Positions 1-64,000 of a stretch of 64,000 bases of DNA are shown here, in pieces. The position numbers and the translations under genes are program-made. The notes below the pieces were generated by a model, which made no database searches, was not told where the DNA came from, and was given only the letters and a program-made list of their open reading frames with translations. Numbering within the stretch: the first letter of the stretch is position 1; every line of letters begins with the position of its first letter. The stretch comes from a virus (Duplodnaviria > Caudoviricetes): IMG/VR virus record IMGVR_UViG_3300034349_000079, positions 1 through 64,000 of that record; one strand, written 5' to 3'.

Positions 1-271
1 CAACGCTTGCAGATTATGACATATTCCCTCTTGCCATAGAAAACAATAACTTTCTGTGTTTTTCTTTGCACATCTGCATAGCAGATGGAGCATACTCCAC
101 TTCTATCAAGCATACGATACTCAGGAACTCTATTTACTTGTGGCATAGCCATTTTTTTCGGTATTGGTAGCGGTATTACTGGCATTTGCGCCGGCTTAAG
201 AGAAGCATACGTGTACTGATCAAGTATTGAAGGAGACATGTATTGACCAAGTCTTTCAATTTTTATCTCCG

Positions 272-871
272 TCATACATTCAAGCTCTGTATCTTTGCTT
301 CATCCCATAATTCCGGACGGAGTCTTTTTAAAACTTCTCCTTGATCATCGCTTGAATAAGCGCGAATGAAAGCGTGTACCCATTCAGCAGCTATTTCTAG
401 ACTCTCCATAGACTGTTTTAACATGTAAATGGCATTTGTGTTTAGTCCGATAGCCTCATATTCAAGAGCATCATATGCTGCTGTACAAGCGTTATTTGCT
501 TCAATCAGTAAAACATGCAGTTGAAATAGCCTAGCATTACATTCATCAACGGCTATGACGCTTTCTAGGTCTTGAAAAGAATTGGCTATGAATTCTACTT
601 GACCAAGCATAAATTGAGCTATTTCTTGTAGGGCTATTTCTTGATTTTTATCAACAGTTTTACCAGCCTTAATGAGTTGATACAGCAGTTGCTGGAGTAA
701 GACTCTTGGTGTAAAATTACCCCAAAGCAAGGGTAGACTGACTGTAGCAGCCTGTACTTGCTGCAAAGAAGTCAGATACGCAATTACAGCGTGACTTTTT
801 CGATATACCTTGTGTCCAACTAAGATTGAGCCTAGGTCTGCTTTCTTCTCTCGCAATTCAGTAATCTTCAT
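272..871 (-). CDS. hypothetical protein
   Basis: 199-aa ORF colinear with the minus-strand gene run; no motif recognised. Confidence 0.75.
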   Translation of the reverse strand: MKITELREKKADLGSILVGHKVYRKSHAVIAYLTSLQQVQAATVSLPLLWGNFTPRVLLQQLLYQLIKAGKTVDKNQEIALQEIAQFMLGQVEFIANSFQDLESVIAVDECNARLFQLHVLLIEANNACTAAYDALEYEAIGLNTNAIYMLKQSMESLEIAAEWVHAFIRAYSSDDQGEVLKRLRPELWDEAKIQSLNV

Positions 872-883
872 GTCATTATTTTC

Positions 884-1579
884 CTATTCTAGTGACTCAG
901 TATTACGGTCCCAACGACGCCTAGTTATGGCCGGATGGCGCAAAGAACCGTCAGGTGTTTTATTGACGAAGCTTATTTCGAAAATACTGTTGATCAAAGT
1001 CGGGTCAGTAAACCAAGCGATACGACCAAATTTTGTAATTCCGCTCGATACTCGAATTGGGCGTCCATTTAGTTCAAAAAGTAAAACTCCAACCATACCT
1101 TTGTTGTATTTACCAACACCCTCCTCAAAACCAAGACAACGAAGATCGATAGTATACTTCGTTTTCACTTTGATCCACGCATCAGTAAATGGATTATGAA
1201 TTACGAGACCTTCATGTCCTTCTTTTACTACTTCTTTTAAACGATTTTCAATATAACTAGCCGATGGATTAGTTATAGTCCCTAAACTAAGTCTTTGATC
1301 TGTTTCAGGAGATAGTGTATAGAAATCAGACAAAAGAATTTCATCTTTTCGCGCTGAATTTTTTACGAGACTAACACTTTCGGCCCAATCAGTTCTATAG
1401 AATTCCCAAATGCCATCTTCGATAGCGTTAGAAGAAATAAACTCTTCTAAATTTTCAAAAACTTTTCCTCCTTTTGAATACGGAATTCCATCAGAAATTC
1501 TAACATCTACGCCGTCAATTTTTCGACTTAGTTCAAATACACCGAGTAAACTCTCGCCGGGCCAATTTTTGAATTTCAT
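884..1579 (-). CDS. compact ATP-dependent DNA ligase
   Basis: KIDG (motif I), EGLVI (IV), WIKVK (V), OB-fold tail VSSG...PDGSLRHP. Confidence 0.85.
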   Translation of the reverse strand: MKFKNWPGESLLGVFELSRKIDGVDVRISDGIPYSKGGKVFENLEEFISSNAIEDGIWEFYRTDWAESVSLVKNSARKDEILLSDFYTLSPETDQRLSLGTITNPSASYIENRLKEVVKEGHEGLVIHNPFTDAWIKVKTKYTIDLRCLGFEEGVGKYNKGMVGVLLFELNGRPIRVSSGITKFGRIAWFTDPTLINSIFEISFVNKTPDGSLRHPAITRRRWDRNTESLE

Positions 1580-2446
1580 TTATATTGCCATTTTCATAGG
1601 ATGTGATAATTTAGGATGTGGATCATAGTTGTTAAACCAACACCATTGTTCGAGAGGAATTGTAGTCTGTTCAAGAAAATGTAAATCTGAGCATCTAGGA
1701 TGAATAATTAGAGTCGGTTGCTTTCTTGGTTCTCGTTTAATTTGTTCGGTCAATGCTTCAATGTGATTAACATAAATATGATAGTTAAAAGCAAAGTATA
1801 ATAACTTACCAAAGTTATGGCCAGTTATTTGTGCCATTATAGCTAGTAACCAAGCATATTGTGTTACATTGAACGGCATTCCAAGTCCAACATCATTAGA
1901 ACGAACATACACAAAAAGATCTAACTTATCTTCGCGCAAACCAAATTGGTAAAACATATGGCAAGACGGTAAGGCCATCATATTTAGTTCTCCTGGATTC
2001 CAATAAGAAACTATTTCTCGCCTATTATCGATTCCAGCACAAAGATCTTCGTAGACTTTTGTAACTTGATCTACAGAATACCCTTTACTATCTGTACGCC
2101 ATTTTCTACCCTGAACGCCATAAATTCTTCCTAAATCATCTACACCTTTTCGATGAAAATTATTTAACCACGTATCATTTTTATTGGCGTTAGCATCCCA
2201 GACTTTAGTACCTAAAGTTCTAAAGTCGGCAGCATTATCATATCCGCGAATAAAACCTAATTGTTCAGCAAACGCCGATTTCCAAGCAATAGGTTTTGTT
2301 GTTAGAATAGGAAACCCTTCTGCAAGATTAAACTCTAGCAGTATTCCTAACTTATACAAAGTATCTATGCCGGTACGATTGCTAGCTCGCAATCCTGTAG
2401 CTAAAATGTCGCTCACTAAGGCTATATAGGCATTATCAAAATTCAT
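1580..2446 (-). CDS. thyA: thymidylate synthase
   Basis: MALPSCH catalytic Cys, RSNDVGLGMPFN, HIYVNH; start moved to MNFDNAY behind an AAGGAG RBS. Confidence 0.95.
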   Translation of the reverse strand: MNFDNAYIALVSDILATGLRASNRTGIDTLYKLGILLEFNLAEGFPILTTKPIAWKSAFAEQLGFIRGYDNAADFRTLGTKVWDANANKNDTWLNNFHRKGVDDLGRIYGVQGRKWRTDSKGYSVDQVTKVYEDLCAGIDNRREIVSYWNPGELNMMALPSCHMFYQFGLREDKLDLFVYVRSNDVGLGMPFNVTQYAWLLAIMAQITGHNFGKLLYFAFNYHIYVNHIEALTEQIKREPRKQPTLIIHPRCSDLHFLEQTTIPLEQWCWFNNYDPHPKLSHPMKMAI

Positions 2447-2487
2447 ATAAAACTCCTTGGTAGGCCATCCCTGGCCCAAAGTTCCGA

Positions 2488-3297
2488 TCAATAGTAATCG
2501 GAGTCTAGGTCCTGCTCGTCATCCTCTTCGTAATTCGGATCCAAGCTGCCACCATAGTTGATTCTGGCCTCATTGAAGTGACCAACCACCTCATCGGTGA
2601 TGTCCGTAAGAACTTCATACCCACGACAACGAAGTTTCGAATCGTTGTAATCCGTAGGAATAGTTCCAACGTCTTCAGGCCCAATAGCAACAGCCACGAT
2701 CCTATCACCATCGTTATAGTATGTACGCAGATAGTCTCTAGAACATGCATGATAGCCACGTGAACATGTGACGTTTGGGTCAGTGTCGACCTTAGACCAG
2801 TCCAACTTTGGAACTACCGTACCCGGAGCGTTCGAGATAGCTTTAGTACGCTTGTCCGAATAATCATTGCAGACAATCTTGAAAGCCAGAAACCGGCCAT
2901 CAGGTAAGATTGGCATCTTTGTAACTTCCATGAAGCGGAACATCCGTGAACGAGTATCATGGCTAGGATTCTCAAACAGCCGTTTGATGAAATTAACGAC
3001 TGGTTCGTAATTACCATCGTCGATAGCAGCACGAAGATAAACCGCCAGATCCATGGCAATCGGAGTACCCAGATAGGTATATCCACCGCCAGAAGTCTCG
3101 ATGCCTTCTTCAACCAGCTTAAGGAATAAATCCTCAGCCCGACCTTTGATGCTCAGCAGTTGTTTCAGTTCTTCCTCATCTTGCTCAAACAGAGCTTCTT
3201 TAACGGCAGCAAACCGTCTGTCAGAACATGAGACAGGGTAAGGAACGCCGTCTAGGACGATGATAACCTCGTCATCTCTTTTAATATAATTGATCAT
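2488..3297 (-). CDS. rIIB: rIIB-like protein
   Basis: LPDGRFLAFK...CSRGYHAC...IPTDYNDSKLRCRGYEV; adjacent to rIIA. Confidence 0.85.
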   Translation of the reverse strand: MINYIKRDDEVIIVLDGVPYPVSCSDRRFAAVKEALFEQDEEELKQLLSIKGRAEDLFLKLVEEGIETSGGGYTYLGTPIAMDLAVYLRAAIDDGNYEPVVNFIKRLFENPSHDTRSRMFRFMEVTKMPILPDGRFLAFKIVCNDYSDKRTKAISNAPGTVVPKLDWSKVDTDPNVTCSRGYHACSRDYLRTYYNDGDRIVAVAIGPEDVGTIPTDYNDSKLRCRGYEVLTDITDEVVGHFNEARINYGGSLDPNYEEDDEQDLDSDYY

Positions 3298-5486
3298 GTT
3301 GTAGATTTTTCTCCGATTAATTGATTGTTAATACGTTCCGCTGCTTTTAAAGCCCTAACAGCTTGGGCATTTTTTGACTTTGCTCCTGTTGGTTTGTTAT
3401 TAGTAAATTCTGCTACCTGTTCAGCCCAGGTAGAAACCGCTGTAAACAGAATATCATTTCCATTATAACCCCAACCACGAGTAGTCGGAAACTTCACGGC
3501 AATATCGTCGATGCGAGCCTTGATCAAAAGATTATTAGGTCCTCTAATTACTGGCGCTTTCTGAATTCCGTACTTATTACAGAGTGCTTCAAAACGAATT
3601 AACCAATCCGCTGGACCGTACGCTTTAACTGTCTGCAAGTTGGATCCGTAGCCAATGACATTATTAACCTGAAGCGAATGAAAAAAGCTTCTGCGTTGTA
3701 CATAGGCAGACTTTAAAAAAGCATCAATCCATACATCAAGTTCAGAAAGTGGCTTGAAGGCTTTCTCGACAGTCTTAGTTCCACGAGATGCCGGAAGCCC
3801 GATGATTACTGGGCGCTTATACTCTGGAATAAGATCTTTAAATTCTAAAAATCTCATAAGTATAGCCGCCCCTACGCCATCGACACACCCAACTCTTGTA
3901 GCGACCCAGTAGACCTCTTTTTTTAGAGCCTTAAGAGATTGGATATTATGCGTAGCTGAATTCCAATCAACTTTGTGCTCACCTGAAGAAAGTCCATTAT
4001 ACACAAGGATATTATGTTTTGGATCTTGTATAGACTTTACAACTACTCTTGTTCGTCTCATTCGCTCGACCGCGGGAGACCTACTTAAAGCCTCTTCATC
4101 TCGCTCTTTTCTAAATGCTGCAACTTCTGCATCAAGATCCCATACTGGGAATTTATTAAGGATATCAAGAATCTGTGGATCTGTACCATACTCTTTGTCG
4201 ATTACTAGTAAAGTAGTTTTTTTAGGGAAATCTGCTGGAAATTCATAATACCTACGCCCACTACCAAGATAATCAGTCAGATCAAACTGAATAAGCTTTG
4301 CAACATAAATAGGTTCTGTTTGTTCGGAATGCCTATGAATAAGATCTAAGTAGTTATTTGATTGGTTTGGAACCTCCGTCTTTTCCCAATAATGCTTGGA
4401 CTCGTGCTGACGAATATATCTAGCACGAACTTTCAGGTTCGCTTTATCTTCGGGGAGAGTACCAAGTAATCGATACCTAAAAGTATCTTGCTCGAAATCA
4501 AGCTCCTCTTCAGCGAATAATTTATTGATGCCACGTTGTAGATCAGCCAAAAAGGTACTAATTGCACGCGGAGTAACGTTTACATACTCTCTACTTGGAT
4601 GTACAGGATATTCTCCAATAGAAGAAAGTATTTCAACGTGGTTGTTCTTGGTGATATTATCGACGATGCTAACCGCATTAACAGTTTTACCACCGATATT
4701 CAATGTGAGACTTTTTGCCTGAATAAAATCCTTGACGGTCTTCAATTCCATTTTATAGGCGACAAATCCCATGATTATGGAAATACCATTTCCGGCGCGC
4801 AAAGTTATAGGACCAAGTACTTGCTCTGCGTGTAGTTCCAAATCTTTGAAGACAATTCCATGTTGATCACCGAGTAGAACATACTTTTCTTTTGGAATCC
4901 TTGGAAGGATATTAAGCGCAGCTTGTCTAAATTGGATATAATCATTCGAACTCGACGTTGTGTATTGGACCTTGATTCCTGTCGATTCCGTAGTATCGAT
5001 ACACGATATGAGATCCACACAAGGTAGATTATCTTCATTGTAATACACAATGTAGATTCTAGCCTTTGTTCCACCATCCTCATTATGATATGAAGTAACA
5101 GTAAAGGACGTTGTGTAAGCTAGTGGACTCTTAGTACCAAGACCAAGGCCACCATGTACTTCATTACTACCACGTCTACTACTATTACCATAGTCGAGGT
5201 ATATCGCCATGAAGTCTTCATGAGACAACCCAGTACCAAAGTCGCGGATTGAAAACTGCTCCTGCCAAATAGTTGGAAGCAGAATCTCAACTGGTCGGTC
5301 TACGCAAGATTCAATGTGCGCATCTAACGCATTGATAAGCACTTCTCGAAACGGACTCTCCACATTTTTTTGGTACAAATCTTTTGATAAGACGTGCAAA
5401 ATGACAGGATTAAGTGAAATACTCGCTACTTTATGGTCTAGAACTTCAGAAGTTTGAACTGCGCTTTTGAGCGCGTTTACTATCAT
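3294..5486 (-). CDS. rIIA: rIIA-like protein (N-terminal GHKL ATPase)
   Basis: REVLINALDAH, IRDFGTGLS, GGLGLGTKS; 730 aa, ATGA-coupled to rIIB. Confidence 0.85.
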   Translation of the reverse strand: MIVNALKSAVQTSEVLDHKVASISLNPVILHVLSKDLYQKNVESPFREVLINALDAHIESCVDRPVEILLPTIWQEQFSIRDFGTGLSHEDFMAIYLDYGNSSRRGSNEVHGGLGLGTKSPLAYTTSFTVTSYHNEDGGTKARIYIVYYNEDNLPCVDLISCIDTTESTGIKVQYTTSSSNDYIQFRQAALNILPRIPKEKYVLLGDQHGIVFKDLELHAEQVLGPITLRAGNGISIIMGFVAYKMELKTVKDFIQAKSLTLNIGGKTVNAVSIVDNITKNNHVEILSSIGEYPVHPSREYVNVTPRAISTFLADLQRGINKLFAEEELDFEQDTFRYRLLGTLPEDKANLKVRARYIRQHESKHYWEKTEVPNQSNNYLDLIHRHSEQTEPIYVAKLIQFDLTDYLGSGRRYYEFPADFPKKTTLLVIDKEYGTDPQILDILNKFPVWDLDAEVAAFRKERDEEALSRSPAVERMRRTRVVVKSIQDPKHNILVYNGLSSGEHKVDWNSATHNIQSLKALKKEVYWVATRVGCVDGVGAAILMRFLEFKDLIPEYKRPVIIGLPASRGTKTVEKAFKPLSELDVWIDAFLKSAYVQRRSFFHSLQVNNVIGYGSNLQTVKAYGPADWLIRFEALCNKYGIQKAPVIRGPNNLLIKARIDDIAVKFPTTRGWGYNGNDILFTAVSTWAEQVAEFTNNKPTGAKSKNAQAVRALKAAERINNQLIGEKSTT

Positions 5487-5809
5487 TGTAGTTTGCTCTC
5501 ATCGAAAGGAGGAAAAAATGTCTTCACAGTCTCAACTTGCATTTTTCCTGCAAGGAAATACCGAATCCAGATTGTTCCTTTCGGTTCTTCATGACTATAG
5601 ACAGTGAGTAGGTGCGTTGGAAATACATCGGATACTTTCCTCATGTCAGGAACTAAAGTATCCCACCAAGTATCACCCTGATTCTTTGCGAACATATCTT
5701 CGCACTCAGGACACTCCCTGATTCGTTCAACGATTTTTAGCCGAGTGTCCTTATCAGTATCAGGAGTGAATTTTATCTTATATTTGATGTAACTTATCTC
5801 TTTGTTCAT
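5483..5809 (-). CDS. hypothetical protein
   Basis: 108-aa ORF translationally coupled to rIIA. Confidence 0.7.
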   Translation of the reverse strand: MNKEISYIKYKIKFTPDTDKDTRLKIVERIRECPECEDMFAKNQGDTWWDTLVPDMRKVSDVFPTHLLTVYSHEEPKGTIWIRYFLAGKMQVETVKTFFPPFDESKLQ

Positions 5810-5825
5810 GTTTATTTTGCCATAA

Positions 5826-6245
5826 TTAGGAAATTTGATTTCCTGTAAGACACTTCGATAAATAATCTGCTAAGGTCTTTATAGGAAGAAAAAGGTTAAT
5901 CATTGGGTCAAAGCTAAATGGATAAGGCAGAAGACAGGCGATTGTTGTACGCCCCATACCTGATCCCACTAAAACCCTTACTTTTTGATTATTTTTGTTA
6001 GCCCGCTCTAACCAAAGTCGTTGGGCGATCCATGATTTTGTGTTACAGATATCAGCAGGTAATACAACCTCAGTCCAAGGAATTTCGATCCATTTGTGCT
6101 CAATCCAGAATATGCAAGAAGAACCCTCATAAAGAAAATCTGGTGTACCAGAACGAAATGGATTATTCATTTTCTCAAAGTAGACATCCTTGTCTAACTT
6201 TGAATTGAATAGCCGAGAAAATCTAGTCTCAGGTTTCCCAGCCAT
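5826..6245 (-). CDS. PD-(D/E)xK nuclease (VRR-NUC / Holliday junction resolvase-like)
   Basis: E...GTPD...WIEHK motif. Confidence 0.75.
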   Translation of the reverse strand: MAGKPETRFSRLFNSKLDKDVYFEKMNNPFRSGTPDFLYEGSSCIFWIEHKWIEIPWTEVVLPADICNTKSWIAQRLWLERANKNNQKVRVLVGSGMGRTTIACLLPYPFSFDPMINLFLPIKTLADYLSKCLTGNQIS

Positions 6246-6401
6246 TCTCTGCTTCTTCGCCTTTGTAGTACTCCTTCAAGGCATCGTCATACCATTTCCA
6301 GTTATCACCTCCGCCACGCTCAAGAGCTTCAAGTTTTCTACTGTCATCAATGAGTTTTTTGTACTCACTATCTTCTAGAACAATTTGTTGCGTTAATTTG
6401 A

Positions 6402-6782
6402 TCATATTGCTGTAGCCTTCTCAAAAGAGCGTCTTAGATCTTCATCTTCCTCACTTTCCTCTCTATCTAAATCTCCTAGAAGATAGCCACCAGGTGGTTC
6501 CCACTGCTCACCTTGTTTAAACTGCTCAAACAGTTCTGCTACCTCTTCAGTTTCTTGAATCGGGAGCACTTGTGGCGAAGAAGAACTTTCTCTTTGATAT
6601 TTTTGCCAGGCGAGGAGTACCTTTTTGTATTGAGTCTTTAATTTCGGTGTTTGAGTATAACCGTCGATAAAGATGTCAATTTCTTCGGTATCAACTTTGC
6701 TAAGCTCATGCAGTAGCATTTCGCGCTCAGTTGAGAAACTGGTACCATCGTCGGCAACCCAAACTATTGTAGATTTACCCAT
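6402..6782 (-). CDS. hypothetical protein
   Basis: 126-aa ORF with acidic C-terminus. Confidence 0.7.
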   Translation of the reverse strand: MGKSTIVWVADDGTSFSTEREMLLHELSKVDTEEIDIFIDGYTQTPKLKTQYKKVLLAWQKYQRESSSSPQVLPIQETEEVAELFEQFKQGEQWEPPGGYLLGDLDREESEEDEDLRRSFEKATAI

Positions 6783-6784
6783 GT

Positions 6785-7621
6785 TTAGCGCTCCCGAGCC
6801 TTTCTAATTATCTCTGGTTCAGTATTAGCATTACTAGGTTCAACCGGAATACCACGCTTGTATGCATCAATCGCACGAGCCGTAAGCATATCAGTTGCTT
6901 CATCAAGCCGGTTCGCCAGGTTTGTAATAAGTTCTCTGCTGACAGGGCTTGTTGCGACGAATTCTTGTGCCCACTTATCTTTCTCACCCATACTAAATCG
7001 GACATATACAGTAATAGTATGACCAAATTTGGCATTGATGGTTGCTAGGAAGCCATCAGCAACTTTAGCATTGGCTTTCTTAGCCTCAAGGAGAAGAAAG
7101 TCTTCTCCAACTGCTGGAACATAAACAGCGAGAAGGACATGCTCAGAGCATTCCTTACCACGGCCTTTACCGCCTTTGTCTGAACCCCATTCGAATTTGC
7201 TGCATGGAGTACCACATGGCCCAGCACAATATGGCGCTATTACAGAAGCATGAGGGGATAGATTTTCGTTCTTTGCATCAAACGCTCCTTCAAGGATCGC
7301 AAAGCAGTCCACTGGATTGTTCTTACCTTCTTCATAGGATCCTGCATAATGAATGTTGCAGTGCTTTGCAGCGACAATAATACCCGTGAAAGACTGTGTC
7401 TCAGTACTATCAGCATCAGGTAAAATGAACGCCTTAGCATCAAGGCGAATTTTATTAATGGTTATAGCAGCCGAGTTTTTCAGTTGCTCAGAGTATGATG
7501 CAATCTTGCGTTGAAGTGCTTCAGGGAGAAAAGTTAAAGAAAAGACTTCATCGACAGGAGCCAGTTCATTAGCTGAGATTAGATCAGTAATATCTGTCAT
7601 ATAGTTTCCTATGTTGTTCAT
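6785..7621 (-). CDS. hypothetical protein, possibly ssDNA-binding/annealing
   Basis: 278-aa ORF with Cys cluster (C-x3-C...C...C) in the replication module; function is inference. Confidence 0.55.
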   Translation of the reverse strand: MNNIGNYMTDITDLISANELAPVDEVFSLTFLPEALQRKIASYSEQLKNSAAITINKIRLDAKAFILPDADSTETQSFTGIIVAAKHCNIHYAGSYEEGKNNPVDCFAILEGAFDAKNENLSPHASVIAPYCAGPCGTPCSKFEWGSDKGGKGRGKECSEHVLLAVYVPAVGEDFLLLEAKKANAKVADGFLATINAKFGHTITVYVRFSMGEKDKWAQEFVATSPVSRELITNLANRLDEATDMLTARAIDAYKRGIPVEPSNANTEPEIIRKARER

Positions 7622-7650
7622 TGTTTGAAAACGTCCTTGTTGTAATGGTA

Positions 7651-8373
7651 CTATCTATGTACTTGGTTAATTCGAGTTTTCGTCACGACGACAATTCCAG
7701 GAATAGAATAAAATGTTTCTAATTCCTCTAAGACTCCTTCTTTCAATCGATTTGCCAAGGTTAATGCCAGTAGCTTGGTTCCGAAAACTTCTTGTGGCGG
7801 TTTATCGTCCATATTTTCGTATAGTTTACAAAAAACTGCCGCACAAGATTCAGCATCATACTCGGCTGCCTCGAGAAAGTCCAGAAATTCTTTTTTTTCC
7901 AGCGCGAAAATTGCGAGTTCCTCTTGAATGGTTTTTACAGCGACTCGTTTTTGATACAAATACAGTTTATGGGTCCTTAAAACGTACCGTTCGAAAGCTG
8001 TTTGATCATCGATTTGCGGATAATTGAAGTCCCTTGACTTAGAGATTGTGTAAGTTGAGGTCTTAGTACCCTCAGATTTTCTTTCGTCGAACCTCTCAAG
8101 AAACTCCTGATCGATGGAGTCCCGCTCGGCACGAAGAGCTTCACTTGCACGTTCGCAGATTGCGATTTCTCCTTTAATGGCATATCTACGAGTAGCTAGC
8201 CATTCATCATCTCGATCAGCTAGTAAAGGTGCTTTTTTGGCCTCAAATTCTTGCTCTGGAGCAGATACAGGAACTGAATTTAAAACAGCCATGACTGGTT
8301 GTTGCGTCAATTTTGCAAAAGAGAAAAGATCCTCTACGAATGAGTCAGAAAATAAATCAGGTTTTTCCAACAT
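7651..8373 (-). CDS. hypothetical phage protein
   Basis: 240-aa ORF with AGGA RBS. Confidence 0.7.
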   Translation of the reverse strand: MLEKPDLFSDSFVEDLFSFAKLTQQPVMAVLNSVPVSAPEQEFEAKKAPLLADRDDEWLATRRYAIKGEIAICERASEALRAERDSIDQEFLERFDERKSEGTKTSTYTISKSRDFNYPQIDDQTAFERYVLRTHKLYLYQKRVAVKTIQEELAIFALEKKEFLDFLEAAEYDAESCAAVFCKLYENMDDKPPQEVFGTKLLALTLANRLKEGVLEELETFYSIPGIVVVTKTRINQVHR

Positions 8374-8539
8374 TTCCTACTCCTAGTAGTTTGGATTGAT
8401 TTATCTTAAGTGCTTTAGCTAGTAAGCTAAAGTTATCATCAGCCGGAAAATACTTCGCAGCTAAGTAACCACGAATAGTGCTTACTGGAATCCCTGAAGC
8501 AAGAGCTAGTTGATTTACAGTAGTCTTTTTCAATAACAT
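8357..8539 (-). CDS. XRE-family helix-turn-helix regulator
   Basis: TVNQLALASGIPVSTIRGYL...LLAKAL; probable start MLLKK. Confidence 0.75.
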   Translation of the reverse strand: MLLKKTTVNQLALASGIPVSTIRGYLAAKYFPADDNFSLLAKALKINQSKLLGVGNVGKT

Positions 8540-8568
8540 ATATCTAGCAAGTTCTGCGCTAAAAATAG

Positions 8569-9294
8569 CTAGTGCTGGTGGTATATTACATACTCTTGGT
8601 TTAGGTCCCAACACGCGCGGCATTGGCCACACTGATTTTGTTGGTAGCGGGACGGACATATATGGGCATCCTTTATTGGTTCATTGTTCTTGACGTTATA
8701 AACAGCGGAGTTTACAACTCCAACTATTGTCGTTGTTTGTTTCTCGTTTATTTTGGTCGACGAGATTCGTATTGTGAGATTTGGAGCAATCTGTTTACTT
8801 AGCGCTGAGACATAGTTCCTTTGTTGAGTTGGAAGCCATACGTTTACATAAGGTTCTATGTTCCAAGCGATTTGATTAATATCCTCCATCATCTGAGTTG
8901 ATTGAACATCGCCCGAATCAAAGAAACGAAAGTATTGATATTTATCTGCTAGATATAGCAGTCGTATACTCATTAAAATAACCCAATCCTTGTCATTTTT
9001 CCAACCATAGTAGCGATTATGCAAGGCGCTTTTGACCGTTTCAAAGGAGTACCTTCCTTTTAACGCATAACATGTGGAACAAGGAGTTCCAGGAATTTTG
9101 CGCAAGGTAGATCCAACTTGGCATTTAGTTGCAGAGATGGACCACGAGGGTCCTGGCATCTTTGAAGTGAAACTGAGAGTTCCGATCCGTTTATCGATCT
9201 CTTCAAGTATTTTTGTTTTCGATGTTGCTTGTAAGTTAGTTTGTAAGGTTGTCTGTAAAGCAGTAATTTTGCGATTTACAGGCGTATCTTCGAT
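8569..9294 (-). CDS. gp88-family Cys-rich (radical-SAM-like) protein
   Basis: TSKMPG-SWSI, C-x12-C-x2-CYA, FRFFDSGD, C-terminal C-x2-C-x2-CW; frame is open to 9316; probable start is an ATC at 9294 (first ATG is at 9159). Confidence 0.7.
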   Translation of the reverse strand: MEDTPVNRKITALQTTLQTNLQATSKTKILEEIDKRIGTLSFTSKMPGPSWSISATKCQVGSTLRKIPGTPCSTCYALKGRYSFETVKSALHNRYYGWKNDKDWVILMSIRLLYLADKYQYFRFFDSGDVQSTQMMEDINQIAWNIEPYVNVWLPTQQRNYVSALSKQIAPNLTIRISSTKINEKQTTTIVGVVNSAVYNVKNNEPIKDAHICPSRYQQNQCGQCRACWDLNQEYVIYHQH

Positions 9295-9369
9295 AGTATT
9301 CTCCTCAACTGGCGACTAGCTGATATATTTGGTCTTTACTTTCCTAGATAGACGATTCGTGATGTATAG

Positions 9370-9518
9370 AGGAACTAGATAGGACTCGAACCTATTTGAT
9401 CGGGGCATATTGAATTATCCAATAGTACACATGTGCACTGTGTAGTATCCTTTCTTTCGTTACCTGTTCCGAGACGGTCAGTAATCCGTTCTGCCTACCC
9501 ATAGCCGTTACAAGTTCC
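9370..9518 (-). ncRNA. oversized tRNA-like RNA A (8-bp acceptor, T-arm, ~115-nt interior)
   Basis: GGAACTTG/CTAGTTCC stem, ATAGG-TTCGAGT-CCTAT T-arm. Confidence 0.55.
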
Positions 9519-9533
9519 TCTATGCACCATAAA

Positions 9534-9623
9534 GGGAAGGTCAACCTAGGAATCGAACCTAGTATAACAGAGATCGTTATGCACTTGATCTCCACTGCTA
9601 TCCTGTTTGCCCGGGCCCCTTCC
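9534..9623 (-). ncRNA. tRNA-like RNA B with a long hairpin in place of the anticodon arm
   Basis: GGAAGG/CCTTCC stem, CTAGG-TTCGATT-CCTAG T-arm, ATAGCA..GAGATC/GATCTC..TGTTAT hairpin. Confidence 0.5.
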
Positions 9624-9712
9624 GCACCCTGTCTCTTTCCATAAGATGACCCAAATACAAATGCTATTACCTGGCCAGATAATTCGCTTTGTACCAAGAT
9701 GTTGACCATAAT

Positions 9713-9778
9713 TGGTGGACAATAGCGGTGTCGAACCGCTTATTCCTACGTGATAGGAAGTATTCCCGATAATTGCCC
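9713..9778 (-). ncRNA. D-stemless tRNA-like RNA C (G3:U70, A73, CCA)
   Basis: GGGCAAT/ATTGTCC-A-CCA, 12-nt TATCGGGAATAC loop, TTCCTAT/GTAGGAA hairpin, AGCGG/CCGCT T-arm. Confidence 0.7.
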
Positions 9779-9788
9779 ATAGTTTGAT

Positions 9789-9869
9789 TGGTTGACACTG
9801 GTGGATTCGAACCACCACCTCCCCCGCGTTAAGCTTAAACGCGTGGGAAAGACTTCCCAAAGAGTGCCA
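9789..9869 (-). ncRNA. D-stemless tRNA-like RNA D (G3:U70, A73, CCA)
   Basis: TGGCACT/AGTGTCA-A-CCA, 12-nt CTTTGGGAAGTC loop, 12-bp hairpin, GGTGG/CCACC T-arm. Confidence 0.7.
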
Positions 9870-9876
9870 GTATTGA

Positions 9877-10081
9877 TCTCCAGTACGGGAGTCGAACCCG
9901 TTATAGACTATACTGCGTGCATTACTTCGCAGCGAACACTGAGATTAAAACGCGCATCATCGAAACTAACTCGTCTCTGGGCTAGCCACTGCACCTGCAA
10001 AATCCCTCAGTTTCCTAAAGTCATCGCTTTTTCGCTTCACCTCTTCGTTTTTAGGCGGCGGTACCATTTGCCTTACTGGAG
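9877..10081 (-). ncRNA. 205-nt tRNA-framed RNA E
   Basis: perfect CTCCAGT/ACTGGAG acceptor, GGC/GCC D-arm, ACGGG-TTCGACT-CCCGT T-arm, ~150-nt multi-hairpin interior. Confidence 0.6.
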
Positions 10082-10086
10082 TTAAT

Positions 10087-10160
10087 TGGCGGGTCAGCAG
10101 GGAATCGAACCCCAGTCAGTAGTTTTGGAGACTACTACTTTGCCACTAAGCTACAAACCC
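10087..10160 (-). tRNA. trnW: tRNA-Trp(CCA)
   Basis: cloverleaf, GTAGT-CTCCAAA-ACTAC anticodon arm, encoded CCA. Confidence 0.9.
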
Positions 10161-10422
10161 TGAAAGCTTCTTCATTATCACGACATTTAATAACGTCATC
10201 CCAGTCGACCCATTTTCCGCTATCTCGATCAAAGATATCATAACAACCTACTTTTTCAAGGTTTACTTCTCTGTTATCTGCTTCTTTATCTTCCTTAGCA
10301 AGAGCTTCGATATCCTCCCATTTGACCCAGTCTCCTATTGTGTCTTGAATGGATTCCCAATGGCATCCATATTCTAAACCGTAGGCGGCAATATCGTATC
10401 TGTCAAGTTGTTCAATTTGCAT
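10135..10422 (-). CDS. hypothetical protein, paralog of 10374..10694
   Basis: shared RYDI..Y...W...GD.VKW.DI and DIFDR....W.DWDD modules. Confidence 0.65.
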   Translation of the reverse strand: MQIEQLDRYDIAAYGLEYGCHWESIQDTIGDWVKWEDIEALAKEDKEADNREVNLEKVGCYDIFDRDSGKWVDWDDVIKCRDNEEAFRVCSLVAK

Positions 10423-10694
10423 TTCGTTTCACTTTGTTCTTTGATCCGGGTGGTCGACCCCTTTTCTTCTTTAAGACTGGCACAGATATCATCCCAGTCC
10501 AACCATCTGCGTCCTTCTCTGTCAAAGATATCACAGTATTCGAGTAGTTTGATAATTTTGGCGATATCTCTCCATTTGACAAAGTCTCCTCTTGAATCGG
10601 ATTCTTCGGTCCAATAGACTCCATATTCTCCGTCGTCATAAGCATAAATATCGTATCTTTCAAGCATGGTTGTTCCTCTGTTGAAGATAAACAA
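10374..10694 (-). CDS. hypothetical protein, paralog of 10135..10422
   Basis: same two modules; true start probably MLERYDI. Confidence 0.65.
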   Translation of the reverse strand: MFIFNRGTTMLERYDIYAYDDGEYGVYWTEESDSRGDFVKWRDIAKIIKLLEYCDIFDREGRRWLDWDDICASLKEEKGSTTRIKEQSETKCKLNNLTDTILPPTV

Positions 10695-10917
10695 TTAGGC
10701 GCGGCAGCGCATTCTTGTATCTCTTCTATGCGTAGTTCCCATACAGACATATCTATAAGAACTGGTTTTGAGTAGTAAAAATCTGTTATGACGGCTGGAG
10801 TCCCAGTTCTAGTCCCTACGATAATCTCTCCTTGACCTAAAATATAGTCTTTACCAGTTTTTATATTTAAAATCCTGTATTTTTTCATGCCTTTGTATTT
10901 CCACATGGGACAGTTAT

Positions 10918-11115
10918 TTATCTGCCTTTACGTTCACCTAGAACACGTACTACTGCATAGAAGATTGAGCGGTGTAATACTGATTCTATTTCAGGCAAAA
11001 TATGATTTATAGACTCTTCTCTCACAATATCCAGTATAATACTATCTACTTTTCTTGAAAGTTCTTCTCCGCTCGGAGTCATACGATCAATTTCATTATA
11101 AAGTGGGTCTTTCAC
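10918..11115 (-). CDS. hypothetical protein
   Basis: 65-aa ORF in the gene run. Confidence 0.6.
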   Translation of the reverse strand: MKDPLYNEIDRMTPSGEELSRKVDSIILDIVREESINHILPEIESVLHRSIFYAVVRVLGERKGR

Positions 11116-11611
11116 GTTTCTTTATCTCCGCAGTAATTTGTTCTAATCGCACAGGCATATAGTCCCAACAATCTACCCCGATGTCTACTGCTCGTGGATC
11201 ATAGTACTTAGTACCATGTGAATGCCCATGGATATGAGCCCAACCATGGAACTTGTTCGGCCAATCATATATAGGATAATGTGACATAACCAAACCAATG
11301 TTAGAATCGGTTACGATATCTCTTGGATGAATCGAGAAGAACTCTTTTAATTTATTAACATTTCCCATATCGTGATTTCCAAGAATTAATATCTTCTTAC
11401 CTTTTAGCTCATGTAGCATAGAGTAGTCTCTAAAAAAGACATCCCCAAGGTGCCAGATAGTATCATCATCCTCAACAACAGAATTCCATCGTTCAACCAG
11501 TACTTTATTCATCTCCTGCACTGTCTGACATACTCTGTATCTATTGCTAAACTTGATGATGTTTTCGTGACCAAAATGGTGGTCGGATGTATACCAAACG
11601 TTGTTGGACAT
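11096..11611 (-). CDS. calcineurin-like metallophosphoesterase
   Basis: SDHHFGH, HLGD, LGNHD, SHYP, HIHGHSH. Confidence 0.9.
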   Translation of the reverse strand: MSNNVWYTSDHHFGHENIIKFSNRYRVCQTVQEMNKVLVERWNSVVEDDDTIWHLGDVFFRDYSMLHELKGKKILILGNHDMGNVNKLKEFFSIHPRDIVTDSNIGLVMSHYPIYDWPNKFHGWAHIHGHSHGTKYYDPRAVDIGVDCWDYMPVRLEQITAEIKKRERPTL

Positions 11612-11628
11612 TTTAAATACTCTCCTGC

Positions 11629-12327
11629 TCAAGTTCTAGGTTTTAAGACTGGGTTATATGGGCGTAGAAGCTTGCGCTCTATTTCGTGAGCCATTGTTGG
11701 TGTTCGATCCAGTCTGTAGAAATACTTTGTATCATCAGGTTCTTCAGACCATCCAAATTGTTCGTACCAGTCTGACTCTGGTTGCCCAAAGAATTCCCAG
11801 ATAGCTTGATAATTTTCTCTTGTCCAGGAAGTACGAGATGGAAGTAAGTTTCTCGTACAAGCGTGATCTGGGTACTCAGCATTTTTCCATTTTTTGTGTG
11901 TTGCTATTTTACAACCCTTATACAATAGTAGAGCACGGAGGCCAGAATGAAATTCTTCATCCCCCCAAAAAGGAGGATCAATTTCTGGATACTCTGCCTC
12001 CTCCAGTTTTGAGACTATGTCACGCCACTTAAAAAGCGCTTCCTTACGCTTCTTCAGCATCTCAGTTTTGCCACTTACCTTGATAGGACGTATGATTCGT
12101 TCTTCAGATGTGGTGGCTATAAAACGAGCTAATTGTAGTTCGGCGTTAGTCCAGAATTTTGCCATTGTGTGGTATGAATATCCACTTTCTCCATTAGCCC
12201 TTTTGGGATAACATTCACAAAGACTTTTCAAGATAAGTAGACCAGCTACTTCTACTTGATATAAGTGCTTGATACTCAGTGCCTTAGCACTTCTCTCAAA
12301 ATCTGGGAAAGGCATAAAGACGATCAT
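11629..12327 (-). CDS. pyrimidine-dimer DNA glycosylase (DenV / MSMEG_6728-like)
   Basis: FMPFPDFERSAKAL...HTMAKFW...PPFWGDEEFH pattern. Confidence 0.7.
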   Translation of the reverse strand: MIVFMPFPDFERSAKALSIKHLYQVEVAGLLILKSLCECYPKRANGESGYSYHTMAKFWTNAELQLARFIATTSEERIIRPIKVSGKTEMLKKRKEALFKWRDIVSKLEEAEYPEIDPPFWGDEEFHSGLRALLLYKGCKIATHKKWKNAEYPDHACTRNLLPSRTSWTRENYQAIWEFFGQPESDWYEQFGWSEEPDDTKYFYRLDRTPTMAHEIERKLLRPYNPVLKPRT

Positions 12328-13004
12328 CAGAATTTTCTTATGCTAGCTTCGCCATCATTAATCTCAAGAACTTCTCGTTTTCTTGGAAAACAATCGACAT
12401 TGAAGTTATCTGGATAAACTTCCCATACTCCTTGTGAGGTACCAAAAGGACGATAATTAGAATGTCCAAACACTTGTTTGATGCCAGGGACTGGTTTAAA
12501 TTCTTCTGTATCACACCAGAGAATTCCTCCAACAGGAAATAGGCCGCCTCTAGTATAGCCAATTTGTGCGAGGTTTTCGATTGGTGCTTCATCAAGATAT
12601 TTTACTATTTCTTGAAAATTCATATCTTTTTCAGGTAACCAACTTTCGCTGACTCCAGCGTGAGTGACGAGAAAATCATCTACTATAACATACCATCGAA
12701 AATTTCTTAAAATACGTGCCTTCCGTTTGTTTATTTCTTGCTGTGTTTTATGTTCATAACCAGAACATGCATAACGATTATTCAAATACCCATATTCGTG
12801 ATTCGCGATTAAAGCAGTTACATTATCTCTTGTTTCAATAGCTTCTAAAACTAAATCAACGCATTCTATTTGTTCATCTATGTTTTTATCAAAGCTATCT
12901 ACAAAATCAGATACGAATACTGTGGCTTGGTCTTTGTCTTGGAGCAAATCTCTAACATGGCCGACCAACCCATGGATGTCGCCGCATACAATAACGCTAC
13001 TCAT
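12327..13004 (-). CDS. metallophosphoesterase
   Basis: GDIHG, SDFVD, ANHE, THAG, WCD, FGHS. Confidence 0.85.
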   Translation of the reverse strand: MSSVIVCGDIHGLVGHVRDLLQDKDQATVFVSDFVDSFDKNIDEQIECVDLVLEAIETRDNVTALIANHEYGYLNNRYACSGYEHKTQQEINKRKARILRNFRWYVIVDDFLVTHAGVSESWLPEKDMNFQEIVKYLDEAPIENLAQIGYTRGGLFPVGGILWCDTEEFKPVPGIKQVFGHSNYRPFGTSQGVWEVYPDNFNVDCFPRKREVLEINDGEASIRKF

Positions 13005-13422
13005 TTGATGTTTCTCTAAGTGCTAGTTCCAAAATAGCTAGAGCATTCCACGCTGCATGCGCTAAGTGCAATGACCCAGATTCTTTATCATTTGGCCCTT
13101 CAATGAATTGTTTGAGGGTGTGGCGTCCTTGCGCATCGCTATAGCGAGTCATTCCGTCTTGTACGGTTCGCCAACCACCTCGTGTGTATTTATTAGCTCC
13201 ATCTCCTGCAACCTTTGCAACAGCTAACAAGGCTCGTGGAAAACTTTCAAAGACAAGACCAACTGGAGGCTTGTCGTCGTCATCTTTTGCCCCCGGCTGA
13301 TGAAGATTTAGTTTCTTGGTAATTAGAGGGTTTGGATTTGGAGCTGTTAAAACTATCTCAAGTATTTCTCTGAAGGAAGCTTGTGAATCACCATGCCATT
13401 CAAACTCGTTGTGGTCATTCAT
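12997..13422 (-). CDS. dATP/dGTP diphosphohydrolase (DUF5664-like)
   Basis: GAKDDDDKP...GANKY...W...RH...DKESGSLHLAHAAWNAL. Confidence 0.85.
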   Translation of the reverse strand: MNDHNEFEWHGDSQASFREILEIVLTAPNPNPLITKKLNLHQPGAKDDDDKPPVGLVFESFPRALLAVAKVAGDGANKYTRGGWRTVQDGMTRYSDAQGRHTLKQFIEGPNDKESGSLHLAHAAWNALAILELALRETSNE

Positions 13423-14075
13423 TTACGTCTCTTATTTGTTTTTGAACTCATAAATTCATCTATTGGCACGGTAAGAGCTTTTTCTAGGTCCCACCCATAC
13501 TCAAGTCTATTCCATAGGTTTTTGGCAGTTATATTGAACTTATCGGCCAAATCCGCAAGACAATAATCTTGCCCCTCATAACTTAGAATCCTATTAGTTC
13601 TTCTATTTCGTTGCTGAACAATTTTGGTAGCCCAACAACAGTTGTCTTTCGAGTAACCTAGAGAATTATCTTTTCGCTCAAGAGTATGTTTCATCGAAGG
13701 TTTTTCTCCCATATCAGACAGGAAGGTTTCGAAACTAGCAAGCCATTCTTGGCACACAGTTATCCCCCGCCCACCATAATTTTCATAGTGCTTATGACTT
13801 GGATTACTGCATCTGTTTTTCATACAAGACCAAGTAATGTATTCGCTAGTACGACTTCTACCGTGTTTTGTTGCAACACGTTTCATCCTTTCTATGCGAA
13901 GACACCCACAACTTGTAGAAGAACCGTTCATTAAAGAACCAGATTGAACTACTCTTTCAGTCCCGCAAGAACAACGAACTAGCCATCTAGCAGAACCTTT
14001 TGACGTATTTTCTGCTCTAGCAATTACTTCGTTTTCTCCAAACTTATCACCCACCTTTACTTTCAAAGAGCTCAT
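13419..14075 (-). CDS. HNH homing endonuclease
   Basis: WLVRCSCG, SCGC, RCSNP..YGGRGITVC.EW, TLERKDNSLGYSKDNCCWAT. Confidence 0.9.
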   Translation of the reverse strand: MSSLKVKVGDKFGENEVIARAENTSKGSARWLVRCSCGTERVVQSGSLMNGSSTSCGCLRIERMKRVATKHGRSRTSEYITWSCMKNRCSNPSHKHYENYGGRGITVCQEWLASFETFLSDMGEKPSMKHTLERKDNSLGYSKDNCCWATKIVQQRNRRTNRILSYEGQDYCLADLADKFNITAKNLWNRLEYGWDLEKALTVPIDEFMSSKTNKRRK

Positions 14076-14137
14076 TGCTTACTCTTAGGATTAAAGACCC
14101 TAGTATAACATAGAAGGTCTACGGAATAGTAACTATG

Positions 14138-16150
14138 TTACTTGGTGTAGTTGTAGGCGTGTCCCCCCTCTGCATCAAGAGGAATGCCAGGGGCCCAGGT
14201 CGGTGATTTACGCATTGCGGTAATGCCAAATGCCAAAGCTTCATCAGCTTCTTCTTTCTTAGCGAGGAATACAACTTCGTCATGAACAAGAAGAACTATA
14301 CGATGTTTCTTAGCTATTTCAAGAGCTTGTTCTGCCACGATTATCCTCGCTAGGCATTGGCATATATTCTCATCGAGCTTTGAGTGCCAAATACGCGTGT
14401 AGATTGCTCCAGTCTCCCGAGAGAATCCGGTTTGGTATACCAGCTCAGAAAATTCCTTATCCTTAAAAGTATGGAAGTGAAGATTCTTATAATGCAGATA
14501 TAGTTCATTCGGCATGAAGATCTTGTCATCACAGATGCCTAGTAGATTCTGTACTTTGAAGCCAGTTTGTTTCGCGGCCATCATAACTAGAGCATGCTTT
14601 AGAATGTCCCAGCCCTCGATGATCTTGTTTCTTTTAGCCCTATAGAAGTCAACAGCTGCTATAGCTCCCTCTGGAGTCATCGGAACAACTTCCCCGATAA
14701 TGGATCCAGACAGACAACCATCGAGATATTTCTTCCAGCCCATCCCAAATCCTAGGCCAAGCTCCATGGCTTTACCTACTGGGCGTAAGTGTGCATTAAT
14801 ACCATCTTGGTGCTTTGAATGCTTACGTACAGTAACTCCATATAGTGCGGAGGCAAGGGCTGCGTATGGATCATCACCATTAGCAAACAAATTAAGAAGG
14901 TCAGTCTGTCCCCACAACCAGGCATTGACTCTAGCCTCAATTTGCGAGGAATCGGCGACCACAAGTACATATCCAGGAGGAGCAGTAATAGCTTCGCGGA
15001 GCCTAGAACCACGCCCATCTCTACCTGAGGGAAGATTTTGGAGGTTGATTTTATCCCAACCACTCCACCTCATAGTATGTGCCCCACAATACTTAAGTGG
15101 AACACAAAGAGGTTTTGTACCAGCATCTGTTGCAATAAGAAAGCTTTCTGCCCTAGTTTTGCGAATCGTTGACTTAAGTCCTGTCCAAGCTGCAACTAGG
15201 TCTGATACGCGCGAATCTTCGCCAAGATTCATAAGCTCTATATCATTTTTGGCAAAAGCATAGGTATAGACTGGAGAACCATCATCGTTATATTTCAGCT
15301 CTCCCTTTGTCGTTTTTGCATGCTTCATTGGTGGTACTACACCACGCGATTTAATAAGTTCTGCAAAACATGGGCGGGAACGCATTAATCCCGTAGTACC
15401 TTTGTCCACAACTATTTGCCGACATTTAGACGACAGTTGGGCGTCTTTTATTAAACTCGATTCTAGTAATGACTTTAGTCTGATATCTTCTTCTTCAATC
15501 TCAGCTCGGCATAAACCGGCATTGACTTCAAGTATAGGAACAGTAAAAGCACGAATAGTTATGTCGATGATATGAAGTTCAACTTCTGGAAAACCTCTAT
15601 CATAGTATAAGATTTCAAAAGCTGAGCGCGTCTGCTCAGAGTCTCTTATGGCATAAGGAATTAGCGCAGTCTCTTGTTCACTACTAAGTATGCGTATTCC
15701 AGAGGTTTCTTCTAGAACACCTTCAAGTTTACCAGGTAGATTCAAGCGTTTACAGAGATTCTTTAGGCTACCACTTTCATGAACGCCCCACTCTCCATAA
15801 GACATGCTCATAGTATCAAGATAATAGTCTGCTTCAATTCCATAATGCTCGTAGGCTAAAAAGCCATCGAAGGCGCAATTATGTGAGAGCCATGCAAAAC
15901 GTTGTTTTTTTAGCTCATTGAAAAACGCTTGAAGTTTATAGTGCGTAATCCATCCAGACTTACCCTCTGGATCTACATAACTAAACCCGTGGCAATAAAA
16001 TCTTGGATCTCGTATATACATGCAAGTTGTTAATCCCTTATTTCTTAAGGAATAACCTGAGGGATTGTTTTCATAATACGTTTCAGCGTCCAAAGTGAAA
16101 ACGGGTAAAGATTCTCCCAGTGAATTTTTTACGGTTAAAATTTTACCCAA
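14138..16150 (-). CDS. polA: family A DNA polymerase with 3'-5' exonuclease
   Basis: LDAETYY exonuclease, NLQNLP, ADSSQIEARV (A), RPVGKAMELGLGFG (B), LLVHDEV (C). Confidence 0.95.
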   Translation of the reverse strand: MGKILTVKNSLGESLPVFTLDAETYYENNPSGYSLRNKGLTTCMYIRDPRFYCHGFSYVDPEGKSGWITHYKLQAFFNELKKQRFAWLSHNCAFDGFLAYEHYGIEADYYLDTMSMSYGEWGVHESGSLKNLCKRLNLPGKLEGVLEETSGIRILSSEQETALIPYAIRDSEQTRSAFEILYYDRGFPEVELHIIDITIRAFTVPILEVNAGLCRAEIEEEDIRLKSLLESSLIKDAQLSSKCRQIVVDKGTTGLMRSRPCFAELIKSRGVVPPMKHAKTTKGELKYNDDGSPVYTYAFAKNDIELMNLGEDSRVSDLVAAWTGLKSTIRKTRAESFLIATDAGTKPLCVPLKYCGAHTMRWSGWDKINLQNLPSGRDGRGSRLREAITAPPGYVLVVADSSQIEARVNAWLWGQTDLLNLFANGDDPYAALASALYGVTVRKHSKHQDGINAHLRPVGKAMELGLGFGMGWKKYLDGCLSGSIIGEVVPMTPEGAIAAVDFYRAKRNKIIEGWDILKHALVMMAAKQTGFKVQNLLGICDDKIFMPNELYLHYKNLHFHTFKDKEFSELVYQTGFSRETGAIYTRIWHSKLDENICQCLARIIVAEQALEIAKKHRIVLLVHDEVVFLAKKEEADEALAFGITAMRKSPTWAPGIPLDAEGGHAYNYTK

Positions 16151-16424
16151 TGTCCTGCTCCTCTTTTAGCCATTTGCCATACGTCTTATCTAGTGCGAGC
16201 ATACTCTTGTAAAGTTTGTCTCTGTATTTTTCTTCTGGCAATTCTCCAGAAACTATCTCAGCAATTGCGGAAGCATGATTAAATGCTCCGAATAGGAATA
16301 AAACTCCATACTGCAGATCCTTTAGGGTTCTGCCGCTATACTTGCCAGAGTTGATTAATTCTTCAACTTTCTCAGCAATTTGACGTATCTTCAACTCTTG
16401 AAAGTCGAAGTAATCATTGGTCAT
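16143..16424 (-). CDS. hypothetical protein
   Basis: 93-aa ORF overlapping the polymerase start. Confidence 0.65.
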   Translation of the reverse strand: MTNDYFDFQELKIRQIAEKVEELINSGKYSGRTLKDLQYGVLFLFGAFNHASAIAEIVSGELPEEKYRDKLYKSMLALDKTYGKWLKEEQDIG

Positions 16425-16521
16425 GCTAATACTAGTCCTGGGCCTGCAACAGCCTGAATGAATACTATGGCAGCTTGTACTACTTTGACTAGTATAGTTA
16501 AGAACGAGAATAAGAAACTCA

Positions 16522-16749
16522 TTAAATCGTCTCCGAAGTCTCTAGAAAGGTTTGCGCCGCGATCAAGGAACGCTGTGCCAGCGTTGTATATTCTTTTTCA
16601 CCTGGTACATTAGCAATATTTACACGACGAGCATAAATATCAAACGCAAGAGATATTACGAATTGCTTGCGTATTGCAGCAGCTTGTTGATTTTCCAGTA
16701 GGCGCTCTGCAGCATTCGGAGGGAGAATGAGATTTGTTACATCTGCCAT
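16522..16749 (-). CDS. hypothetical protein
   Basis: 75-aa ORF with RBS. Confidence 0.6.
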   Translation of the reverse strand: MADVTNLILPPNAAERLLENQQAAAIRKQFVISLAFDIYARRVNIANVPGEKEYTTLAQRSLIAAQTFLETSETI

Positions 16750-16764
16750 TTCATGTATCCTATG

Positions 16765-17037
16765 TTATTTACAAGCAGCTATGTGCTCATAGACTAGTTG
16801 TGGTTTGAAGTAAGGGTAGTTATCTTCTGTTACACCAATGTGAAACATATAAACCCTATATTTTTGTGTACGCAATCCTACATGTCCAGATTTGCCTCTT
16901 GTTGCTCCCCATTTAGCGTCATCAAGAGTATCAAAGAAACCATTGTAGTTACCGGGACCATACCAGTTTCTTAGGGTTCCATCCTCTTTAAAAGCTCGGT
17001 AGATTATATCGACTTTGGCTTTGGAATGATCAAACAT
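16765..17037 (-). CDS. hypothetical protein, likely paralog of 17412..17714
   Basis: TLDDAKWGATR...YRVYMFHIG vs TLAGAKRSAAR...YEVWKLHIG. Confidence 0.6.
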   Translation of the reverse strand: MFDHSKAKVDIIYRAFKEDGTLRNWYGPGNYNGFFDTLDDAKWGATRGKSGHVGLRTQKYRVYMFHIGVTEDNYPYFKPQLVYEHIAACK

Positions 17038-17371
17038 CTTTTACAAACTGCCCGTTAATTGTTTGCCCTTTTCTTGCTTGAATCTTATTATAAGCAGCAA
17101 ACAAGGCATCTCTAAGATCAGTATCATCGCAGGCTGCTACCATGACTAATGTAACTAGAACATCACCTAACTCTAAGAGCCATTTAGTATAGTTTTCCTC
17201 GGATGCATTTACTTGCAGATCTTCAAAAGCCTCCTTGAATTCTACTACTTCTGATTCAAACTTATCAAATTGACGCTTCATGTTTCCGGGATGTACGATA
17301 TTTTTATTGTATCCCCATTCTTTTACTGCATCAGCAATTTGATCAAAACTCCAATTATTATCTTCTTCCAT
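17030..17371 (-). CDS. MazG-like nucleotide pyrophosphohydrolase
   Basis: KFESEVVEF...ELGDVLVTL...AAYNKIQARKG. Confidence 0.85.
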   Translation of the reverse strand: MEEDNNWSFDQIADAVKEWGYNKNIVHPGNMKRQFDKFESEVVEFKEAFEDLQVNASEENYTKWLLELGDVLVTLVMVAACDDTDLRDALFAAYNKIQARKGQTINGQFVKDV

Positions 17372-17411
17372 TGTTTTTCCTAATTTGGTTAATTAATTGA
17401 GATCGAAGTGC

Positions 17412-17714
17412 TTATACATATTTAAAAAACACTATTTCAGGTAGAAAATAAAGTAGGCTGCTGGAAGAATCACCGATGTGAAGTTTCCACACCTCATATC
17501 GTAGTAGATTTTTCCGTGCAGCACTTCGTTTAGCACCAGCTAATGTGCCATGAATCTTGTGCCCGTCACCAAGTCCTATGTAGTCGCAGAACCAACTAGT
17601 GATTAATCCCGTCGGTACACTGTACTTATAGGTTGGATAATCAAAGATCTTTATTCTGTACCCAATGTCTTGGTGTTTAAGAGTAGGTGCTGTTATTGCA
17701 ATTGTGTTAACCAT
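17412..17714 (-). CDS. hypothetical protein
   Basis: 100-aa ORF; see 16765..17037. Confidence 0.6.
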   Translation of the reverse strand: MVNTIAITAPTLKHQDIGYRIKIFDYPTYKYSVPTGLITSWFCDYIGLGDGHKIHGTLAGAKRSAARKNLLRYEVWKLHIGDSSSSLLYFLPEIVFFKYV

Positions 17715-18738
17715 CGTTTTTCAGTAAGTACTCGTTGTTAATAACCTTAAATGACGTCGCACCATCTGCCGATTTGAATACCAACCCTTCAATTGAAGGC
17801 ATAGAAGGAAATTTTGTCCGGTTAATTAACTCCGGCAAAGCTAGAATTGATTCCATATCTGTAATACCTAATTCAGGCAGTGTAAAATTCAACCCAAGAG
17901 TAGGAACATGGTTCAAAAAATGTGCTTCGCAAAATGCCGTACGTTCAATATGCGGTAAATAACACTGGTTGTCAATATCCCAAATGTCAAAGATGTAAAT
18001 TTGTACATTGAGATAACCTGCTCTATTTCTTTGAACCCCTGGTCCTGCAAGTTCTCCTTGTACTGCAAGATTTCGACCACAGGCTTCTAGTGCCTTAATG
18101 ATCCCTGAATTCTGTGCCGCATGTATGAACGCATTCCCTGAATTTTCGGGATCCATTTTTAGATCTATGTTGTGAGAACAGACTCCAACTACTCCATCTT
18201 TTAAATAGCCTGTTATTGAACTTCCATCAACTTTCAGAGAGATTTCATACTTAGTCTCTTGGTCAAGTAGTACCTCAGGAATATTTTGTATACGCGTTTG
18301 ACTTGTGCGATGTACAAAATATGGAAAATTGCCTTTACCTAAACCCCTCATATTTTCGGGTAGTGCGCGCTCCCACTTAAGCACGCCGAGTAGCTCAGTG
18401 AGGTCCATGCCCTCGACAAATTTGGCATGCGGCCAATCAGGAAGTTTTAGCAGCAGTCCCTGTGATAATTGTCCACGTAAGCGAACTGTACGTAGTCTTT
18501 CACCTTGAACTTCTTCAAAAACCTTTGGAGAATGCCCAGGTTTTGTAAGAAATGGAGCGAGTTCTGTTGGTACCCAACTATCCACCTCAAAATATAGCAC
18601 TAATTCATCGGTCTTAAAATCATCTTTTTTTACAACACACATCCAGCCATCTACTCTGGCGACCTGGATACTATCCGCGCCTTCAATTGGATTAATTTCT
18701 GCGATACGTCGTATTGTTGCTAGTCTTCTCTCAGACAT
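17707..18738 (-). CDS. RNA ligase, Rnl2 / DRB0094 family
   Basis: N-terminal OB domain (LRTVRLRGQLSQGL), KVDGSS, QGELAGPGVQ, EGLVFK, SFKVINNEYLLK. Confidence 0.9.
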   Translation of the reverse strand: MSERRLATIRRIAEINPIEGADSIQVARVDGWMCVVKKDDFKTDELVLYFEVDSWVPTELAPFLTKPGHSPKVFEEVQGERLRTVRLRGQLSQGLLLKLPDWPHAKFVEGMDLTELLGVLKWERALPENMRGLGKGNFPYFVHRTSQTRIQNIPEVLLDQETKYEISLKVDGSSITGYLKDGVVGVCSHNIDLKMDPENSGNAFIHAAQNSGIIKALEACGRNLAVQGELAGPGVQRNRAGYLNVQIYIFDIWDIDNQCYLPHIERTAFCEAHFLNHVPTLGLNFTLPELGITDMESILALPELINRTKFPSMPSIEGLVFKSADGATSFKVINNEYLLKNDG

Positions 18739-18747
18739 AGTATCCTC

Positions 18748-19452
18748 TTAAACAACGGTAAATTTACAATGGCCCGAACCACCAGAATCATGACTGCGGT
18801 AAGGACAAAATCCACACCTAAACTGTGATGGAATCGGGCGGTAAAATTTATCTTCCATAATGATGTCTATGCGCGACAAAAAATTTTGTTGTAATCTTGC
18901 TACACTGTTATATCCATAGGTAGGAAGAGGGACAGTGTAGTCATTCTCTGGGAAATGTAAGACTAGTTGCCATTCACCGATTTCTGGGTGCTTTGCGCTT
19001 TGTCCTACCAAAAAAAATTCTAACTCATCTCTGTAGCGCGTTAAACCATAATCTGGATTTGCAAATTTCCAATCAGCGATCAGCACTTTTGTAGGACCTG
19101 TCCACGCACAGTCTATTCTAGAAGATACATAATCTCCTTCGGGTTTGCATGGAATTGGATTAAACCCCGTGTCAAAGAAATCTTGTACTTCAATCTGAAC
19201 TTCTCCTTGTGGTAAGTCATGAAAAAATGCAATCGTATCAGTAATGTATGGAAATTCATCTATTTCATGTTTTAGATAAGCCGCGACATCATTATGTAGT
19301 TGAATTCCTCGTACTCTTCTTGAAGGTTCTTTTTCAGCATTTAATTCCTCTTCAGACTTTGCTATAAGTACTTTTTGAATGTTTTTGAAGAAAAAACTTC
19401 TTGGGCATTGAAAAGTATATGGCGCAATAAATCCATTATAACTTATATGCAT
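18748..19452 (-). CDS. PD-(D/E)xK / Cas4-like exonuclease
   Basis: CPR...RGIQLH, RID...ADWK, C-terminal C-x2-C-x12-C. Confidence 0.8.
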   Translation of the reverse strand: MHISYNGFIAPYTFQCPRSFFFKNIQKVLIAKSEEELNAEKEPSRRVRGIQLHNDVAAYLKHEIDEFPYITDTIAFFHDLPQGEVQIEVQDFFDTGFNPIPCKPEGDYVSSRIDCAWTGPTKVLIADWKFANPDYGLTRYRDELEFFLVGQSAKHPEIGEWQLVLHFPENDYTVPLPTYGYNSVARLQQNFLSRIDIIMEDKFYRPIPSQFRCGFCPYRSHDSGGSGHCKFTVV

Positions 19453-19668
19453 TTAACCTCTTCCTGTGCGGCGTGTCCATACTCCATAGCATGTGAACAT
19501 TCTGTTTTGTGCCTTTTTGGTTTCAGCAACATATAGTTTCTCGTTTTCATTAGCAACGTATTGAGCGGCTATTTTCTCTGCTTCCCAGAAGTCTAAGAGA
19601 CTATGAGGTGACTTCTTGCGCTTATCTAGTTCCGCGAGAATGATCACTAGTGCTTGTTGTAAGTTCAT
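19453..19668 (-). CDS. hypothetical protein (tandem paralog)
   Basis: starts MNLQQALVIILAELDKR, identical to the next ORF. Confidence 0.7.
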   Translation of the reverse strand: MNLQQALVIILAELDKRKKSPHSLLDFWEAEKIAAQYVANENEKLYVAETKKAQNRMFTCYGVWTRRTGRG

Positions 19669-19669
19669 T

Positions 19670-19876
19670 TTAGCCCCCTAGCGTGTGCCGAATCCACGTT
19701 CCATTAACATTTATCAGAGTATTTTTTGATACTCCTATGCTTGTTATTTCTACATTTGAGTTAGTAGCATGATGTTTGGCAATTGCTTTTGCTACTAGAA
19801 ATTCTGCTGGAGTGTGATTAATTTCTCGCTTATCTAGTTCCGCGAGAATGATTACTAGTGCTTGTTGTAGGTTCAT
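19670..19876 (-). CDS. hypothetical protein (tandem paralog)
   Basis: same 17-aa N-terminus. Confidence 0.7.
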   Translation of the reverse strand: MNLQQALVIILAELDKREINHTPAEFLVAKAIAKHHATNSNVEITSIGVSKNTLINVNGTWIRHTLGG

Positions 19877-20172
19877 GCTATAAGATTTTCGAGTTCTGTT
19901 GTTGGTGGATCTGGAAGTGGTGGTATGTCAGCTTCTTCCTTTACATTTGCGGCATACCACTTCTTGGCAAAAGAAAATCGTACTGCGTCTAAATGTTCTG
20001 CAGCATCGTGTCTTTCTTCTAATCTCGCCGCTTGGTATTTATAATAGGCCTCTTGACATGGTAGATTGTGAAATTCTGCTACTACATATGCTTGTTTGTA
20101 TTCTATATTAGGAAAAGAACATGTGTTGTAACTTGAGTTTTTGGACGTAGCAAAAACGAGTTCGATAAGCAA
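19873..20172 (-). CDS. hypothetical protein
   Basis: 99-aa ORF coupled to the next gene. Confidence 0.6.
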   Translation of the reverse strand: MLIELVFATSKNSSYNTCSFPNIEYKQAYVVAEFHNLPCQEAYYKYQAARLEERHDAAEHLDAVRFSFAKKWYAANVKEEADIPPLPDPPTTELENLIA

Positions 20173-20237
20173 CTAAGTAGCTAGCATGATAGTAGGGTTA
20201 GTATTTTGCTTGTTCATTTGTTGTCTCCTTATGAAAG

Positions 20238-20260
20238 CAATTAAGCGCGACAGCGCACTC
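20238..20260. promoter_or_regulatory. ATTAA-GCGC-GACA-GCGC motif (copy 1 of 4; others at 33823, 38575, 41007)
   Basis: near-identical intergenic palindrome upstream of minus-strand genes. Confidence 0.6.
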
Positions 20261-22630
20261 TTATTTTTCCCGAACGTCGCGAACTACTTCGAGTTTCCTT
20301 TCTCTCTGTGCCCAACGTGCTTTGTCTTCATCTCCTGGATGAAATACAAAGTATGTGCCAGCGAAGACGACATTCCCTTCTCTAGCGGTTTTGCCGCGTA
20401 GATCAAGGCCGAATCTTGCCGAAGCCTTTGTGAATTTACCGGGTTTGTCGCTAGCCCAACCGGCCAGAAACTCGAATATGCGGCTTAGCTCTTTGAGAGA
20501 TAAAGCGACTTTTCCGCCACGCATCATTTTTTCGACAATCCCAGTATACATTATGGTCTCCATTGTCGCTGGAACTGGTCCTAGTGGCGGAACATATTCA
20601 GCAAAGAAACCAGCATTACCAGCGTCGAGTGCTTGGACAATATCTTCCGGAAGACTTTGTGTAACTCGCATGATAGCTTCTTTGGCCTTATTAGCCAAAG
20701 GTCTTCTAACTTTGACAACGTCAACAGCATAGCTGTAAAGACCATTGGCAAAATCTTGAAGATTCTGAGGCTGATAGAGGAACCCATGCTCATCATCGAA
20801 TAGTTCATACTCGTCATACACCCAAGGCGCTTCTACTAATGGGATCTCCTGTCTAGGTGCCACATTGAATCGCCTATCTTGAAAGCGAATCTCCACCACG
20901 TTGTGCTCATTACCCGCAATGATCAATCCAAAGTACAACTCGGCATTTTCCCATGCCTTCCGCATTTCTCTCATACCAGATTCGCCATCGATAAGACTCC
21001 GAAGCTTTGGAGTCATCTTGTTAGCATCCCATGAATCCGTGGTTAGCTCATCCAAGAATACTATCTGTGCTTCCTTCAAATGACCATTGAACTTATCCTC
21101 GATGCCCTCTGGTCCAGTAACCACGCAATGGGCCCCAAACAGCATCTTCAGGGTTCGTATGAGTCTTCCCTTGCCTGTGCCATATGTTCCACCGAGGACC
21201 CATGCGGTCTTTGGTCGCTTACCGGTTTGCCAGATGTAACTTAGCCAGTTCAAAAAATAGTATGCCGCTTCCGCATCGTTTCCACAGACATGAAGAATTA
21301 GATCCCAATATGTTGGCGGTATTGGCTGACCATTATTCACAGAGTTTATGCGATACGTAGTAGGTCGATATGTATTGATTGTTTTTGTTTCAGAATTTAC
21401 AATCTCCGTACTCGTTGGAGTAAACGAGACTGACCAGTCTTCGATAACCTCTGGCATTGGCAATCCATGCAGCGTGCACCAATCACTAGCATGTTTTAAA
21501 GTTGGACACGGCTCAACCTTTACGCCGTTTGCTAACTCGAGAGTAATTTTTTGATACTGTCCTGTATCTGCCCTATTTATGAGCCAGCGTTGAACCTTGT
21601 TTACTTCGTTTTTTGGGTTATGCGCCTCAAGTTTAAGAGTTTTAGCTCGGTTCTTCGCAATTCTGTAGTATTCTGTGGCGCATTCCTTAAGTAGAACTGG
21701 CGGTTCTCCGCGGAAGTTATGCAGAATCTCCGGATTAGCTGTTAAATAGTAGTAGCCCCACGAAGCACTTCCATTAATGTTGGTACGCGTAAAAATACCA
21801 TCTGCCTTTTCGCCAGTTACAGATAGCTTATCTGGATTAGCTAATACTTCAATAGACTCAGATTTTACAAACTTTGTCGTGAATTTCCTTTCAACTAGCC
21901 CTTTTGTTTTTCGCAGCTGAAGCAATAACTCCATAGCTTGCGCATCAACCCCACCCGGGATATCTCCCGAGATGGTAGCTTTTCGTCTTGTACCTTTTAC
22001 CAGCGTAATACGCTCGGCCACAGGGTCAGGTCCGCCTGAGATAGTTGGAACTCCAATGTAGATCAACCTACTAAGATCTGCTACGCAAATATCCACGGGT
22101 AGATGCAAAGCCATACCAGTCCTTGTCAAGGATATTTGATTCCTTATCGCTGAGATAGTTAGGTTTTTTGATTTTAACCACAGTTTCAAAGCTTCTGGCG
22201 CGATAGTATTCTCAAGCAGCATGAAAACATGTGCTGACAAACCTGCTTTGATTCCATGACTAGCTGAATACTGAAGAATGTAATCCACAGAACCTAGACC
22301 AAGATCCACTAGAACGTCATCAATTGACTGACGGCCTAGTTCAAATCCATCAAAGTCAATGACTAACCATTCAGTTGTTGATGCTGCGGTAAGTCCCGCC
22401 CGAGATTCTTGTCTAATTGCTCTGGTTAAATTGCCGCGTAGGAGGGCGTGTCCATCAGTTGAGTGCTTAACAAGCACCGTATGAAATTCTTCGATCGTGT
22501 TGATCGATTCATCATGGCTGGTACATGCTGATACTAATGGGTATGGTATAGAACTCCATTCTCCTGGTGCTTTCAGTATTAAGGTTTTTGTTAGTCTTTT
22601 TTCTGCCGACAAGAAAGTCAAACGTATCAT
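20261..22630 (-). CDS. primase-polymerase / SF3 helicase fusion
   Basis: N-terminal VIDFD...SASH...HVFMLL primase motifs; C-terminal GGTYGTGKG Walker A, VFLDE Walker B, GNE, DRRF. Confidence 0.85.
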   Translation of the reverse strand: MIRLTFLSAEKRLTKTLILKAPGEWSSIPYPLVSACTSHDESINTIEEFHTVLVKHSTDGHALLRGNLTRAIRQESRAGLTAASTTEWLVIDFDGFELGRQSIDDVLVDLGLGSVDYILQYSASHGIKAGLSAHVFMLLENTIAPEALKLWLKSKNLTISAIRNQISLTRTGMALHLPVDICVADLSRLIYIGVPTISGGPDPVAERITLVKGTRRKATISGDIPGGVDAQAMELLLQLRKTKGLVERKFTTKFVKSESIEVLANPDKLSVTGEKADGIFTRTNINGSASWGYYYLTANPEILHNFRGEPPVLLKECATEYYRIAKNRAKTLKLEAHNPKNEVNKVQRWLINRADTGQYQKITLELANGVKVEPCPTLKHASDWCTLHGLPMPEVIEDWSVSFTPTSTEIVNSETKTINTYRPTTYRINSVNNGQPIPPTYWDLILHVCGNDAEAAYYFLNWLSYIWQTGKRPKTAWVLGGTYGTGKGRLIRTLKMLFGAHCVVTGPEGIEDKFNGHLKEAQIVFLDELTTDSWDANKMTPKLRSLIDGESGMREMRKAWENAELYFGLIIAGNEHNVVEIRFQDRRFNVAPRQEIPLVEAPWVYDEYELFDDEHGFLYQPQNLQDFANGLYSYAVDVVKVRRPLANKAKEAIMRVTQSLPEDIVQALDAGNAGFFAEYVPPLGPVPATMETIMYTGIVEKMMRGGKVALSLKELSRIFEFLAGWASDKPGKFTKASARFGLDLRGKTAREGNVVFAGTYFVFHPGDEDKARWAQRERKLEVVRDVREK

Positions 22631-22920
22631 ACTAATTTTCCCCTTTTGGAATGATCGTCCGCTTTATACAAAGCAATAGTAAGACCGAAAAAGTATCAGT
22701 CAAAACGGCTGGCATAGTTCTCACCTAGAGCGGGGACGAAGGCTCTATTTTAACACTTTCGAGCCCTGCTTGCCGCTAGATCGTGTAGACTTCCCAGTTT
22801 TTGAGAACCTGTACATGCAAGCGATGGCTCCATCTAGATTACCACCTTCACCATTTAGTCTTTCAGTAAGCTCTCTGTTTATCCACAGGTTTTCTGCCTT
22901 TATGGTTAGACCCTCTTCGG

Positions 22921-23093
22921 ATTTGTAATGTAAAAACTAACTAAACCAGAACCGGGGTTGTTGTTGTTTTTTAGAAAAAAAACTTTAACTTTTGTAGAAA
23001 AACTACCTACAACTCCTTTTCTCTACTAAGAGCAAAAGAATCAATGGCTTACGGGTGTAAGTAAGAATCTTTCTAGATTACACGCTTACACCC
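22921..23093. repeat. ~175-bp AT-rich dispersed repeat, copy 1
   Basis: roughly 85% match by eye to 37776..37950; ends in a GGGTGTAAG...CTTACACCC inverted repeat. Confidence 0.9.
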
Positions 23094-23103
23094 TTGTTTT
23101 TTC

Positions 23104-23376
23104 TTACAGATGTGGATATCGCCACATTAAGAACCATACCAGTTTGAGTGCACCCCACCTCGTCAGCCGTTCTCGGATAAAGAAGTAGGTATCGATCAGA
23201 TATCTTGGATGATTGAGCCTGTAGCATACGCCGGAGATAATCATTTCCGAGAGTCGATCGGCACTATCCTCCATAATTCCTGTCTTTATAAGCTCTTGTT
23301 TTAACCACTCTAAAGCTTCCTTTTTCTTCGCTGACTCGACAGTATGGTTAGGTTTTTTTCGCAGTATTTTCATCAC
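23104..23376 (-). CDS. hypothetical protein
   Basis: 90-aa ORF. Confidence 0.6.
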   Translation of the reverse strand: MMKILRKKPNHTVESAKKKEALEWLKQELIKTGIMEDSADRLSEMIISGVCYRLNHPRYLIDTYFFIRERLTRWGALKLVWFLMWRYPHL

Positions 23377-23822
23377 ATGATCCTGTTTGCAAAGGCGTTG
23401 AGATCGCCGGCGAATTTGTCTGCCGTGATCAGAGGTTGATTACTTTGGGCCTTCCATCGTTTATTTTCTTCGCGAAGATGCTCCAACGCCAGTTCAAACC
23501 CTTTTGCGGTATTTTCCGTGTTGTGGCGCAAGTTTACCAAACGCTTTTTTAGTTCCTCATTCTTCTTTACCTCACGGAAGTACAGGTGTTTGTAGACATT
23601 GTTCACGATGGTCGGTAAAGACCACTGGTGAAATTTCGTGTGGATTTGTACAAAGGACCAGCCTTTGAGATATAGATCCCCCCAGTGGCTAATCGTTTCA
23701 GCATTTGGGCGAGGTTTCTTTTTCACAGTTGGCATGACTTCTTGGCCGCAAGGATTGTCTTGGCTACAAGAACCGCATTCAATAATTACGGTTTGTGTAA
23801 GGCAGTTTGTTTGAACACGCAC
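23373..23822 (-). CDS. hypothetical protein
   Basis: 149-aa ORF with coiled-coil-like C-terminus. Confidence 0.6.
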   Translation of the reverse strand: MRVQTNCLTQTVIIECGSCSQDNPCGQEVMPTVKKKPRPNAETISHWGDLYLKGWSFVQIHTKFHQWSLPTIVNNVYKHLYFREVKKNEELKKRLVNLRHNTENTAKGFELALEHLREENKRWKAQSNQPLITADKFAGDLNAFANRIM

Positions 23823-23847
23823 TATGGTTCTCAGTTTGTTAGTTTGT

Positions 23848-23935
23848 TGGTAGCCGTGACAGGGTTCGAACCTGCAAGCCGTTAAGGCTAGAAGATCTTA
23901 AATCTTCCGTGTACCGCCATTTCCACCACACGGCC
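23848..23935 (-). tRNA. trnL: tRNA-Leu(TAA)
   Basis: GAAGA-TTTAAGA-TCTTC, long variable arm, CCA. Confidence 0.9.
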
Positions 23936-23943
23936 GTTATTTG

Positions 23944-24024
23944 TCTTCGACGAGAGATTCGAACTCTCAAGCCTTACGGCATGGCGTTCTAAGCGCCACG
24001 TGTATACCATTCCACCAGCCGAAG
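23944..24024 (-). tRNA. trnL: tRNA-Leu(TAG)
   Basis: TGGCG-CTTAGAA-CGCCA, long variable arm. Confidence 0.9.
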
Positions 24025-24030
24025 AATTTG

Positions 24031-24101
24031 AAAGCACTCCCAGAATTGAACTGGGTATAACGGATTTGCAATCCGCCGCATTACCGGTTTGCTAAGTGCT
24101 T
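24031..24101 (-). tRNA. trnC: tRNA-Cys(GCA)
   Basis: AAGCACT/AGTGCTT acceptor, GCGGA-TTGCAAA-TCCGT. Confidence 0.9.
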
Positions 24102-24108
24102 ATTACTT

Positions 24109-25005
24109 TCAATGTCCTCTAAACCCTTTCGCTTCTAACGAATATGCGGTAGCATATGATTTAAGACCTTCCGAAGTGCGCTTTGTCTGCATTATCTGGC
24201 TGGTGGCCAAACCTAGTTGAGTGCTCGCTTCGGAGAAAGCGTTGATTCCAACACCAACGTAACCGATATCCCAACCTGCTGCTACTTTTCTAGCGACTAG
24301 TTCCTTGATGGCTTCCTTCGTTGTTTCCTTCGAGGAATTTTCCTCCCCATCGGTCATGATCCTGACCATTACATGGAAGTAGTCTGGGAGGGCCGTAAGC
24401 GCCTTAAAGACGGCATCCAGGAGGGATGTAGATCCGCTAGCATAAACCTGGTTGTTGCTGTACCCGATCGTCAGGGGCTGGACATACTTGAGCTGAACGC
24501 GGTTATATAGCACAGTATAGGCTGCACTAAACGCGATCAATGTAACATAGCACTCACCAGATAGTAGTTTTTGCTCTTCAATGAAGGTGTTAAAGCTGCC
24601 AACGGCGTCGGTTAGTATATTGCCCATTGAACCGGAAATATCCTGAACCCAGATGATATCCGTTAGCAGTGGTCTTGTACCTACTTCAGTCGTTACGCTG
24701 GAGTCATTCTCGTCAATGCGTACATCGTCAACTGATGGGATTAGTTGATCTACAATGACAGGCGGTGGAAGAATTGGTCGGTAGGCTGCACGTAGAACAT
24801 CGTTGATTTCATCGTTGATTTCAATGGTGTTCTTTTGCGGCACCCTCTTAGTGATAGGATTTATCCGTTCTTTATTGAGGAAGTCCTGGAAAAGAAGACC
24901 AGGCGGTGGAGGATCTACCAGCGGATCATCTATGATGATCTCACGGATGTAGGAGTTAGAATTAAGTGGTTGTAGCACTATGTTATCATCCTGTTGTTGT
25001 GGCAC
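24109..25005 (-). CDS. von Willebrand factor A (MIDAS) domain protein
   Basis: DISGSMG, TSLLDA, IMTDGEENSS; low-complexity N-terminal ~115 aa. Confidence 0.85.
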   Translation of the reverse strand: MPQQQDDNIVLQPLNSNSYIREIIIDDPLVDPPPPGLLFQDFLNKERINPITKRVPQKNTIEINDEINDVLRAAYRPILPPPVIVDQLIPSVDDVRIDENDSSVTTEVGTRPLLTDIIWVQDISGSMGNILTDAVGSFNTFIEEQKLLSGECYVTLIAFSAAYTVLYNRVQLKYVQPLTIGYSNNQVYASGSTSLLDAVFKALTALPDYFHVMVRIMTDGEENSSKETTKEAIKELVARKVAAGWDIGYVGVGINAFSEASTQLGLATSQIMQTKRTSEGLKSYATAYSLEAKGFRGH

Positions 25006-25087
25006 AGTGTCTTCGACAAAAGACTGAAGTACTTGCGTTAAGGTTTTGTTGGCAAAACGAAACTAGTTTCTCTTGAAATGCCTATAT

Positions 25088-25387
25088 TTATTGGCTTGAG
25101 TCAGCGGGGTTACCGCCACTCATTATGCCAACTTTGGCTTTACAGCCGAAGTTTATCCAATAGGCGGTGCTACATTCAAGGTTGTCTACTCGTTGTCCAT
25201 TGATGTAGATAGAGCACGATCCCCAACCATTATTGTCAGAGTCATACATCCCTTCCACGACCGAGAGTTGCGGCGTCCTCTTAGTGATAGGATTTATCCG
25301 TTCTTTATTGAAGAAGTCCTGAAAAGTACCACCTACTAGGATCACAGCAGCGAGACCCAGGAGTGCTGGAATGGCATATTCGCGCAT
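25088..25387 (-). CDS. hypothetical protein with N-terminal signal/TM segment
   Basis: hydrophobic N-terminus; shares FQDF.NKERINPITKR.PQ with the vWA gene. Confidence 0.65.
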   Translation of the reverse strand: MREYAIPALLGLAAVILVGGTFQDFFNKERINPITKRTPQLSVVEGMYDSDNNGWGSCSIYINGQRVDNLECSTAYWINFGCKAKVGIMSGGNPADSSQ

Positions 25388-25403
25388 ATTATGGCATCTT
25401 GTT

Positions 25404-25433
25404 AAAAAGAGGCCCGTAGGAGATCCTACGGGC
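25404..25433 (-). terminator. rho-independent terminator
   Basis: GCCCGTAGG-ATCT-CCTACGGGC followed by CTCTTTTT on minus strand. Confidence 0.75.
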
Positions 25434-25442
25434 TAAGGGTGA

Positions 25443-25895
25443 CTACACTACGTAGTCTTCGTAGGTGAGGCCTAGTTTAGTAGCGATCTGCTTCAGAACT
25501 ACTGTCTCAGTGGCGTCTACCTCACCGTCACTGGCGGCGATGTCATATGCAATTAGGAAAACATCTTCACAATCAGCGACAGAATCATCTCCTTCGGCGT
25601 TACGCAAATCGCCGATCTCACGCAGCAACGCGGCTTTACCGGCCATCGGACTCGCTTCGATCTTAGTGGCATAGGCAATCACGATCTTGGAAACGTCGGA
25701 TGCACTAAAGGCACCCTTGATCTTGTTGTGGTTGGCCAGGGTGATTTGGCCATTCTTCAACTCATCTTTGCTGATGCCACCGGAAGCCGCAGCCACTAGG
25801 ATAAAGGCAGCAGCGATGGCTTCGAACACGTCCTTGTTAACTTTCTTGGCCTGGCCAGATTTGAGTTGAGTAGTGAAACGGTCTAGAAGACCCAT
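25443..25895 (-). CDS. terB: TerB-family tellurite-resistance protein
   Basis: LVAAASGGISKDE...IAASDGEVDATETVVLKQIATKLGL; start MGLLDRF. Confidence 0.85.
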   Translation of the reverse strand: MGLLDRFTTQLKSGQAKKVNKDVFEAIAAAFILVAAASGGISKDELKNGQITLANHNKIKGAFSASDVSKIVIAYATKIEASPMAGKAALLREIGDLRNAEGDDSVADCEDVFLIAYDIAASDGEVDATETVVLKQIATKLGLTYEDYVV

Positions 25896-26034
25896 AGTTT
25901 TATGCTCGTGGTTGGTTAAAAGGGGTTGTGCCAGTCTTTCCTGGCTGCCAAGCATGGACTTGTTTAGCCTCGCTACTATGCTGGGCCCAACGAGGAGGTT
26001 ACTTCTCGTAATTAAATGAGACGTAGAACTGGCC

Positions 26035-26365
26035 TTATTTTTCTTCGCGCTTGTTCATACGAAGGATCCTACTACATTACACGGCTTTTTTCTTCGTGTA
26101 ACTAGAAAATCAGACTTCTTTTACTTCGCGCCGATAACTAACGAAGGATCTTAAATTCCCGTCTATTCGGGACAAGCTGAGCATTATTTTACTTCGCGCT
26201 TTGCGTCTACGAAGGTTTTCCGAGGTCAACGGAGGTCATCATGAAACAGCCGCGTCCCAACTTTATTTTACTTCGCGAGGACGCACACGAAGGTTTTTGC
26301 TCGTCTCTCCGAACTTGTCGCGGCACATCATTTATTTACTTCACCGCACCGTTTATGGTGAAGGT
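26035..26365 (-). repeat. tandem array of structured RNA repeats (CCTTCGT-N9-11-CGCGAAG-TAAAATAA)
   Basis: five full and one degenerate unit, 68-81-nt period, compensatory stem change in one unit. Confidence 0.85.
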
Positions 26366-26374
26366 TCTCCAGGA

Positions 26375-27004
26375 TTAGTTTAAGGTACGTGGCGTAGTGT
26401 ATGCTTTTTCTAGGCTCCAACCTAGCTTTAGCCGTGTAGTGATGAGAGTTGAACATCCTCCTAGATCTTTTGCCCAATCTGCTTTGCATTGAGTCTTACC
26501 ATTGAAGGTATAAAATACAGAGTTGGACTTATTTCTAGCTTGCGTAGCATTTGAGGCTCACACACAATTATCCTTTGAATACCCTTTAGAACCATCTAAA
26601 CGTTCTAAGGAATAGCCAGGCGGTCTTTGGCCCATATCGTCACGAAATTTTGTAAAGTCGTCCCATTCCTTGCAAATCGCTATTCCTTTCCCTCCGTAAT
26701 CTAAGTAACTGACATTCTTGGGATTAGAACAACGCTGGCGCATGTTTAACCAAGTACTGTATAACTGTCCTTTAGCCCCTCGTCTTGCTTCTCCATGTGT
26801 ACAATTTTGTTTCGCTAGTTCAGTTTTTAGACAACCACAACTTTTTGTATTTCCAGTTACAAGCTGTGTTCCAGTTGTCTCAAACTCTTTTCCACAAACA
26901 CAAACACACTTCCAGCGTGACCTGCCGTTCTTCGAATTTGGCCCTCGGTTTAAAACGGTTAATCGATCAAAAGCTCTACCGGTAAGTTCTAAGGGCCTAG
27001 TCAT
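26375..27004 (-). pseudogene. HNH endonuclease interrupted by in-frame TGA at 26558-26560
   Basis: KDNCV*ASNATQARN aligns with KDNCCWATKIVQQRN of 13419..14075; frame continues 60 codons to TAA. Confidence 0.8.
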
Positions 27005-27065
27005 ATTTATCTCCCAAAAAGAGCATTTTAACATGCCTAGGCCCTTAGTGCACGGTTCCTCGCAG

Positions 27066-28673
27066 TTAAATTTTCTCCGCGATGAAATCGGACACAATCT
27101 GAGGAAGGCTCGCATCAGCCCCAACGCAGTCCAGCATTCCGGAGTCTTTTGGATCAGCGATTGTGAAATTAGTCGCAGTCAAGCCCATGACTACTAACTT
27201 CACGTCGTGGCCTACTTGCTGGCGGTATTCGCGCAAAGCTTGTACTGGCTGAATACGGCCGGCGTAAGTCTCTGAATCCGTCGCGATAATTACAGTCTCA
27301 AAGTTCCGTTGCTTCTGTTTAGCCCAAACCACGGGGAGACTGCAATCAGTTCCGCCGAACGGTAATCGATTAGTTTGGCGAATTATATCGTCTAAGCGTT
27401 GTTTAGGGCTGATGTTGAGCGGAATAAAAGACGTCGAAAAGGCCATGAACTCGTAGTCTTCTTCCAGACGCGCGACTGCCATAGCAAAGGCAACAGAGGC
27501 AGTTCTTGCAGTCATATGCGTTCCTGCGACCATGCTACCGTCCATCGAGCCGCTGACATCCATGGCAAACAGGATTTTCTTTCCTGTCGGAGCAACGTTT
27601 TTGAAAGATAGGTAGAAAGCCGCATCCAGAGCATCTACTATCTTTTGAACCGGAGTCCAAGTTAAAGAACCTTTTACACCGCGCCCTGCCTGATAGGTTG
27701 TAAGAGCCAGAAGGATTGAGAAAGGATGTACACGCGCTTTTTGTAAAGCTTCTGCATCCTGTAGTTTGGAGATCACCAACTTTGTTGCTTCGCTATTTGG
27801 TTGAAGTAAGCCAATATTCGTCATCTTCGATAAGTTTCTAAGCGCCGCATGGAGTGGCATCTTTTGGAGCAAGGCTTCCCAGACGGAGACGCTATTGAGC
27901 CAGGTATTCGGAACCATCTCTCTTGTGAGCCCAAAATCATTTATCAGCGCGATATTTGGCTTATCTGGGCTAGCCATTGCCTTGATATGAGCTTGGACAG
28001 TTTGTGGAAGCATTGACTCATCCGCAACTACTTTTCCAACCGCCCACTTGAATAGATCATTCATTTCAGCATCTTTTGGGACTGGATGCGCCATACGTAG
28101 TGCGTCTTTTGTGGACCAGTCGTTACGAGTGCGATACTTGGTGAATTGATAGCCGAGTTGATCTGGGGTCTTGGATGTATACCACGAGGCAACAGTTTCG
28201 CGTAAAACACGTCCCCAGCCTCTAAGTGGATTCACATAGCTGATGAACTCAAACAAATGGCTCTGAGTCCGTACTACAGAAGAAAATACTTTCATGGCTT
28301 CATGACGTACAGGCAGAGTTCCATGCGAGAAGGCCAAGGCCAAAGCAAACAAGGTTGGACTTACTTTAGGACCCCTGCCTTCCACCGAGATTTGCTTGAG
28401 TAGCTGAATAGCTTCAACACCGATGTCTGAAGGAGCGGAGAAAATATCTACGGCTACTTTAGCGTTGTCCTTAGTCAGTTTCTGTTCTGTTGCGTAGTAT
28501 GTACCTCCGGAACTTCCAAGAATAAGAAAACGTTCGAACTGTTTAAGTGGAGAAATTGTAAAGGTCATGCCATGGGCATTGTTAAGCGACATTTCCCGTT
28601 CTCTACCAGGAATGACCTGCGTTTGTGGAGTTGTAGAATATGAGCGAGCGAAGTTTGCGTACGGACCGGACAT
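27066..28673 (-). CDS. rsr: Ro60/Rsr TROVE-domain RNA-binding protein
   Basis: RFLILGSSGGTYY, GWGRVLR, KYRTRNDWSTKDALRMAHP, MPLHAALRNL, vWA DVSGSM, GGTDCSLP, TDSET. Confidence 0.95.
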   Translation of the reverse strand: MSGPYANFARSYSTTPQTQVIPGREREMSLNNAHGMTFTISPLKQFERFLILGSSGGTYYATEQKLTKDNAKVAVDIFSAPSDIGVEAIQLLKQISVEGRGPKVSPTLFALALAFSHGTLPVRHEAMKVFSSVVRTQSHLFEFISYVNPLRGWGRVLRETVASWYTSKTPDQLGYQFTKYRTRNDWSTKDALRMAHPVPKDAEMNDLFKWAVGKVVADESMLPQTVQAHIKAMASPDKPNIALINDFGLTREMVPNTWLNSVSVWEALLQKMPLHAALRNLSKMTNIGLLQPNSEATKLVISKLQDAEALQKARVHPFSILLALTTYQAGRGVKGSLTWTPVQKIVDALDAAFYLSFKNVAPTGKKILFAMDVSGSMDGSMVAGTHMTARTASVAFAMAVARLEEDYEFMAFSTSFIPLNISPKQRLDDIIRQTNRLPFGGTDCSLPVVWAKQKQRNFETVIIATDSETYAGRIQPVQALREYRQQVGHDVKLVVMGLTATNFTIADPKDSGMLDCVGADASLPQIVSDFIAEKI

Positions 28674-28712
28674 AATAACACCTTAACGTTGGTTGGTTGG
28701 TTGGTTGAAAGA

Positions 28713-28773
28713 AGGGCTAATTAATTATCAAACGGTTTATCATTACAGGTGGTAACGTTTGAAAATCGGCCCT
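28713..28773 (-). ncRNA. Y RNA-like element Y1
   Basis: AGGGCCGA-stem-TTACC...TTAGCCCT. Confidence 0.75.
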
Positions 28774-28783
28774 AAAAAAGAGA

Positions 28784-28858
28784 AGGCTAAAAGCGTCAAA
28801 GAGGATTTTCATAGTCTGACGACTAAGTCATGGAAGATAATTCTCTGACTACGGCCCT
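28784..28858 (-). ncRNA. Y RNA-like element Y2
   Basis: AGGGCCGT-N10-TTATC...TTAGCCTT. Confidence 0.75.
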
Positions 28859-28865
28859 AAAACGG

Positions 28866-28939
28866 GGTGAGTGACGGGCTTCGGACCCGTATTTCTAGGA
28901 ATCACAGTCCTAGGCTTTACCAATTAAGCTACACTCAAC
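28866..28939 (-). tRNA. trnH: tRNA-His(GTG)
   Basis: TAGGA-CTGTGAT-TCCTA, G-1/C73; atypical TCCGAAG T-loop. Confidence 0.85.
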
Positions 28940-28948
28940 ATTTGGAGC

Positions 28949-29063
28949 GGGCAAAGCGCTGTGTTTGAGAGTTCAAGGTCTACAAGTATCTCGGTTGTAG
29001 CCTAGTCTTTAATTCGAATGGTTAGTTCGGATGTTGTCAAGATAATCAAACACTATCGGCCCC
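28949..29063 (-). ncRNA. Y RNA-like element Y3 (long form, two internal hairpins)
   Basis: GGGGCCGA-TAGTGTTTGA-TTATC...TCAAACAC..TTTGCCC. Confidence 0.7.
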
Positions 29064-29145
29064 AGAAACATTTGCATAGTTTATTCGGCAAGCTCCTACT
29101 ATGCTAGGAGTTTCACGGCCAGTCCTAGTTAGAACTGTCCTTGCC

Positions 29146-29457
29146 TTATTTTGGTAAAACGCTCGCAGCAAGCTGGTTGATGCTGCGTAAGAAAAGCAAA
29201 CGCGTTCTTGGATAAGTCCACTTTAGCCAATGTCTCTCGTTTGTTGGATCTCCTATCTCTTCAGACAGAATCATCCGCCATATTTGTGCTGGAGTGTACT
29301 TATGAATGTAGTTTTGATCCCGCGCTGCTTGGGCACTTACTACATGTCCGTGCATAATAGCTCTACGAATAGCCTTACGAACGGGGTCACTTTTATTATA
29401 TCGAGAATGATACAAATGATCTTTTGACATTGGCCTCTGATGAGAGCACCTACTCAT
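29146..29457 (-). CDS. hypothetical protein
   Basis: GAGGT RBS before MSRCSHQ. Confidence 0.6.
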   Translation of the reverse strand: MSRCSHQRPMSKDHLYHSRYNKSDPVRKAIRRAIMHGHVVSAQAARDQNYIHKYTPAQIWRMILSEEIGDPTNERHWLKWTYPRTRLLFLRSINQLAASVLPK

Positions 29458-29837
29458 AGTAGACCTCTGATTATTTCCTACATTTTCAACTAGCTTGCGG
29501 AGTATATTCGCTAGAAGCAACAAGCCGCCCCCGTGGTCCTAAAATTGAGTACACGAGCCTCCCGCCTGGCATTTTAGTAGGTTAAAACCCCCTGAAAAAA
29601 TTCGTCACCTGTGGGGTTATTTATCCTAGCATATTCTCCCACCGGTCTTCTTACAAGCCGAGGTGTGGCAAACGGATAAAGGGCGTTTTGTAAGACAAGC
29701 CCTTTAACAACTCTCTCACCTAAATGATCAATTTCTTGAGCGATGATGACAAAACGGTACTACCATAGAGATTTTTATTTTAATCCCCGGCCCTAAAGAC
29801 CGTTGGCTTTTCTTATTAGACGATGGTAGCATTAGTT

Positions 29838-29912
29838 TGGCGACCCTGCGGGGTTTCGAACCCCGGTAATGTGATAGACAATCACATGTCCTAGCCTTTA
29901 GACGACAGAGCC
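29838..29912 (-). tRNA. trnD: tRNA-Asp(GTC)
   Basis: TGTGA-TTGTCTA-TCACA, G73, CCA. Confidence 0.9.
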
Positions 29913-29921
29913 ATATTTTGT

Positions 29922-29981
29922 AGGGCTAAAGATAGTTTTGCTGTTTGATCGCCTAATGATAAAGCAAAACTGGACGGCCCT
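29922..29981 (-). ncRNA. Y RNA-like element Y4
   Basis: AGGGCCGT-AGTTTTGCT-TTATC...AGCAAAACT-ATCTTTAGCCCT. Confidence 0.75.
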
Positions 29982-29986
29982 GAAAT

Positions 29987-30116
29987 TGGTGGAGTAGCCT
30001 CGATTTGCACGAGGATCGTTCATTTTACAGATGAGAATACATCACTATCGTACCGGGTTTGGACGGTCAAGATGTTGCAATGCACTTTTAACGCTCTACT
30101 ATTAAGCTACTACTCC
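29987..30116 (-). ncRNA. tRNA-Tyr(GTA)-like RNA with a 56-nt Y-module insertion in the anticodon stem
   Basis: complete acceptor, D and T arms and CCA; removing the insert gives GTTCAT-CTGTAAA-ATGAAC. Confidence 0.75.
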
Positions 30117-30122
30117 AGAAAT

Positions 30123-30187
30123 TGGCGCGAAAATAAGGGATAATCTACCGGCCGTGTTTGGCTAAAGATGTAGGTCCCGTTTTCGCA
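30123..30187 (-). ncRNA. circularly permuted Y-like RNA with CCA end (P1)
   Basis: TGCGAAAA/TTTTCGCG-CCA outer stem; inner ATCTTTAGCC-loop-GGCCG...TTATC. Confidence 0.65.
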
Positions 30188-30192
30188 TTGTT

Positions 30193-30259
30193 TGGTGCGA
30201 AATAAATAAACTCCACCGGCCAGTGGTTATAGGTGGGATCCTAGTCTAAATATTCCGCA
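30193..30259 (-). ncRNA. circularly permuted Y-like RNA with CCA end (P2)
   Basis: TGCGGAATA/TATTTCGCA-CCA; inner TAACC-ACT-GGCCG. Confidence 0.55.
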
Positions 30260-30264
30260 TTGTT

Positions 30265-30340
30265 TGGTAGCGAGGGCGCGATTCGGACGCGCGATCTTAG
30301 GTTTATGAGACCCATGAGATAACCACTTCTCCACCTCGCT
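30265..30340 (-). tRNA. trnM: tRNA-Met(CAT), initiator-like body
   Basis: TGGGT-CTCATAA-ACCTA, CCA. Confidence 0.85.
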
Positions 30341-30473
30341 AAATTTTAAGTGTCTCTAGATCAATATTTCTATTTCTATCTTACGCCCGCGAGCGGTAGA
30401 TGGCTACTTATAGAACAAGACCTTGTTAATTCCCTAGAGACCGATCAAGGCTATTCCGTTTTACTCATATATT

Positions 30474-30525
30474 CGGTGGACATCAACGGGGTTGAACCGT
30501 TCACTACCGTCGTAGCTTAATGTCC
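30474..30525 (-). ncRNA. 52-nt tRNA minihelix-like RNA
   Basis: GGACATT/GATGTCC-A-CCG, AACGG-TTCAACC-CCGTT T-arm, one 4-bp hairpin between them. Confidence 0.55.
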
Positions 30526-30534
30526 GTAATTAGT

Positions 30535-30656
30535 TGGGACTGAGAGGTTTCGAACCTCTGACATGCTGTTGTGATAATACACCAAATCCGGACTATTTGT
30601 CAAGTTTGGATGGCGCATGTTTTTGACGGCTGCTCTACCAGCTGAGCTACAGTCCC
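30535..30656 (-). ncRNA. tRNA-like RNA with a 47-nt Y-module insertion in the anticodon stem
   Basis: GGGACTG/CAGTCCC, GCTC/GAGC D-arm, AGAGG/CCTCT T-arm; insert contains CTTGAC/GTCCGG helix. Confidence 0.7.
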
Positions 30657-30667
30657 ATTTAAAAAGG

Positions 30668-30817
30668 TGAGGGGAGCAGGTTTCGAAGCTGCAATTTCAC
30701 TATTAAGTGAACCGGTTCCTATTATTATGTAAGTCTATCGACCCATTTGTAATGGGTAAATATATCGATATACAATTTTATATATACCGGTGCGTCTACC
30801 AATTTCGCCATCCCCTC
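30668..30817 (-). ncRNA. tRNA-Leu-like RNA with a ~62-nt Y-module insertion in the anticodon loop
   Basis: Leu-type D-arm and variable arm, CCGGT/ACCGG stem; insert contains TTTACCC/GGGTCGA bulged helix. Confidence 0.7.
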
Positions 30818-30822
30818 ATAAC

Positions 30823-30898
30823 TGGCTCCGAAAAGAGGTTTCGAACCTCTGACAAACTGCTTAACAGGCAGCTACTCTACCAACTGAGTTATATCGGA
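30823..30898 (-). tRNA. trnN: tRNA-Asn(GTT)
   Basis: GCTGC-CTGTTAA-GCAGT, G73, CCA. Confidence 0.9.
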
Positions 30899-30916
30899 TT
30901 AGTGCAGAGGATTATA

Positions 30917-30945
30917 ATAATAATCTAAATCCTCGTGAAAGTCAA
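30917..30945 (-). promoter_or_regulatory. sigma70-type promoter driving the tRNA/Y-RNA cluster
   Basis: TTGACT-17 nt-TATTAT upstream of tRNA-Asn. Confidence 0.6.
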
Positions 30946-31043
30946 ATGCTTTCTCCTGTATGTTGTCGATCAAAGCGAAAAGTTCTTCGTCTGAAATGTC
31001 ATCGTTAAATAGTTCGTTGTCTATCATTTTTATACACGTTGTG

Positions 31044-31118
31044 TGGTCGGCGCCGAGGGAATCGAACCCCCTTAGTCATGGTCCCAAACCATGCGATCAG
31101 CCAATGAACCAGGCACCG
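31044..31118 (-). tRNA. trnP: tRNA-Pro(TGG)
   Basis: CATGG-TTTGGGA-CCATG, CCA. Confidence 0.9.
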
Positions 31119-31125
31119 AGATGGA

Positions 31126-31185
31126 AGGGCTAGTTAGTTATGCTGGGGTTGTATCTTAGAAGGATAACCCATCAAGAACGGCCCT
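31126..31185 (-). ncRNA. Y RNA-like element Y5
   Basis: AGGGCCGT-N10-TTATC...CTAGCCCT. Confidence 0.7.
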
Positions 31186-31385
31186 AAAATCAAAACGCGC
31201 TTACATGGAGACGTCTAGAATTCTCCTAGTGGGTTACACCACGTTTTTCTGTAAAGTAAGCGCCTCATCATCCTAGAATAGTGTGGTTAATGTTGCTTTT
31301 ACACCACAAGGTTTTATTGTAGCAACCCTTCAGCTAGTCATTAATATTACCGTTCGTCAGACTAGCAGTTGAGAACGAGTATTCT

Positions 31386-31461
31386 TGGAGCGGACACGGA
31401 AAGAATCAAACTCCGGTCATTAGCTTGGAAGGCTAAGGTAATATCACTATACGATATCCGC
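31386..31461 (-). tRNA. trnG: tRNA-Gly(TCC)
   Basis: TTAGC-CTTCCAA-GCTAA, U73, CCA; bulged T-stem. Confidence 0.85.
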
Positions 31462-31471
31462 AAAAAACGGT

Positions 31472-31531
31472 TGGGATAATTGATTTATCATGCGAGTGTC
31501 AGTAATTTAGGTAACGCACGACTTCGTCCCA
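31472..31531 (-). ncRNA. Y RNA-like element Y6
   Basis: TGGGACGA-N9-TTACC...TTATCCCA (compensatory C-G to A-U change). Confidence 0.7.
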
Positions 31532-31537
31532 GAAACT

Positions 31538-31627
31538 TGGTGTATGGTAGTTGATTCGAACAACTGTGGGCCATCAAGACCAACGGATTTACAGTCCGTC
31601 CCCGTCAACCAGCTTGGGTAACCATAC
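31538..31627 (-). tRNA. trnY: tRNA-Tyr(GTA)
   Basis: ACGGA-CTGTAAA-TCCGT, long variable arm, CCA. Confidence 0.9.
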
Positions 31628-31677
31628 AAGTAAGTAATAGTACCACATTTTGTCACAATGTGGTACTACGGTTTCGC

Positions 31678-32040
31678 TCAATCCCGAATGAGCTCAACGT
31701 ATTTGATATACTCGCCGAGCACTTCGACAACGACATCTGCGTCGATGCTATCCCCGCTATTAACGTTTTTGCGTAGCCAAGTTTGAACGGCATACGGGAG
31801 AGCGTCTTCCTTGAAGCTCAACACGACGCAGATTTCACCGTCCTCCGGAGGGTCAAACTCCCTGAAAAGAAGCTTATTCAGGTTTGCAACCAGGTCAGTC
31901 CCGTCATCGCACATGTCTTCGAAGAAGTCGTTATCTTCAGCGAATTCCAGAGCTGTGATAATCGCGGTCTTAAGCGTGGCGAGCTCGAGCTTTACACTAT
32001 CGATCTCAGCGTTAAGATCAGCTTTATTCTTCTCAGCCAT
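31678..32040 (-). CDS. hypothetical protein
   Basis: GGAG RBS before MAEKNK. Confidence 0.65.
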   Translation of the reverse strand: MAEKNKADLNAEIDSVKLELATLKTAIITALEFAEDNDFFEDMCDDGTDLVANLNKLLFREFDPPEDGEICVVLSFKEDALPYAVQTWLRKNVNSGDSIDADVVVEVLGEYIKYVELIRD

Positions 32041-32242
32041 GTTGCTTCTCCGGGAACTTGCTGTAGAGCCAGGTGGCGGCATTGACCGGCCATTGGAGGG
32101 CGATCTTGAAGGAGTTTTGCGCCGAAATACCCTGGCTCTTGTGGATATAGCCACCACGAACGAGAGCGATGAAGGCATAGATTAAGAAAAGGTCGCCAAA
32201 TGCGAACATAGTGTTGGATCTCAGGTTGTAGGTTGTGGGTTG

Positions 32243-32512
32243 TCAGGCAGCGAGTGCAGCAGCTGCTGCACCAGGGCCGTTGTCGCGGTCGTATAGCCGA
32301 GGATCGAGGCTATCGCCTTCAATTTCGACTCTCATAACGCGGCCATGAACATAGTCAAAATAGTTGTATTGGTCTAACAGGCTTCTGGCTTCTTCCTCCG
32401 TCATGGGCGCAGGATCGAAGTGCAAGATATCCAGGCCAAGAGGCTTAGCCGCATCGTAGAGCTTGCGTAGAACATCTACCTTGTCAAGTCCAGAAATGTC
32501 GATGTCTGTCAT
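32243..32512 (-). CDS. conserved phage hypothetical protein
   Basis: IDISGLDK..VL..LY...YFDYVHGRVM...LYDRDNGPGAA pattern recognised from phage proteins. Confidence 0.7.
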   Translation of the reverse strand: MTDIDISGLDKVDVLRKLYDAAKPLGLDILHFDPAPMTEEEARSLLDQYNYFDYVHGRVMRVEIEGDSLDPRLYDRDNGPGAAAAALAA

Positions 32513-32804
32513 TTGTTTGTTTCTCCAAGTAGGTTGTTTTACCGCGATACAAGTGACCAAGCTTTTGGTCATTTGTGCAGCCACTGGTTACTGCATAGCC
32601 TGCCTTATGAAGTTCGGCCCGAATGCTGAGTGGCAGCGCATCAGGCCAGCGAACAAAAGTCTTTTCTTGAACGATGGCTATTTTTATAGCATCTTTCAAG
32701 TCTTGCCGAGTTACATTCACCGAAAGCCTCGAAAGTTCGCGCGCTTCTTCAGCCGGTATGAATTCAGTTTCTAGCGCCATTTTTATTCACCACATTTAGG
32801 GTTG

Positions 32805-32828
32805 AAAAAAGCTAGCCCGAAGGCTAGC
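32805..32828 (-). terminator. rho-independent terminator
   Basis: GCTAGC-CTTCGG-GCTAGC followed by TTTTTT on minus strand. Confidence 0.75.
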
Positions 32829-32837
32829 TAAGCTCGA

Positions 32838-33089
32838 TCAGATGGTGCTCTTGTTGTGCGCCAGCGTTCTCTTTACCCGCTGGCACAGACCACGTAGACA
32901 TTCATCGCTCAGCTTAAGCGTGTTGTTTCGTTTGCCGATGATAGGAATTGGCGGTGTCGTCGTATAGTCGATCCGGATCAGGAAGTTACCGCCTTTGGTT
33001 GTTTCCACGTAGCTCGTGACGGTCCCTACCAGTTCAGGGTATCCGTGCTTGAACATTGCTCGAAGCGCTTTTGCTTTTTTGGCGCGCAT
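32838..33089 (-). CDS. hypothetical basic protein
   Basis: 83-aa ORF ending just before a terminator. Confidence 0.6.
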   Translation of the reverse strand: MRAKKAKALRAMFKHGYPELVGTVTSYVETTKGGNFLIRIDYTTTPPIPIIGKRNNTLKLSDECLRGLCQRVKRTLAHNKSTI

Positions 33090-33098
33090 GATTATGAC

Positions 33099-33788
33099 CT
33101 AGATCTGAAGGAGAGTGGCAGCATTCATGGTGCCAGTTGCACTGATAGTCTTGCCGCCAGCACGACGGCTGGCAACATTAGACTGAAGGGCGCGGAAGTT
33201 AGGACCGGTATGTACACGATACGCAATAGCTTGCGTTAAGGCAGCTGTCAGGGCCTCAGGTGTCTTGTTAACCGGCATGATGGGCGTGCTACTCGTCGCG
33301 TTCCAGGCGAATTGAATAGAATCGCGGGCATGCGGAAAGAACGCGTCACGCTGCAACCCCATGCTCAAAACCGATTCGACGCACGCCGAAATCTCAGCGA
33401 ATTCCAACTTGAATCCGGCGATCTTATCACCCGTGATTTTGTGCTCGAACTCCGGGTGCATCACGACAATGCCGTCGGCTACCGCAAACATGGAAAACAC
33501 GGGCGTTGCCGTCCCGTCAATAAAGGCATCTTCTCCGTCGATTGCAACCTGAAGCTTGCGGACAATGGTTGCAATTTGAACGACGATCTTGTCCGCAAGC
33601 GCGTTGATAACATTCAGGGGCAGCAGCCCTCGGTCGCCACGGACAGCGACATCGCCGATGTGGGCCGTCTTCAGGGTGATATCCACCAGGGGAGTGCGAA
33701 TAACCATTTCTTGGCTCGCACCAATCTGGGTGATGGCGTCGATTTCAACAGGTTTGTCGTTCAGAATGTCGATCAGGAGGTTGGACAT
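33099..33788 (-). CDS. hypothetical protein
   Basis: 229-aa ORF. Confidence 0.7.
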   Translation of the reverse strand: MSNLLIDILNDKPVEIDAITQIGASQEMVIRTPLVDITLKTAHIGDVAVRGDRGLLPLNVINALADKIVVQIATIVRKLQVAIDGEDAFIDGTATPVFSMFAVADGIVVMHPEFEHKITGDKIAGFKLEFAEISACVESVLSMGLQRDAFFPHARDSIQFAWNATSSTPIMPVNKTPEALTAALTQAIAYRVHTGPNFRALQSNVASRRAGGKTISATGTMNAATLLQI

Positions 33789-33843
33789 AGGGTACTCGAT
33801 GAGATAGAGTGATCAGAAAAACGATTAAGCGCGACAGCGCACT

Positions 33844-34083
33844 CTAAGACGTTTTCTTTTTCACAAGATCAGCCACAGTCTTTTCGATGTCGGACATAAT
33901 CTTCCAAGAGCTGATGTCGTCATCTGTAATAGTTATGCCGAAGGTGACTTCAAGATCGTCGGCATACTCGCAGAGTTCTTCATCACTCAAATACAGATAG
34001 TCTTCCAAAGACTCTGTTGGTTTTATACTACCAGGGAAACAGAAGAGAAAATCTTCCATTAAAGTATATACTGTTTCATTCAC
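33844..34083 (-). CDS. acyl-carrier-protein-like protein
   Basis: acidic 79 aa; LE-x-x-F-G-I-x-I-x-D-D-D...SDI pattern; SD instead of DS at the phosphopantetheine site. Confidence 0.6.
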   Translation of the reverse strand: MNETVYTLMEDFLFCFPGSIKPTESLEDYLYLSDEELCEYADDLEVTFGITITDDDISSWKIMSDIEKTVADLVKKKTS

Positions 34084-34120
34084 AGTGCTTCTCCACGCTT
34101 AACATGGTTGAGCATGTTGC

Positions 34121-34345
34121 TCATTTGTTTAAGGCATCTATTGCTTGGCAATATTCGCCATATTTAGGGTCTTTGTAAGATTTGCAATTACAATACCAGT
34201 CTTTCATTTCCGAGCGTGTACAAGTTTTTCCTTTTGCTTTACCATCTGTCGCTGATCCGCCCTTGTTAACTTTTTTCACCAAACGACGGGAGGTTGTTTT
34301 GTTTGGCGTATTCTTTATGGTCTTGGTTATACCTAATTCAGCCAT
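34121..34345 (-). CDS. hypothetical basic Cys-containing protein
   Basis: 74-aa ORF. Confidence 0.5.
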   Translation of the reverse strand: MAELGITKTIKNTPNKTTSRRLVKKVNKGGSATDGKAKGKTCTRSEMKDWYCNCKSYKDPKYGEYCQAIDALNK

Positions 34346-34418
34346 GGTTAGCTCCGCGGTTAAAGTGAAAGCCTCAATAGAAGCTCAACAAGATCTCTAG
34401 TCTTGTTGAGCTTCGTTA

Positions 34419-36308
34419 TTATACCAGAGTCAAACATACACGACAAGAGTTTGGAGAGGCCCTTATTACCTCAACATTTACTTTTTCGTGTCCGTCTGTA
34501 AAACGGTGGAACTCTGCCGCTGTTGCAGGAATGGGCTTCAAGTCCGCTACCTTGTATGCGCCATTCACCCATCCAGTATCGCAGATCATGGTGATCAATC
34601 TCGCAGTTTGTTTGCCAAACCGTTGGAAAAGCTCCGGGGGGGCAAACCTCGCGCTAAGACGAGGCGGGCCGAACGCGATCAAAGCGATGTTGGCATCTTC
34701 GGTGGAGAATTTCTCTCCACCAATCGAACCCGTCAAACTGGCAATCTCAAACTGCCCACGTATCGTTCTAAGCTGTTCGATCAGATCGGCCTTATAGCCT
34801 TCACGTAGCGCTTCATCTTCGATCTCTTCTGCACCAGCGGCTTCTCCGAGGTCGGATGCCAAAGTGCGGTAATTCAGGGCTAGGCTCTTCATTGCCGAAG
34901 CGGCAAGCGGATTACAGGCCGCTCTTGCACCTTCTAGGATCGAGTTTGGTAGGCGAGCATTAGCCTGGTTACGAAAGAACTCCACGTCTGTGAAGAGTTG
35001 GTTTAGTACCAGGGCGCGATTGGCCAGGGCGTGCTCGAATAGCGTACCCTCATCCCAGGTACCGATTTCTACAGCATTTATCAAGGCGATCCATGCCAGG
35101 CGCTTGTTCTCTAGTCCTCCGACGTTTTTGAGCTTGTTGATAAAGTCCGTGATAAATGGCTTTTCAGCCCCATGTTGTCGAACCAATTCCATCAACATGA
35201 GGAACTGAGACTCGACTGTTGCGTTATCGACCGGATGTTTCTTAGCCTGTACCGACGCTTGAGCGACGCCTGCCAATATGCCGCGCAGATGTTCGTCGGC
35301 CAGACCGCGTTCGATCAGCCGCATAGCAGCGAGGATAGTAGGACCTAGCCTACCTGTCACTGTCGATGCAGCAGCTTCGATCATTTGTTTACCGACGTCG
35401 TCAGAGGCGTATTGCTTTGCTTCAGGAGCCAAATAGTCCGGTCTGGATACGGCTCCCTTGGGAAGCAAGACCGCGCTTGGGGCGTAAATTACCCCATTAT
35501 CCCCATCGAAATCTCCACCTCCGGCTTTCCAGTGTTTGGAAGCTGGGTTAAGGATGATGCCATAGATAGCACGAACGGTATCATCGAGCCATTCCAGCAC
35601 ACCAGTGTACATTGCCGGATACATGGATGTCCCGTCTGGCAAAGCTGGATCACGGTGAATCAGGAACCACCGGCCCATCAGTTCATGCGGCTTGACACCG
35701 AGTTGCTTCGCCAATTTGAGGGCTGAGCCCTTCAGTAGCATGAAGCACGGAAACTCTTGATGTTCAAACCTCTCATCATAGGCACCAAAGCGCTCGGATG
35801 GAGTACTTGGCACCAGGGTTGAGCCGTAAATGATGGCTCTTATTCCAGGCGTTTCCAAGCGGTTAAAAGCATCCCATGGCGCGAGTTGATCAAGCAGAAG
35901 GGCTGGCGGGACACCAAATTCGATCTTTAGCTTGCTGTCACGGCCGAGAAGGTCGAGCGCGGTTTTTGTAGTATACCGCAAGGAGTCTTGGTCGAGAAGA
36001 GCAGCGGGATCCTTTGCGCTGAACGAAACGGTCTGCAAGGCCAAGCGGCAACGTTGCTCTCCGATTTCACCTAATTTGTGAAATTTTCCGCTCCCCCCTA
36101 GCGGCTTGCCGAAGCCAGCCTCGTCGCACTTCATCTCCTCTTCATACTCTCCCGTACGGGGATTGTATAGCAACGGACGAACAATTCCCTTGGCTATGGT
36201 AATTGCCCCATCTACGGCTGTTGAGATGAACGTTCCCTGGGCTGGCTCGGAAACACGTGGCCCTAGATATAATGTTCCATCATTTTCGGAACTTTTGAAG
36301 CTTTTCAT
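34419..36308 (-). CDS. single-chain two-barrel RNA polymerase (YonO / RdRP-like)
   Basis: RLETPGIRAII, HRDPALP, GGGDFDGD catalytic motif. Confidence 0.75.
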   Translation of the reverse strand: MKSFKSSENDGTLYLGPRVSEPAQGTFISTAVDGAITIAKGIVRPLLYNPRTGEYEEEMKCDEAGFGKPLGGSGKFHKLGEIGEQRCRLALQTVSFSAKDPAALLDQDSLRYTTKTALDLLGRDSKLKIEFGVPPALLLDQLAPWDAFNRLETPGIRAIIYGSTLVPSTPSERFGAYDERFEHQEFPCFMLLKGSALKLAKQLGVKPHELMGRWFLIHRDPALPDGTSMYPAMYTGVLEWLDDTVRAIYGIILNPASKHWKAGGGDFDGDNGVIYAPSAVLLPKGAVSRPDYLAPEAKQYASDDVGKQMIEAAASTVTGRLGPTILAAMRLIERGLADEHLRGILAGVAQASVQAKKHPVDNATVESQFLMLMELVRQHGAEKPFITDFINKLKNVGGLENKRLAWIALINAVEIGTWDEGTLFEHALANRALVLNQLFTDVEFFRNQANARLPNSILEGARAACNPLAASAMKSLALNYRTLASDLGEAAGAEEIEDEALREGYKADLIEQLRTIRGQFEIASLTGSIGGEKFSTEDANIALIAFGPPRLSARFAPPELFQRFGKQTARLITMICDTGWVNGAYKVADLKPIPATAAEFHRFTDGHEKVNVEVIRASPNSCRVCLTLV

Positions 36309-37175
36309 ACATGACTCTTTTAGTCGTCGTACTGTTAGTCTTCTCTTGGTTCTTGCCTTTCACGAGGCGCTGGTAAAGGCCGTTTATCTCTCCGGGCTTG
36401 TCGCCTATTTTTCTCATTTTCTTTCTTGGATTCTTTGATTTCCATCCATTCTTCTGTGCGCGGTTTTCTCATAGTAGTTGTAAAGCAAGAAGTGGAATTC
36501 CAAGCGCAAATGCGACTAACCAGCCGAGTCTAAAGAGGTCCCCAAGCTGTTGAAAATTAAGTGCAGATATATTACGTGTCGATATAAACAAACAGAAAGC
36601 CATGAGGGCTAAAACAAATAGTGCAAACATCTCAGTATCCTGGGTGAACGTAGTCTAGTCGTGGGTCATCGAAATAATCGTCCGTGTCATCGGGTTCTTC
36701 TTTTTTAATCTTTTTTGGTAATGGATAATCAGGTGGCCCATCAATCCATGTGGCCTCCCATTCCTTGTATGCTTGAGTGAAAGTTTGTTGCATTTTTCAA
36801 AGTATTCCATTGGTTAAGAATCCTATCGATTCTTATAAGTGGGAGGCCACCCACTCTTTCAAGTGTGTAGCGATCCTAGACGAGGACGACTACTAGGTCG
36901 TCCATGAACTAGGTATCTGGTTCTCCAAGACGCTTTGGAATCATAGGCCAGAGTCCATACAGCCATAAGCTGCGTGTTCCCAATGCGCCCACAAACGGCC
37001 GATGGCGGCGGATTGCGGTTGGGCATCGCCCTCAAGGACCATGCTGTCATAGGCAAGCACCAGGAGGAGGTCATCGACGCAGAATTGGTTGTTGTAATAC
37101 ACAGTAGTTCTTCTTTATTGATTGGGCGAGCGAGTGTTCTTTTAAGGCTAGTATACGCTCTATTGGCCAGAGTTT

Positions 37176-37751
37176 CTAGTCCAAATCCAATTCTTCGCTC
37201 GATGATCCGGGCCGCCGAAGCAGGATAGCGACACGGAGAAAGTTGCGAGATCCAAAAGCTGCGAAAACCTCCTCAGGATCCTTGCAAAAATAGGCCCGCT
37301 CATCGGCCATTCCCACCGGGTATAGGCCAAGGCACTCGCAGGCTTCAAGTATGATTGCAACAATCTCGGGGGAAAAACCTTCCTCAGATTTCGCTATTTT
37401 GATCTTGTAGCGATCTACCAGGGGCCTGAATCGTTGGGGTTCTGCCCGTGCATACACCTGATCCATTATACCCTGGTCACCAGGAAGTGGGGTGGTCGTG
37501 TATACGATACAAGCTGAAGCCGTTTGCCTGAAGACTTCCGCCCTTTTAGCCTCGTATAGCAGCATGGCCCTATCTGCTTGTTTGCCCTCTTTCATGGCGT
37601 TTCCGATCTCTGCCCAAATCCTCGCGGCAGGAATACGGTTATTGTCTAACAGCACACCCGGATGACCCCACGTAGTCACCGGAATGGAAAGAACACTCGT
37701 GCCGTCGGTAATCTCAAGGATGTTGTCATTGATCGCTTCTGTTATTCGCAT
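37176..37751 (-). CDS. hypothetical protein
   Basis: ORF probably starting MRITEAIND, directly downstream of repeat copy 2. Confidence 0.6.
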   Translation of the reverse strand: MRITEAINDNILEITDGTSVLSIPVTTWGHPGVLLDNNRIPAARIWAEIGNAMKEGKQADRAMLLYEAKRAEVFRQTASACIVYTTTPLPGDQGIMDQVYARAEPQRFRPLVDRYKIKIAKSEEGFSPEIVAIILEACECLGLYPVGMADERAYFCKDPEEVFAAFGSRNFLRVAILLRRPGSSSEELDLD

Positions 37752-37775
37752 CTTACACCTTGTTTTGCGGGGAAG

Positions 37776-37950
37776 ATTTGTAATGTAAAAACCAACCAAA
37801 CTAGAACCGTAGACTTGTTATTGTTTTTTAGAAAAAAAACTTTAACTCTTTTAGAAAAACTACTTACAACTTCTTTTCTTTACTAAGAGCAAAAGAATCA
37901 ATGACTTATGGGTGTAAGCGAGAATCATTCTAGATTACACGCTTACACCC
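37776..37950. repeat. ~175-bp AT-rich dispersed repeat, copy 2
   Basis: matches 22921..23093. Confidence 0.9.
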
Positions 37951-38036
37951 ATGATTACGCTCGTGTTTCTAACCAGAGCGTAAACCCTGGCTGGACCACA
38001 ATCCATAGAATCAAAGCCAAGGCTAATGCATCCATA

Positions 38037-38550
38037 TCACCCCGCCCGGTTCAAAACCAGATTATCGACCGCTTGGTAAAAGGCGATCAGCAGACCGGTG
38101 TGGCTGTTGAAGGTGTCGTTGGTGCCGCAGACTGCGTGGCCCGAACCAACGGACAGGGTATCGTCTTTCTCCCGATACTGGACAGCGACGAAAGTCGTCC
38201 GGTCTTCGACATCAATGACGATGTCGGTAATGACGATATCGTAGGCTTCCAGATCTTTGGCGGTGGTCTTGTATCCATTGGTTGAGCGACGGAGTGCTTC
38301 CTGCGCGTGGCGCTTCAGATCAAAGCCCTGTTGAGTGGCCCGGGACTTGGCCTTCTTCAGGCGACGACGCAGGTCGACGTTGGTCTGCTCCAGGTCATCG
38401 GCGCGGGTTACTTGGCGCCAGTAACGCTGTTCATAGGCCTCTGCGCGCTCTTCGCTGACAGCAGCGTCGGCTTGAGCTTGGGCGGCTAATTGGTAAGCAA
38501 CTCGTGCTTTGACTTCATTCAAGACGGCTTCTTCGGAAACGTGGGACATT
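38037..38550 (-). CDS. hypothetical coiled-coil protein
   Basis: start probably MSHVSEE. Confidence 0.65.
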
Positions 38551-38592
38551 TTGTGTTCTCTTCGGTTAAACAGACAATTAAGCGCGACAGCG

Positions 38593-38883
38593 CTATTCAT
38601 AGATCTCTATGGCTCTCTTTAGGACCTCTTTTAGAGTGCCTTCAGCAGCGAGTATCGCTGGATACAGTACGATGGAGCGACTGTTTGCCCACCGGTCAAA
38701 GGAGAGGCTGTTGGCTAAATGGATCTCGGTGGTGTCACTATTGTTACCACCGGAGCCGAGATGAACCATAATCTCGCAGTTTCCGATATGTCTGTGGATA
38801 CTGGATCTATCACTGTCATACCAACCAAGTACGAAATCCAGAATTTGGTTTATTGCGTCTTTCTTCTTCATTTGGCGCTCCAA
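38593..38883 (-). CDS. hypothetical protein (paralog of 38901..39149)
   Basis: MKKK.AI..., L.P.I......KE.LKRA.EI.E. Confidence 0.65.
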   Translation of the reverse strand: MERQMKKKDAINQILDFVLGWYDSDRSSIHRHIGNCEIMVHLGSGGNNSDTTEIHLANSLSFDRWANSRSIVLYPAILAAEGTLKEVLKRAIEIYE

Positions 38884-38900
38884 ACAGACAGTTCAACGCT

Positions 38901-39149
38901 TCACTCAAAGATCTCTACGGCCCTCTTTAGGATCTCCTTAGCAAGCGGACCGTGATCGTAGATCGTTGGAAGCAAGATCATGGCTCGACTGGCAGACCAG
39001 CCTTGCCATCCTACCACGCTGGCTATGTGGATTTTGTTCTTGTAAACGGCCAAGCGACAGTTACCGACTGTGCATTCAAACCTCTCAGCGGACTTACTGG
39101 AAAAGAGTGCTCCGTGCAACAGTTTTCGTATTGCCTTTTTCTTTTTCAT
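38901..39149 (-). CDS. hypothetical protein (paralog of 38593..38883)
   Basis: same N- and C-terminal pattern. Confidence 0.65.
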   Translation of the reverse strand: MKKKKAIRKLLHGALFSSKSAERFECTVGNCRLAVYKNKIHIASVVGWQGWSASRAMILLPTIYDHGPLAKEILKRAVEIFE

Positions 39150-39200
39150 CTTTGATTCTCGCTGCTATTGGCCCGTCAGTAGAACCTAAAATTGTGGGTG

Positions 39201-39274
39201 TGGGGGGCCCGGGAGTCGAACCCGGACCTTAGCAGCTTAAGTGGCTGCGATACTTGCCGTTGTACGAACCCCCC
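39201..39274 (-). tRNA. trnK: tRNA-Lys(CTT)-like, with A33
   Basis: GCAGC-CACTTAA-GCTGC, GGGGGGT/GCCCCCC acceptor. Confidence 0.7.
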
Positions 39275-39396
39275 TTTGTTGATGTAGCATAGCAGATGCA
39301 GTACCATTGCCGTACTGTTTTGCTTCAAAGTACCCACTTCTATAGAGCGTAGTATAAGGATATTCTGGCTCTATTTTCATGGATATACCTGTATTT

Positions 39397-39472
39397 TGAG
39401 ACGCCTCGGATTCGAACCGAGGACCTATTCCTTAAAGGGGAACTGCTACTAACCAGGCTGAGCTAGCGTCTC
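39397..39472 (-). tRNA. trnK: tRNA-Lys(TTT), with C33
   Basis: GTTCC-CCTTTAA-GGAAT. Confidence 0.8.
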
Positions 39473-39488
39473 GTTGAAAAAATGTTCA

Positions 39489-39562
39489 TGGGCCGGGAAG
39501 GATTCGAACCTCCGATCTAGAAATTATGAGTTTCTTGGCTTAGGCCACTAGCCAACCGGCCC
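39489..39562 (-). tRNA. tRNA-Ile2/Met(CAT)
   Basis: AGAAA-CTCATAA-TTTCT; GGGCCGG/CCGGCCC acceptor. Confidence 0.85.
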
Positions 39563-40431
39563 TATTTAATCAGTATTTGACCCTCACACGAAAGTGAGGC
39601 AGCGGGCAGCGTTACATCTATACAGACCAACGCTGCAATCATTGCCATTATGAAGATAGCAACTAACCATTTGTTCATAGTAGCACCAGTACAAGCACCA
39701 AGATCCAGGCTATTAGCCCATACCACGCTGGGGTCCAATTAATGGACAAGTCTTCGTTGACGTCTATTGAGCGCTGGCGTTGAGCTTCTACGCTGTTGCT
39801 GAAGCGGTGCCAGAGTTTATACGTAAACTGCAACGCCATCAGAAGCAAGCACACGACAGCTAGCGCCGTGATAGCAATTGTGCAAGCCAATAGCAGCCAA
39901 TCGAACATATTATTTCCGGACGATCACGTTACCGCGAAGTAGGATCAGGGTGATTAAAGAGGCAAACCAGGAAGTACTGGTAAGGCCAACGCCGGTCGCA
40001 AACAGCGTGCTCGTCGACCACACGAGCAAAGCGGGGACCAGCCAGACCAAGAAAAGGAGGATCGCCCCCACCACAATTATTGCAGCGCCGTTGGTTACAG
40101 ATGACTTCGAACGCTGTGCGTTGAAAGCTTGTCGGAATTTCGTGTTCATATATTACCTCGCTATTTTTTGAAGGCCCAGAAAACCCGGGGCTTTAAATTT
40201 CGACCTATTCTACCACAGCGTCAACAGCCTCTCAAAGCCCTGCTTTTCCTGCCATTACAAACCTCCAAAGGAAAGGTCTTGTTATCTCGGCTATCGTTAG
40301 GAATATTGCACCAGTCGGCGCGAGCTGCCCTGTTAGCAGCACTCCTGGCCTTGCATCCGTTAAATGCGTCCTTCTTGGTCTTGCCAGGTTTGCGGACGAA
40401 CTTTTCGTCGCGAACACGGATATCGGTCATG

Positions 40432-40776
40432 TTATGTTGCTTCTGTTTTTGCCGCGGGGTTGATAGGGAACACGTTGGTGCTTGATAACATTTCGTGTCC
40501 AGGTTTGCGTAAAAGCATTACGCGTTTCGTACTTGTAAAGTAGTCGACGTCGACTGGGACAGCGATGTCGCCAAGTTGAAACTCTGCCGGAGCTGGAGGG
40601 TCGTTCCCATACGCAACTTCCAGATTGACGAGAGCAGTGACTATCTGATGGACCTTTATGATCGTAGCATGATAGTCGTCACCACAGATGGACTCCCCAA
40701 CAAAATTGCGGGGAAGGAATTCGTAGAACCCATTAGTCGTGTTTAAGACGCATGGATAAAGTAATGTACTTCTCAC
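40432..40776 (-). CDS. hypothetical protein
   Basis: 114-aa ORF with GGAG RBS. Confidence 0.6.
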   Translation of the reverse strand: MRSTLLYPCVLNTTNGFYEFLPRNFVGESICGDDYHATIIKVHQIVTALVNLEVAYGNDPPAPAEFQLGDIAVPVDVDYFTSTKRVMLLRKPGHEMLSSTNVFPINPAAKTEAT

Positions 40777-41126
40777 ATCTCACCTCCATGGGGTGGGTCG
40801 GGCGGGGAGCAGAAAAAATAACTAGGCAGATTCCCTGGTAGAAACTAAAGTTTACTAACATAAGGCCGCCGTTATGACGCCATTGGTCAATCCACGGTGG
40901 TGTAGCAGAAACAGAAGTTTGTCTATCTCGCCAATCCTTCAAAGTTACATGTTTCATCCTGAAGGTTCGCGCCATGAGCAGCACCTCTATAACAGAAAAG
41001 AAAAAACAATTAAGCGCGACAGCGCACTCCTAAAACTCCCTTTTTCTCTTTCGCGAAGCGTTTTGTCGCACCACAGCTCACCAGGGTGAAAATCAAGCAA
41101 ACTTCCTTGTCACCGATAAACTCCTG

Positions 41127-41465
41127 TTATTTTCCAAAGAGATCCTGAAGCATTTTTTCCTGTTGAATTTCTATCACCTCAAAACGAACACGTTGAAGAT
41201 TTATACGAAACTCGTCGGGCAAATCAGCAACTTCATCCTCCGTCAAAAGTGCCAAACTGAGATCTTCTTTGAAACGTAAAAAACTAGTGCAGAAAGCACA
41301 AATAGTAATGTCTCCAGGTTCAGGTCTATACGTGACACCAGGTTTCCCCATCAAAGATTCCATAGGTACAGCAGCCGTAATAGCTTGCTTACATACAGGA
41401 CAAACAGCATTAGCCATAAAATAGGATTTCTTGCGGGTCATAAATAACTTCATAGAATTAAACAA
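41127..41465 (-). CDS. Cys4 zinc-ribbon family protein (paralog 1)
   Basis: CPVC...PGDITICAFC..FL.F..D..L. Confidence 0.7.
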   Translation of the reverse strand: MFNSMKLFMTRKKSYFMANAVCPVCKQAITAAVPMESLMGKPGVTYRPEPGDITICAFCTSFLRFKEDLSLALLTEDEVADLPDEFRINLQRVRFEVIEIQQEKMLQDLFGK

Positions 41466-41498
41466 GGAGAGATATATATTGATGGTTGTCGTCCGTAC

Positions 41499-41774
41499 TT
41501 ACATATATAACGATTTAATTCGATCAATAACCTCCCTTACTGCTTGAATAGCCATTCGAAACTCATCTGGCAAATCAAGGATTTCTTGCTCCGTTATAAG
41601 TCGAAGTTTCATATCATCCTCAAAAACGAGAAAACTAGCGCATTCTACGCATATTGTGACATCGCCAGGAATAACCTGCCTATTTTTGCCGACAAGAACA
41701 CTATTCAAACGTGCTTGACAAACAGGACAAAGACTGGTAGGAGTACTGAGAACTTTACAAAGTTTTTCAAACAT
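41499..41774 (-). CDS. Cys4 zinc-ribbon family protein (paralog 2)
   Basis: CPVC...PGDVTICVEC.SFLVF. Confidence 0.7.
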   Translation of the reverse strand: MFEKLCKVLSTPTSLCPVCQARLNSVLVGKNRQVIPGDVTICVECASFLVFEDDMKLRLITEQEILDLPDEFRMAIQAVREVIDRIKSLYM

Positions 41775-41834
41775 AACAGCCTCTCATTGACGTAAGTACA
41801 GTTCCATCCGCCTGCGGCAGACAGAACCGCACTA

Positions 41835-42404
41835 TTATTTGGAAGATACCAAGTGTTTAAAACGCTGGTAAGCATAACTGACGATAAAAACAGCTAAAGC
41901 TTCAGCGCTTTCTAAGCCATTCCGTTTGACAAAATCTGAACCGTGAAGTTCATCACGGCAAGTTATCAGAGCGTCAAAGGCAATCCGATCATCTCTGGTC
42001 TTTATCACCCTTTGCATGTCCCACTGATCAGCAGCAGCATTCAAATCCTCGCGGTCTCCGCGAAGGCCAATATAGGCAAATCGACGACAGTCGAATTCGC
42101 GGCAACTGGCGGGACGGATAGGATAAATGCTGCAATGATCTTCAATCAGATAAGAACATGTACCATCTTTTGTACGGGGTAAAACACGCGGAAACATCGT
42201 ACCCGCGGTAACTTCCAAAGCCGAGTTATCGGTAGGAAGCACTTCAATTTCATAGCCATGACAGCAAGCGGTACAAGTACCACAAGGAACATTGTTGCTG
42301 AAAGGACGACGGTCAATATACGCTTGGAAAACGGCATTCGTATGTCGTAACCAAGACGCGACGGAACCTGGGTACTTAGTACCTGGAAGAGCCGGAGCAG
42401 TCAT
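41835..42404 (-). CDS. YkgJ-family Cys-cluster (Zn/Fe-S) protein
   Basis: CGTCTACC...CSYL...CSIYPIRPASCREFDC. Confidence 0.8.
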   Translation of the reverse strand: MTAPALPGTKYPGSVASWLRHTNAVFQAYIDRRPFSNNVPCGTCTACCHGYEIEVLPTDNSALEVTAGTMFPRVLPRTKDGTCSYLIEDHCSIYPIRPASCREFDCRRFAYIGLRGDREDLNAAADQWDMQRVIKTRDDRIAFDALITCRDELHGSDFVKRNGLESAEALAVFIVSYAYQRFKHLVSSK

Positions 42405-42412
42405 AGATCCTC

Positions 42413-42658
42413 CTAATGACGTTTAGTAGCATTAACAGCAGTGCGAAGTCTCTGCATAAGTATGCGCATCGAATCTTTCAACCCCACGATCTCAACTTCG
42501 GTCATAAGTTTGAGCCTATAATCAGTGTCTAAAATAAGAAAAGAACCGCAACTAAAGCATACGCTATGGTTACCCGGTTCCGGTTCTTGAACAGCAAGCG
42601 CCAGTTTGTACTTAGTACTACAAACTGGACAAAAAGTATCTATGGCTTTAATAGACAT
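42413..42658 (-). CDS. Cys4 zinc-ribbon family protein (paralog 3)
   Basis: CPVC...PGNHSVCFSCGSFL. Confidence 0.7.
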   Translation of the reverse strand: MSIKAIDTFCPVCSTKYKLALAVQEPEPGNHSVCFSCGSFLILDTDYRLKLMTEVEIVGLKDSMRILMQRLRTAVNATKRH

Positions 42659-42671
42659 GACTTTACCTCAT

Positions 42672-43193
42672 TCAGTGTTTATCACATTCTCGGCGAGCTT
42701 GCATCATCTCAATACGAATCTGATCTGGAAGTTCAACGACCTCATCTTCGGTCATAACTCGAAGCTTGAGATCGTTATCAAAAACCAAGAAACTACCACA
42801 CTTACCGCAAATACCGGGATTACCGGGTTTTACGGCTTCGAAGTAAACAGTTGCTATAGCCAGATTCAAAGAGTACTCGCACACAGGGCAAGTATCGTTT
42901 ATATCAAGCTTCGCAGGATGCTCAATAGCCATTATCTGAGCACGAAAACTCACAAGCTTTCTGGAAAACCATCGGGGGAGATTAAGAACCTCCGATTCAG
43001 TTATAACCCTAAGGTTCATTTGCTGATCAAAAACTAGGATATTTCCACAGAAATTACACATAGCAATGTCATTAGGTCGAACGGAAGACCCGTCTGTCGA
43101 AATAGCCGTGTTAATATACTTGTGGCACGCTGGACATTCAGTACTGGGAAAAGAGCCTGCAAATAGCATGATACTTACCTCATAATGTGACAA
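42672..43193 (-). CDS. Cys4 zinc-ribbon family protein with two tandem domains (paralog 4)
   Basis: CPAC..PNDIAMCNFC and CPVC..PGNPGICGKC. Confidence 0.7.
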   Translation of the reverse strand: MSHYEVSIMLFAGSFPSTECPACHKYINTAISTDGSSVRPNDIAMCNFCGNILVFDQQMNLRVITESEVLNLPRWFSRKLVSFRAQIMAIEHPAKLDINDTCPVCEYSLNLAIATVYFEAVKPGNPGICGKCGSFLVFDNDLKLRVMTEDEVVELPDQIRIEMMQARRECDKH

Positions 43194-43290
43194 GAGCTAT
43201 CCAGGCACCCGTCGGTGCCTGGTAAGCTTGCGTAGATTGCATGACCAAGCGTCCCTGATTTTGCAATCCATTTTGTTGGGATACCATGGC

Positions 43291-43848
43291 TTATGCCATT
43301 ACAAACTCGATCTTGTAGAACAATCGATCGAACAGACGCATGATCAATGCATACAGCCCAATAACTGCCCTATACGAACGTGTAGCAGGCCAGCCGCCAG
43401 CAGCTTGGTCCATGGTCCAAGACACAACTAGCGGAGCAGGTGCTTCGACCTTGCCGTTACGGAAGCCAACGATCAGCGCCTTACACCAGGCGGTAAGCCA
43501 GGTGAATGCAGACGCGACTTGCTTGCTAAGCTTAACCTCGCCGTCGACAGCCAATCGTTGAGTTCCGAAGAAACAACGTAGCTCACGGCCAAGAACAGCG
43601 TAGATCAAAGCGCAGAGAACTGCGGTCGTAAAACCACCAAGCGTGGCAGCAGCGATGCCCATCAGCCAGAGGCCGAACAGGACATCGCTAACAACCAGAT
43701 AGCCTAGCAGCTTCGGTAAGTGCTCCAGCGGCAGTATGTACAGCAAGCCCAATGCGGCAATGACGGCGAGCAAAAACTCACCGCCAAAAACCACATAGGC
43801 AAGCAGCACTAATGCGACCGCTAGAAAAACAGCGGTCTCTCTATCCAT
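43291..43848 (-). CDS. membrane protein
   Basis: several hydrophobic segments. Confidence 0.65.
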   Translation of the reverse strand: MDRETAVFLAVALVLLAYVVFGGEFLLAVIAALGLLYILPLEHLPKLLGYLVVSDVLFGLWLMGIAAATLGGFTTAVLCALIYAVLGRELRCFFGTQRLAVDGEVKLSKQVASAFTWLTAWCKALIVGFRNGKVEAPAPLVVSWTMDQAAGGWPATRSYRAVIGLYALIMRLFDRLFYKIEFVMA

Positions 43849-43852
43849 GGAA

Positions 43853-44110
43853 TCACGCTGCCAGAGCCGGGGCCGACGAACGGAACCAATCGGTCACACC
43901 GTTGTAGGCCAACATAGCTCCGCCGGACACAAGCCCGATGAGCAGCACGGTGATACCGGCAATAAGCTCGGAGATGAACGGAACAAACAGGAAAGTCAGG
44001 GCGATCATGAACGCCGTACCGGCGCTCGTGAAAAACACCCAGACCAACAGAAAGGCAGTAAGGAACTGCGCAGTCTTAGAAACGAAATAAGCGGTGCTAA
44101 GGTCTTGCAT
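43853..44110 (-). CDS. membrane protein
   Basis: hydrophobic 85 aa with GGAG RBS. Confidence 0.6.
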   Translation of the reverse strand: MQDLSTAYFVSKTAQFLTAFLLVWVFFTSAGTAFMIALTFLFVPFISELIAGITVLLIGLVSGGAMLAYNGVTDWFRSSAPALAA

Positions 44111-44133
44111 GACATACTCCGGGAGTGACAGGG

Positions 44134-44802
44134 TTAAATGGCAACGTTACGAACTGCGACTTTAGCGGTAGCAGCGCGAGTAACGGTACCGGGACCAGTG
44201 GCAGCCGAGCTGCCGGAATCGCCAGGCTTATCGGACGGAACCGAAGTAGCCAAAGGCGCAGATTCAGAGTCAGAATCAGACTCGAAAACAAAACTCTTCA
44301 GCCAGATAAACTGGGCTTTCATCAAGTTGACCAGGAAACCGCCAACCAAGTGGATGCCGGTGAGCGCCATGCCAATGGCAACGAGCATGCTGAGAAAGTG
44401 CAAGCCGATGGCAAGCACGCCGGCGCCCATGAACATGCCGACCGGCATAACCATCAAGGTTCCGGTCCATAGGCCATAGCCGGTGAAGCCAGCAGACACG
44501 AACATGGCAGCCGTGAACTTGGTCGTCATGGACTTGGTGTCAAAAGCAGAATGACCAGCATTCAGGGCAGCCTCCCAGATCTTGGAGAAAAAGCCCATGA
44601 TCATCTGACCGGTGCGAGTGAGCCAGGACTTGGAAGGCTTAGAAGCTTGCTCAAAAGCTCCAACACTGGTCTCCACTTTAGAAGCGGTTCCGTACATCCC
44701 ATCAATCGTGGCCTGCATCCGAGCGATCTGCGCCCGAAGGTCAGCGACGACTTCCTCATTGGTTTTGCCAAGGTTGGCATTGGTATTGGTATGATTGGAC
44801 AC
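44134..44802 (-). CDS. membrane protein with N-terminal coiled coil
   Basis: 222 aa with 2-3 TM segments. Confidence 0.65.
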   Translation of the reverse strand: MSNHTNTNANLGKTNEEVVADLRAQIARMQATIDGMYGTASKVETSVGAFEQASKPSKSWLTRTGQMIMGFFSKIWEAALNAGHSAFDTKSMTTKFTAAMFVSAGFTGYGLWTGTLMVMPVGMFMGAGVLAIGLHFLSMLVAIGMALTGIHLVGGFLVNLMKAQFIWLKSFVFESDSDSESAPLATSVPSDKPGDSGSSAATGPGTVTRAATAKVAVRNVAI

Positions 44803-44935
44803 GGTTGATCTCCAGCGGGTTAAAGACAGCCAAATGGCCAGGAATAGAATTACGATGCTACCTCACACAATGCGCGAGCCTAAATCCTCGCGCAAAGCGC
44901 GTCCCCTGCGTAATAACTATCCTTACTTATCCAAC

Positions 44936-45388
44936 TCACCCGAATTCATCACTAAATACACCTCCGGAAGTTTCAGCGCGTTCTGCAAGAGCAGTACGAA
45001 CTTCAATATCTTGACTACGCTCAAGAAGCCGTCCGCCTGGATAGCCAAACGCTATAAGCAGAAAGAAAGCAAAAGCGCTAGCAACCCAATCAATACCAAA
45101 GGCAATTGGGAGCAAGCATAGCGAAACCGCCAAGCCTATGGTAATAGGGAAGTTGTATTCTATGCAAAACAGCAAACAATTCGCTACGAGTATACGCCTG
45201 GGTTTAGCCCAGCACACGATACAAATAAACGTAGCAAGAACAGTATTGATACTTGCATAAACAGCAATAATTCCAAGCACAGCAGGAATACTACCGAAAT
45301 ATACAAGGACCAACGCCCAGGAAATGGAAGCCAAGCTAAACAGCAAAGCTCCCCAAATCTGCATCCATACACTATAAGCTTTCATGTT
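44936..45388 (-). CDS. membrane protein
   Basis: multiple TM segments. Confidence 0.6.
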   Translation of the reverse strand, partial: NMKAYSVWMQIWGALLFSLASISWALVLVYFGSIPAVLGIIAVYASINTVLATFICIVCWAKPRRILVANCLLFCIEYNFPITIGLAVSLCLLPIAFGIDWVASAFAFFLLIAFGYPGGRLLERSQDIEVRTALAERAETSGGVFSDEFG

Positions 45389-45395
45389 AAGTACC

Positions 45396-45902
45396 TCATT
45401 CAAATGTTTCCAAATCGGCGTCGCCTTGACGTCGACCGTCGCCTTGGCGTCGACCGTACGAGACGGGAATACGAATCTGTCTACGATTACCTTCAGGTCC
45501 TAGCAGACCAACTTGGACATCGTGACGAATATTCATTAAAAGTTTGCCAAATTGATTTTCACCGACGGTACGGTAAACACCCCAAAAGGTATTTCCGCAC
45601 CTGTTGTGATAAACTAACTCCTCATCTCCAGTTGCAAGCAATTGAGAACGAAGATAAGGCGTAACAAATTTAAGTTCATTCAAATTTATCATAAGCTGTA
45701 GTCTCATATCATGCCATCCAGGACGAAGTTGAACAAGATTACCGAGGCGACGAGCTTCCTGAGCTGAACCGCACGTAAGTATATCGCGAGCAATAAGCAA
45801 ATCAGTAGTCTTGGAAGCACAATAATGTATAGTGACACAAGTACCTCCAAAAAAGTAATCAGGATGGAGGAACGAAAAGTGCCCAGTGAAATCCTCGATC
45901 AT
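45396..45902 (-). CDS. NADAR/YbiA-family protein
   Basis: F.FL...Y, AQEARRLG, W...RL.LM...KF...LR.QLLATGDEELV, FWG, GENQFGKLLM.IR. Confidence 0.85.
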   Translation of the reverse strand: MIEDFTGHFSFLHPDYFFGGTCVTIHYCASKTTDLLIARDILTCGSAQEARRLGNLVQLRPGWHDMRLQLMINLNELKFVTPYLRSQLLATGDEELVYHNRCGNTFWGVYRTVGENQFGKLLMNIRHDVQVGLLGPEGNRRQIRIPVSYGRRQGDGRRQGDADLETFE

Positions 45903-45951
45903 AACTACCTCAAGCTGGGTCCTGGCAAAAGCCAGAACCCAACATACTACA

Positions 45952-46560
45952 TCAGGCGAGGGGGGGCCTGGCGGGGGCGACAGGAGCTGAATCCTTGCTT
46001 AATAGTCGTTCAAACTGTGCGACGGTGAGTACTAGGTTGTCGAGACGAATAGTACCATCATCGAGACGGGCAACCTCGGCTTGCGTGAAGTTACCGCCTT
46101 TGGCCCGGAGTTGCACGAGCTGGGCCGCCAAGGCGTCATCCAGTTCGGGCTCCTCAAGGGCTTCGCAAAGCTCCTTGACCTGCGTTTGAAGCTCAGCGAT
46201 CTGCTCAACGAACGGAGCAGTGAGCAGCACCTGCTCTTCCAAAATCCGGTCGTTTATATTATGCGTTTCGACGAGGTTGTCGATGCGGGCATTGAGCTCG
46301 CCATACATTTCAGCCAACATTTCGAGGGTCAACGGTTGCTCGTCGCCATTGCTGCCGTAGAGCGCAGCGGCGTGCAAGGCAGTTTCAAGCGTGGTAAGCG
46401 GCTGATCCCCCGCGGGGAGCGCAACCAAGTCATCGACGATATCGACGATATCGCCGGCATGATACGCCGGACCTGTTGCAGCGGTTGATGCGCTTGGTTT
46501 CAACGCTGAAAACGTGCCAGAACCGGCAGTATTACGTTGACGATTACTTCTGTTGGACAT
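45952..46560 (-). CDS. hypothetical protein
   Basis: 202-aa ORF with AGGAG RBS. Confidence 0.65.
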   Translation of the reverse strand: MSNRSNRQRNTAGSGTFSALKPSASTAATGPAYHAGDIVDIVDDLVALPAGDQPLTTLETALHAAALYGSNGDEQPLTLEMLAEMYGELNARIDNLVETHNINDRILEEQVLLTAPFVEQIAELQTQVKELCEALEEPELDDALAAQLVQLRAKGGNFTQAEVARLDDGTIRLDNLVLTVAQFERLLSKDSAPVAPARPPLA

Positions 46561-46620
46561 ACAAATCTCCTATCAAGGTCAAGCCTTGATAACTGTGGTT
46601 GAACGAACAAAATGAAAGCG

Positions 46621-47373
46621 CTAATGACGCTTTTTATCGATCTGACGATCAAAATTGTCGTCAGAATTGCCAGAAAGTTTGCCAGCGGAACCGAAAAGCT
46701 GTTCCATAATGGCGTCGATGCTTTGCTTCATCGTGCTCGAAGAAGAAAAAGCAACTTCGCTAACGCTACCAAGCTGGGCAAGCTTGGATTCAAGCGGTGC
46801 ATGACGAGTATGCTTAGGTGCCAAGCATTCATCGCGATGTTCGCATGTAACGCACTCGCGCGCGGCTCTAGCATTTCTGGTACTGAATATGGTCTTGATG
46901 ACTTTTTCGTTAATGGCCGTAAAGACGATAAAAACTTGCCTATGGAAACGGCGAGAAAGCCTTCCGAAATTATTATTCTCAGAAGCTTCCATTATCCATT
47001 CCATCGGAACAATGTTTTGACGGCTAAGCCATGGTGGGCTCAAATCGCCTCCAGATGCGATCACGCAAGGTCCAGCGGCGATTGCTTCCGGTGTGCCAAC
47101 CACTGCCTGAGAAGCGAGCAATACGTCGCGAAAAGATGCATAGTGCATGGTAGATAATGCAGTATCAATTTCACCTTCTGGGAAAACGAATACCGGATGA
47201 AGAGACCAACTGGAATTTGCCAAGGCGTTTTCCTCGTCATCGTAATGCTGAATAGCAATTATCGCTAACGGAAATGGCGCGCCCGCCTTTTCGATCCATT
47301 CGAGCATGGCTGCGCGAATGATCGCTGCCTTTTCAGGCAACGGGGAAACACCAGAGGTATTGTAACCGAACAT
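46621..47373 (-). CDS. hypothetical protein with C-x2-C-x5-C motif
   Basis: AGGAG RBS before MFGYNTSG. Confidence 0.6.
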   Translation of the reverse strand: MFGYNTSGVSPLPEKAAIIRAAMLEWIEKAGAPFPLAIIAIQHYDDEENALANSSWSLHPVFVFPEGEIDTALSTMHYASFRDVLLASQAVVGTPEAIAAGPCVIASGGDLSPPWLSRQNIVPMEWIMEASENNNFGRLSRRFHRQVFIVFTAINEKVIKTIFSTRNARAARECVTCEHRDECLAPKHTRHAPLESKLAQLGSVSEVAFSSSSTMKQSIDAIMEQLFGSAGKLSGNSDDNFDRQIDKKRH

Positions 47374-47374
47374 G

Positions 47375-47755
47375 TCAAGCACTCCTAGAATCAGGCCGTT
47401 TAGGTATAAAGTCCCACTCTTTAGGGAATCGGATATTTGGAGTAGCCTCCTTAAATAACGCTGCAACTTGTACGGCTGTAAAGCCGGCAAGATTGCAACC
47501 AATGTTAGAAAGCTGGAATTCCAGCTTTGGATGATCACTCGCATACTGAAGGAAGCGAGCGACACTAGCAGTAAAAACTGCGGGAAACTTTCCAGATACA
47601 CCAGAATGAATGTCTTTGGAAATAATGGCATAGGCATTTCCCTGAGGACCATCAGATTGACCGAAACGGGCACCATAATGCTTGCGAGCATGACGCGCTG
47701 CGCCTTTTAAATGATGCCCTTCAGGATCAGAACTGAATACATAAATTACTGTCAC
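47375..47755 (-). CDS. A1S_2505-family (macrodomain-like) phage protein, paralog 1
   Basis: IYVFSS...GHH.KGAA..A...YGA..G...G.QG..YAI. Confidence 0.75.
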   Translation of the reverse strand: MTVIYVFSSDPEGHHLKGAARHARKHYGARFGQSDGPQGNAYAIISKDIHSGVSGKFPAVFTASVARFLQYASDHPKLEFQLSNIGCNLAGFTAVQVAALFKEATPNIRFPKEWDFIPKRPDSRSA

Positions 47756-48026
47756 ATGGGAGACCCTCCAAGGCGTTCATTCAAAATACGCAGAGCCGTT
47801 GCACGATCGCTGGCTATGAAAGGTTCAACAACTTGCTGAACGAAGTCGTTGCCTTCGCAGTCTTCGGTATAATCTTTAACATCGCCAAACCAACGCTTCA
47901 GTTGAAGCAAGCCGTTGCTATGGAGATAACCCCACCACCAAATGGCGTTGGGATTTCGACCGAAAGAATCTTGCATATGATTACCTCACTGAAAAAAGGC
48001 CGATCCATCGGCCAAACACAGCGGAG

Positions 48027-48530
48027 TTACATGATATCCAGGATCGGAATTCCATACTCCTCGGCCATATGAAGCATCTGACCAACACCATCGGTGCGCC
48101 TACCGGCGAACGTTATACTGTAAACACGATCCACCGGTGTGTTGAGATACGGCCCCAGGAGAATAAAGCAATTCCTGGCTTGCATTAATCGCGCGGCTTC
48201 AGAAGCCCGGGTCCAAGCCGGATGGAATTTCTTCGCCAAGTCGAGCGCCGCCTGCGTTACACCGTGCCGAACGATGAAATTGAAGTAGGCCAGATTGGTC
48301 GCAGGATCTTTCCAAGATCCAATTTCATATGTTGGCCAAGGCAAATAACATTCGCAATAACCTTCTGCTTGGCGCCAACCTCGCATGAATGCCTGGCTGG
48401 CGCCCCAATCGCAGCCGGTGCGAAGTGTATGCCCTGCTTTACCAAGTTCCCGTGAGAAAGCAGCTGCACGATCAACAGCAGCATTAGATGCAGAACGGCT
48501 ACCAACCCCGGTAAAAATCATATAAATCAC
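48027..48530 (-). CDS. SLOG/DprA-like protein
   Basis: FTGVGSR, LRTGC..GA..AF, L.ARNCF.LLG, GVGQ. Confidence 0.75.
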   Translation of the reverse strand: MIYMIFTGVGSRSASNAAVDRAAAFSRELGKAGHTLRTGCDWGASQAFMRGWRQAEGYCECYLPWPTYEIGSWKDPATNLAYFNFIVRHGVTQAALDLAKKFHPAWTRASEAARLMQARNCFILLGPYLNTPVDRVYSITFAGRRTDGVGQMLHMAEEYGIPILDIM

Positions 48531-48823
48531 CTCAAATTGGTTTAGCTAAAGTGCAAGGAACGTTTTCACTCTGACTCCCATCGGTCGCAAGCGTCAAAAA
48601 GAGGAAGTTCGTTAGTACATAATACCAATCGTTGATACCTCGCAGAATAAACGGTATGTGGAAAAAACTGGCCGTGAAGGGGATATGCGATGACATCAGC
48701 GGCATCGATAGTCCGATAAAAACGGCACGTAGAACATTTCTGGGTTTGGCCATCTAACAACATAGATATACCTATACTTTTGATTGATACAAAACCGTAT
48801 TTACAGTGCCCGTATCTCCTATA

Positions 48824-49261
48824 CTACACTTCCGGGATTTGAAAGAATAAAGTTCGATCTAAAATGAATTGTTCAGAATCAGGCACAAAATGCCATTCTA
48901 TTGGCACAATATATTCTTTAATAAATGAAAATTCCTCTGATGTCATTGTATGTAATACAGCGTTTGGAAACATTGTGTAGAGCGATAGTAAAGCAACTCT
49001 CTTTGTCATTTTGAAAACAGATGACAAAGCAGTTATACGATATTTGATTGGAGCAGTTTTGTCGGTATAAACCAACCAATTAAAGCTGTACATAGGTATT
49101 AGTGGTCTGGTATCCCTTTCATAAAGGCGAATTATAGCGATAGCAACTGGTCTATCAGCCTTATAAATTCGTAAAGCAGCTTGAGAAAAATCTGATGCAT
49201 AGAAATCTATGACATCAGTTACCGTGCACAAAGTGCTTAGATAAACCATAGTTTTTCTCAC
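48824..49261 (-). CDS. hypothetical protein
   Basis: 145-aa ORF. Confidence 0.55.
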   Translation of the reverse strand: MRKTMVYLSTLCTVTDVIDFYASDFSQAALRIYKADRPVAIAIIRLYERDTRPLIPMYSFNWLVYTDKTAPIKYRITALSSVFKMTKRVALLSLYTMFPNAVLHTMTSEEFSFIKEYIVPIEWHFVPDSEQFILDRTLFFQIPEV

Positions 49262-50323
49262 CTACAAAAAAGGCCAATCCTTTGGCCAATGAGGATCATT
49301 CATTCATTCAATCGATACTGAAACACCAAGCGGCAAAGCATACAGCGAAAATAAACGCTGCTATGACAAGCCAATCAATAAAACCAGGAAGTTTGGCCAT
49401 GGTAGCAATCTCAAGTTGGTGTTGTCAAAATTCAAATTGGATACATGCCTCCTAATCTGATAATGAGAGAGCCAATGATCACGATAAGTACGACAACTAT
49501 CGCGAACAGTAAAGCCCAGGGGTCAAACTTATGTGCCATAGTTAGTCAACGCCGTTGCAATCCAAAAGATCATCCATTGGTTCTTCCCAATAAGCAGTAG
49601 CGGGCTGAAATTCCTCAGAAGGAACCAGCCGGACAGGGGCAACAACGTTGATCTCGATTTCGATATTGCATTCCTCCGTTACGTTAAGGGAGACAGTCAA
49701 GCCAAAGGAGACAATGCCTGCAATACCTTGCGTAAAGGTTGTGGATAACACCTCGCTCACAACGGCAAGAACCTGCCTATGAAATACAAGAGTCTGTGCC
49801 ATGTCTTCTGGTGACATAATAATTTTCATACGCACCTCGTTGGTTTAAACCACGAACAACTCACCTATAGCGCGAGCCCTAATCCCTGGCGCTACGCGCC
49901 CGTTGACATTTTGGGGCTGTACATAATGTAAATAATAATAACCAAGAGCGAGGTTGACAAAAATGAGTAACAACATGACAAATTTGAAATTAAAAATCTT
50001 CATTTGATTCCTCCGCGAAATCATAACATTCGATGTAAAGATCAATGTCAAGAACATCATAACTTTCTAAGGTGTAACACAAAGTTGCTCCAGTCGTCAA
50101 ACCTTTAGCATCATAAGCAACAAAAAATACTTCTTGATAGGCTCCAAAAGTTGTATCCATGGAGATTCGCTTGTAGCCATTAGACGCGAAATGAATAATC
50201 CAATCGCTAGGGGGAATCTGTGGAAACTCGCATACAGTACTCACTGTGACAGTATGAAATAGGTTGTATGACATCTTATTATCACTTATAAAGTAGGGCT
50301 CCGGCTGCCGGAGCCCAACATCG

Positions 50324-50779
50324 CTAAACAATCACCGTCGCATCTTGAAAGTCATTCAGAATGTCGACAAGCGCGTGCGCTTGATTGATAGCCGTAGAGG
50401 CAAAGCAGTCGGTCAGGGTATAGTTATTAGAAGCAGCCAGGCGAGCCAGCTCCTTGATGAGGTCTGGATGAGCATCTGCCCATACCTCCCATAGCGCCTT
50501 ATAGGCTTCATAGAGTTGTGCAGAAGTCATATCATTCAATGGGGGCTTACGTTTGCCGAGCTGCCAGTTCTGGCCACCAGGGTCATAACCTTTGGTGTCA
50601 CACTGATAGTGCATTTCGATAGAGCGGCCATCTGGCATAATAGCGTTAAAAGCCGAGAAGCGTTTATCGCCACGGCTGCTGACTTCGTAACCATTACCCA
50701 GGCGCGCCCAAAGATAACGTCGATTCATAATCACTCCGCTACGTGGATTGTTGTTGGCCCTGTGATGGGCGGGCTTCAT
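50324..50779 (-). CDS. conserved phage protein, possibly NADAR-related
   Basis: GYEVSSRGDKRFSAF...DGRSIE.HYQ...KGY; family link is tentative. Confidence 0.55.
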   Translation of the reverse strand: MKPAHHRANNNPRSGVIMNRRYLWARLGNGYEVSSRGDKRFSAFNAIMPDGRSIEMHYQCDTKGYDPGGQNWQLGKRKPPLNDMTSAQLYEAYKALWEVWADAHPDLIKELARLAASNNYTLTDCFASTAINQAHALVDILNDFQDATVIV

Positions 50780-51192
50780 TTCTCACCGTGTACCACGAGA
50801 GCACTAGTAATAGTTATTACATGGCAGGTAAGCTTCACCATGCCAGGGAGTTGCTGATCTGCAAAAGCAGCACGTAGTTCTCTCGCCTTTTCTACCTCTC
50901 TTGCCCGCGATACCTTTGTTCTCGCGGTCTTATCAGCAAGCCTTTCCAGCCTACGATTCTCTTTACGCTGGCGTTTAGCTTCTTTGGCCATGAACGCCTC
51001 GCGATTTCTCTCGCGTTCAAGGCGTACTTTAATCTCATCAATTTTGTCGTGCCTCGCAAGTAACAGTTCAAGTCGTCGAGCTGATGTGTCGTCGAGCAGT
51101 TGAACTAGCTCGATTTCTATAAGATCAGGGATCTTTGAAAGTTCTATAAGTTCTTCATCTGTGAGCGAACCAAAATGTACAGTTGTAAACAT
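50776..51192 (-). CDS. hypothetical charged protein
   Basis: 138-aa ORF. Confidence 0.6.
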   Translation of the reverse strand: MFTTVHFGSLTDEELIELSKIPDLIEIELVQLLDDTSARRLELLLARHDKIDEIKVRLERERNREAFMAKEAKRQRKENRRLERLADKTARTKVSRAREVEKARELRAAFADQQLPGMVKLTCHVITITSALVVHGEK

Positions 51193-51412
51193 TCTGTAAA
51201 TTACCTCAATTGGTTAGAATTTTGGGCCCTTTCGACACGTTCACAATAAGCTATATCAAAGAGTTTAAGCTCATGTGCAGTGAGCGCATGGCTATAAATC
51301 AATGGTTGCTCGTATTTGCGTGGATCGTTCGGCCAGTACATTGTCACCAACTCTTCGATCTGTTCTTCGGTGAGCATAATGCTTACCTATTGATTAGAGC
51401 ATAAAAGTTACC

Positions 51413-51850
51413 TTACTCGTCGGCTCTGGCTTTCAAGGCAGCTATGCGGAGCTTGATCCGGATGATCAAATCATCCAAAGCTAGATGCGCTATACTTGGA
51501 TCTTCGGGTGGAATCCACTCGACGGCAACGTACTTAGCGATTTCAAGCACCTTGCTAAAAATCAGGGAGGCAATTGTTCTATGCGGGAAATCTTGATCAA
51601 GCATGATCACTAACATCTTCCCGCAAAGCTCGATAAGTTGCTCCCCAGTGAGAGCTGTACCAGGCTCGCAGATACCTACTCGTATGGCCATCCCTCTGAT
51701 GATCCTAGTAAGCTCATCACGCTGACCGCGAACCTCTTCCAACTCGGCAGTGCGTTGTTGAAGCATTGCTAAAGTTTCATCACGCTGCTGGTGCATACGG
51801 GAGAGCTGACGATTACGCTCTCCAGAAGTACCTTCTTCTTCTTCATTCAT
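51413..51850 (-). CDS. hypothetical protein (paralog of 51847..52254)
   Basis: MA..VG.CE.G..L...QL...C..MLVIM. Confidence 0.65.
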   Translation of the reverse strand: MNEEEEGTSGERNRQLSRMHQQRDETLAMLQQRTAELEEVRGQRDELTRIIRGMAIRVGICEPGTALTGEQLIELCGKMLVIMLDQDFPHRTIASLIFSKVLEIAKYVAVEWIPPEDPSIAHLALDDLIIRIKLRIAALKARADE

Positions 51851-52254
51851 ACTAAATCTCCAGGTTGGGCTTTCAAAGCGGTTATATGATTCTTGATTTG
51901 AGTACTCAAATACTCCAAAGCTAGAAAAGCTTGCTCGGAAGTAGTTGGCATCTTCCAGGCGATACCAACATGATTGGCAATATCGAGCAATTGCGCAAGG
52001 AGCATGAGCGCAGTCTCTTCATAACGATTAGGAGCATGCATAATCACGAGCATGTCTGCACAAAAGCCCGTGAGTTGCGTACTAGAAAGATTGGCACCCG
52101 TTTCACATAAGCCTACGCTCGTAGCCATGTAGGCAATAAGACGTCCCATATCATTACGTTGCTCGGTCCTTTCGTTCAGTTCTGCGGTAAGCAGGGCTAT
52201 CTCGGCATTGCGTTCATTAAGAGCTTGCTCAAGTTCTTTTTCATTGGTGTTCAT
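51847..52254 (-). CDS. hypothetical protein (paralog of 51413..51850)
   Basis: same motif. Confidence 0.65.
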   Translation of the reverse strand: MNTNEKELEQALNERNAEIALLTAELNERTEQRNDMGRLIAYMATSVGLCETGANLSSTQLTGFCADMLVIMHAPNRYEETALMLLAQLLDIANHVGIAWKMPTTSEQAFLALEYLSTQIKNHITALKAQPGDLV

Positions 52255-52267
52255 GTTAAGTTTCCGA

Positions 52268-52627
52268 TCAAACGGCTAATGGAACCCACGCATCAGGCAA
52301 CCGCACATTAGGTGTATAGCCCTTGAAAAGTGGGGCAATCTGTATAGGCATAAAGCCTGCGAGTCCGCAACCAATGTCGGCCACGATAAACGTGTCATCA
52401 GGATGTTCGCGGGCATATTGCAGGAAGGCAATCACGCTAATCCTGATCTGTTCCGCGGTGATAGCGAGCTCATCACGCCTTAATTCTTTTGTTATGATGG
52501 CGTAAGAATCATTTTGTCGACCTTCGGCACGACCAGAGATAGCGCCATATACAATGCGAGCGTGCTTAGCAGCACCCTTACCATGATGCTCTTCGGAAGT
52601 ACTTCCAAATACGTAGATTGTTGTCAT
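52268..52627 (-). CDS. A1S_2505-family protein, paralog 2
   Basis: IYVFGS...HHGKGAA...IGCGLAGF. Confidence 0.75.
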   Translation of the reverse strand: MTTIYVFGSTSEEHHGKGAAKHARIVYGAISGRAEGRQNDSYAIITKELRRDELAITAEQIRISVIAFLQYAREHPDDTFIVADIGCGLAGFMPIQIAPLFKGYTPNVRLPDAWVPLAV

Positions 52628-53477
52628 AGTAGTACACACGTCTCTATCCAGTCGGGAATGTCTTCAATATGTTCTACCCAACCGGGAACTTCACGCTCTA
52701 AATAGGGCTCACCTTTATCCCTATCAAGTTCTTTATCATAGTCATTGACATCGCACCAAGTGCCATCTTTCCACATATAAATTTGCATAGCCATTACAGC
52801 TGCCGCCTCAACCATTTATCAATGTCCGCGATAAATTTAACAGACTGTAGAACCGTCCACGTCACAATAATAGAACCTCTATCAGCGTCAAGTGATGGAT
52901 CGTAGTCATTGACATCCATCCAGGAGAGGTCTTTAAACACATGAATTCTCATTGTAGACTCCAATAGGTTGACGATCACTGATTGCGCGAGCCCTAATCC
53001 CCGCGCGAACGCGCGCCTATATAAGACGCGTCACAGAGAATTTGGTACAACCATAGGACGGCTGTACCTCCTGCTCCTTCTCCTGGCCACACACACAGCG
53101 TAACCAGAGTCGGCGTTGAAAGGCCAAAACATCCAATGAGGTGTCTTGGCCAGAAGTGATTTGTTCTCCCAGCCGGAGGATAGGCAATTCAGTCTAGTAT
53201 GCTGTTAACTATCGCTTCAAGCGGACGGCCTTCGTTCACTCACTGATTACGCAGTCATAATCCGCGCGCGAAGCGCGCGCCCCTACGCAAGAAGCGAAAT
53301 AGGGCGAACAGGAAACTAGCTTATTTTTTAACGTGTTTTCAATAAATAAAATATGAGCAAAATCAATAACTTACCTAACCTTTTTTGTGCTTAGTTACAG
53401 AACTGATGACCCCACCGCAGAAGGTTAAGGCAAAAGTGCAGAGCCAGAGCTTACGCTCTGACCCTGCACTACACTGC

Positions 53478-54347
53478 CTATTCCGCAAATGGCGAATCGC
53501 CAGCATGAGCTGCGAGAGCCTCGAGGAGACGAGAATCCACTGTCGAATTAGAGGCTGCCGGAGTAGCCAGTTCTGGCCAGTGAATCTGGTGACCGCCCAT
53601 CTCGATGAGTGTGCGGTAGCCGACAGGCTGACCAGCCTGATCATGCATACCGGAAGGCAGGTTGTCCTTGAGCCAGTTGGCAAAACCATTAGCCGGGTCG
53701 TTATAACGAGCGTTGCGGGTGCCAGCGTCGCGAGCCTTATCCAAGAGGATGTAAGCCTGGTCATGGGGAACGGTCGGAATCATCGGGTGATGAGTGACCC
53801 AGACCGGATGGATTTGGTTCCGGGTACCCGGGACGCGCTGCCATTGGCAAAGCTTGCCTTTCCAATTGTTCTTATACTGAACAAGGAAGTTCCCCCGATC
53901 GGACGGCGGAACAGGCACGTCGGCAGGCGGGTCGTTGACCGAGCCATTGGCATTGCCGGTACCTTCCATGGAGAGCGCAGCGGCCAGCATGTCCGTGGCG
54001 GGAACCACGGCGGGCTGAGCCTGATGAACGGGCTGAGCCTGATGAACGGGCTGAGCCTGATGAACGGGCTGAGCCTGATGAACGGGCTGAACCTGGTTTT
54101 GCATAAACTGCTGCACCATGGCGGCGAGCTGTTCAGAAGTCGGCGGGACGGGAGCGAGGGCGGGCGGCACGGAAACCATGCCAAGCATGGCTTGCTGGAT
54201 AGCTGCGAACCCAGCACGGAGCTCGATCTTCAGATCCAAAACATCGGCCTTGACGGCATCGAGTTCGGGATTTGACGGAATGACCTTCAAGGCGGCGGCC
54301 TTGATAGCACGAGAAGCACGAGCGGTAGGAGTCGGGGAAGTGGACAT
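53478..54347 (-). CDS. early protein with QPVHQA repeats
   Basis: GGAGAATACA-ATG start; low-complexity centre. Confidence 0.7.
   Translation of the reverse strand: MSTSPTPTARASRAIKAAALKVIPSNPELDAVKADVLDLKIELRAGFAAIQQAMLGMVSVPPALAPVPPTSEQLAAMVQQFMQNQVQPVHQAQPVHQAQPVHQAQPVHQAQPAVVPATDMLAAALSMEGTGNANGSVNDPPADVPVPPSDRGNFLVQYKNNWKGKLCQWQRVPGTRNQIHPVWVTHHPMIPTVPHDQAYILLDKARDAGTRNARYNDPANGFANWLKDNLPSGMHDQAGQPVGYRTLIEMGGHQIHWPELATPAASNSTVDSRLLEALAAHAGDSPFAE
54011..54096. repeat. 18-bp tandem repeat (4 full + 1 partial)
   Basis: cgggctgagcctgatgaa x4, encoding (QPVHQA)n. Confidence 0.95.
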
Positions 54348-54442
54348 TGTATTCTCCAAACAGGTGGGTAGTGGAAAGGCCCACGCACAGTGCGTGAGTC
54401 TTAATCCTGGCGCAAAGGGCTTGATAGCACGTTTTCAGATTT

Positions 54443-54757
54443 TCAGGTTGTCTGCATCTGGCACGTTAGGTGTTGGATCTTCACCAGGGCCCGGCCGCCG
54501 TGCTCGTCTTCAATCACTTGCACTCCGGGAACGAACGTCAGCGCCTCAGATAAGGCATAAGAGCCGTCCTGGTTAAGATACTGACTTGTCACCTGCACCA
54601 AGCAGCCGACGCCATCGATCTGCATGGCCTTGGTGGATTTCGTCCAATTTTGCTGATTAGAGCTTTCCTTGCTAATTAATCGCCAGGCATCGACACCGAA
54701 TACCTTCACATCCGTTGTTGTTGCAGTCTTCGTGTCATCAAGCGTTTTCATGGCCAT
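54443..54757 (-). CDS. conserved phage hypothetical protein
   Basis: W.KSTKAMQIDGVGCLVQVT...SEALTFVPGV pattern. Confidence 0.65.
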   Translation of the reverse strand: MAMKTLDDTKTATTTDVKVFGVDAWRLISKESSNQQNWTKSTKAMQIDGVGCLVQVTSQYLNQDGSYALSEALTFVPGVQVIEDEHGGRALVKIQHLTCQMQTT

Positions 54758-54790
54758 GATATATCTCCAAACAAGTGGTGGATTATGAGC

Positions 54791-54838
54791 GAAAGGCCCA
54801 CGCACAATGCGTGAGCCTTAATCCTGGCGCGAAGCGCC
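54791..54838. promoter_or_regulatory. representative of the early-region AAAGGCCCACGCACA..GCGCGAGCCTTAATCCT-GCGC-GAA-GCGC motif (~10 copies, 44.8-59.3 kb)
   Basis: recurrent intergenic motif always upstream of a minus-strand RBS. Confidence 0.65.
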
Positions 54839-55169
54839 TCTACAGTGGTGTCAATTCAGAATTGACATTAAGGCGACGGACATAGTTCGGGCAACCGCAA
54901 TACGGGATGTTCTGCGAACCATCTACGTTAGCGGTGCCAGTCACCATGTCGTAAATACATGTGGCATTCTTATCGAGCTTGCCATAAGGGCCGGGAAGCG
55001 GGCAGTCAACGCAGGTAAAACCCATATGCAGGTGATGACCGGTGGTCATAGAGATCGGAATCACCGGAGCGGTGAAATTCGTGCATGTTGTGCATGCGTG
55101 CATGTTGTACTCCAGGGTTAAAGAAGGATGGCTCCAAGCGCGTGAAACATTGTGCTTGGAGCCAAAGGG

Positions 55170-55547
55170 TTAAACAAACTTCCGCATAAGCAAAGAAGCA
55201 GCAGCCTCGATCTTGGTCTGAATGCCGCCGACCAAGGTCTTAGCCAAGTCGAGAATCGGCTGAACAGCCTTATAGATCTTGACCACGACGGCGATCTCTT
55301 CGTCACCGATGTCGGTGAAGAGCTTGAGTGCGGCCGGAGAAATCTCGATTTCGACCTTGCTATCACGGAAAGAAGCTCGCGTCGAGATGTAAGCCGGATC
55401 AAACTTAGCGCGAATGACCTCCTCGATCACGGTTATGGTCACCGGAGTGACATCCTTTTCAGGAATGAATTCGGCCAGGAGCTTGGCCCCATTGACGTTG
55501 GAAGCGTTCAGAACGTTCAGGTCAGCGGCAGTGATGATCAGTTTCAT
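55170..55547 (-). CDS. hypothetical protein
   Basis: GGAGAATACG-ATG start MKLIITA. Confidence 0.65.
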   Translation of the reverse strand: MKLIITAADLNVLNASNVNGAKLLAEFIPEKDVTPVTITVIEEVIRAKFDPAYISTRASFRDSKVEIEISPAALKLFTDIGDEEIAVVVKIYKAVQPILDLAKTLVGGIQTKIEAAASLLMRKFV

Positions 55548-55635
55548 CGTATTCTCCAAACAGGTGGTTAGTGGAAAGGCCCACGCACAAGGCGCGAGCC
55601 TTACTCCTAGCGCGAAGCGCAAGCGCAAGCGCAAG

Positions 55636-55989
55636 CTAAAGCATCGAAGTTTTCCAACCATCGGGAAGATGGACATTGTCAGGACAGCCCTTAAAGAGCG
55701 GAGCGATCTGGCTCGGTTTGAAACCAGCTAGACCGCAACCTATCGCAGTCACTTTGAAAGTGAGACCAGGGTTAAGGCGGGCGTAGTCAAGGAAGCGATC
55801 AACGCCAACCTTGACTTGCTCTACGGTAATGGCCGGATAACCTGGTCTAAGTTCTTTCGTGATAATGCCATAAGCATTACCTTGGCGGCCTTCGGCCTGG
55901 CCATAAATCGCTCCATACTGTAGACGAGCGGTCAGGGCCGCACCCTTACCATGACGGCCTTGCGGGTTTGAGCCAAATACGAACACCAT
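55636..55989 (-). CDS. A1S_2505-family protein, paralog 3
   Basis: VFVFGSNPQGRHGKGAA...IGCGLAGF. Confidence 0.8.
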   Translation of the reverse strand: MVFVFGSNPQGRHGKGAALTARLQYGAIYGQAEGRQGNAYGIITKELRPGYPAITVEQVKVGVDRFLDYARLNPGLTFKVTAIGCGLAGFKPSQIAPLFKGCPDNVHLPDGWKTSML

Positions 55990-56058
55990 AAAGATACTCC
56001 AGTTAGTGGAAAAGCCCACGCACAAGGCGCGAGCCTTAATCCTAGCGCGAAGCGCCTT

Positions 56059-56418
56059 TTAATCCGGATAGAGTGCAGGAACGCGTTCTGCAAGGAAGGA
56101 GCGCTCGCGCTCAGCCAACCAAGCGTTAACGTCTTCGATGCCATCAGGAACGTCGACGACTTCATAGTTGTCGCCCCAGTCGATCATATTGTCTTTGTAT
56201 TCCTGCTCGCTGCACCAAGCCAGGTTAGGTAGCACATAGATCCTGCCCGGCTTAGGAATGTAATCCGGCGGTCGTTTGGCTTTCAGAAGTTCATCGAAGA
56301 TCTCGCAGTAAACCGCGCGGTCTTCCTCTGAAAGTTCCAAAGTACTATTCCAAACCTTGAGATCAATCCCATCAAACAGGGCTTGTGCTAAGGCTTTAAG
56401 TTCTTCTCTCGTCATCAC
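56059..56418 (-). CDS. hypothetical two-module early protein
   Basis: AGGAG RBS; modules shared with neighbours. Confidence 0.65.
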   Translation of the reverse strand: MMTREELKALAQALFDGIDLKVWNSTLELSEEDRAVYCEIFDELLKAKRPPDYIPKPGRIYVLPNLAWCSEQEYKDNMIDWGDNYEVVDVPDGIEDVNAWLAERERSFLAERVPALYPD

Positions 56419-57390
56419 ATACTCCTGGGTTTAAAATTTAGGTTCTGGGCTTGCGTCCAGAACCATAAAGTCTATTTCTCGACGCGGTTGACATTCCAGG
56501 GCGAAATGGCCCAAGCCGTATCCTGTTCAGCCAGTTCTTCGGCAGTAAACTGCGCGCGATAAGCGGCTTTACGCTCGGCCTCACGAGCTTGGAGCCATGC
56601 GTCGATGTCATCTACGTCGCCAGGAACGTCGACAATTTCAAAGTCGTCGCGTGCATTCATGGCGACCTCGAGATCTTTCTCTTCGTCCTCGCTGATCCAA
56701 GACAGGTCCAGCCAGACATAAATTCTTGTTACGTTCATTGTTTAATACCCAGTTCGTCAAAAGGCTGAGTGTACCACTCAGTATTAGGATCAGCCTCAGC
56801 CAAAAGCTGGTCATAGGCTGCTTCAAACGCAGCACGCTCTTCCTTCGACAGAGCGGCGATAGACATCGTTATAGCGGCTGAAGTATCGTCGTTGAACACG
56901 GCATAAGCCAGGCTTTCAGGAGTCGCGTTCATCACATTCTCCAAAGGGTGGAGGCTCCAAGCTTGCGCCTGGAGCTTTATTGAGATCAATCTTCAGACAA
57001 GATTTAGCATGTGCAAGAGTCTTATCGACCTTATCTTGATTGCTGCAGTTTGATCCGAAAATCAAGAAACGAGGATTGAATGCTAAACCATTCTGTTTGA
57101 AGACTTTCAACCAAAGTTTTCTCCTATGCATTTGTTTCAGAACAGTGTTCTTACCAAAATGTATATTCCAGTTAAAACCTGTCAATTCATGCAGTAGTAT
57201 CTGGGCTCCTATAGCAATATCTCCTAATTCATCCATATTACGGTCTTCCAAGAACTCGGATATTTCTCCCAAGAGTTCTTTTACCGAATATGTACCACTC
57301 ACGTATTTAGCGCAGTAAGCAGTGATTTTCATATGTCACCACACATTGTGTAAGAATTTAGCTCCAAGCTTGCGCCTGGAGCCATAAGGT

Positions 57391-57666
57391 TCATTCGTTA
57401 GCGATACGTGCAAGCACGTCGCCATGACAGCGCTGGGGGTGGCACCAACAACCCAAGACTTTGCCACGAAGTTCACGCTTTGCCTTGGCAACGAGATCGG
57501 GTTGTGCCATCAACCACGCCTCGTATGCATCGACGGCCTTGTCTCGCGTCGCCACGCGGTGCTCGGCCAACGTACCAGCCTTGTGGCTGAATGGGTTGCC
57601 CCACGGGCCTGGCCGCCCAATGTACACATCATGTGCTTCTTTCTTACAGTGTACTACGTACTTCAT
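57391..57666 (-). CDS. DUF4326-domain protein
   Basis: DVYIGRPGPWGNPF...LRGKVLGCWCHPQRCHGDVLA. Confidence 0.85.
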   Translation of the reverse strand: MKYVVHCKKEAHDVYIGRPGPWGNPFSHKAGTLAEHRVATRDKAVDAYEAWLMAQPDLVAKAKRELRGKVLGCWCHPQRCHGDVLARIANE

Positions 57667-59738
57667 GATAACCTCGTTCTCCAGGGATGGAAGCTCCAGG
57701 CGCTTTGCACCTAGAGCCTTGTTGGGGTTAGAGCGGGAGTTCTAGCTGCCCGAACTCAATAGCAATAGCCTTGTTGGTCATATATCCATGAGTCTTGGGG
57801 AAAATCTCAGGGATCATGATTGCCAAGACGTTGTGAAGCAGGGTGTCGGTAGAACCGTACTTCTCAAATGTGTCATCATCGTAAGCGAGATTAACATTCG
57901 GAGAAGCTAGAGCATACCAACGCTTGTAAATCTGGGCGGCAATTGAATGTACAGGAGATGCCTTAAAGATCTCATAGCTTGGGACATCGGTATCGTAATC
58001 GGGATCAAGCTCAGCGGCAATCACTGTATCTTCGTTACCGTTGTACGGCACAGTTCGAAGCTGAACTTCGAGAACTCGAAGGGCGCTAACGACCTCAAGA
58101 CAACGGACAGAACCATCGATCAACATTGCCATGGAAGTACTCCAGGTTGGGAAGTGAGAACACAGGACAGGCGCGAGCCTTAATCCTAGCGCGAAGCGCT
58201 TGCGCCACACATTGTGTAAGGCTTCTAGGAGCTCGCGCTCCTAGAACCTTGAATTTAAAACAGGGATTGAGGCTCCAAGCGCTTTGCGCCTGGAGCCTTG
58301 TTATTAAAACGGACTTTCGTCGTCGTTGTCGTCGTCGATGACGGAACACGCTTCAATGTTCGTCATACCAAAATACGCATACCATTCGTTATTGAAGATC
58401 TGAAGCTCTTCGTCGGTCAAGGCAGCGATCTCTTTTGCCGGATACGTGCCTTCGTTATAAACGACCTTTCCAAATGCCTGAAAAGCCAGTGCAGTGATCT
58501 GTTCAACGGTCATGGTAATCTCCAACAGGGTCGGTGAAAGGTTCCAGGCTTGCGTCTGGAGCCTTGTTGTTTAGGCAAACAGAGCCAAGATGTCAGGATG
58601 AACCATCTTAGAACCGGTTGACAGACTGAACACGCCGCACTTAGTAGACACATAGCTGTGCCCATTATACTGGCGAGACTGCAGCGTCTTGACGACTTGC
58701 AGCTTGTCGACAGTAGGCGTACCGGAGAACTTTGCGCCGTGCTCATCGATGAGCTGGGCAAAACCGGACGTATTAGTGCGATAGTGCAAGAAATACTTGC
58801 CTTTGTACAAAACAACTGCGCACATAGCAGAACTCCAAGGTCGGTGGAAGGTTCGAAGTTCCTGTGACTAGACACAAAGAACTCCGAACCAAGTTGTTAG
58901 GACGCGATGCCTTCAGGGCCATCGTAGGGCAGCGGGCCAGCGGCAAGTGTATCCGCAACCATTGCAGCATACTCTGCCTTATAGTACGGAGCCTCGAACT
59001 GTTCTGCGACCAAGGCGATGTATTCGCGGTCGAGCTGTTCGAGCTCTGCGTCGAATGCCGCGCGTTCAGCAATAGGCACAGAGCCGCGAATAGCCTCGTA
59101 CTTGCAATACTCTTCCAAGGTGCGTGGCACTGGGGCATAGGCTTCTAAGGCAAGCTTGAAAATCTGTTCGACGTTCATGGATCTCTCCGGTATGTGGTGG
59201 GCGTGACGGTGTCACTCCTCACTAGCTGCGCAGCCGTAATCTTGGCGCGAAGCGCCTTTTCCATCATTTCATTGAACGATGATCGTGGATCCTTGAACGC
59301 GGTAGAATTCACCGGGTCCCCTCTTGGCTTGATAGTATCTTTTGAATCGAAGTGGGTCTATCTGTGCCTGGATGTAGGGAGGAGACTTGAACGTTAATGC
59401 CTCTCATTTCTACAGTTTTTTTAGTCACGAAAATAAAATAAAATTTTCTTGCGGCCCCACTATTAGAGTGGTATACTTTGTCCTTTAACGTAGGAGGGAA
59501 ATAATTCGGGCGTACACGTTGTATCTGGTCTACACACATGGTATAATCTTCAACCACACATTAGAAGATATATATATATATAGAGAAATTACGTGAAAAA
59601 AGTACCATTGAAAATACTTAGCTGGCGGGCTCCGAAGGCGCTACAAGACTACGTAGAAACATGCGCCAAAGAGGAGTTTCGCAGTGTAAGCAACATGCTT
59701 ACTGTCTTAGTCGAAGCAGCCAAAAAAGAGAGAGCCAA

Positions 59739-59975
59739 ATGTCAAACCTCGGCCACCGCACCGTAACAGCCATACTGCCACACGCGACAGTAAGACTCTT
59801 GGAAGCCTATGCGCTAAGAAACGGGTTGAGCCGGGCCAACGCGATTCTACGATTCATCGAGCAGGGTTTAGCCAGCGAAGGCTCTAAGATAGCCAAGACA
59901 ACAACGTACAATGACGAATGTGCCCACAACAAAGCGGGAATACCACGGCACTACGTGCTACGAGAACTACTATGA
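59739..59975 (+). CDS. ribbon-helix-helix-like regulator
   Basis: RTVTAILP...LLEAYA...GLSRANAILRFIEQGL. Confidence 0.6.
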   Translation: MSNLGHRTVTAILPHATVRLLEAYALRNGLSRANAILRFIEQGLASEGSKIAKTTTYNDECAHNKAGIPRHYVLRELL

Positions 59976-60169
59976 AAATGAATCCAGTAGAAAGACTTGC
60001 AACAAATCCTACAAGTTTGCGACTTGCTATTAACGCACGTTGCTACCAATGTGAGGGAGAAGACGCGGATCCTCACGTAAGACAGCGCATCAAAACGTGC
60101 CCATGCACTGATTGCGCCCTGTGGGGAGTAAGGCCGGGTTATAAAAAAGAGGTGATTGATGGAACTTAA
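59972..60169 (+). CDS. small Cys-rich phage protein
   Basis: AINARCYQC...C.CTDCALWGVRP. Confidence 0.65.
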   Translation: MKMNPVERLATNPTSLRLAINARCYQCEGEDADPHVRQRIKTCPCTDCALWGVRPGYKKEVIDGT

Positions 60170-60716
60170 TATCCCAGAATATGGTGATGAGCCACCTGAT
60201 GATGCAATTGCAGAGATTGCAAAAGTAGCCCCCGGTTTAACTTCCCAAGAACGTCTGTATGTTTACTGGCGGTCTATCGCGCTTCCTCCCGGGGCAGCTT
60301 TCCAGAAGGCGGGGTATGCTGGCACAGGGTGGCGAGCTGTAGAAACCAGACCGAAGATACGCGCAGCCTTGCAGGATCTCAACGAACTTCTAGAACCTGA
60401 CTACCGGATCACGCAGAAAAGAGTTGTAGGTATTCTGATGGAAGCTGTAGATATCGCCAGACGTAGAGACCAGGCGAAGAATCTCATCGAAGCTGCTGTT
60501 GCCCTTGCCAACGTTGCGGGTGTGATGTCTGCTACCAAGCTCCAGGTCAATGGTACCCACAACCATCTGCTGTCCGTCAGGCCAGAACTGGCGGCACTTC
60601 AGCTGCTTCCCAGAGTTGGTTTAGAAGAGTTAGTCGGCATAAGGCGCACCTTACCAGCTTTAATGCCTCCTGTCGAAGAAGGTGTCTTTGAGGAAGTTGC
60701 TGCGGCCCCCGCCTAA
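60156..60716 (+). CDS. terS: terminase small subunit
   Basis: HTH with A...AGY, PKIRAAL, ITQKRVV..L; upstream of TerL. Confidence 0.75.
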   Translation: MMELNIPEYGDEPPDDAIAEIAKVAPGLTSQERLYVYWRSIALPPGAAFQKAGYAGTGWRAVETRPKIRAALQDLNELLEPDYRITQKRVVGILMEAVDIARRRDQAKNLIEAAVALANVAGVMSATKLQVNGTHNHLLSVRPELAALQLLPRVGLEELVGIRRTLPALMPPVEEGVFEEVAAAPA

Positions 60717-60719
60717 TTA

Positions 60720-61760
60720 ACACATGTCGATAAACTTCAAACGGCACTGCCATCTGTGGGCCAGACATTTCAAAGTTTAATATTTGCGCGGCCGTACGTA
60801 GGCCAGACCGGTAAATAAAAAGCCTTTCAAAACAACTAGATAGCACCAAGAACATGGTGCCATCTAGAACATATAATTTGTATATATATATGTCAAACGG
60901 CAGCATAGTCCAGAAAACTCCCGACCAAGTTGGAATTCTCCCAAAACCTGCTCACCATGACGAGCGTTAGTTGCTTTTTGAACCATGTCAAATAAAGGGC
61001 CTCTACGGGCCTTTTCAGGGCGCCACATCCCCACCCTGTAGGAGTCTACGGGGGCAGTGCCAGGAGCGCTGTGGCGGGCGTGTGAGGGCCATTTTATGGG
61101 GTGTAGAAACGATGTCCGAGGTATATCGAGACCAAAAACTCAGAACCAAGTTGGAGGTTTGCAAAACCGTGTGTAAGCGGTTCACTGTGGGACGAAAACG
61201 GTGGTTTTAGAATCTAAATAAACAGCCTAAATCAGCAAAGTGTGTACAAATTACTTACACAGTTGATTATATTGGGTATTTTTTTCTGGATAGGAAAAAC
61301 TCTATAAAAAACAACGCTGTAAGTGGTTTTCAAAATGTAATGAAAGTGTAAAAAGTTGTTTTGGGCTCTTTCTAAATAAACTTTTTTCCTAAGTCCTTGA
61401 TTTATACATACTTAATGTATAAGAAGAGAAAGAAAAAATAAGGTTGTATTTGTAATTGATTTTAAAATTATAGATCTTTTTTTTTAAATTATAGATCTTT
61501 CTATATAGTTTACTATATAGAATAAATAAACTTGGTAAGTATTAAATAAAACACACTTTTTTTGAAGCCTCAGCTCTGGTAATATAGAAAACTCATTACA
61601 AATTACCGCCTTAAAAATCAAGCACTTACATAGTACAACACTTTACATTATATATCAATGACTTACAAATGCAGTCCTGAAAAAGGCCCTTATATTTAAA
61701 CCGACCAACGGCGCTACATAAACGTCTAAGTTATGGTACACTACCATCTTTACTTGGAGA
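60720..61760. other. AT-rich non-coding region (candidate packaging/origin site)
   Basis: no credible ORF; direct repeat AAATTATAGATCTTT x2; three AATCAA(T/G)N(C/A)CTTA-like motifs. Confidence 0.5.
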
Positions 61761-62097
61761 GATGATCAATGATACCCACACAAAAATGTACTATGTGCGG
61801 ATACGACCAACAATTTAGCGAGTTCCTAGGCAAATACCGGTCGAAGCAGTTCGTGGGTGTATGTAACACATGCCTCACAGTAGGACATGGTGGTAAGACC
61901 GCCACAGCACAACGAAACCCTGCTCCCAGCACCGACGAAAAGGTACTAAGGGACAGACAAATAAACGTTCTGACTGTTGCACTTGTGGTGCTTCAAAACT
62001 ACGAAGCCTCGCCAACGAGAGTCGAAGAAATCGACGATCTGCTAAAGACCATATGCGAAACTATAGTCCGTGCACTCCCAGATTGGAAACTATCAGA

Positions 62098-62568
62098 ATG
62101 AAAAAGACCGGCTTCCTGATAAAGCTTGAGTGGAAGAACCACCCACTGGCACGCGAGCCGCGTAGAGTACTAGCCGCCATGCTCAAGGTTCTAGGTTCTT
62201 ATCCCAGCGTCGAATGCGATAACCCATCACCTACTGGCTACACCCCCACTGACCTGCGGCGCCACCTGGAGAAGCTTTTCCAACCTGGCATGTCTTGGGA
62301 GAATTCCGATTCATGGCACCTGGAACATATCGTTCCAATTCACACAAATGTCACACTCGGAATAGTTGACTTAGAAAAGATACATGCCCTTAACAACTTC
62401 AAACTGGTGTGGGATAAACCAACCGTTCGGAATCAAAAACCAGAGGAATCAAATGATGCGCGAAGAGCCTACAACAGAATCTACATGCGGACCTATAGAA
62501 AGCGCCCGGAACAACTTGCCTACCAGCGAGAGTACAGAAAACCGCGAGGAAAGGGCCGCCCGTCGTAA
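62098..62568 (+). CDS. HNH-like endonuclease-associated protein
   Basis: LEKLFQPGMSWEN...WHLEHIVPI...NNFKLVW. Confidence 0.65.
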   Translation: MKKTGFLIKLEWKNHPLAREPRRVLAAMLKVLGSYPSVECDNPSPTGYTPTDLRRHLEKLFQPGMSWENSDSWHLEHIVPIHTNVTLGIVDLEKIHALNNFKLVWDKPTVRNQKPEESNDARRAYNRIYMRTYRKRPEQLAYQREYRKPRGKGRPS

Positions 62569-62693
62569 GTACATGAGGGAGTACATGAGGGTCTATTGTG
62601 ACAACGACGAGTTTCGTCATAAGCGCAAACTGTATATGCGTGCTTACAGGGCAGCAGCAGAACTGAAAGAGATGCAAAAGAGAGACGCTCGGC

Positions 62694-64000
62694 ATGTCTA
62701 GACCAATCATAGTTAAGTGCCCTCTCTGCAAGGACAAAGTAATCAAAGGGCACCTACAAGGTTCAGGGATCTGCGTACGATGCCACGAGGGCAAGGCAAG
62801 AGCCATTAGCGATGCACTGGCCGAAGCTTTCGTCGCTTCCTCCAACATGGAAGAAGAAGCACTCTCAATCTTCTTAAACCTGGAACGCCGCAAACAAGCA
62901 GTAATAAAACGTAAGGAGGACGCTGAATACAAACACGCCCTGGCAGTGGAAGAGAACCGCCTTCTTGCAATACATAGAGAGCAAGCCTCTGTTGCCTTGG
63001 CTCGTAGATCTCTTCTCCATTATGTGGAGCGTAGGATTAAGAATTATCAGACAGGGTGGTTGCACGAGGATATTGCGCGGCGAATCGAAAAGTTTGTGGA
63101 GGGTGTAGAAAGAGGAGAGTCGCCACGATTAATACTCTCGATTGGGCCACGTCTGGGCAAGGCCCTGAAAAATAAGGAGAAAATTCTTACCGCAAACAGA
63201 GGCTGGATAACGCACGGAGAGCTCAAAGTGGGTGACCTAGTGTTTGGGTCAAATGGAAAACCCACTGAAGTAGTAGCAGTTGGACAAGAGATCTACGATC
63301 TAGACCACGAAATCGAGTTCCAAGGTGGTCAGAAACTAACAGCTCACGCTGAGCACGAGTGGTTTATACGTAGAATATCAAGAAACCGCGAGTGGGACAT
63401 AGTAGAAACTAAGCACTTGGTGACTTCGGCACGCACCGGAAAACCACTACTGCAGGTTTTTGGGCCTCCGGGAAAAAGAGGTTCTCAATTCGCCTTTGCC
63501 GTGCCATGCACTCCTTCATTAATCTACCAAGAGAGTATTCTACCAATGGATCCGTACGTTATGGGAGCTATTCTTGGAGACGGTTGTTCAGTAGACGCGA
63601 GAATAACTCACCATAAAGACGAGAAGGAGATTATACGAGAGATTGAACGTAAAGGATACGTTCGTACTAGTACATCTTATTATACGGCCGCTGGATCAAG
63701 TAACACCAGATTCGGAAACACTGGCGGAAGGCATTCATCAAGAATGTTACGTGAAATGAAAAGCTCTGGTATTTATGGGAATAAGCATATTCCTAGAGTT
63801 TACTTTGCTTCATCCGAACGCCAACGCCTGGAGCTACTTGCCGGGCTTATCGATACGGACGGAACAGTCTGTAAGTCAACCTCTAGAGTATCAATCTCGA
63901 CCTGTAGTGATCAACTAAGAGACGACTACGTAGAACTTATACGCAGTCTCGGTCAGCGTCCCTACGTGTGCACTACGCAACCATGTCTATCCACATCTGG
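62694..64000 (+). CDS. terL: terminase large subunit (partial, runs off window) containing an intein
   Basis: open frame MSRPIIVKC...PRLILSIGPRLGK (Walker A), then intein; absent from the ORF track because it has no stop in the window. Confidence 0.85.
   Translation, partial: MSRPIIVKCPLCKDKVIKGHLQGSGICVRCHEGKARAISDALAEAFVASSNMEEEALSIFLNLERRKQAVIKRKEDAEYKHALAVEENRLLAIHREQASVALARRSLLHYVERRIKNYQTGWLHEDIARRIEKFVEGVERGESPRLILSIGPRLGKALKNKEKILTANRGWITHGELKVGDLVFGSNGKPTEVVAVGQEIYDLDHEIEFQGGQKLTAHAEHEWFIRRISRNREWDIVETKHLVTSARTGKPLLQVFGPPGKRGSQFAFAVPCTPSLIYQESILPMDPYVMGAILGDGCSVDARITHHKDEKEIIREIERKGYVRTSTSYYTAAGSSNTRFGNTGGRHSSRMLREMKSSGIYGNKHIPRVYFASSERQRLELLAGLIDTDGTVCKSTSRVSISTCSDQLRDDYVELIRSLGQRPYVCTTQPCLSTS
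63162..64000 (+). mobile_element. Ala1 intein with LAGLIDADG endonuclease (partial)
   Basis: ALKNKEKILTANRGW...GELKVGDLVFG, block B AHAEHEW, PYVMGAILGDG, LLAGLIDTDG. Confidence 0.85.

What the first reader, a model, noticed from the sequence alone, without database searches (positions are those of the whole stretch)
28713..31531. Six linear Y-RNA genes feeding a phage Ro60
Y1-Y6 share 5'-GGG(C/A)CG(A/U), then a 9-11-nt stem strand, then UUA(U/C)C, and end in UUAGCCC-like sequence, with covarying stems and one compensatory change in the Ro helix. This matches the recalled vertebrate Y RNA layout (e.g. GGUCCGA-N10-UUAUC...UUGAC). They are interleaved with tRNAs and co-oriented directly upstream of rsr. 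Most are only ~60 nt and lack the tRNA-like domain of bacterial YrlA. This many minimal Y RNAs in one phage is unusual.
Basis: partly seen in the sequence, partly recalled or inferred. Interest (0 to 1): 0.85.

Follow-up and report, generated by a model that had tools for sequence, protein, structure and literature searches.

The report
Six mini Y RNAs beside phage Ro60
Six small structured RNA genes just upstream of a phage Ro60 gene belong to a widespread family of compact Y RNAs that has no Rfam model of its own, always lies beside Ro60 genes in viruses and bacteria, and shares sequence motifs with animal Y RNAs.

Summary
Six elements lie on the minus strand, between tRNA genes, 41 to 2,857 nt upstream of a full-length Ro60 gene (27066-28673). 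They are 31530-31473, 31184-31127, 29980-29923, 29062-28949, 28857-28784 and 28772-28714.

Each has a 5' GGG(C/A)CG(A/U), a helix of about 9 bp that differs in sequence in every copy, UUA(U/C)C, a loop, and a 3' UUAGCCC-like strand.

A covariance model built only from other viral contigs ranks four of the six as the top hits of the window. A second model finds exactly these six in the 83.6-kb genome; the next hit scores 9 bits.

The same module lies beside Ro60 in at least 57 of 80 viral loci and in most of 80 bacterial loci. All 347 hits are on the Ro60 strand, with strong covariation and up to 11 copies per locus. Six copies is therefore more than the literature reports, but not unusual in metagenomes.

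The six have no tRNA-like domain and give no YrlA hit. Short relatives almost reach Rfam's threshold for nematode stem-bulge RNAs, which are Y RNA homologues.

Binding to Ro60 and expression are inferred, not shown. Five copies place an A opposite the normally bulged C.

Other notes of this scan flagged further Ro-site-like RNAs in this same window.

The parts
31473..31530 (-). Y1, 58 nt. GGGACGA ... UUACC ... UUAUCCC. The only copy with the full GNCGAAG motif. Pair 4 of the terminal helix is A-U.
   Evidence: R1 18.4 bits; R2 20.4 bits; fold; pair counts
31127..31184 (-). Y2, 58 nt. GGGCCGU ... GGGUUAUC, then a 4-bp stem with the 7-nt loop CUUCUAA, then ... UAGCCC.
   Evidence: R1 31.2 bits; R2 44.0 bits; weak hit to the nematode sbRNA family RF01656, 19.3 bits
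29923..29980 (-). Y3, 58 nt. GGGCCGU, a 9-bp helix, UUUAUC, the 7-nt apical loop AUUAGGC, UUUAGCCC.
   Evidence: R1 17.6 bits; R2 23.7 bits; fold
28949..29062 (-). Y4, 114 nt. Same outer module with a 72-nt apical insert holding two hairpins that are not tRNA-like. The only copy with the family's canonical UUUGCCC 3' strand (bulged-C form).
   Evidence: R2 28.6 bits; fold
28784..28857 (-). Y5, 74 nt. GGGCCGU ... UUAUC ... UUUUAGCCU. The weakest copy; its first terminal pair is G-U.
   Evidence: R2 16.9 bits, E 0.05 for the genome and 0.002 for the region
28714..28772 (-). Y6, 59 nt. GGGCCGA ... UUACC ... UUAGCCC. It ends 41 nt before the rsr start codon.
   Evidence: R1 26.3 bits; R2 43.1 bits
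27066..28673 (-). Ro60/Rsr gene, 535 aa, with TROVE and Ro60-type vWA domains and an intact DxSxS MIDAS motif.
   Evidence: Pfam PF05731 3e-44 and PF25045 2e-58. Aligns end to end with animal Ro60 chains (9nen E 1e-114; 1yvp E 1e-105) and D. radiodurans Rsr (2nvo E 4e-105)
28864..31627 (-). Co-oriented tRNA genes interleaved with the Y genes: Tyr 31538-31627, Gly-like about 31386-31461, Pro 31044-31118, Asn 30823-30898, Met 30265-30340, Asp 29838-29912, His 28864-28938, and three tRNA-like genes with inserts. Gaps between a Y element and the nearest tRNA are only 5-11 nt.
   Evidence: ARAGORN; Rfam tRNA hits

Best explanation
These are six genes for compact Y RNAs, the small RNA partners of the phage's own Ro60. 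Each RNA pairs its 5' GGG(C/A)CG(A/U) with its 3' UU(A)GCCC to form the Ro60-docking helix. In most of the family this helix has a bulged C; in five of these six copies an A sits opposite that C. Above an internal loop lies a second helix of about 9 bp that differs in every copy, followed by the conserved UUA(U/C)C and a variable apical loop. The genes are probably transcribed together with the neighbouring tRNAs as one precursor. They would then be released by the tRNA-processing nucleases, since the gaps to the tRNAs are only 5-11 nt. Bound to the outer face of the Ro60 ring, they would stabilise Ro60 and control access to its cavity. Their different loops would let Ro60 engage different partners, such as the host exonuclease PNPase or damaged tRNAs. 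This would form part of an RNA quality-control and repair module that also includes a phage RNA ligase and a phosphoesterase. What is shown: the sequence family, its structure by covariation, and its strict linkage to Ro60 genes. What is inferred: expression, processing, Ro60 binding and the downstream role.
For: The six elements and nothing else in the genome match models of the family. The family is tied to Ro60. All 99 hits, all 166 hits and all 181 hits are on the Ro60 strand, mostly within about 1 kb of the gene. In a motif-first scan of 2.9 million viral contigs, 35 of 80 retrieved loci carry Ro60, and all 51 motifs in those loci are on its strand. Covariation is strong: 94.7% of cells paired against 68.8% in shuffles and 37-59% when slid, with all 9 inner pairs compensatory; the six window copies alone give the same picture. 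The 5' strand fits the motif proposed to contact Ro60, GNCGAAN0-1G, which is close to GGUCCGA (PMC4201824). Long relatives with the same outer module are recognised as YrlA (49.6 bits). The Ro60 gene is full length and canonical. There are precedents: D. radiodurans makes Yrn2, tRNA-Asp and Yrn1 from one precursor (PMC4201824), and Thermus phage phiLo Ro60 binds two upstream Y-like RNAs and host PNPase (PMC12135203). An RNA ligase (17707-18738) and a metallophosphoesterase (12327-13004) lie nearby.
Against: There are no expression or binding data. None of the six reaches any Rfam gathering score. Only Y1 has the full GNCGAAG motif. Five copies have a 7-nt 3' strand, which puts an A opposite the normally bulged C, so the docking geometry may differ. 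Y5 scores weakly (16.9 bits). The covariation counts were made on alignments fitted to the model, which favours the structure. Model R2 had Y2 and Y6 among its 99 training rows.
Confidence: 0.8

Rival explanations
1. They are real structured RNAs of this family, but their main role does not depend on the phage Ro60. For example, they could act as spacer or processing modules that organise cleavage of the tRNA precursor. They could also act as decoys that soak up a host factor such as host Rsr, PNPase or a tRNA-targeting nuclease.
For: They sit 5-11 nt from tRNA ends. A U-rich UUU(U/C)(A/U) precedes every copy and could be an endonuclease site. About a third of the short family members end in a 7-nt loop with an anticodon-loop-like signature.
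Against: Across 160 loci the module follows Ro60 genes, not tRNA genes. It occurs next to Ro60 where no tRNA is adjacent, and it is absent from the window's other tRNA clusters at 10.1, 23.8-24.1 and 39.2-39.6 kb.
Confidence: 0.12
2. The repeated motif works at the DNA level as a promoter, terminator, protein-binding site or recombination site, and no stable RNA is made from it.
For: U runs follow Y1 and Y5. The repeats lie in an intergenic, AT-rich RNA-gene region with several promoter-like matches.
Against: Both helices keep base pairing through compensatory changes and G-U pairs, which matter only in RNA. The orientation is strictly that of Ro60 in 347 of 347 hits. The promoter and terminator scan places no site on any of the six. 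The inner helix sequence differs in every copy, which does not fit a protein-binding DNA site.
Confidence: 0.03
3. The resemblance is a chance recurrence of a short motif.
For: GGGNCGW alone occurs 32 times in the window.
Against: A model with no window sequence puts four of the copies at the top of the window, at E 2e-5 to 0.06. 0 of 100 shuffles reach the observed pattern count. All six lie in 2.8 kb next to Ro60.
Confidence: 0.01

Closest known systems
Short hairpin-type bacterial Y RNAs: S. Typhimurium and M. smegmatis YrlB, and D. radiodurans Yrn2 (PMC4201824)
   Same: Second or further Y RNAs encoded next to rsr on the same strand. A long stem formed by the two ends carries the GNCGAA-type motif. 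There is no full tRNA-like domain. They are co-transcribed with a tRNA and another Y RNA.
   Different: These six are as short as 58 nt and come as six copies. They carry UUA(U/C)C directly after the inner helix. Five of them have C opposite A instead of a bulged C. I could not obtain the YrlB or Yrn2 sequences from a tool, so no direct alignment was made.
YrlA (Rfam RF02553)
   Same: The same outer architecture: a terminal helix with a CGAA-type 5' strand, an internal loop, an inner helix, and a CUUG...-type 3' strand. This is visible in the alignment of a relative to the YrlA model.
   Different: YrlA carries a T-arm, an acceptor-like stem and a D-arm in its loop. None of the six does, and there is no YrlA hit even at E<=10.
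Yrl1 and Yrl2 of Thermus phage phiLo (PMC12135203)
   Same: Phage-encoded Y-like RNAs upstream of a phage Ro60, identified by a CGAA motif and a stem-bulge-stem shape. They were shown to bind that Ro60 and host PNPase.
   Different: The phiLo Ro60 is only remotely related to this one (E 1e-4, against 1e-105 or better for animal Ro60 and Rsr). phiLo has two RNAs rather than six.
Nematode stem-bulge RNAs (Rfam RF01656) and vertebrate Y RNAs
   Same: The layout GG(N)CCG - about 10 nt - (G)GGUUAUC ... CAACUUG(N)CC. The bulged-C helix. The UUAUC motif, which PMC4726728 describes as conserved in sbRNAs and vertebrate Y RNAs. A short relative scores 37.0 bits against a gathering score of 38.
   Different: Only Y2 of the window hits this family, at 19.3 bits. 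Vertebrate Y_RNA (RF00019) gives no hit. The eukaryotic RNAs are RNA polymerase III transcripts with oligo-U tails and larger loops.

Membership tests
Y RNA (Ro60-associated small RNA, functional class) | Encoded within a few kb of the Ro60 gene on the same strand (PMC4201824: within 4 kb) | tested here: met
   All six are on the rsr strand, 41-2,857 nt upstream of its start codon
Y RNA (Ro60-associated small RNA, functional class) | The 5' and 3' ends pair into a stem whose 5' strand carries the Ro60-contact motif (GGUCCGA in animals, GNCGAAN0-1G in bacteria) | tested here: met
   The terminal helix is present in all six, with one compensatory change. The 5' strand is G-N-C-G-(A/U) in all six. 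The full GNCGAAG is present only in Y1.
Y RNA (Ro60-associated small RNA, functional class) | A single bulged cytidine in the Ro60-binding helix | tested here: inconclusive
   Y4 (UUUGCCC) and most relatives fit the bulged-C form. Y1, Y2, Y3, Y5 and Y6 have a 7-nt 3' strand that puts A opposite that C.
Y RNA (Ro60-associated small RNA, functional class) | Physical binding to Ro60 and Ro60-dependent accumulation | not testable with these tools
   Needs a pull-down, a gel shift or Northern blots.
YrlA (Rfam RF02553) | A tRNA-like domain (T-arm, acceptor-like stem, D-arm) and a score of at least 69 bits | tested here: not met
   No YrlA hit at E<=10 in 28600-31700. The model does recognise long relatives, at 49.6 and 28.3 bits.
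Nematode sbRNA (Rfam RF01656) | A score of at least 38 bits | tested here: not met
   Y2 scores 19.3 bits and the other five give no hit. The best relative scores 37.0 bits.
Vertebrate Y_RNA (Rfam RF00019) | A match to the family model | tested here: not met
   No hit at E<=10 in the window region, nor at E<=1 in relatives.
Ro60-linked compact Y module defined here (models R1 and R2) | A match to a covariance model built without window sequences | tested here: met
   R1 recovers Y2, Y6, Y1 and Y3. Y4 and Y5, which have longer loops, are recovered only by R2.

The most novel reading that the evidence does not exclude
The compact module (GGNCCGA, about 10 nt, UUAUC, ..., UUGNCC) is the prokaryotic and viral counterpart, in sequence as well as shape, of animal Y RNAs and nematode stem-bulge RNAs. 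On this reading Ro60 and its Y RNA share one origin, or moved together between cells and viruses, contrary to the view that bacterial Y RNAs are not homologous to the vertebrate ones (PMC4726728). In addition, the conserved UUAUC would often be the 5' strand of a small hairpin whose 7-nt loop copies the anticodon-loop signature (pyrimidine, U, NNN, purine, A). Arrays of such RNAs on Ro60 could then act as anticodon-arm mimics that sense or decoy tRNA-targeting nucleases during infection.
Probability: 0.3. Interest if true: 0.8.

Novelty: new variant of a known kind. Interest (0 to 1): 0.6.

Why it matters
Y RNAs next to bacterial and phage Ro60 genes are known. The described ones are the tRNA-like YrlA plus one or two others per genome, and Rfam holds only YrlA.

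This work shows a compact class of 52-70 nt that is common in arrays beside Ro60 in phages, many bacterial phyla and one archaeal MAG.

The class keeps the UUAUC and CUUG motifs of animal Y RNAs. That gives a concrete sequence bridge for the old question of whether bacterial and animal Y RNAs are related.

It also offers a small set of six natural variants with their cognate Ro60 for binding and structural work. For phage biology, it adds a multi-RNA Ro60 system to the tRNA and RNA-repair genes that phages carry.

Tried and rejected
- Megablast of 27066-31700 against 50,697 phage records gave no match.
- The search for related loci with the single Ro60 protein found nothing in viral contigs. 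It worked only with an alignment of homologues.
I therefore could not read the contexts of the closest Ro60 relatives (51-53% identical), nor the 131.6-kb contig that carries the identical protein.
- MAFFT alignments of the elements (A1, A2, A4) mis-register the inner helix, and RNAalifold on A4 saw only the 4-bp terminal helix. I chose six seeds in the same register and wrote the structure by hand.
- Rfam at gathering and at E<=10 gives no Y_RNA or YrlA hit on the window.
- The motif-first scan of IMG/VR uses 16 specified bases. By my rough estimate of the collection's size, dozens of matches are expected by chance, so the 45 single-copy loci without Ro60 are probably mostly noise.
- The promoter and terminator reading was rejected: no site falls on any of the six elements, and the covariation is of RNA type.
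- The supplementary tables of PMC4201824 and the 2020 Annual Review (PMC10870794) are not held. I therefore could not check how many Y RNAs per phage were listed there.
Full report
**What is there**

The window is the first 64 kb of an 83,630-bp phage-like contig. It encodes a family A DNA polymerase, a primase/helicase-like protein, an RNA ligase and many tRNAs.

On the minus strand, 27066-28673 encodes a 535-aa protein with TROVE and Ro60-type vWA domains. This protein aligns end to end with animal Ro60 chains (9nen, E 1e-114; 1yvp, 1e-105) and with D. radiodurans Rsr (2nvo, 4e-105). It is only remotely related to the Ro60 of Thermus phage phiLo (E 1e-4).

- Y1 31530-31473
- Y2 31184-31127
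- Y3 29980-29923
- Y4 29062-28949
- Y5 28857-28784
- Y6 28772-28714

Their lengths are 58, 58, 58, 114, 74 and 59 nt. Each begins GGG(C/A)CG(A/U). After 0-3 unpaired bases comes the 5' strand of a helix of about 9 bp, then UUA(U/C)C, then a variable loop. The 3' strand of that helix follows, then a linker of a few bases, then UUAGCCC. The variants of that last strand are UUAUCCC in Y1, UUUGCCC in Y4 and UUAGCCU in Y5.

The elements are interleaved with co-oriented tRNA genes, with gaps of only 5-11 nt.

**Is it more than chance?**

A simple pattern for the 5' half gives 6 hits in the window, against 1.3 +/- 1.3 in shuffles.

The stronger test uses outside data. With an alignment of Ro60 homologues I fetched 80 viral contigs that encode Ro60. 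A regular expression for the 5' motif lit up on the Ro60 strand right next to the gene in many of them.

I built covariance model R1 from six such elements, none from the window. Run with filters off on both strands of the window, its four best hits are Y2, Y6, Y1 and Y3 (31.2 to 17.6 bits; next 9.4).

Model R2 was built from the 99 hits of R1. Over the whole genome it finds exactly the six elements and nothing else above 9.2 bits.

**Structure**

On the 99 R1 hits, 94.7% of cells form standard pairs. The figure is 68.8% when partners are shuffled and 37-59% when they are slid. All nine inner pairs and four of six terminal pairs show changes on both sides.

In the six window copies alone, all nine inner pairs are compensatory. 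Pair 4 of the terminal helix is C-G five times and A-U once, in Y1. These alignments were fitted to the model, which favours the structure. However, single-sequence folds give the same two helices in every member.

In most of the family the 3' strand is (C)UUG(C/U)CC. The 5' GGGCCGA then pairs with one C bulged, as in the animal helix GGUCCGA/UUGACU described in PMC4726728. In five of the six window copies the 3' strand has one extra base (UUAGCCC), which places an A opposite that C. Y4 keeps the canonical form.

**Link to Ro60**

- All 99 R1 hits and all 166 R2 hits in viral loci are on the Ro60 strand, mostly within about 1 kb of the gene.
- In the reverse test, a 16-base motif was scanned over 2.9 million viral contigs. 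Of the 80 loci retrieved, 35 carry a Ro60 gene in the stretch held. All 51 motif copies in those loci are on the Ro60 strand. Every multi-copy locus is on a Ro60-bearing contig.
- The module is not confined to phages. In 80 bacterial rsr loci there are 181 hits, again all on the rsr strand. These loci come from Myxococcota, Chloroflexota, Armatimonadota, Gemmatimonadota, Proteobacteria and one Bathyarchaeota MAG.
- Arrays are the rule. By my count, at least 57 of the 80 viral loci have a copy. Many have 3-4, one has 6 and one has 11. Several bacterial loci have 5-7.
- Six copies therefore puts this phage at the high end, not outside the range.

**Relation to known families**

Rfam holds YrlA (RF02553). 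Long relatives, in which the same outer module encloses a T-arm, an acceptor-like stem and a D-arm, match it at 49.6 and 28.3 bits. That alignment shows that YrlA's outer part has the same architecture.

None of the six window elements carries such a domain, and no YrlA hit appears even at E<=10. They are thus the bare Ro60-binding module. The nearest in kind are the short hairpin Y RNAs (YrlB, Yrn2) that Chen et al. found by immunoprecipitation (PMC4201824).

The short forms instead hit the nematode family RF01656. That family includes CeN72, which PMC4726728 names as a stem-bulge RNA. A relative scores 37.0 bits against a gathering score of 38, at E 8e-6. Y2 scores 19.3 bits. The shared letters are GG.CCG, (U)GGGUUAUC and CAACUUG.CC.

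PMC4726728 states that UUAUC is conserved in sbRNAs and vertebrate Y RNAs. It also states that bacterial Y RNAs are regarded as not homologous to the vertebrate ones. The present family blurs that line. No hit to vertebrate Y_RNA (RF00019) was obtained.

**Likely mechanism (inferred)**

By analogy with the Xenopus, Deinococcus, Salmonella and phiLo systems (PMC4201824, PMC12135203), the terminal helix would dock on the outer surface of the Ro60 ring. The RNAs would stabilise Ro60, gate its cavity and, through their different loops, couple it to other factors such as host PNPase.

The tight spacing to tRNAs and the Deinococcus precedent (one precursor for Yrn2, tRNA-Asp and Yrn1) suggest co-transcription and release by tRNA-processing enzymes. 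A U-rich UUU(U/C)(A/U) precedes each copy in this phage and may mark an endonuclease site.

The nearby RNA ligase and metallophosphoesterase fit an RNA repair and quality-control setting.

**A further pattern**

Among 92 distinct short family members, 34 fold with an apical hairpin loop of exactly 7 nt. The figure is 7.2 +/- 2.2 after shuffling the apical part. In 27 of the 34, the closing stem uses the AUC of UUAUC. The loop positions are as follows:
- position 1: C or U in 22 of 34
- position 2: U in 27 of 34 (background U is 27%)
- position 6: a purine in 29 of 34
- position 7: A in 22 of 34

This is the signature of a tRNA anticodon loop. Y2 (CUUCUAA) and Y3 (AUUAGGC) are of this type. Whether it reflects mimicry of an anticodon arm is open.

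**Limits**

- There are no expression or binding data.
- The E-values of my models are rough, because calibration was shortened.

**Other notes of this scan**

Other notes of this scan flag further Ro-site-like helices in this same window, in permuted order, inside three tRNA-like genes and two CCA-tailed units. My folds are compatible with these, but I did not test them statistically.

Noticed in passing
window 30666-30817 (-): A tRNA-Leu(UAG)-like gene with a 62-nt insert in the anticodon loop (ARAGORN). The insert folds into a capped hairpin in which UUUACCC pairs with GGGUCGA, with C opposite U. This is the family's Ro-type helix in circularly permuted order.
   Followed up: partly
window 30533-30657 (-): A tRNA-like gene (46.9 bits) with an insert of about 50 nt containing CUUGAC-AAAUA-GUCCGGA, a GUCCG/UUGAC helix with a bulged C. 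The best sigma-70-like promoter match of the region (TTGACA-18-TATTAT, 11 of 12) lies inside the same insert at 30603..30574.
   Followed up: partly
window 29987-30116 (-): A third tRNA-like gene with an encoded CCA and an insert of about 50 nt containing CUUGACC ... GGUACGA, a Ro-type helix with a bulged A in permuted order.
   Followed up: partly
window 30123-30259 (-): Two units of about 70 nt that share an AACAAUGCG leader. Each is closed by a 7-9-bp stem followed by CCA. The second holds UUUAGCC-AAACAC-GGCCGGU and then UUAUC, so it may be a permuted Y-like RNA.
   Followed up: partly
window 29758-29830 (-): A tRNA-like element (25.9 bits, below gathering) whose anticodon-loop position reads CUUUAGG (anticodon UUA, which would read UAA). 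Its T-arm is replaced by an AU-rich hairpin. It contains the UUUA-GGGCCGG junction typical of the 5' ends of the Y genes.
   Followed up: no
window 30468-30525 (-): A mini tRNA-like RNA: a 7-bp acceptor-like stem, a small hairpin and a T-arm with loop UUCAACC, followed by CCACC. It has no D arm and no anticodon arm.
   Followed up: no
window 31386-31461 (-): A tRNA-Gly(UCC)-like gene with a weak T-arm (32.9 bits). ARAGORN finds it only at a relaxed threshold. It starts 11 nt after Y1.
   Followed up: no
L061:7980-8112; L045 (whole locus); L246: In relatives, one Y module encloses what looks like a complete tRNA cloverleaf (L061). One viral locus carries 11 copies of the module (L045). A Bathyarchaeota MAG carries 5 copies beside its Ro60 (L246).
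   Followed up: partly
A9/A10 (family alignment), including window Y2 and Y3: A third of the short family members end in a 7-nt loop with an anticodon-loop-like signature (pyrimidine, U, NNN, purine, A), closed by a stem that uses the conserved UAUC.
   Followed up: partly
window 17707-18738 (-) and 12327-13004 (-): An RNA ligase (PF09414 with a PHA02142 OB domain) and a calcineurin-like phosphoesterase, which could form an RNA-repair pair in the same transcriptional direction as Ro60.
   Followed up: partly
protein P0001 (the window's Ro60 read from a later start codon): The identical protein is recorded on two contigs, the longer of 131,589 bp. The phage genome may therefore be larger than the 83.6-kb contig held here.
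   Followed up: no

What the first reader, a model, noticed from the sequence alone, without database searches (positions are those of the whole stretch)
29987..30116. tRNA-Tyr with a Y-RNA (Ro-binding) module grafted between positions 28 and 29
Acceptor, D-arm, T-arm and CCA are intact. Deleting 56 nt restores a perfect GTTCAT-CTGTAAA-ATGAAC anticodon arm (GUA). The insert is a hairpin containing CTTGACC...GGTACGA followed, 10 nt later, by TTCTC: the Ro helix and UUAUC-like motif in permuted order. Established: YrlA is a Ro-binding stem fused to a permuted tRNA-like domain. This RNA has the opposite topology, a true-ended and possibly chargeable tRNA carrying the Ro site. A normal tRNA-Tyr is also encoded (31538), so the chimera is free to be a tether, a decoy or an intron-bearing precursor.
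Basis: partly seen in the sequence, partly recalled or inferred. Interest (0 to 1): 0.92.

Follow-up and report, generated by a model that had tools for sequence, protein, structure and literature searches.

The report
tRNA-shaped Y RNA beside phage Ro60
A phage gene encodes a 130-base RNA with the ends and cloverleaf of a tRNA and a tyrosine anticodon loop, plus an extra arm in the anticodon stem carrying the docking helix for the phage's own Ro60 protein; it is probably a rewired partner RNA of Ro60, of a widespread design I found in no paper, and not a decoding tRNA.

Summary
On the minus strand, 30116-29987 is a 130-nt RNA gene. Deleting 56 nt (30089-30034) gives a 74-nt cloverleaf that ARAGORN calls tRNA-Tyr(GUA). 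The insert is a hairpin holding CUUGACC/GGUACGA (a bulged Ro-type helix closed by a loop) and then UUCUC.

The design is not a one-off. A covariance model built only from 16 such RNAs in other genomes picks this locus as the best hit in the window (70 bits, E 2e-16; ordinary tRNAs reach 39.5 bits at most). In all 16 viral examples (this locus and 15 others) the insert can sit between tRNA positions 28 and 29, and a 7-nt anticodon loop is kept, with about 20 different anticodons over the 35 viral and bacterial candidates.

Their D and T arms match the YrlA consensus, so this is a circular permutation of YrlA with free acceptor ends.

It most likely works unspliced as a Ro60 ligand. Binding, charging and splicing are untested. 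Earlier notes of this scan report the same class in at least 27 other genomes. I found no published description.

The parts
29987..30116 (-). Whole chimeric RNA gene (130 nt): tRNA body with encoded CCA, plus the Y module
   Evidence: Top hit of model R1: 70.0 bits, E 2.4e-16, full-length alignment.
30090..30116 (-). 5' tRNA part: acceptor 5' strand GGAGUAG, U8 A9, D arm GCUU-AAUAGUA-GAGC, G26, U27 U28
   Evidence: Sequence and ARAGORN cloverleaf of the deleted form. The D loop has a single G.
30034..30089 (-). 56-nt inserted Y module between tRNA positions 28 and 29
   Evidence: Unique best deletion. The same insertion point fits all 16 viral examples.
30077..30086 (-). P1 5' strand (AGUGCAUUGC), preceded by the unpaired AAA linker at 30087-30089
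   Evidence: MFE fold. The equivalent helix shows compensatory changes in 5 of 6 pairs in other genomes.
30064..30071 (-). Ro-helix strand CUUGACCG, equivalent to the 3' strand of linear Y RNAs
   Evidence: Aligned to the conserved CUUGCCC block of the class.
30056..30063 (-). 8-nt cap loop UCCAAACC that closes the Ro helix where linear Y RNAs have their termini
   Evidence: MFE fold and R1 alignment.
30048..30055 (-). Ro-helix strand CGGUACGA, equivalent to the 5' strand GGUCCGA / GGGCCGA; A or C is bulged
   Evidence: Compare the motifs GGUCCGA and GNCGAAN0-1G in PMC4201824.
30036..30045 (-). P1 3' strand (GUGAUGUAUU)
   Evidence: MFE fold.
30033..30037 (-). UUAUC-like motif (UUCUC); its last C is tRNA nucleotide 29
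   Evidence: In the class, the base after GGGCCG-N9-13-RUUAY is C in 345 of 355 cases.
30021..30033 (-). Retained anticodon hairpin CAU-CUGUAAA-AUG; anticodon GUA at 30028-30026
   Evidence: A 3-bp stem with a 7-nt loop is conserved, with covariation, in the class.
29987..30020 (-). 3' tRNA part: A42 A43, 4-nt variable region CGAU, T arm CCUCG-UGCAAAU-CGAGG, acceptor 3' strand CUACUCC, A73, CCA
27066..28673 (-). Ro60 ortholog, the presumed protein partner
   Evidence: Pfam TROVE 3.3e-44 and Ro60 vWA 1.7e-58. 42% identical to annotated Ro-like proteins of actinophages.
31538..31627 (-). Ordinary class II tRNA-Tyr(GUA) with the same anticodon loop, CUGUAAA
   Evidence: ARAGORN; sequence.
30535..30656 (-). 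Sibling chimera without a canonical anticodon loop
   Evidence: Rfam tRNA hit with a 56-nt 'loop'. R1 58.2 bits with the anticodon hairpin deleted. Homolog at L006:8832-8953.
30666..30817 (-). Sibling chimera on a Leu-like class II body; the module replaces the anticodon loop
   Evidence: R1 27.8 bits.

Best explanation
This is a Y RNA built on a tRNA chassis, and it works unspliced.

- Transcription and processing (inferred): it is transcribed with the phage's tRNA and Y-RNA cluster just upstream of the Ro60 gene. Its 7-bp acceptor stem, A73 and encoded CCA let the host tRNA-processing enzymes (RNase P, 3' trimming) define its ends.
- Fold (predicted): an L-shaped tRNA-like body with a three-way junction in the anticodon stem, where a 56-nt arm leaves the 5' strand between nucleotides 28 and 29.
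- Docking arm (shown at sequence level): the arm carries the bulged helix CUUGACC/GGU[A]CGA followed by a UUAUC-like motif. These are the elements by which Y RNAs dock on the outer surface of Ro60, here closed by a loop instead of formed by the RNA termini.
- Role (inferred by analogy): the phage Ro60 binds this arm, and the tRNA body, with its retained GUA anticodon loop, plays the part of the tRNA-like domain of YrlA. It would be a handle for tRNA-recognising factors and a processing and stability scaffold, tethering Ro60 to them.

In circular order the RNA is identical to YrlA, but it is opened at the acceptor stem instead of at the Ro stem. The partner of the tRNA part is unknown.
For: Shown by tools:

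1. Partner gene. A Ro60 gene lies 1.3 kb downstream on the same strand.
2. Motif of the partner RNAs. In 96 loci that carry Ro60 homologs, GGGCCG-N9-13-RUUAYC occurs about 115 times, almost always on the Ro60 strand and just upstream of the gene. My estimate of the chance expectation is about 3. The window has linear Y-like RNAs of this kind.
3. Family membership. Model R1, built from 16 chimeras of other genomes only, scores this locus 70.0 bits (E 2.4e-16) over its full length, including P1, the Ro helix, UUAUC and the anticodon hairpin. Ordinary tRNAs of the window reach 39.5 bits at most.
4. Fixed insertion point. The 28/29 position fits all 16 viral examples.
5. Covariation. P1 has compensatory changes in 5 of 6 pairs, and the D stem, which I did not select for, in 3 of 4. 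Own P1 strands pair better than foreign ones (-12.8 against -8.9 kcal/mol, p = 3e-4).
6. Homology to YrlA. Rfam's YrlA model aligns end to end (37.9 bits, E 7e-7 in that search) across the junction of two tandem chimeras in L051, matching their T and D arms.

Against splicing and for function as a chimera:

- tRNA nucleotide 29 is C in 30 of 35 chimeras. It is the C of UUAUC, which is C in 345 of 355 Y modules, whereas ordinary tRNAs of the same loci have C29 in 207 of 740.
- Sibling forms in which the module replaces the anticodon loop cannot yield a tRNA by excision, yet they are conserved.
- The phage already has a normal tRNA-Tyr.

Literature: YrlA is a Ro60-bound tRNA mimic with a closed acceptor loop, no CCA and no anticodon loop.
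Against:
- This copy departs from the class consensus: GGUACG for GGGCCG, UUCUC for UUAUC, and one non-standard pair in the Ro helix.
- Rfam's Y_RNA and YrlA models do not hit it, even at E<=10.
- A pure tether or scaffold role does not explain why a canonical 7-nt loop with U33 and a purine at 37 is kept, with about 20 different anticodons.
- The covariation figures for the acceptor, T and anticodon stems are inflated, because my detector required those pairs.
Confidence: 0.7

Rival explanations
1. Intron-bearing precursor. The 56-nt module is a new kind of tRNA intron. It is cut out by an unidentified endonuclease and the halves are joined, perhaps by the phage RNA ligase. The products are a class I tRNA(GUA) and a free Ro-binding hairpin.
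For: - Deletion restores a perfect anticodon arm, here and in every type-A example.
- Anticodon loops are canonical and diverse.
- The phage encodes an RNA ligase at 17707-18738.
Against: - There is no bulge-helix-bulge motif: the 3' exon start CAUC cannot pair with the start of the insert (my inspection, not a tool result). The junction strands face each other at a three-way junction.
- At 56 nt the insert is far too short for a group I intron. No intron or self-cleaving ribozyme family is hit at E<=10.
- No splicing endonuclease or RtcB was seen among the 20 proteins scanned with Pfam.
- Nucleotide 29 is constrained as part of UUAUC.
- The spliced product would be a class I body with a non-canonical elbow carrying a Tyr anticodon. 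It would duplicate the normal tRNA-Tyr.
- Discriminator bases of class members often do not fit their anticodons by E. coli identity rules (my reading).
Confidence: 0.12
2. The arm binds something other than Ro60, or is only a structural extension, and the resemblance to the Ro helix is a by-product of descent from a Y RNA.
For: - This copy's helix differs from the phage's own linear Y RNAs (GGGCCG / UUAGCCC) at several positions.
- Published work says Ro60 mainly reads the 5' strand of the helix.
Against: - The copies in other genomes keep GGGCCGA and CUUGCCC almost unchanged.
- They sit directly beside Ro60 genes.
- The arm matches the vertebrate strands GGUCCGA and CUUGAC in 6 of 7 and 6 of 6 bases.
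Confidence: 0.1
3. Dead gene: a tRNA gene disrupted by insertion of a Y-RNA-derived element, with no function.
For: - The D and T loops are degenerate.
- The anticodon is redundant with a normal tRNA-Tyr.
- Rfam's tRNA model does not hit it.
Against: - All five helices of the tRNA and both helices of the module are intact, and CCA is encoded.
- The same architecture is conserved with covariation across phages and bacteria whose Ro60 proteins are only 41-53% identical.
- L001:5067-5188, which I take to be a homolog in a syntenic phage, shares the unusual D loop (UAGUA) and T loop (UGCAA).
Confidence: 0.04

Closest known systems
YrlA (Y RNA-like A; Rfam RF02553; Chen et al. 2014, PMC4201824; structure in Wang et al. 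2018, bioRxiv 10.1101/312249)
   Same: - A Ro60/Rsr docking element joined through the anticodon-stem position to a tRNA-like body with D and T arms.
- Encoded next to Ro60 on the same strand.
- The circular order of elements is identical.
- The D and T arm sequences of the class match the YrlA consensus.
   Different: - YrlA's termini form the Ro stem, its acceptor stem is a closed loop, and it has no CCA and no anticodon loop.
- Here the termini form a 7-bp acceptor stem with A73-CCA, and the Ro helix is closed by a loop.
- The module leaves the 5' strand of the anticodon stem at 28/29, and a complete anticodon hairpin remains.
- RF02553 does not hit this locus.
Metazoan Y RNAs and nematode stem-bulge RNAs (Rfam RF00019; RF01656)
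   Same: - A bulged helix GGUCCGA/CUUGAC followed by a UUAUC motif; these are motifs recalled from the literature, partly cited.
- The linear Y-like RNAs of this phage and its relatives give weak RF01656 hits of 19-37 bits.
   Different: Those RNAs are linear stem-loop RNAs without a tRNA body. No RF00019 hit was obtained here.
Deinococcus radiodurans Yrn1
   Same: A Ro-bound Y RNA with tRNA-like T-arm features. It has an orientation in which the Ro stem sits at the acceptor position and an anticodon-like arm is present.
   Different: In Yrn1 the Ro stem is formed by the termini, and the loop of the anticodon-like arm has 6 nt. Here the acceptor is free and the Ro helix branches from the anticodon stem.
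Intron-containing tRNAs (archaeal and eukaryal bulge-helix-bulge introns; bacterial group I introns in tRNA genes)
   Same: An insert in the anticodon arm whose removal restores a cloverleaf. Gene finders report it as an intron.
   Different: - Position 28/29 in a stem, with no bulge-helix-bulge motif.
- 56 nt, with no group I core.
- The insert is a Ro-type module, and its last motif base is an 'exon' nucleotide.
Engineered tRNA scaffolds for recombinant RNA (Ponchon and Dardel; from my own knowledge, not checked here)
   Same: A foreign structured RNA placed in the anticodon arm of a tRNA, so that tRNA-processing enzymes give it defined ends and stability.
   Different: That is a laboratory device, and it does not keep an anticodon hairpin beside the insert.

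Membership tests
Y RNA (Ro60 ligand in the broad sense) | Conserved bulged helix with a GGUCCGA-like strand paired to a CUUGAC-like strand | tested here: met
   CUUGACC/GGU[A]CGA is present. R1 aligns it to the conserved CUUGCCC/GGGCCGA block of the class, with one non-standard pair.
Y RNA (Ro60 ligand in the broad sense) | Encoded close to a Ro60 gene on the same strand | tested here: met
   A TROVE + Ro60 vWA protein is at 27066-28673 (-), 1.3 kb downstream.
Y RNA (Ro60 ligand in the broad sense) | The Ro-binding stem is formed by the 5' and 3' ends of the RNA | tested here: not met
   The helix is closed by an 8-nt loop, and the RNA ends form an acceptor stem.
Y RNA (Ro60 ligand in the broad sense) | Physical binding to Ro60 | not testable with these tools
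   No RNA-protein assay or predictor was available.
YrlA (RF02553) | Match to the Rfam covariance model at or above 69 bits | tested here: not met
   No hit on this locus at E<=10. Relatives reach 37.9 bits only when read across two tandem copies.
YrlA (RF02553) | tRNA-like domain with a closed acceptor loop, no CCA and no anticodon loop | tested here: not met
   Open 7-bp acceptor with A73-CCA and a 7-nt anticodon loop.
YrlA (RF02553) | Conserved D and T arm sequences (GUAGCUCA..GGUAGAGC; GCGGGUUCGA..CCCGC) | tested here: inconclusive
   Met by most class members. This copy has GUAGCUUAAUAGUAGAGC and CCUCGUGCAAAUCGAGG, so the D arm matches in part and the T arm does not.
tRNA (RF00005), specifically bacterial tRNA-Tyr | Cloverleaf recognised by tRNA finders | tested here: inconclusive
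   The uncut gene gives no RF00005 hit. With 56 nt removed, ARAGORN calls tRNA-Tyr(gta).
tRNA (RF00005), specifically bacterial tRNA-Tyr | Canonical elbow (G18 G19; T54 Psi55 C56) | tested here: not met
   D loop AAUAGUA and T loop UGCAAAU.
tRNA (RF00005), specifically bacterial tRNA-Tyr | Long variable arm (class II), as in bacterial tRNA-Tyr | tested here: not met
   The variable region is the 4 nt CGAU. The phage's normal tRNA-Tyr has the long arm.
Intron-containing tRNA | Bulge-helix-bulge motif at the exon-intron borders, or a group I intron core | tested here: not met
   The fold shows a three-way junction. The 3' exon start cannot pair with the start of the insert. No intron family is hit at E<=10.
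Intron-containing tRNA | A spliced RNA exists in cells | not testable with these tools
tRNA-topology Y RNA with a 28/29 insert (class defined here) | Full-length match to a model built from members in other genomes | tested here: met
   R1: 70.0 bits, E 2.4e-16, model positions 1-124; the best hit in the window.

The most novel reading that the evidence does not exclude
The retained anticodon loop is an address. Each chimera would use its tRNA body and anticodon (GUA here; about 20 different triplets across the class) to be recognised by one tRNA-specific factor: an aminoacyl-tRNA synthetase, a wobble-base modifying enzyme or a host anticodon nuclease. Ro60, and any nuclease it recruits, would thereby be delivered to, or guarded against, a chosen part of the tRNA machinery. 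The RNA might even be aminoacylated.
Probability: 0.2. Interest if true: 0.9.

Novelty: new variant of a known kind. Interest (0 to 1): 0.75.

Why it matters
What the tRNA-like half of bacterial Y RNAs binds has been an open question since 2014. YrlA lacks a CCA end and an anticodon, which ruled out the most obvious partners.

This class keeps both features, in phages and in several bacterial phyla. Aminoacylation, EF-Tu binding, anticodon-directed enzymes and RNase P processing therefore become directly testable as links between Ro60 RNA surveillance and the tRNA machinery.

It also matters for annotation. Gene finders report these RNAs as intron-containing or pseudo tRNAs, and Rfam has no model for them. 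Y RNAs are therefore being missed in lineages where searches with the YrlA model found few: Chen et al. mention cyanobacteria and delta-proteobacteria, and here Polyangiaceae and Myxococcota loci carry the chimeras.

The tandem copies show how duplication could convert one topology into the other.

Tried and rejected
- Rfam at E<=10 over 28500-32500 and 29900-30900 gave no Y_RNA, YrlA, tRNA, intron or ribozyme hit on this locus.
- The first search of viral contigs with the window's Ro60 alone found nothing. Two later attempts failed because the machine was down. The alignment-based search then worked.
- The contig carrying the identical Ro60 could not be fetched, and the record behind L001 is not held.
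- BLAST of the 74-nt deleted form against isolated phages found no insert-free homolog.
- My loose regular-expression scans for closed modules were too noisy to use.
- The MAFFT alignment of the modules alone (A4) was out of register and was dropped.
- The pattern statistic (2 hits against 0.05 expected) was derived from the two window copies themselves, so I give it no weight.
- Classing modules as open or closed by MFE (93 open, 34 closed) is rough, because tandem linear Y RNAs can look closed.
- Two Wolin-lab reviews could not be read. Five literature searches found no description of this topology, but most subscription journals are not in the library.

Full report
**Setting**

The window is part of an 83.6-kb single-contig genome that is a phage. 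It encodes a large terminase, an RIIB-like protein, a primase-like 789-aa protein, family A DNA polymerase, thymidylate synthase and an RNA ligase.

All tRNA genes lie on the minus strand. ARAGORN finds 13, most of them in a cluster at 28864-31627. Directly downstream of that cluster, on the same strand, lies a 535-aa protein at 27066-28673. It has a TROVE domain (3.3e-44) and a Ro60 vWA domain (1.7e-58) and is 42% identical to annotated Ro-like proteins of actinophages.

**The observation**

Read on the minus strand, 30116-29987 is 130 nt.

- It has a perfect 7-bp acceptor stem, A73, an encoded CCA, a 4-bp D stem and a 5-bp T stem.
- I scanned every single deletion between the D and T arms. 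One solution is best: removing 56 nt (30089-30034, or the equivalent 30090-30035) gives UUCAU-CUGUAAA-AUGAA with no mismatch.
- ARAGORN at default settings calls the 74-nt product tRNA-Tyr(gta).
- The insert folds as a long hairpin. It has an unpaired AAA, a 10-bp stem P1, an internal loop, the helix CUUGACC/GGUACGA closed by an 8-nt loop, the return strand of P1, then UUCUC, whose last C is tRNA nucleotide 29.
- A normal 90-nt class II tRNA-Tyr with the same loop lies at 31538-31627.

The description is therefore accurate. Two qualifications apply: the D loop (AAUAGUA) and T loop (UGCAAAU) are not canonical, and Rfam's tRNA model misses the uncut gene.

**Context within the window**

Between the tRNAs lie linear RNAs of the form (U)AGGGCCG-N10-(G)UUAUC ... 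UUAGCCC. Three minus-strand matches to a simple pattern compare with 0.43 expected, and further copies are visible. They give weak hits to the nematode stem-bulge RNA family, which is related to Y RNAs.

Four more RNAs carry the two helix strands in reversed order, joined by a short loop:

- a tRNA-like RNA at 30656-30535;
- a Leu-like class II body at 30817-30666;
- two acceptor-stem-plus-CCA minihelices in 30264-30117.

The return strand of the finding's arm (GGUACG-AUAGUGAUGU-AUUCUC) resembles that of the linear copy starting near 29066 (GGGCCG-AUAGUGUUUG-AUUAUC).

**Relatives**

The closest Ro60 proteins are only 50-53% identical. Their contigs are syntenic phages: Ro60, then a radical SAM gene, then the 789-800-aa primase-like gene. 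They carry arrays of linear Y-like RNAs upstream of Ro60. Some also carry chimeras:

- L006 has homologs of the two sibling chimeras.
- L001 has a chimera with the same odd D loop (UAGUA) and T loop (UGCAA) as the finding.

An alignment-based search then gave 80 viral contigs and 80 bacterial genome contigs with Ro60. In the 96 loci held at that point, GGGCCG-N9-13-RUUAYC occurs about 115 times, nearly always on the Ro60 strand and within a few hundred bases upstream of the gene. By my estimate about 3 are expected.

**The class**

ARAGORN in intron mode, and a structural detector of my own, found many tRNAs with such a module.

- In 16 viral elements, this one included, the insert is compatible with the 28/29 position in every case. 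Other positions fit only where the sequence is ambiguous.
- With bacterial loci there are 35 candidates, a few of them false.
- Inserts are 46-93 nt long.
- There are about 20 different anticodons, always in a 7-nt loop with U33 and a purine at 37. My detector required those two features.
- Nucleotide 29 is C in 30 of 35.
- CCA is encoded in 8 of 35.
- Hosts of the bacterial copies include Polyangiaceae, Myxococcota, Chloroflexia, Longimicrobiaceae, Gemmatimonadota, Planctomycetes and Sericytochromatia.

A second form, in which the module replaces the anticodon loop, ends in a recurrent ...RGGA junction. ARAGORN misreads this junction as Leu or Pro anticodons.

**Statistical membership**

I aligned 16 type-A chimeras from other genomes (A6) and wrote their structure. 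It comprises the acceptor, the D stem, pairs 27-43 and 28-42, P1, the Ro helix, the stem 29-31/39-41 and the T stem.

- Pair counts: 93.9% of cells are paired, against 77% in shuffles and about 40-49% when partners are slid.
- P1 has compensatory changes in 5 of 6 pairs and the D stem in 3 of 4. The Ro helix is conserved in sequence and does not covary.
- The acceptor, T and anticodon stems were selection criteria of my detector, so their figures are not independent. P1 and the D stem were not selected for.

The covariance model R1 built from this alignment was run over the whole window with filters off.

| Hit | Score | Note |
|---|---|---|
| 30116-29990 (the finding) | 70.0 bits, E 2.4e-16 | best hit, aligned over all 124 positions |
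| sibling at 30656-30535 | 58.2 bits | anticodon hairpin deleted |
| ordinary tRNAs | 39.5 bits or less | module deleted |

On 87 other loci the model finds about 29 module-bearing hits, many of them not in the training set.

**Relation to YrlA**

Published work describes YrlA as follows:

- a Ro-binding stem formed by the termini, with a GNCGAAN0-1G motif resembling vertebrate GGUCCGA;
- a tRNA-like domain whose acceptor stem is a closed loop;
- no CCA and no anticodon loop, 'circularly permuted tRNAs'.

In L051 two chimeras lie in tandem. Rfam's YrlA model aligns end to end from the Ro strand of the first to the Ro strand of the second (37.9 bits). It matches the T arm of one, the D arm of the next, and uses their acceptor strands as the YrlA 'acceptor' hairpin.

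The class is therefore homologous to YrlA, not merely analogous, and it is its circular permutation. This also suggests a route between the two forms: duplication followed by loss of the outer halves. That route is my inference.

**Spliced or not**

The evidence favours an unspliced, functional chimera.

1. The base after GGGCCG-N9-13-RUUAY is C in 345 of 355 modules, linear ones included. In the chimeras that C is tRNA nucleotide 29 (30 of 35), whereas ordinary tRNAs of the same loci have C29 in 28% of cases. An 'exon' base is thus constrained by the Y motif.
2. The conserved forms without a restorable anticodon cannot be tRNA precursors.
3. There is no bulge-helix-bulge motif and no group I core. 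No ribozyme family is hit. No splicing endonuclease or RtcB was seen among the 20 proteins scanned with Pfam.
4. The product would be a class I body with a Tyr anticodon and an odd elbow, beside a normal tRNA-Tyr.

Against this, the canonical and diverse anticodon loops call for an explanation that a simple tether or scaffold does not give, and an RNA ligase is encoded. I put the unspliced Ro60 ligand at 0.70 and splicing at 0.12.

**What is shown and what is inferred**

- Shown: the sequence architecture, its conservation, its linkage to Ro60 genes and its homology to YrlA.
- Inferred: processing by tRNA enzymes, Ro60 binding to the arm and tethering through the tRNA body.
- Unknown: the partner of the tRNA half, and whether the RNA is charged.

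**Prior knowledge**

Five searches of the paper library found no description of this topology. Two reviews could not be read, so prior publication cannot be excluded. Rfam 15 has no model for the class.

These notes are leads, not evidence.

Noticed in passing
window 30535-30656 (-): Second chimera. The tRNA body has a YrlA-like D arm, and the anticodon stem GCCGU/ACAGC has a C29-A41 mismatch. The module is flanked by CAAAAAC and UAUUAUCACA, and there is no canonical anticodon loop. Its homolog at L006:8832-8953 keeps AAAAAC, AUUAUC and the mismatch, while P1 covaries. An alternative pairing, GC+UGU with ACAGC, would make it a 28/29 insert with a 9-nt loop.
   Followed up: partly
window 30666-30817 (-): Leu-like class II body with a 69-nt 'anticodon loop' holding UUUACCC/GGGU[C]GA. 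The apparent UAG anticodon belongs to a junction motif (...A/U-R-G-G-A) that recurs in this form in other genomes, so the Leu(UAG) intron call by ARAGORN is probably spurious.
   Followed up: partly
window 30117-30264 (-): Two tandem minihelix RNAs. Each has an 8- or 7-bp acceptor-like stem with NCCA enclosing only a loop-closed Ro-type hairpin (UUAGCC-AAACAC-GGCCGG, then AUUAUC in the second).
   Followed up: no
window 28715-28773, about 28790-28858, about 28940-29066, 29920-29981, 31125-31185 (-): Linear Y-like RNAs, (U)AGGGCCG-N10-RUUAUC ... UUAGCCC, interleaved with the tRNAs upstream of Ro60. They give weak hits to the nematode stem-bulge RNA family RF01656.
   Followed up: partly
window 29758-29830 (-): Degenerate tRNA-like RNA (RF00005 25.9 bits, below threshold). 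Its T arm is AU-rich, and its anticodon region reads CUUUAGGGCCGGGG, which contains the Y-RNA 5' motif.
   Followed up: no
L051:336-448: Rfam's YrlA model aligns over its full length across the junction of two tandem tRNA-topology chimeras. A similar weak hit in the window (30632-30694, 15 bits) spans the junction of the two sibling chimeras. Tandem copies can thus be read in either topology.
   Followed up: yes
L168:5100-6600; also L108, L156: Bacterial MAG contigs (Polyangiaceae, Myxococcales) carry up to four tandem type-A chimeras with different anticodons just downstream of Ro60.
   Followed up: partly
window 17707-18738 (-), 12327-13004 (-), 25443-25955 (-): RNA ligase (PF09414 with the PHA02142 OB fold; PHROG 968), a calcineurin-like phosphoesterase and a TerB-domain protein lie in the same gene block as Ro60. 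Relatives carry RLIG1-type ligase or Metallophos genes near Ro60 (L011, L005).
   Followed up: no
window 34419-36308 (-): A 629-aa protein with no Pfam or PHROG hit. Proteins of similar size with no Pfam hit (639 aa in L004, 625 aa in L006) lie upstream of Ro60 in related contigs; I did not compare the sequences.
   Followed up: no
window 9369-10081 (-): Several odd tRNA-like elements upstream of tRNA-Trp are picked up only by relaxed ARAGORN settings and weakly by R1 (13-16 bits).
   Followed up: no
window 31386-31461 (-): tRNA-Gly(UCC) is 81% identical to the tRNA-Gly of T4-like phages but has a shortened T arm (RF00005 32.9 bits).
   Followed up: no
L001:719-4943: In the syntenic relative, HNH/NUMOD4 homing-endonuclease genes are interleaved with the tRNA and Y-RNA cluster upstream of Ro60.
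   Followed up: no

What the first reader, a model, noticed from the sequence alone, without database searches (positions are those of the whole stretch)
30123..30259. Two circularly permuted Y RNAs ending in an acceptor-like stem plus CCA
Both begin after the same AACAA-TGCG leader and close with an 8-9-bp stem and 3'-CCA. Inside, the Ro-helix strands are in reversed order and joined by a short loop (ATCTTTAGCC-AAACA-CGGCCG...TTATC; TAACC-ACT-GGCCG). ATCTTTAGCC is identical to the 3' end of Y4. A CCA-tailed Ro ligand could be processed by tRNA machinery and could thread its 3' end into Ro60 or recruit tRNA-acting enzymes.
Basis: partly seen in the sequence, partly recalled or inferred. Interest (0 to 1): 0.82.

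Follow-up and report, generated by a model that had tools for sequence, protein, structure and literature searches.

The report
Mini Y RNAs with tRNA-like ends
Two neighbouring small RNA genes in an uncultured phage look like stripped-down partner RNAs of the phage's own Ro60 protein, rewired so that their ends form a tRNA-style stem ending in CCA; one copy keeps a convincing Ro60 docking helix, the other does not, and I found the design in no other Ro60 locus.

Summary
The letters are as described, on the minus strand. Two tandem units, A (30259-30193) and B (30187-30123), each start with U-GCG five bases (AACAA) after a CCA. Each closes with a 7-8 bp stem, one unpaired base and an encoded CCA. 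They lie in a tRNA/Y-RNA array 1.45 kb upstream of a full-length phage Ro60 gene on the same strand. Each folds as a rod of four helices. A and B keep these helices through compensatory changes, so they are real RNA genes.

The tip of B carries this phage's own version of the Ro60 docking helix in reversed strand order, followed by the UUAUC box. Its 10-mer is identical to the 3' end of the linear Y RNA nearby. A keeps only the 5' strand, and its tip barely pairs.

Related phages carry the same permuted module, but inside full tRNA-shaped scaffolds. This scan had already noted such scaffolds on this same genome. The acceptor-only form ending in CCA appeared in none of about 160 other Ro60 loci.

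My best reading, at about 50%, is that these are minimal permuted Y RNAs cut out like tRNAs. B is a likely Ro60 ligand and A is a decaying or re-purposed copy. Binding, mature ends and any threading of the 3' end are untested. This is a new variant of a known kind.

The parts
30193..30259 (-). Unit A. U(-1) is at 30259 and G1 at 30258. The closing stem pairs 30258-30251 with 30204-30197. The middle helix pairs 30248-30243 with 30212-30207. Stem 2 pairs 30236-30233 with 30216-30213. The degenerate tip is 30229-30225, loop 30224-30222, then 30221-30217. The discriminator is 30196 and the CCA is 30195-30193.
   Evidence: The closing and middle helices have pairing probability about 1.0, stem 2 about 0.33 and the tip 0.08 or less.
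30123..30187 (-). Unit B. U(-1) is at 30187 and G1 at 30186. The closing stem pairs 30186-30180 with 30133-30127. The middle helix pairs 30178-30175 with 30140-30137. Stem 2 pairs 30173-30170 with 30148-30145. A bulge lies at 30169-30165. The Ro-helix 3' strand is 30164-30160, the loop 30159-30154 and the Ro-helix 5' strand 30153-30149. The UUAUC box is 30143-30139. The discriminator is 30126 and the CCA is 30125-30123.
   Evidence: The fold has z -2.57, and the tip G-C pairs have probability 0.98-1.0.
30188..30192 (-). The AACAA spacer between the CCA of A and the U(-1) of B. The same five bases lie at 30264-30260, between the CCA of tRNA-Met and A.
30265..30340 (-). Upstream neighbour: tRNA-Met with an encoded CCA.
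29987..30116 (-). Downstream neighbour: a tRNA-shaped RNA with an encoded CCA. It carries a permuted Ro-type helix in an extended anticodon arm.
29917..29983 (-). The linear Y RNA called 'Y4'. Its ends form the Ro helix, and its 3' strand shares the exact 10-mer with B.
27066..28673 (-). The phage Ro60 gene (TROVE plus vWA domains, 535 aa), the presumed protein partner.
   Evidence: Pfam E 3e-44 and 2e-58. (full-length matches to human, Xenopus and Deinococcus Ro60 structures, E 1e-105 to 1e-114).

Best explanation
A and B are two tandem small RNA genes, each giving a mature RNA of about 62-66 nt. They are specific to this phage lineage and belong to its Ro60-linked array of tRNAs and Y RNAs.

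Each RNA is a rod of four stacked helices. At one end a 7-8 bp acceptor-type stem carries a discriminator base and an encoded CCA. At the other end lies the Ro60 docking helix of a Y RNA, with its two strands in swapped order and joined by a short loop. They are therefore minimal versions of the tRNA-shaped, circularly permuted Y RNAs found in this phage and in related Ro60 phages, with the D and T arms lost.

Inferred life cycle. The array is transcribed as one precursor. RNase P cuts after U(-1). 3' trimming stops at the CCA, which protects the end. B then docks on the phage Ro60 through its tip helix. There it would act like other Y RNAs, as a gate or tether. The exposed acceptor/CCA end would be its effector module in place of a tRNA-like elbow. 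A has lost the 3' strand of the docking helix. It is either a weak binder or is kept for its acceptor/CCA end alone.

Shown here: the sequence features, the folds, the covariation between the copies, the context, and the recurrence of the permuted module elsewhere. Inferred: transcription, the mature ends, Ro60 binding and the function.
For: Location:
- A and B are on the same strand as a full-length Ro60 gene and 1.45 kb upstream of it.
- They lie inside an array of tRNAs and Y RNAs.
- A Y-RNA signature (Ro 5' strand plus the UUAYC box) hits 7 times on this strand of the window, 6 of them at 28.7-31.2 kb, and never on the other strand. In 80 related loci it hits 163 times on the Ro60 strand and 31 times on the opposite strand.

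Folding:
- The 433-nt stretch from tRNA-Met to Y4 folds into five separate domains with exactly these borders (z -3.24).
- The A+B dimer has z -3.76, and no shuffle folds as well.

Covariation between A and B:
- Pair 7 of the closing stem is U-A in A and A-U in B.
- Pair 4 is G-U in A and A-U in B.
- Stem 2 has C-G in A and U-A in B.
- The middle helix has entirely different letters in the two copies (6 pairs in A, 4 in B).

B's tip:
- It has the phage's own helix variant, with an A opposite the bulged C, as in the linear Y RNAs.
- It shares an exact 10-mer with Y4.
- The UUAUC box follows stem 2.

The same permuted order in relatives:
- At least 17 modules in about 13 related loci show 3' strand, loop, 5' strand, stem, then the UUAYC box.
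- They have nearly invariant helix letters, and all sit in tRNA-like scaffolds next to Ro60.

Processing:
- Seven of 13 tRNAs in the window encode N-CCA, and most have U at -1, as A and B do.

Precedents in print:
- M. smegmatis YrlA is cut by RNase P and gains CCA (PMC4201824; 10.1101/312249).
- A phage Ro60 binds phage-encoded Y-like RNAs in vitro (PMC12135203).
Against: - No second genome has the acceptor-only form. It is absent from about 160 Ro60 loci and from the phage collection. The only comparison is therefore between two paralogues.
- A's tip helix is essentially unpaired.
- B's terminal helix has only 3 G-C pairs, and thermodynamics prefers a shifted stem 2.
- Rfam YrlA, Y_RNA and tRNA models do not hit A or B. 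My own model of the permuted module from relatives does not hit them either, although it also misses this phage's tRNA-shaped copies.
- A and B have no elbow, which RNase P, RNase Z and CCA-adding enzymes normally use (PMC4810234).
- There are no data on expression, ends or binding.
Confidence: 0.5

Rival explanations
1. A and B are decaying remnants. On this reading they are pseudogenes left after deletion of the D and T arms from tRNA-shaped Y RNAs. They would be transcribed as part of the array but would have no function of their own.
For: The design is found in no other locus. A's docking helix is degenerate. No RNA family model recognises either unit. Neither has an elbow.
Against: Three helices are kept in both copies through compensatory and wholesale sequence change. 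Both copies retain the CCA, U(-1), the AACAA spacer and the exact 5'-strand block. Neutral decay would have broken the stems first.
Confidence: 0.17
2. A and B are acceptor/CCA minihelices that work without Ro60. They could be processing punctuation that helps release the neighbouring RNAs. They could also be decoys or sponges for host factors that act on tRNA 3' ends, with the Ro-like letters only inherited baggage.
For: The best-kept parts of both copies are the closing stem, CCA, U(-1) and spacer. A has lost the Ro helix yet keeps a perfect 8-9 bp stem.
Against: The 5'-strand block of the Ro helix is identical in A and B, while most of the interior has diverged. B keeps the whole helix and the UUAUC box. 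Both units sit among Y RNAs next to Ro60.
Confidence: 0.18
3. The repeat should be read in the other phase. One ordinary linear Y RNA would run from 30221 to 30160. Its ends would form the Ro helix. Its middle would be a closed acceptor-like hairpin made from the 3' stem strand of A and the 5' stem strand of B, with the CCA and spacer in the loop. This is the YrlA layout.
For: The strands are complementary, giving 7 pairs, and the fold exists at -13.5 kcal/mol. YrlA has a closed acceptor stem that RNase P can open in M. smegmatis (PMC4201824).
Against: The fold is no better than shuffles (z -0.95, against -3.76 for the two separate rods). It has no middle helix. It leaves the 5' half of A and the 3' half of B without partners. 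The long precursor folds into separate A and B rods.
Confidence: 0.07
4. There is no RNA gene of this kind here. The stems would be chance or spacer sequence, and the hairpin inside A (30226-30213, followed by a U-rich run) would be a weak intrinsic terminator or attenuator within the array.
For: The terminator scan flags that hairpin. Stems of 7 pairs followed by N-CCA are common by chance.
Against: The scan found one terminator-like site where shuffles give three. Genes on the same strand continue directly downstream. The covariation between A and B and the fold z-scores argue for real structure.
Confidence: 0.06

Closest known systems
YrlA, the bacterial and phage tRNA-like Y RNA (Rfam RF02553; Chen et al. 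2014, PMC4201824; Wang et al. 2018, 10.1101/312249)
   Same: It is encoded next to Ro60 on the same strand. It has the Ro docking helix with a bulged C and a GNCG-type 5' strand, followed by a second stem and a conserved junction box. Its effector module is borrowed from tRNA.
   Different: In YrlA the two RNA ends form the Ro helix, the acceptor stem is a closed loop, there is no free CCA, and D and T arms form an elbow. In A and B the ends form the acceptor stem with an encoded CCA, the Ro helix is closed by a loop, and there are no D or T arms. The Rfam model does not hit them.
[quoted passage not shown]
   Same: It is a Ro60-bound Y RNA species with an open 7-bp acceptor stem and a CCA tail.
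   Different: There it is a two-piece RNA made by cutting a closed loop, the CA is added after transcription, and the tRNA-like elbow is present. Here it would be a single chain with a templated CCA and no elbow.
tRNA-shaped permuted Y RNAs of Ro60 phages (window 29987-30116, 30535-30656, 30668-30817; related loci L003, L004, L021, L039, L055, L074 and others). I found no paper describing them; this scan noted them earlier on this genome.
   Same: They have the same permuted order: 3' strand, loop, 5' strand, stem 2, then the UUAYC box. Their ends form an acceptor stem. They sit next to Ro60 among tRNAs.
   Different: They are 96-150 nt long with D and T arms, and mostly have no encoded CCA (about 1 of 17). 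A and B are 62-66 nt, keep only the acceptor stem, and encode the CCA.
Yrl1 and Yrl2 of Thermus phage phiLo, bound by its Ro60 (PMC12135203)
   Same: They are phage-encoded Y-like RNAs upstream of a phage Ro60. Binding was shown by gel shift, and they form complexes with host PNPase.
   Different: They have the linear layout with a stem formed by the 5' and 3' ends, and no acceptor stem or CCA is described.
tRNA acceptor minihelices and small tRNA-like RNAs released by tRNA enzymes, such as mascRNA (from my own knowledge and the introduction of 10.1101/312249)
   Same: They are short hairpins whose closing stem plus single-stranded N-CCA is what 3'-end and 5'-end tRNA enzymes see.
   Different: Those keep a T stem-loop or a cloverleaf. 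None carries a Ro60 docking helix.

Membership tests
Y RNA / YrlA | Encoded within a few kb of the Ro60 gene, on the same strand | tested here: met
   Ro60 is at 27066-28673 on the minus strand. A and B lie 1.45-1.6 kb upstream on the same strand.
Y RNA / YrlA | A bulged docking helix with a GNCG(A/G)-type 5' strand that pairs with a UU-containing 3' strand | tested here: inconclusive
   B meets this in the phage's own variant, with 3 G-C pairs, an A opposite the bulged C, and a G-U pair. It shares an exact 10-mer with the linear Y RNA. A keeps only the 5' strand, and its tip pairing probability is 0.08 or less.
Y RNA / YrlA | The docking helix is formed by the 5' and 3' ends of the RNA | tested here: not met
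   The helix is internal and closed by a loop of 3-6 bases. The ends form the acceptor-type stem. The alternative linear phase folds no better than shuffles.
Y RNA / YrlA | Match to the curated covariance models (RF02553, RF00019) | tested here: not met
   There is no hit on A or B at E up to 10.
Y RNA / YrlA | Physical binding to Ro60 | not testable with these tools
   This needs a gel shift or a pull-down.
tRNA | A 7-bp acceptor stem, a discriminator base and a 3' CCA | tested here: met
   A has 8 pairs and B has 7, each followed by N-CCA, in register with the neighbouring genes.
tRNA | A cloverleaf with D, anticodon and T arms | tested here: not met
   ARAGORN and the Rfam tRNA model give no hit. 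There is no T-loop motif. The fold is a rod.
tRNA-shaped permuted Y RNA (undescribed family) | A permuted module: 3' strand, loop, 5' strand, stem 2, then the UUAYC box | tested here: inconclusive
   By eye and by signature, B has every part. Model R1, built from 17 modules in relatives, does not hit A or B, but it also misses this phage's own tRNA-shaped copies.
tRNA-shaped permuted Y RNA (undescribed family) | D and T arms between the acceptor stem and the module | tested here: not met
   The scaffolds in relatives are 96-150 nt with a T-loop. A and B are 62-66 nt without one.
Intrinsic terminator | A G+C-rich hairpin followed by a U tract at the end of a transcription unit | tested here: inconclusive
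   There is one weak site inside A (5 pairs, with an interrupted U run). Shuffles give 3.0 such sites. Genes continue downstream.

The most novel reading that the evidence does not exclude
B, and perhaps A, would be a Ro60-tethered mimic of the tRNA acceptor end. On this reading the phage uses Ro60 plus this RNA to bring a factor that acts on tRNA 3' ends to the Ro60 ring, or to soak such a factor up. Candidates are a 3' exonuclease, the CCA-adding enzyme, an aminoacyl-tRNA synthetase, or a host toxin that modifies CCA ends. Alternatively the RNA's own CCA tail enters the Ro60 channel as a built-in gate. This would be a Y RNA whose effector module is a bare acceptor stem. It would tie Ro60 directly to surveillance or protection of tRNA 3' ends during infection.
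Probability: 0.12. Interest if true: 0.85.

Novelty: new variant of a known kind. Interest (0 to 1): 0.55.

Why it matters
Y RNAs are described as RNAs whose two ends make the Ro60 docking helix. Their bacterial tRNA-like form is described as lacking a free CCA end. Here the same docking module appears turned inside out and reduced to a rod whose only other feature is a tRNA acceptor end with CCA.

If B binds Ro60, three things follow:
- It defines the smallest natural Ro60 ligand of this kind.
- It shows that the docking helix tolerates closure at the end where Y RNAs normally have their termini.
- It points to the acceptor/CCA end as the part of the tRNA mimic that matters. What the tRNA-like module of bacterial Y RNAs is for is an open question.

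It would also give a simple pair of natural variants for binding studies, B with the helix and A without it.

Tried and rejected
RNA family and gene finders:
- Rfam at gathering and at E up to 10, and the YrlA model on the whole record, gave nothing on A or B.
- ARAGORN gave nothing.

Searches for relatives:
- Near and distant DNA searches in the phage collection matched only the tRNA-Met.
- Ro60-guided fetches gave 80 viral and 80 metagenome loci. The best share 50% protein identity, so none is a close relative.
- An exact-pattern scan for B's tip in viral contigs gave only chance matches.
- A 24-mer anchor from the neighbouring tRNA-Met gave no match in viral or metagenome contigs.
- BLAST of A+B against the phage's own 83.6-kb record found no further copy.
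The 131.6-kb contig that carries an identical Ro60 (P0001) and the contigs of the 51-53% relatives (P0002-P0006) could therefore not be examined.

Descriptor scans and models:
- My first loose helix descriptors were too unspecific.
- Descriptor scans for acceptor-only rods of 44-66 nt holding a permuted helix or the Y signature gave equal counts on both strands of the Ro60 loci (66 against 61). Almost none had N-CCA. I read this as absence of the design.
- Model R1 of the permuted module missed all of this phage's permuted copies. It is therefore uninformative for membership.

Readings rejected:
- The window has no ORF of 50 aa or more over the region.
- I rejected the linear-phase reading on fold statistics.
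- I rejected the terminator reading on the scan statistics.

Full report
WHAT IS THERE

The window is part of an 83.6-kb uncultured virus record that is about 64% complete. The finding lies on the minus strand. Two units stand head to tail.
- Unit A runs from 30259 to 30193.
- Unit B runs from 30187 to 30123.
- Each starts with U-GCG exactly five bases (AACAA) after a CCA. For A that is the CCA of tRNA-Met. For B it is the CCA of A. The 9-mer made of spacer plus start occurs exactly only at these two places in 64 kb.
- A closes with 8 pairs, or 9 if U(-1) pairs with the discriminator. B closes with 7 pairs, or 8 with a wobble. Each stem is followed by one unpaired base and an encoded CCA.
- Six bases after the CCA of B comes the first base of a tRNA-shaped RNA (30116-29987). 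That RNA also ends in an encoded CCA. It is followed by a linear Y RNA and then tRNA-Asp.
- No ORF of 50 aa or more covers the region.
- ARAGORN and Rfam call neither unit.

IS IT MORE THAN CHANCE?

A stem of 7 pairs followed by N-CCA is not rare on its own. Shuffled windows give about 22 on the two strands together. The case therefore rests on other evidence.
- The A+B dimer folds into two separate rods with z -3.76. None of 200 shuffles folds as well.
- The 433-nt stretch from tRNA-Met to the linear Y RNA folds into five separate domains whose borders are exactly the proposed gene borders (z -3.24).
- A and B are paralogues that have diverged over most of their length, yet they keep the same architecture:
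  - In the closing stem, pair 7 is U-A in A and A-U in B. Pair 4 is G-U in A and A-U in B.
  - A middle helix is present in both copies with completely different letters, 6 pairs in A and 4 in B.
  - Stem 2 carries one compensatory change, C-G in A and U-A in B.
  - The closing and middle helices have pairing probability near 1.0 in both.

I take this as good evidence that both are real, structured RNA genes. The caveat is that the comparison is between only two copies in one genome.

CONTEXT

- The 535-aa ORF at 27066-28673 on the same strand is a full-length Ro60. It has TROVE and Ro60-vWA domains. It matches the solved human, Xenopus and Deinococcus Ro60 structures end to end, with E 1e-105 to 1e-114.
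- The 3 kb upstream of it hold tRNAs interleaved with several linear Y RNAs.
- An RNA ligase gene and a metallophosphoesterase gene lie 11-17 kb further along on the same strand.

WHAT A Y RNA LOOKS LIKE IN PHAGES OF THIS KIND

I fetched 80 viral loci and 80 metagenome loci that encode Ro60 relatives at 41-50% identity. The two best loci carry arrays of Y RNAs just upstream of Ro60, and these have a clear consensus:
- a G-rich 5' strand of the GNCG(A/G) type;
- a second stem strand of about 6-10 bases;
- a (G)UUAYC box;
- a variable module;
- the return strand of the second stem;
- a 3' strand that begins with UU.

This fits the motif of Chen et al. 2014. A signature made of the 5' strand plus the UUAYC box hits 163 times on the Ro60 strand of the 80 viral loci and 31 times on the other strand. 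In the window it hits 7 times on the minus strand, 6 of them in the array including B, and never on the plus strand.

THE PERMUTED MODULE IS A RECURRENT DESIGN

- In at least 17 cases in about 13 of these loci the parts come in the other order: return strand, UU-containing 3' strand, a loop of 3-8 bases (30 in one case), 5' strand, second stem, UUAYC box.
- The second stem pairs strongly in these cases, and the helix letters are nearly invariant.
- In all but one or two of these the module sits in the anticodon-arm position of a tRNA-like scaffold. The scaffold is 96-150 nt, has a 7-bp acceptor stem and a T-loop, and mostly has no encoded CCA.
- The window has three such tRNA-shaped copies, at 29987-30116, 30535-30656 and 30668-30817. 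Earlier notes of this scan on this same genome reached the same reading for the first two. I saw them independently and treat those notes as agreement, not as evidence.
- Published YrlA RNAs have the opposite topology. Their ends make the Ro helix, their acceptor stem is closed, and they have no free CCA.

ANATOMY OF B

From the 5' end, B consists of:
- the closing stem strand;
- one unpaired base;
- the middle helix strand;
- one unpaired base;
- stem 2 (4 pairs);
- a 5-base bulge;
- the 3' strand of the Ro helix;
- a 6-base loop;
- the 5' strand of the Ro helix;
- the return strand of stem 2;
- the UUAUC box, overlapping the return strand of the middle helix;
- three unpaired bases;
- the closing stem return strand, the discriminator and the CCA.

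The helix is this phage's own variant, which has an A opposite the bulged C. Five of its linear Y RNAs share this variant. The bulge plus 3' strand is letter for letter the 3' end of the linear Y RNA 230 bases downstream, and this is the only other exact copy in the window. The three G-C pairs at the tip have probability 0.98-1.0. B is thus a complete permuted Y module whose scaffold has shrunk to an acceptor stem.

Two weak points remain. The terminal helix has only 3 pairs, against 5 in the linear copies. Thermodynamics also prefers a stem 2 shifted by four bases.

ANATOMY OF A

A has the same layout. Its 5' strand block and the start of stem 2 are identical to B's. Its 3' strand has changed, however, so only two G-C pairs remain, closed by a 3-base loop and flanked by two A-C mismatches. 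These pairs have probability 0.00-0.08. The minimum-energy fold uses a competing hairpin instead. A has no UUAUC box. A is therefore a doubtful Ro60 ligand.

PHASE AMBIGUITY

Tandem permuted units can also be read as linear units in another phase. The 3' stem strand of A is complementary to the 5' stem strand of B. A linear Y RNA from 30221 to 30160, with a closed acceptor-like hairpin and the CCA in its loop, can therefore be drawn. That would be the YrlA layout.
- This fold is no better than shuffles (z -0.95).
- It has no middle helix.
- It leaves two half-units without partners.
- The precursor prefers the separate rods.

I reject this reading but list it as a rival.

IS THE ACCEPTOR-ONLY FORM FOUND ELSEWHERE?

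No.
- Descriptor scans of about 160 Ro60 loci for rods of 44-66 nt closed by 7 pairs, holding a permuted helix or the Y signature, give equal counts on both strands. Almost none has N-CCA.
- The phage collection, pattern scans and anchor scans gave no relative.
- The phage's own record has no further copy.
- The tool that could have fetched the 131.6-kb contig with an identical Ro60 was closed.

The design is, as far as I can see, specific to this lineage.

MECHANISM

Shown: the features, the folds, the covariation, the context, and the recurrence of the permuted module.

Inferred from established knowledge:
- The array is a polycistronic precursor.
- RNase P cuts after U(-1). A U at -1 and a 3' CCA are favoured by bacterial RNase P (my own knowledge).
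- 3' trimming stops at the CCA.
- Seven of the 13 tRNAs in the window also encode N-CCA.
- M. smegmatis YrlA shows that a Ro60-bound Y RNA can be an RNase P substrate and carry CCA.
- A phage Ro60 has been shown to bind phage-encoded Y-like RNAs and host PNPase.

Against efficient processing: A and B lack the elbow that RNase P, RNase Z and CCA-adding enzymes use as a ruler. The templated CCA removes the need for one of these enzymes.

I propose that B docks on Ro60 by its tip and presents its acceptor/CCA end as the effector module. What that end recruits, and whether it enters the Ro60 channel, is open.

VERDICT

- The label 'permuted Y RNA' is well founded for B and weak for A.
- This is a new variant of a known kind, a Y RNA. 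It is a reduced form of the tRNA-shaped permuted Y RNAs, which are themselves not in the papers I could search.
- Interest is moderate to good. It is held back by the single genome and by the lack of any data on binding or mature ends.

Noticed in passing
window 29755-29830 (-): This 76-nt element has an 8-bp closing stem, three short hairpins and an ACC tail. It scores 25.9 bits against the Rfam tRNA model, below the cut-off. Its middle hairpin is built from the same two short motifs that mark B and the linear Y RNA, but here they abut each other and form a hairpin with a 3-base loop. It may be another relative of the A/B family.
   Followed up: partly
window 29082-29122 (-): This is a very small linear Y-like RNA of about 41 nt. 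It is a Ro-type bulged helix capped by a single 6-bp hairpin, lying just downstream of the 125-aa ORF at 29146-29523.
   Followed up: partly
L065:5884-5944 and L020:5850-5960: In two related loci a permuted Ro-type hairpin stands alone, without a tRNA scaffold, directly upstream of the Ro60 start codon. The 3' strand, a 4-6 base loop and the 5' strand are all present. It could be a site where Ro60 binds its own mRNA leader.
   Followed up: no
L009:5782-5900 and L004:5866-5965: In canonical YrlA-type copies of related phages the closed acceptor stem has a loop that reads discriminator plus CCA, directly fused to the 5' strand. The gene therefore looks like a literal head-to-tail permuted tRNA.
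   Followed up: no
window 9713-9869 (-): This is another tandem pair of small RNAs that each end in a 7-bp stem plus N-CCA. My CCA-stem count picked it up.
   Followed up: no
window 17707-18738 (-) and 12327-13004 (-): An RNA ligase (Pfam RNA_ligase plus the PHA02142 OB domain) and a calcineurin-like phosphoesterase lie on the same strand as the Ro60 array. This fits an RNA repair or RNA quality-control gene set.
   Followed up: partly
L007:3625-3842 and L013:9571-9788: Group I introns (Rfam, 89 bits) lie near the Ro60 genes of two related viral contigs.
   Followed up: no
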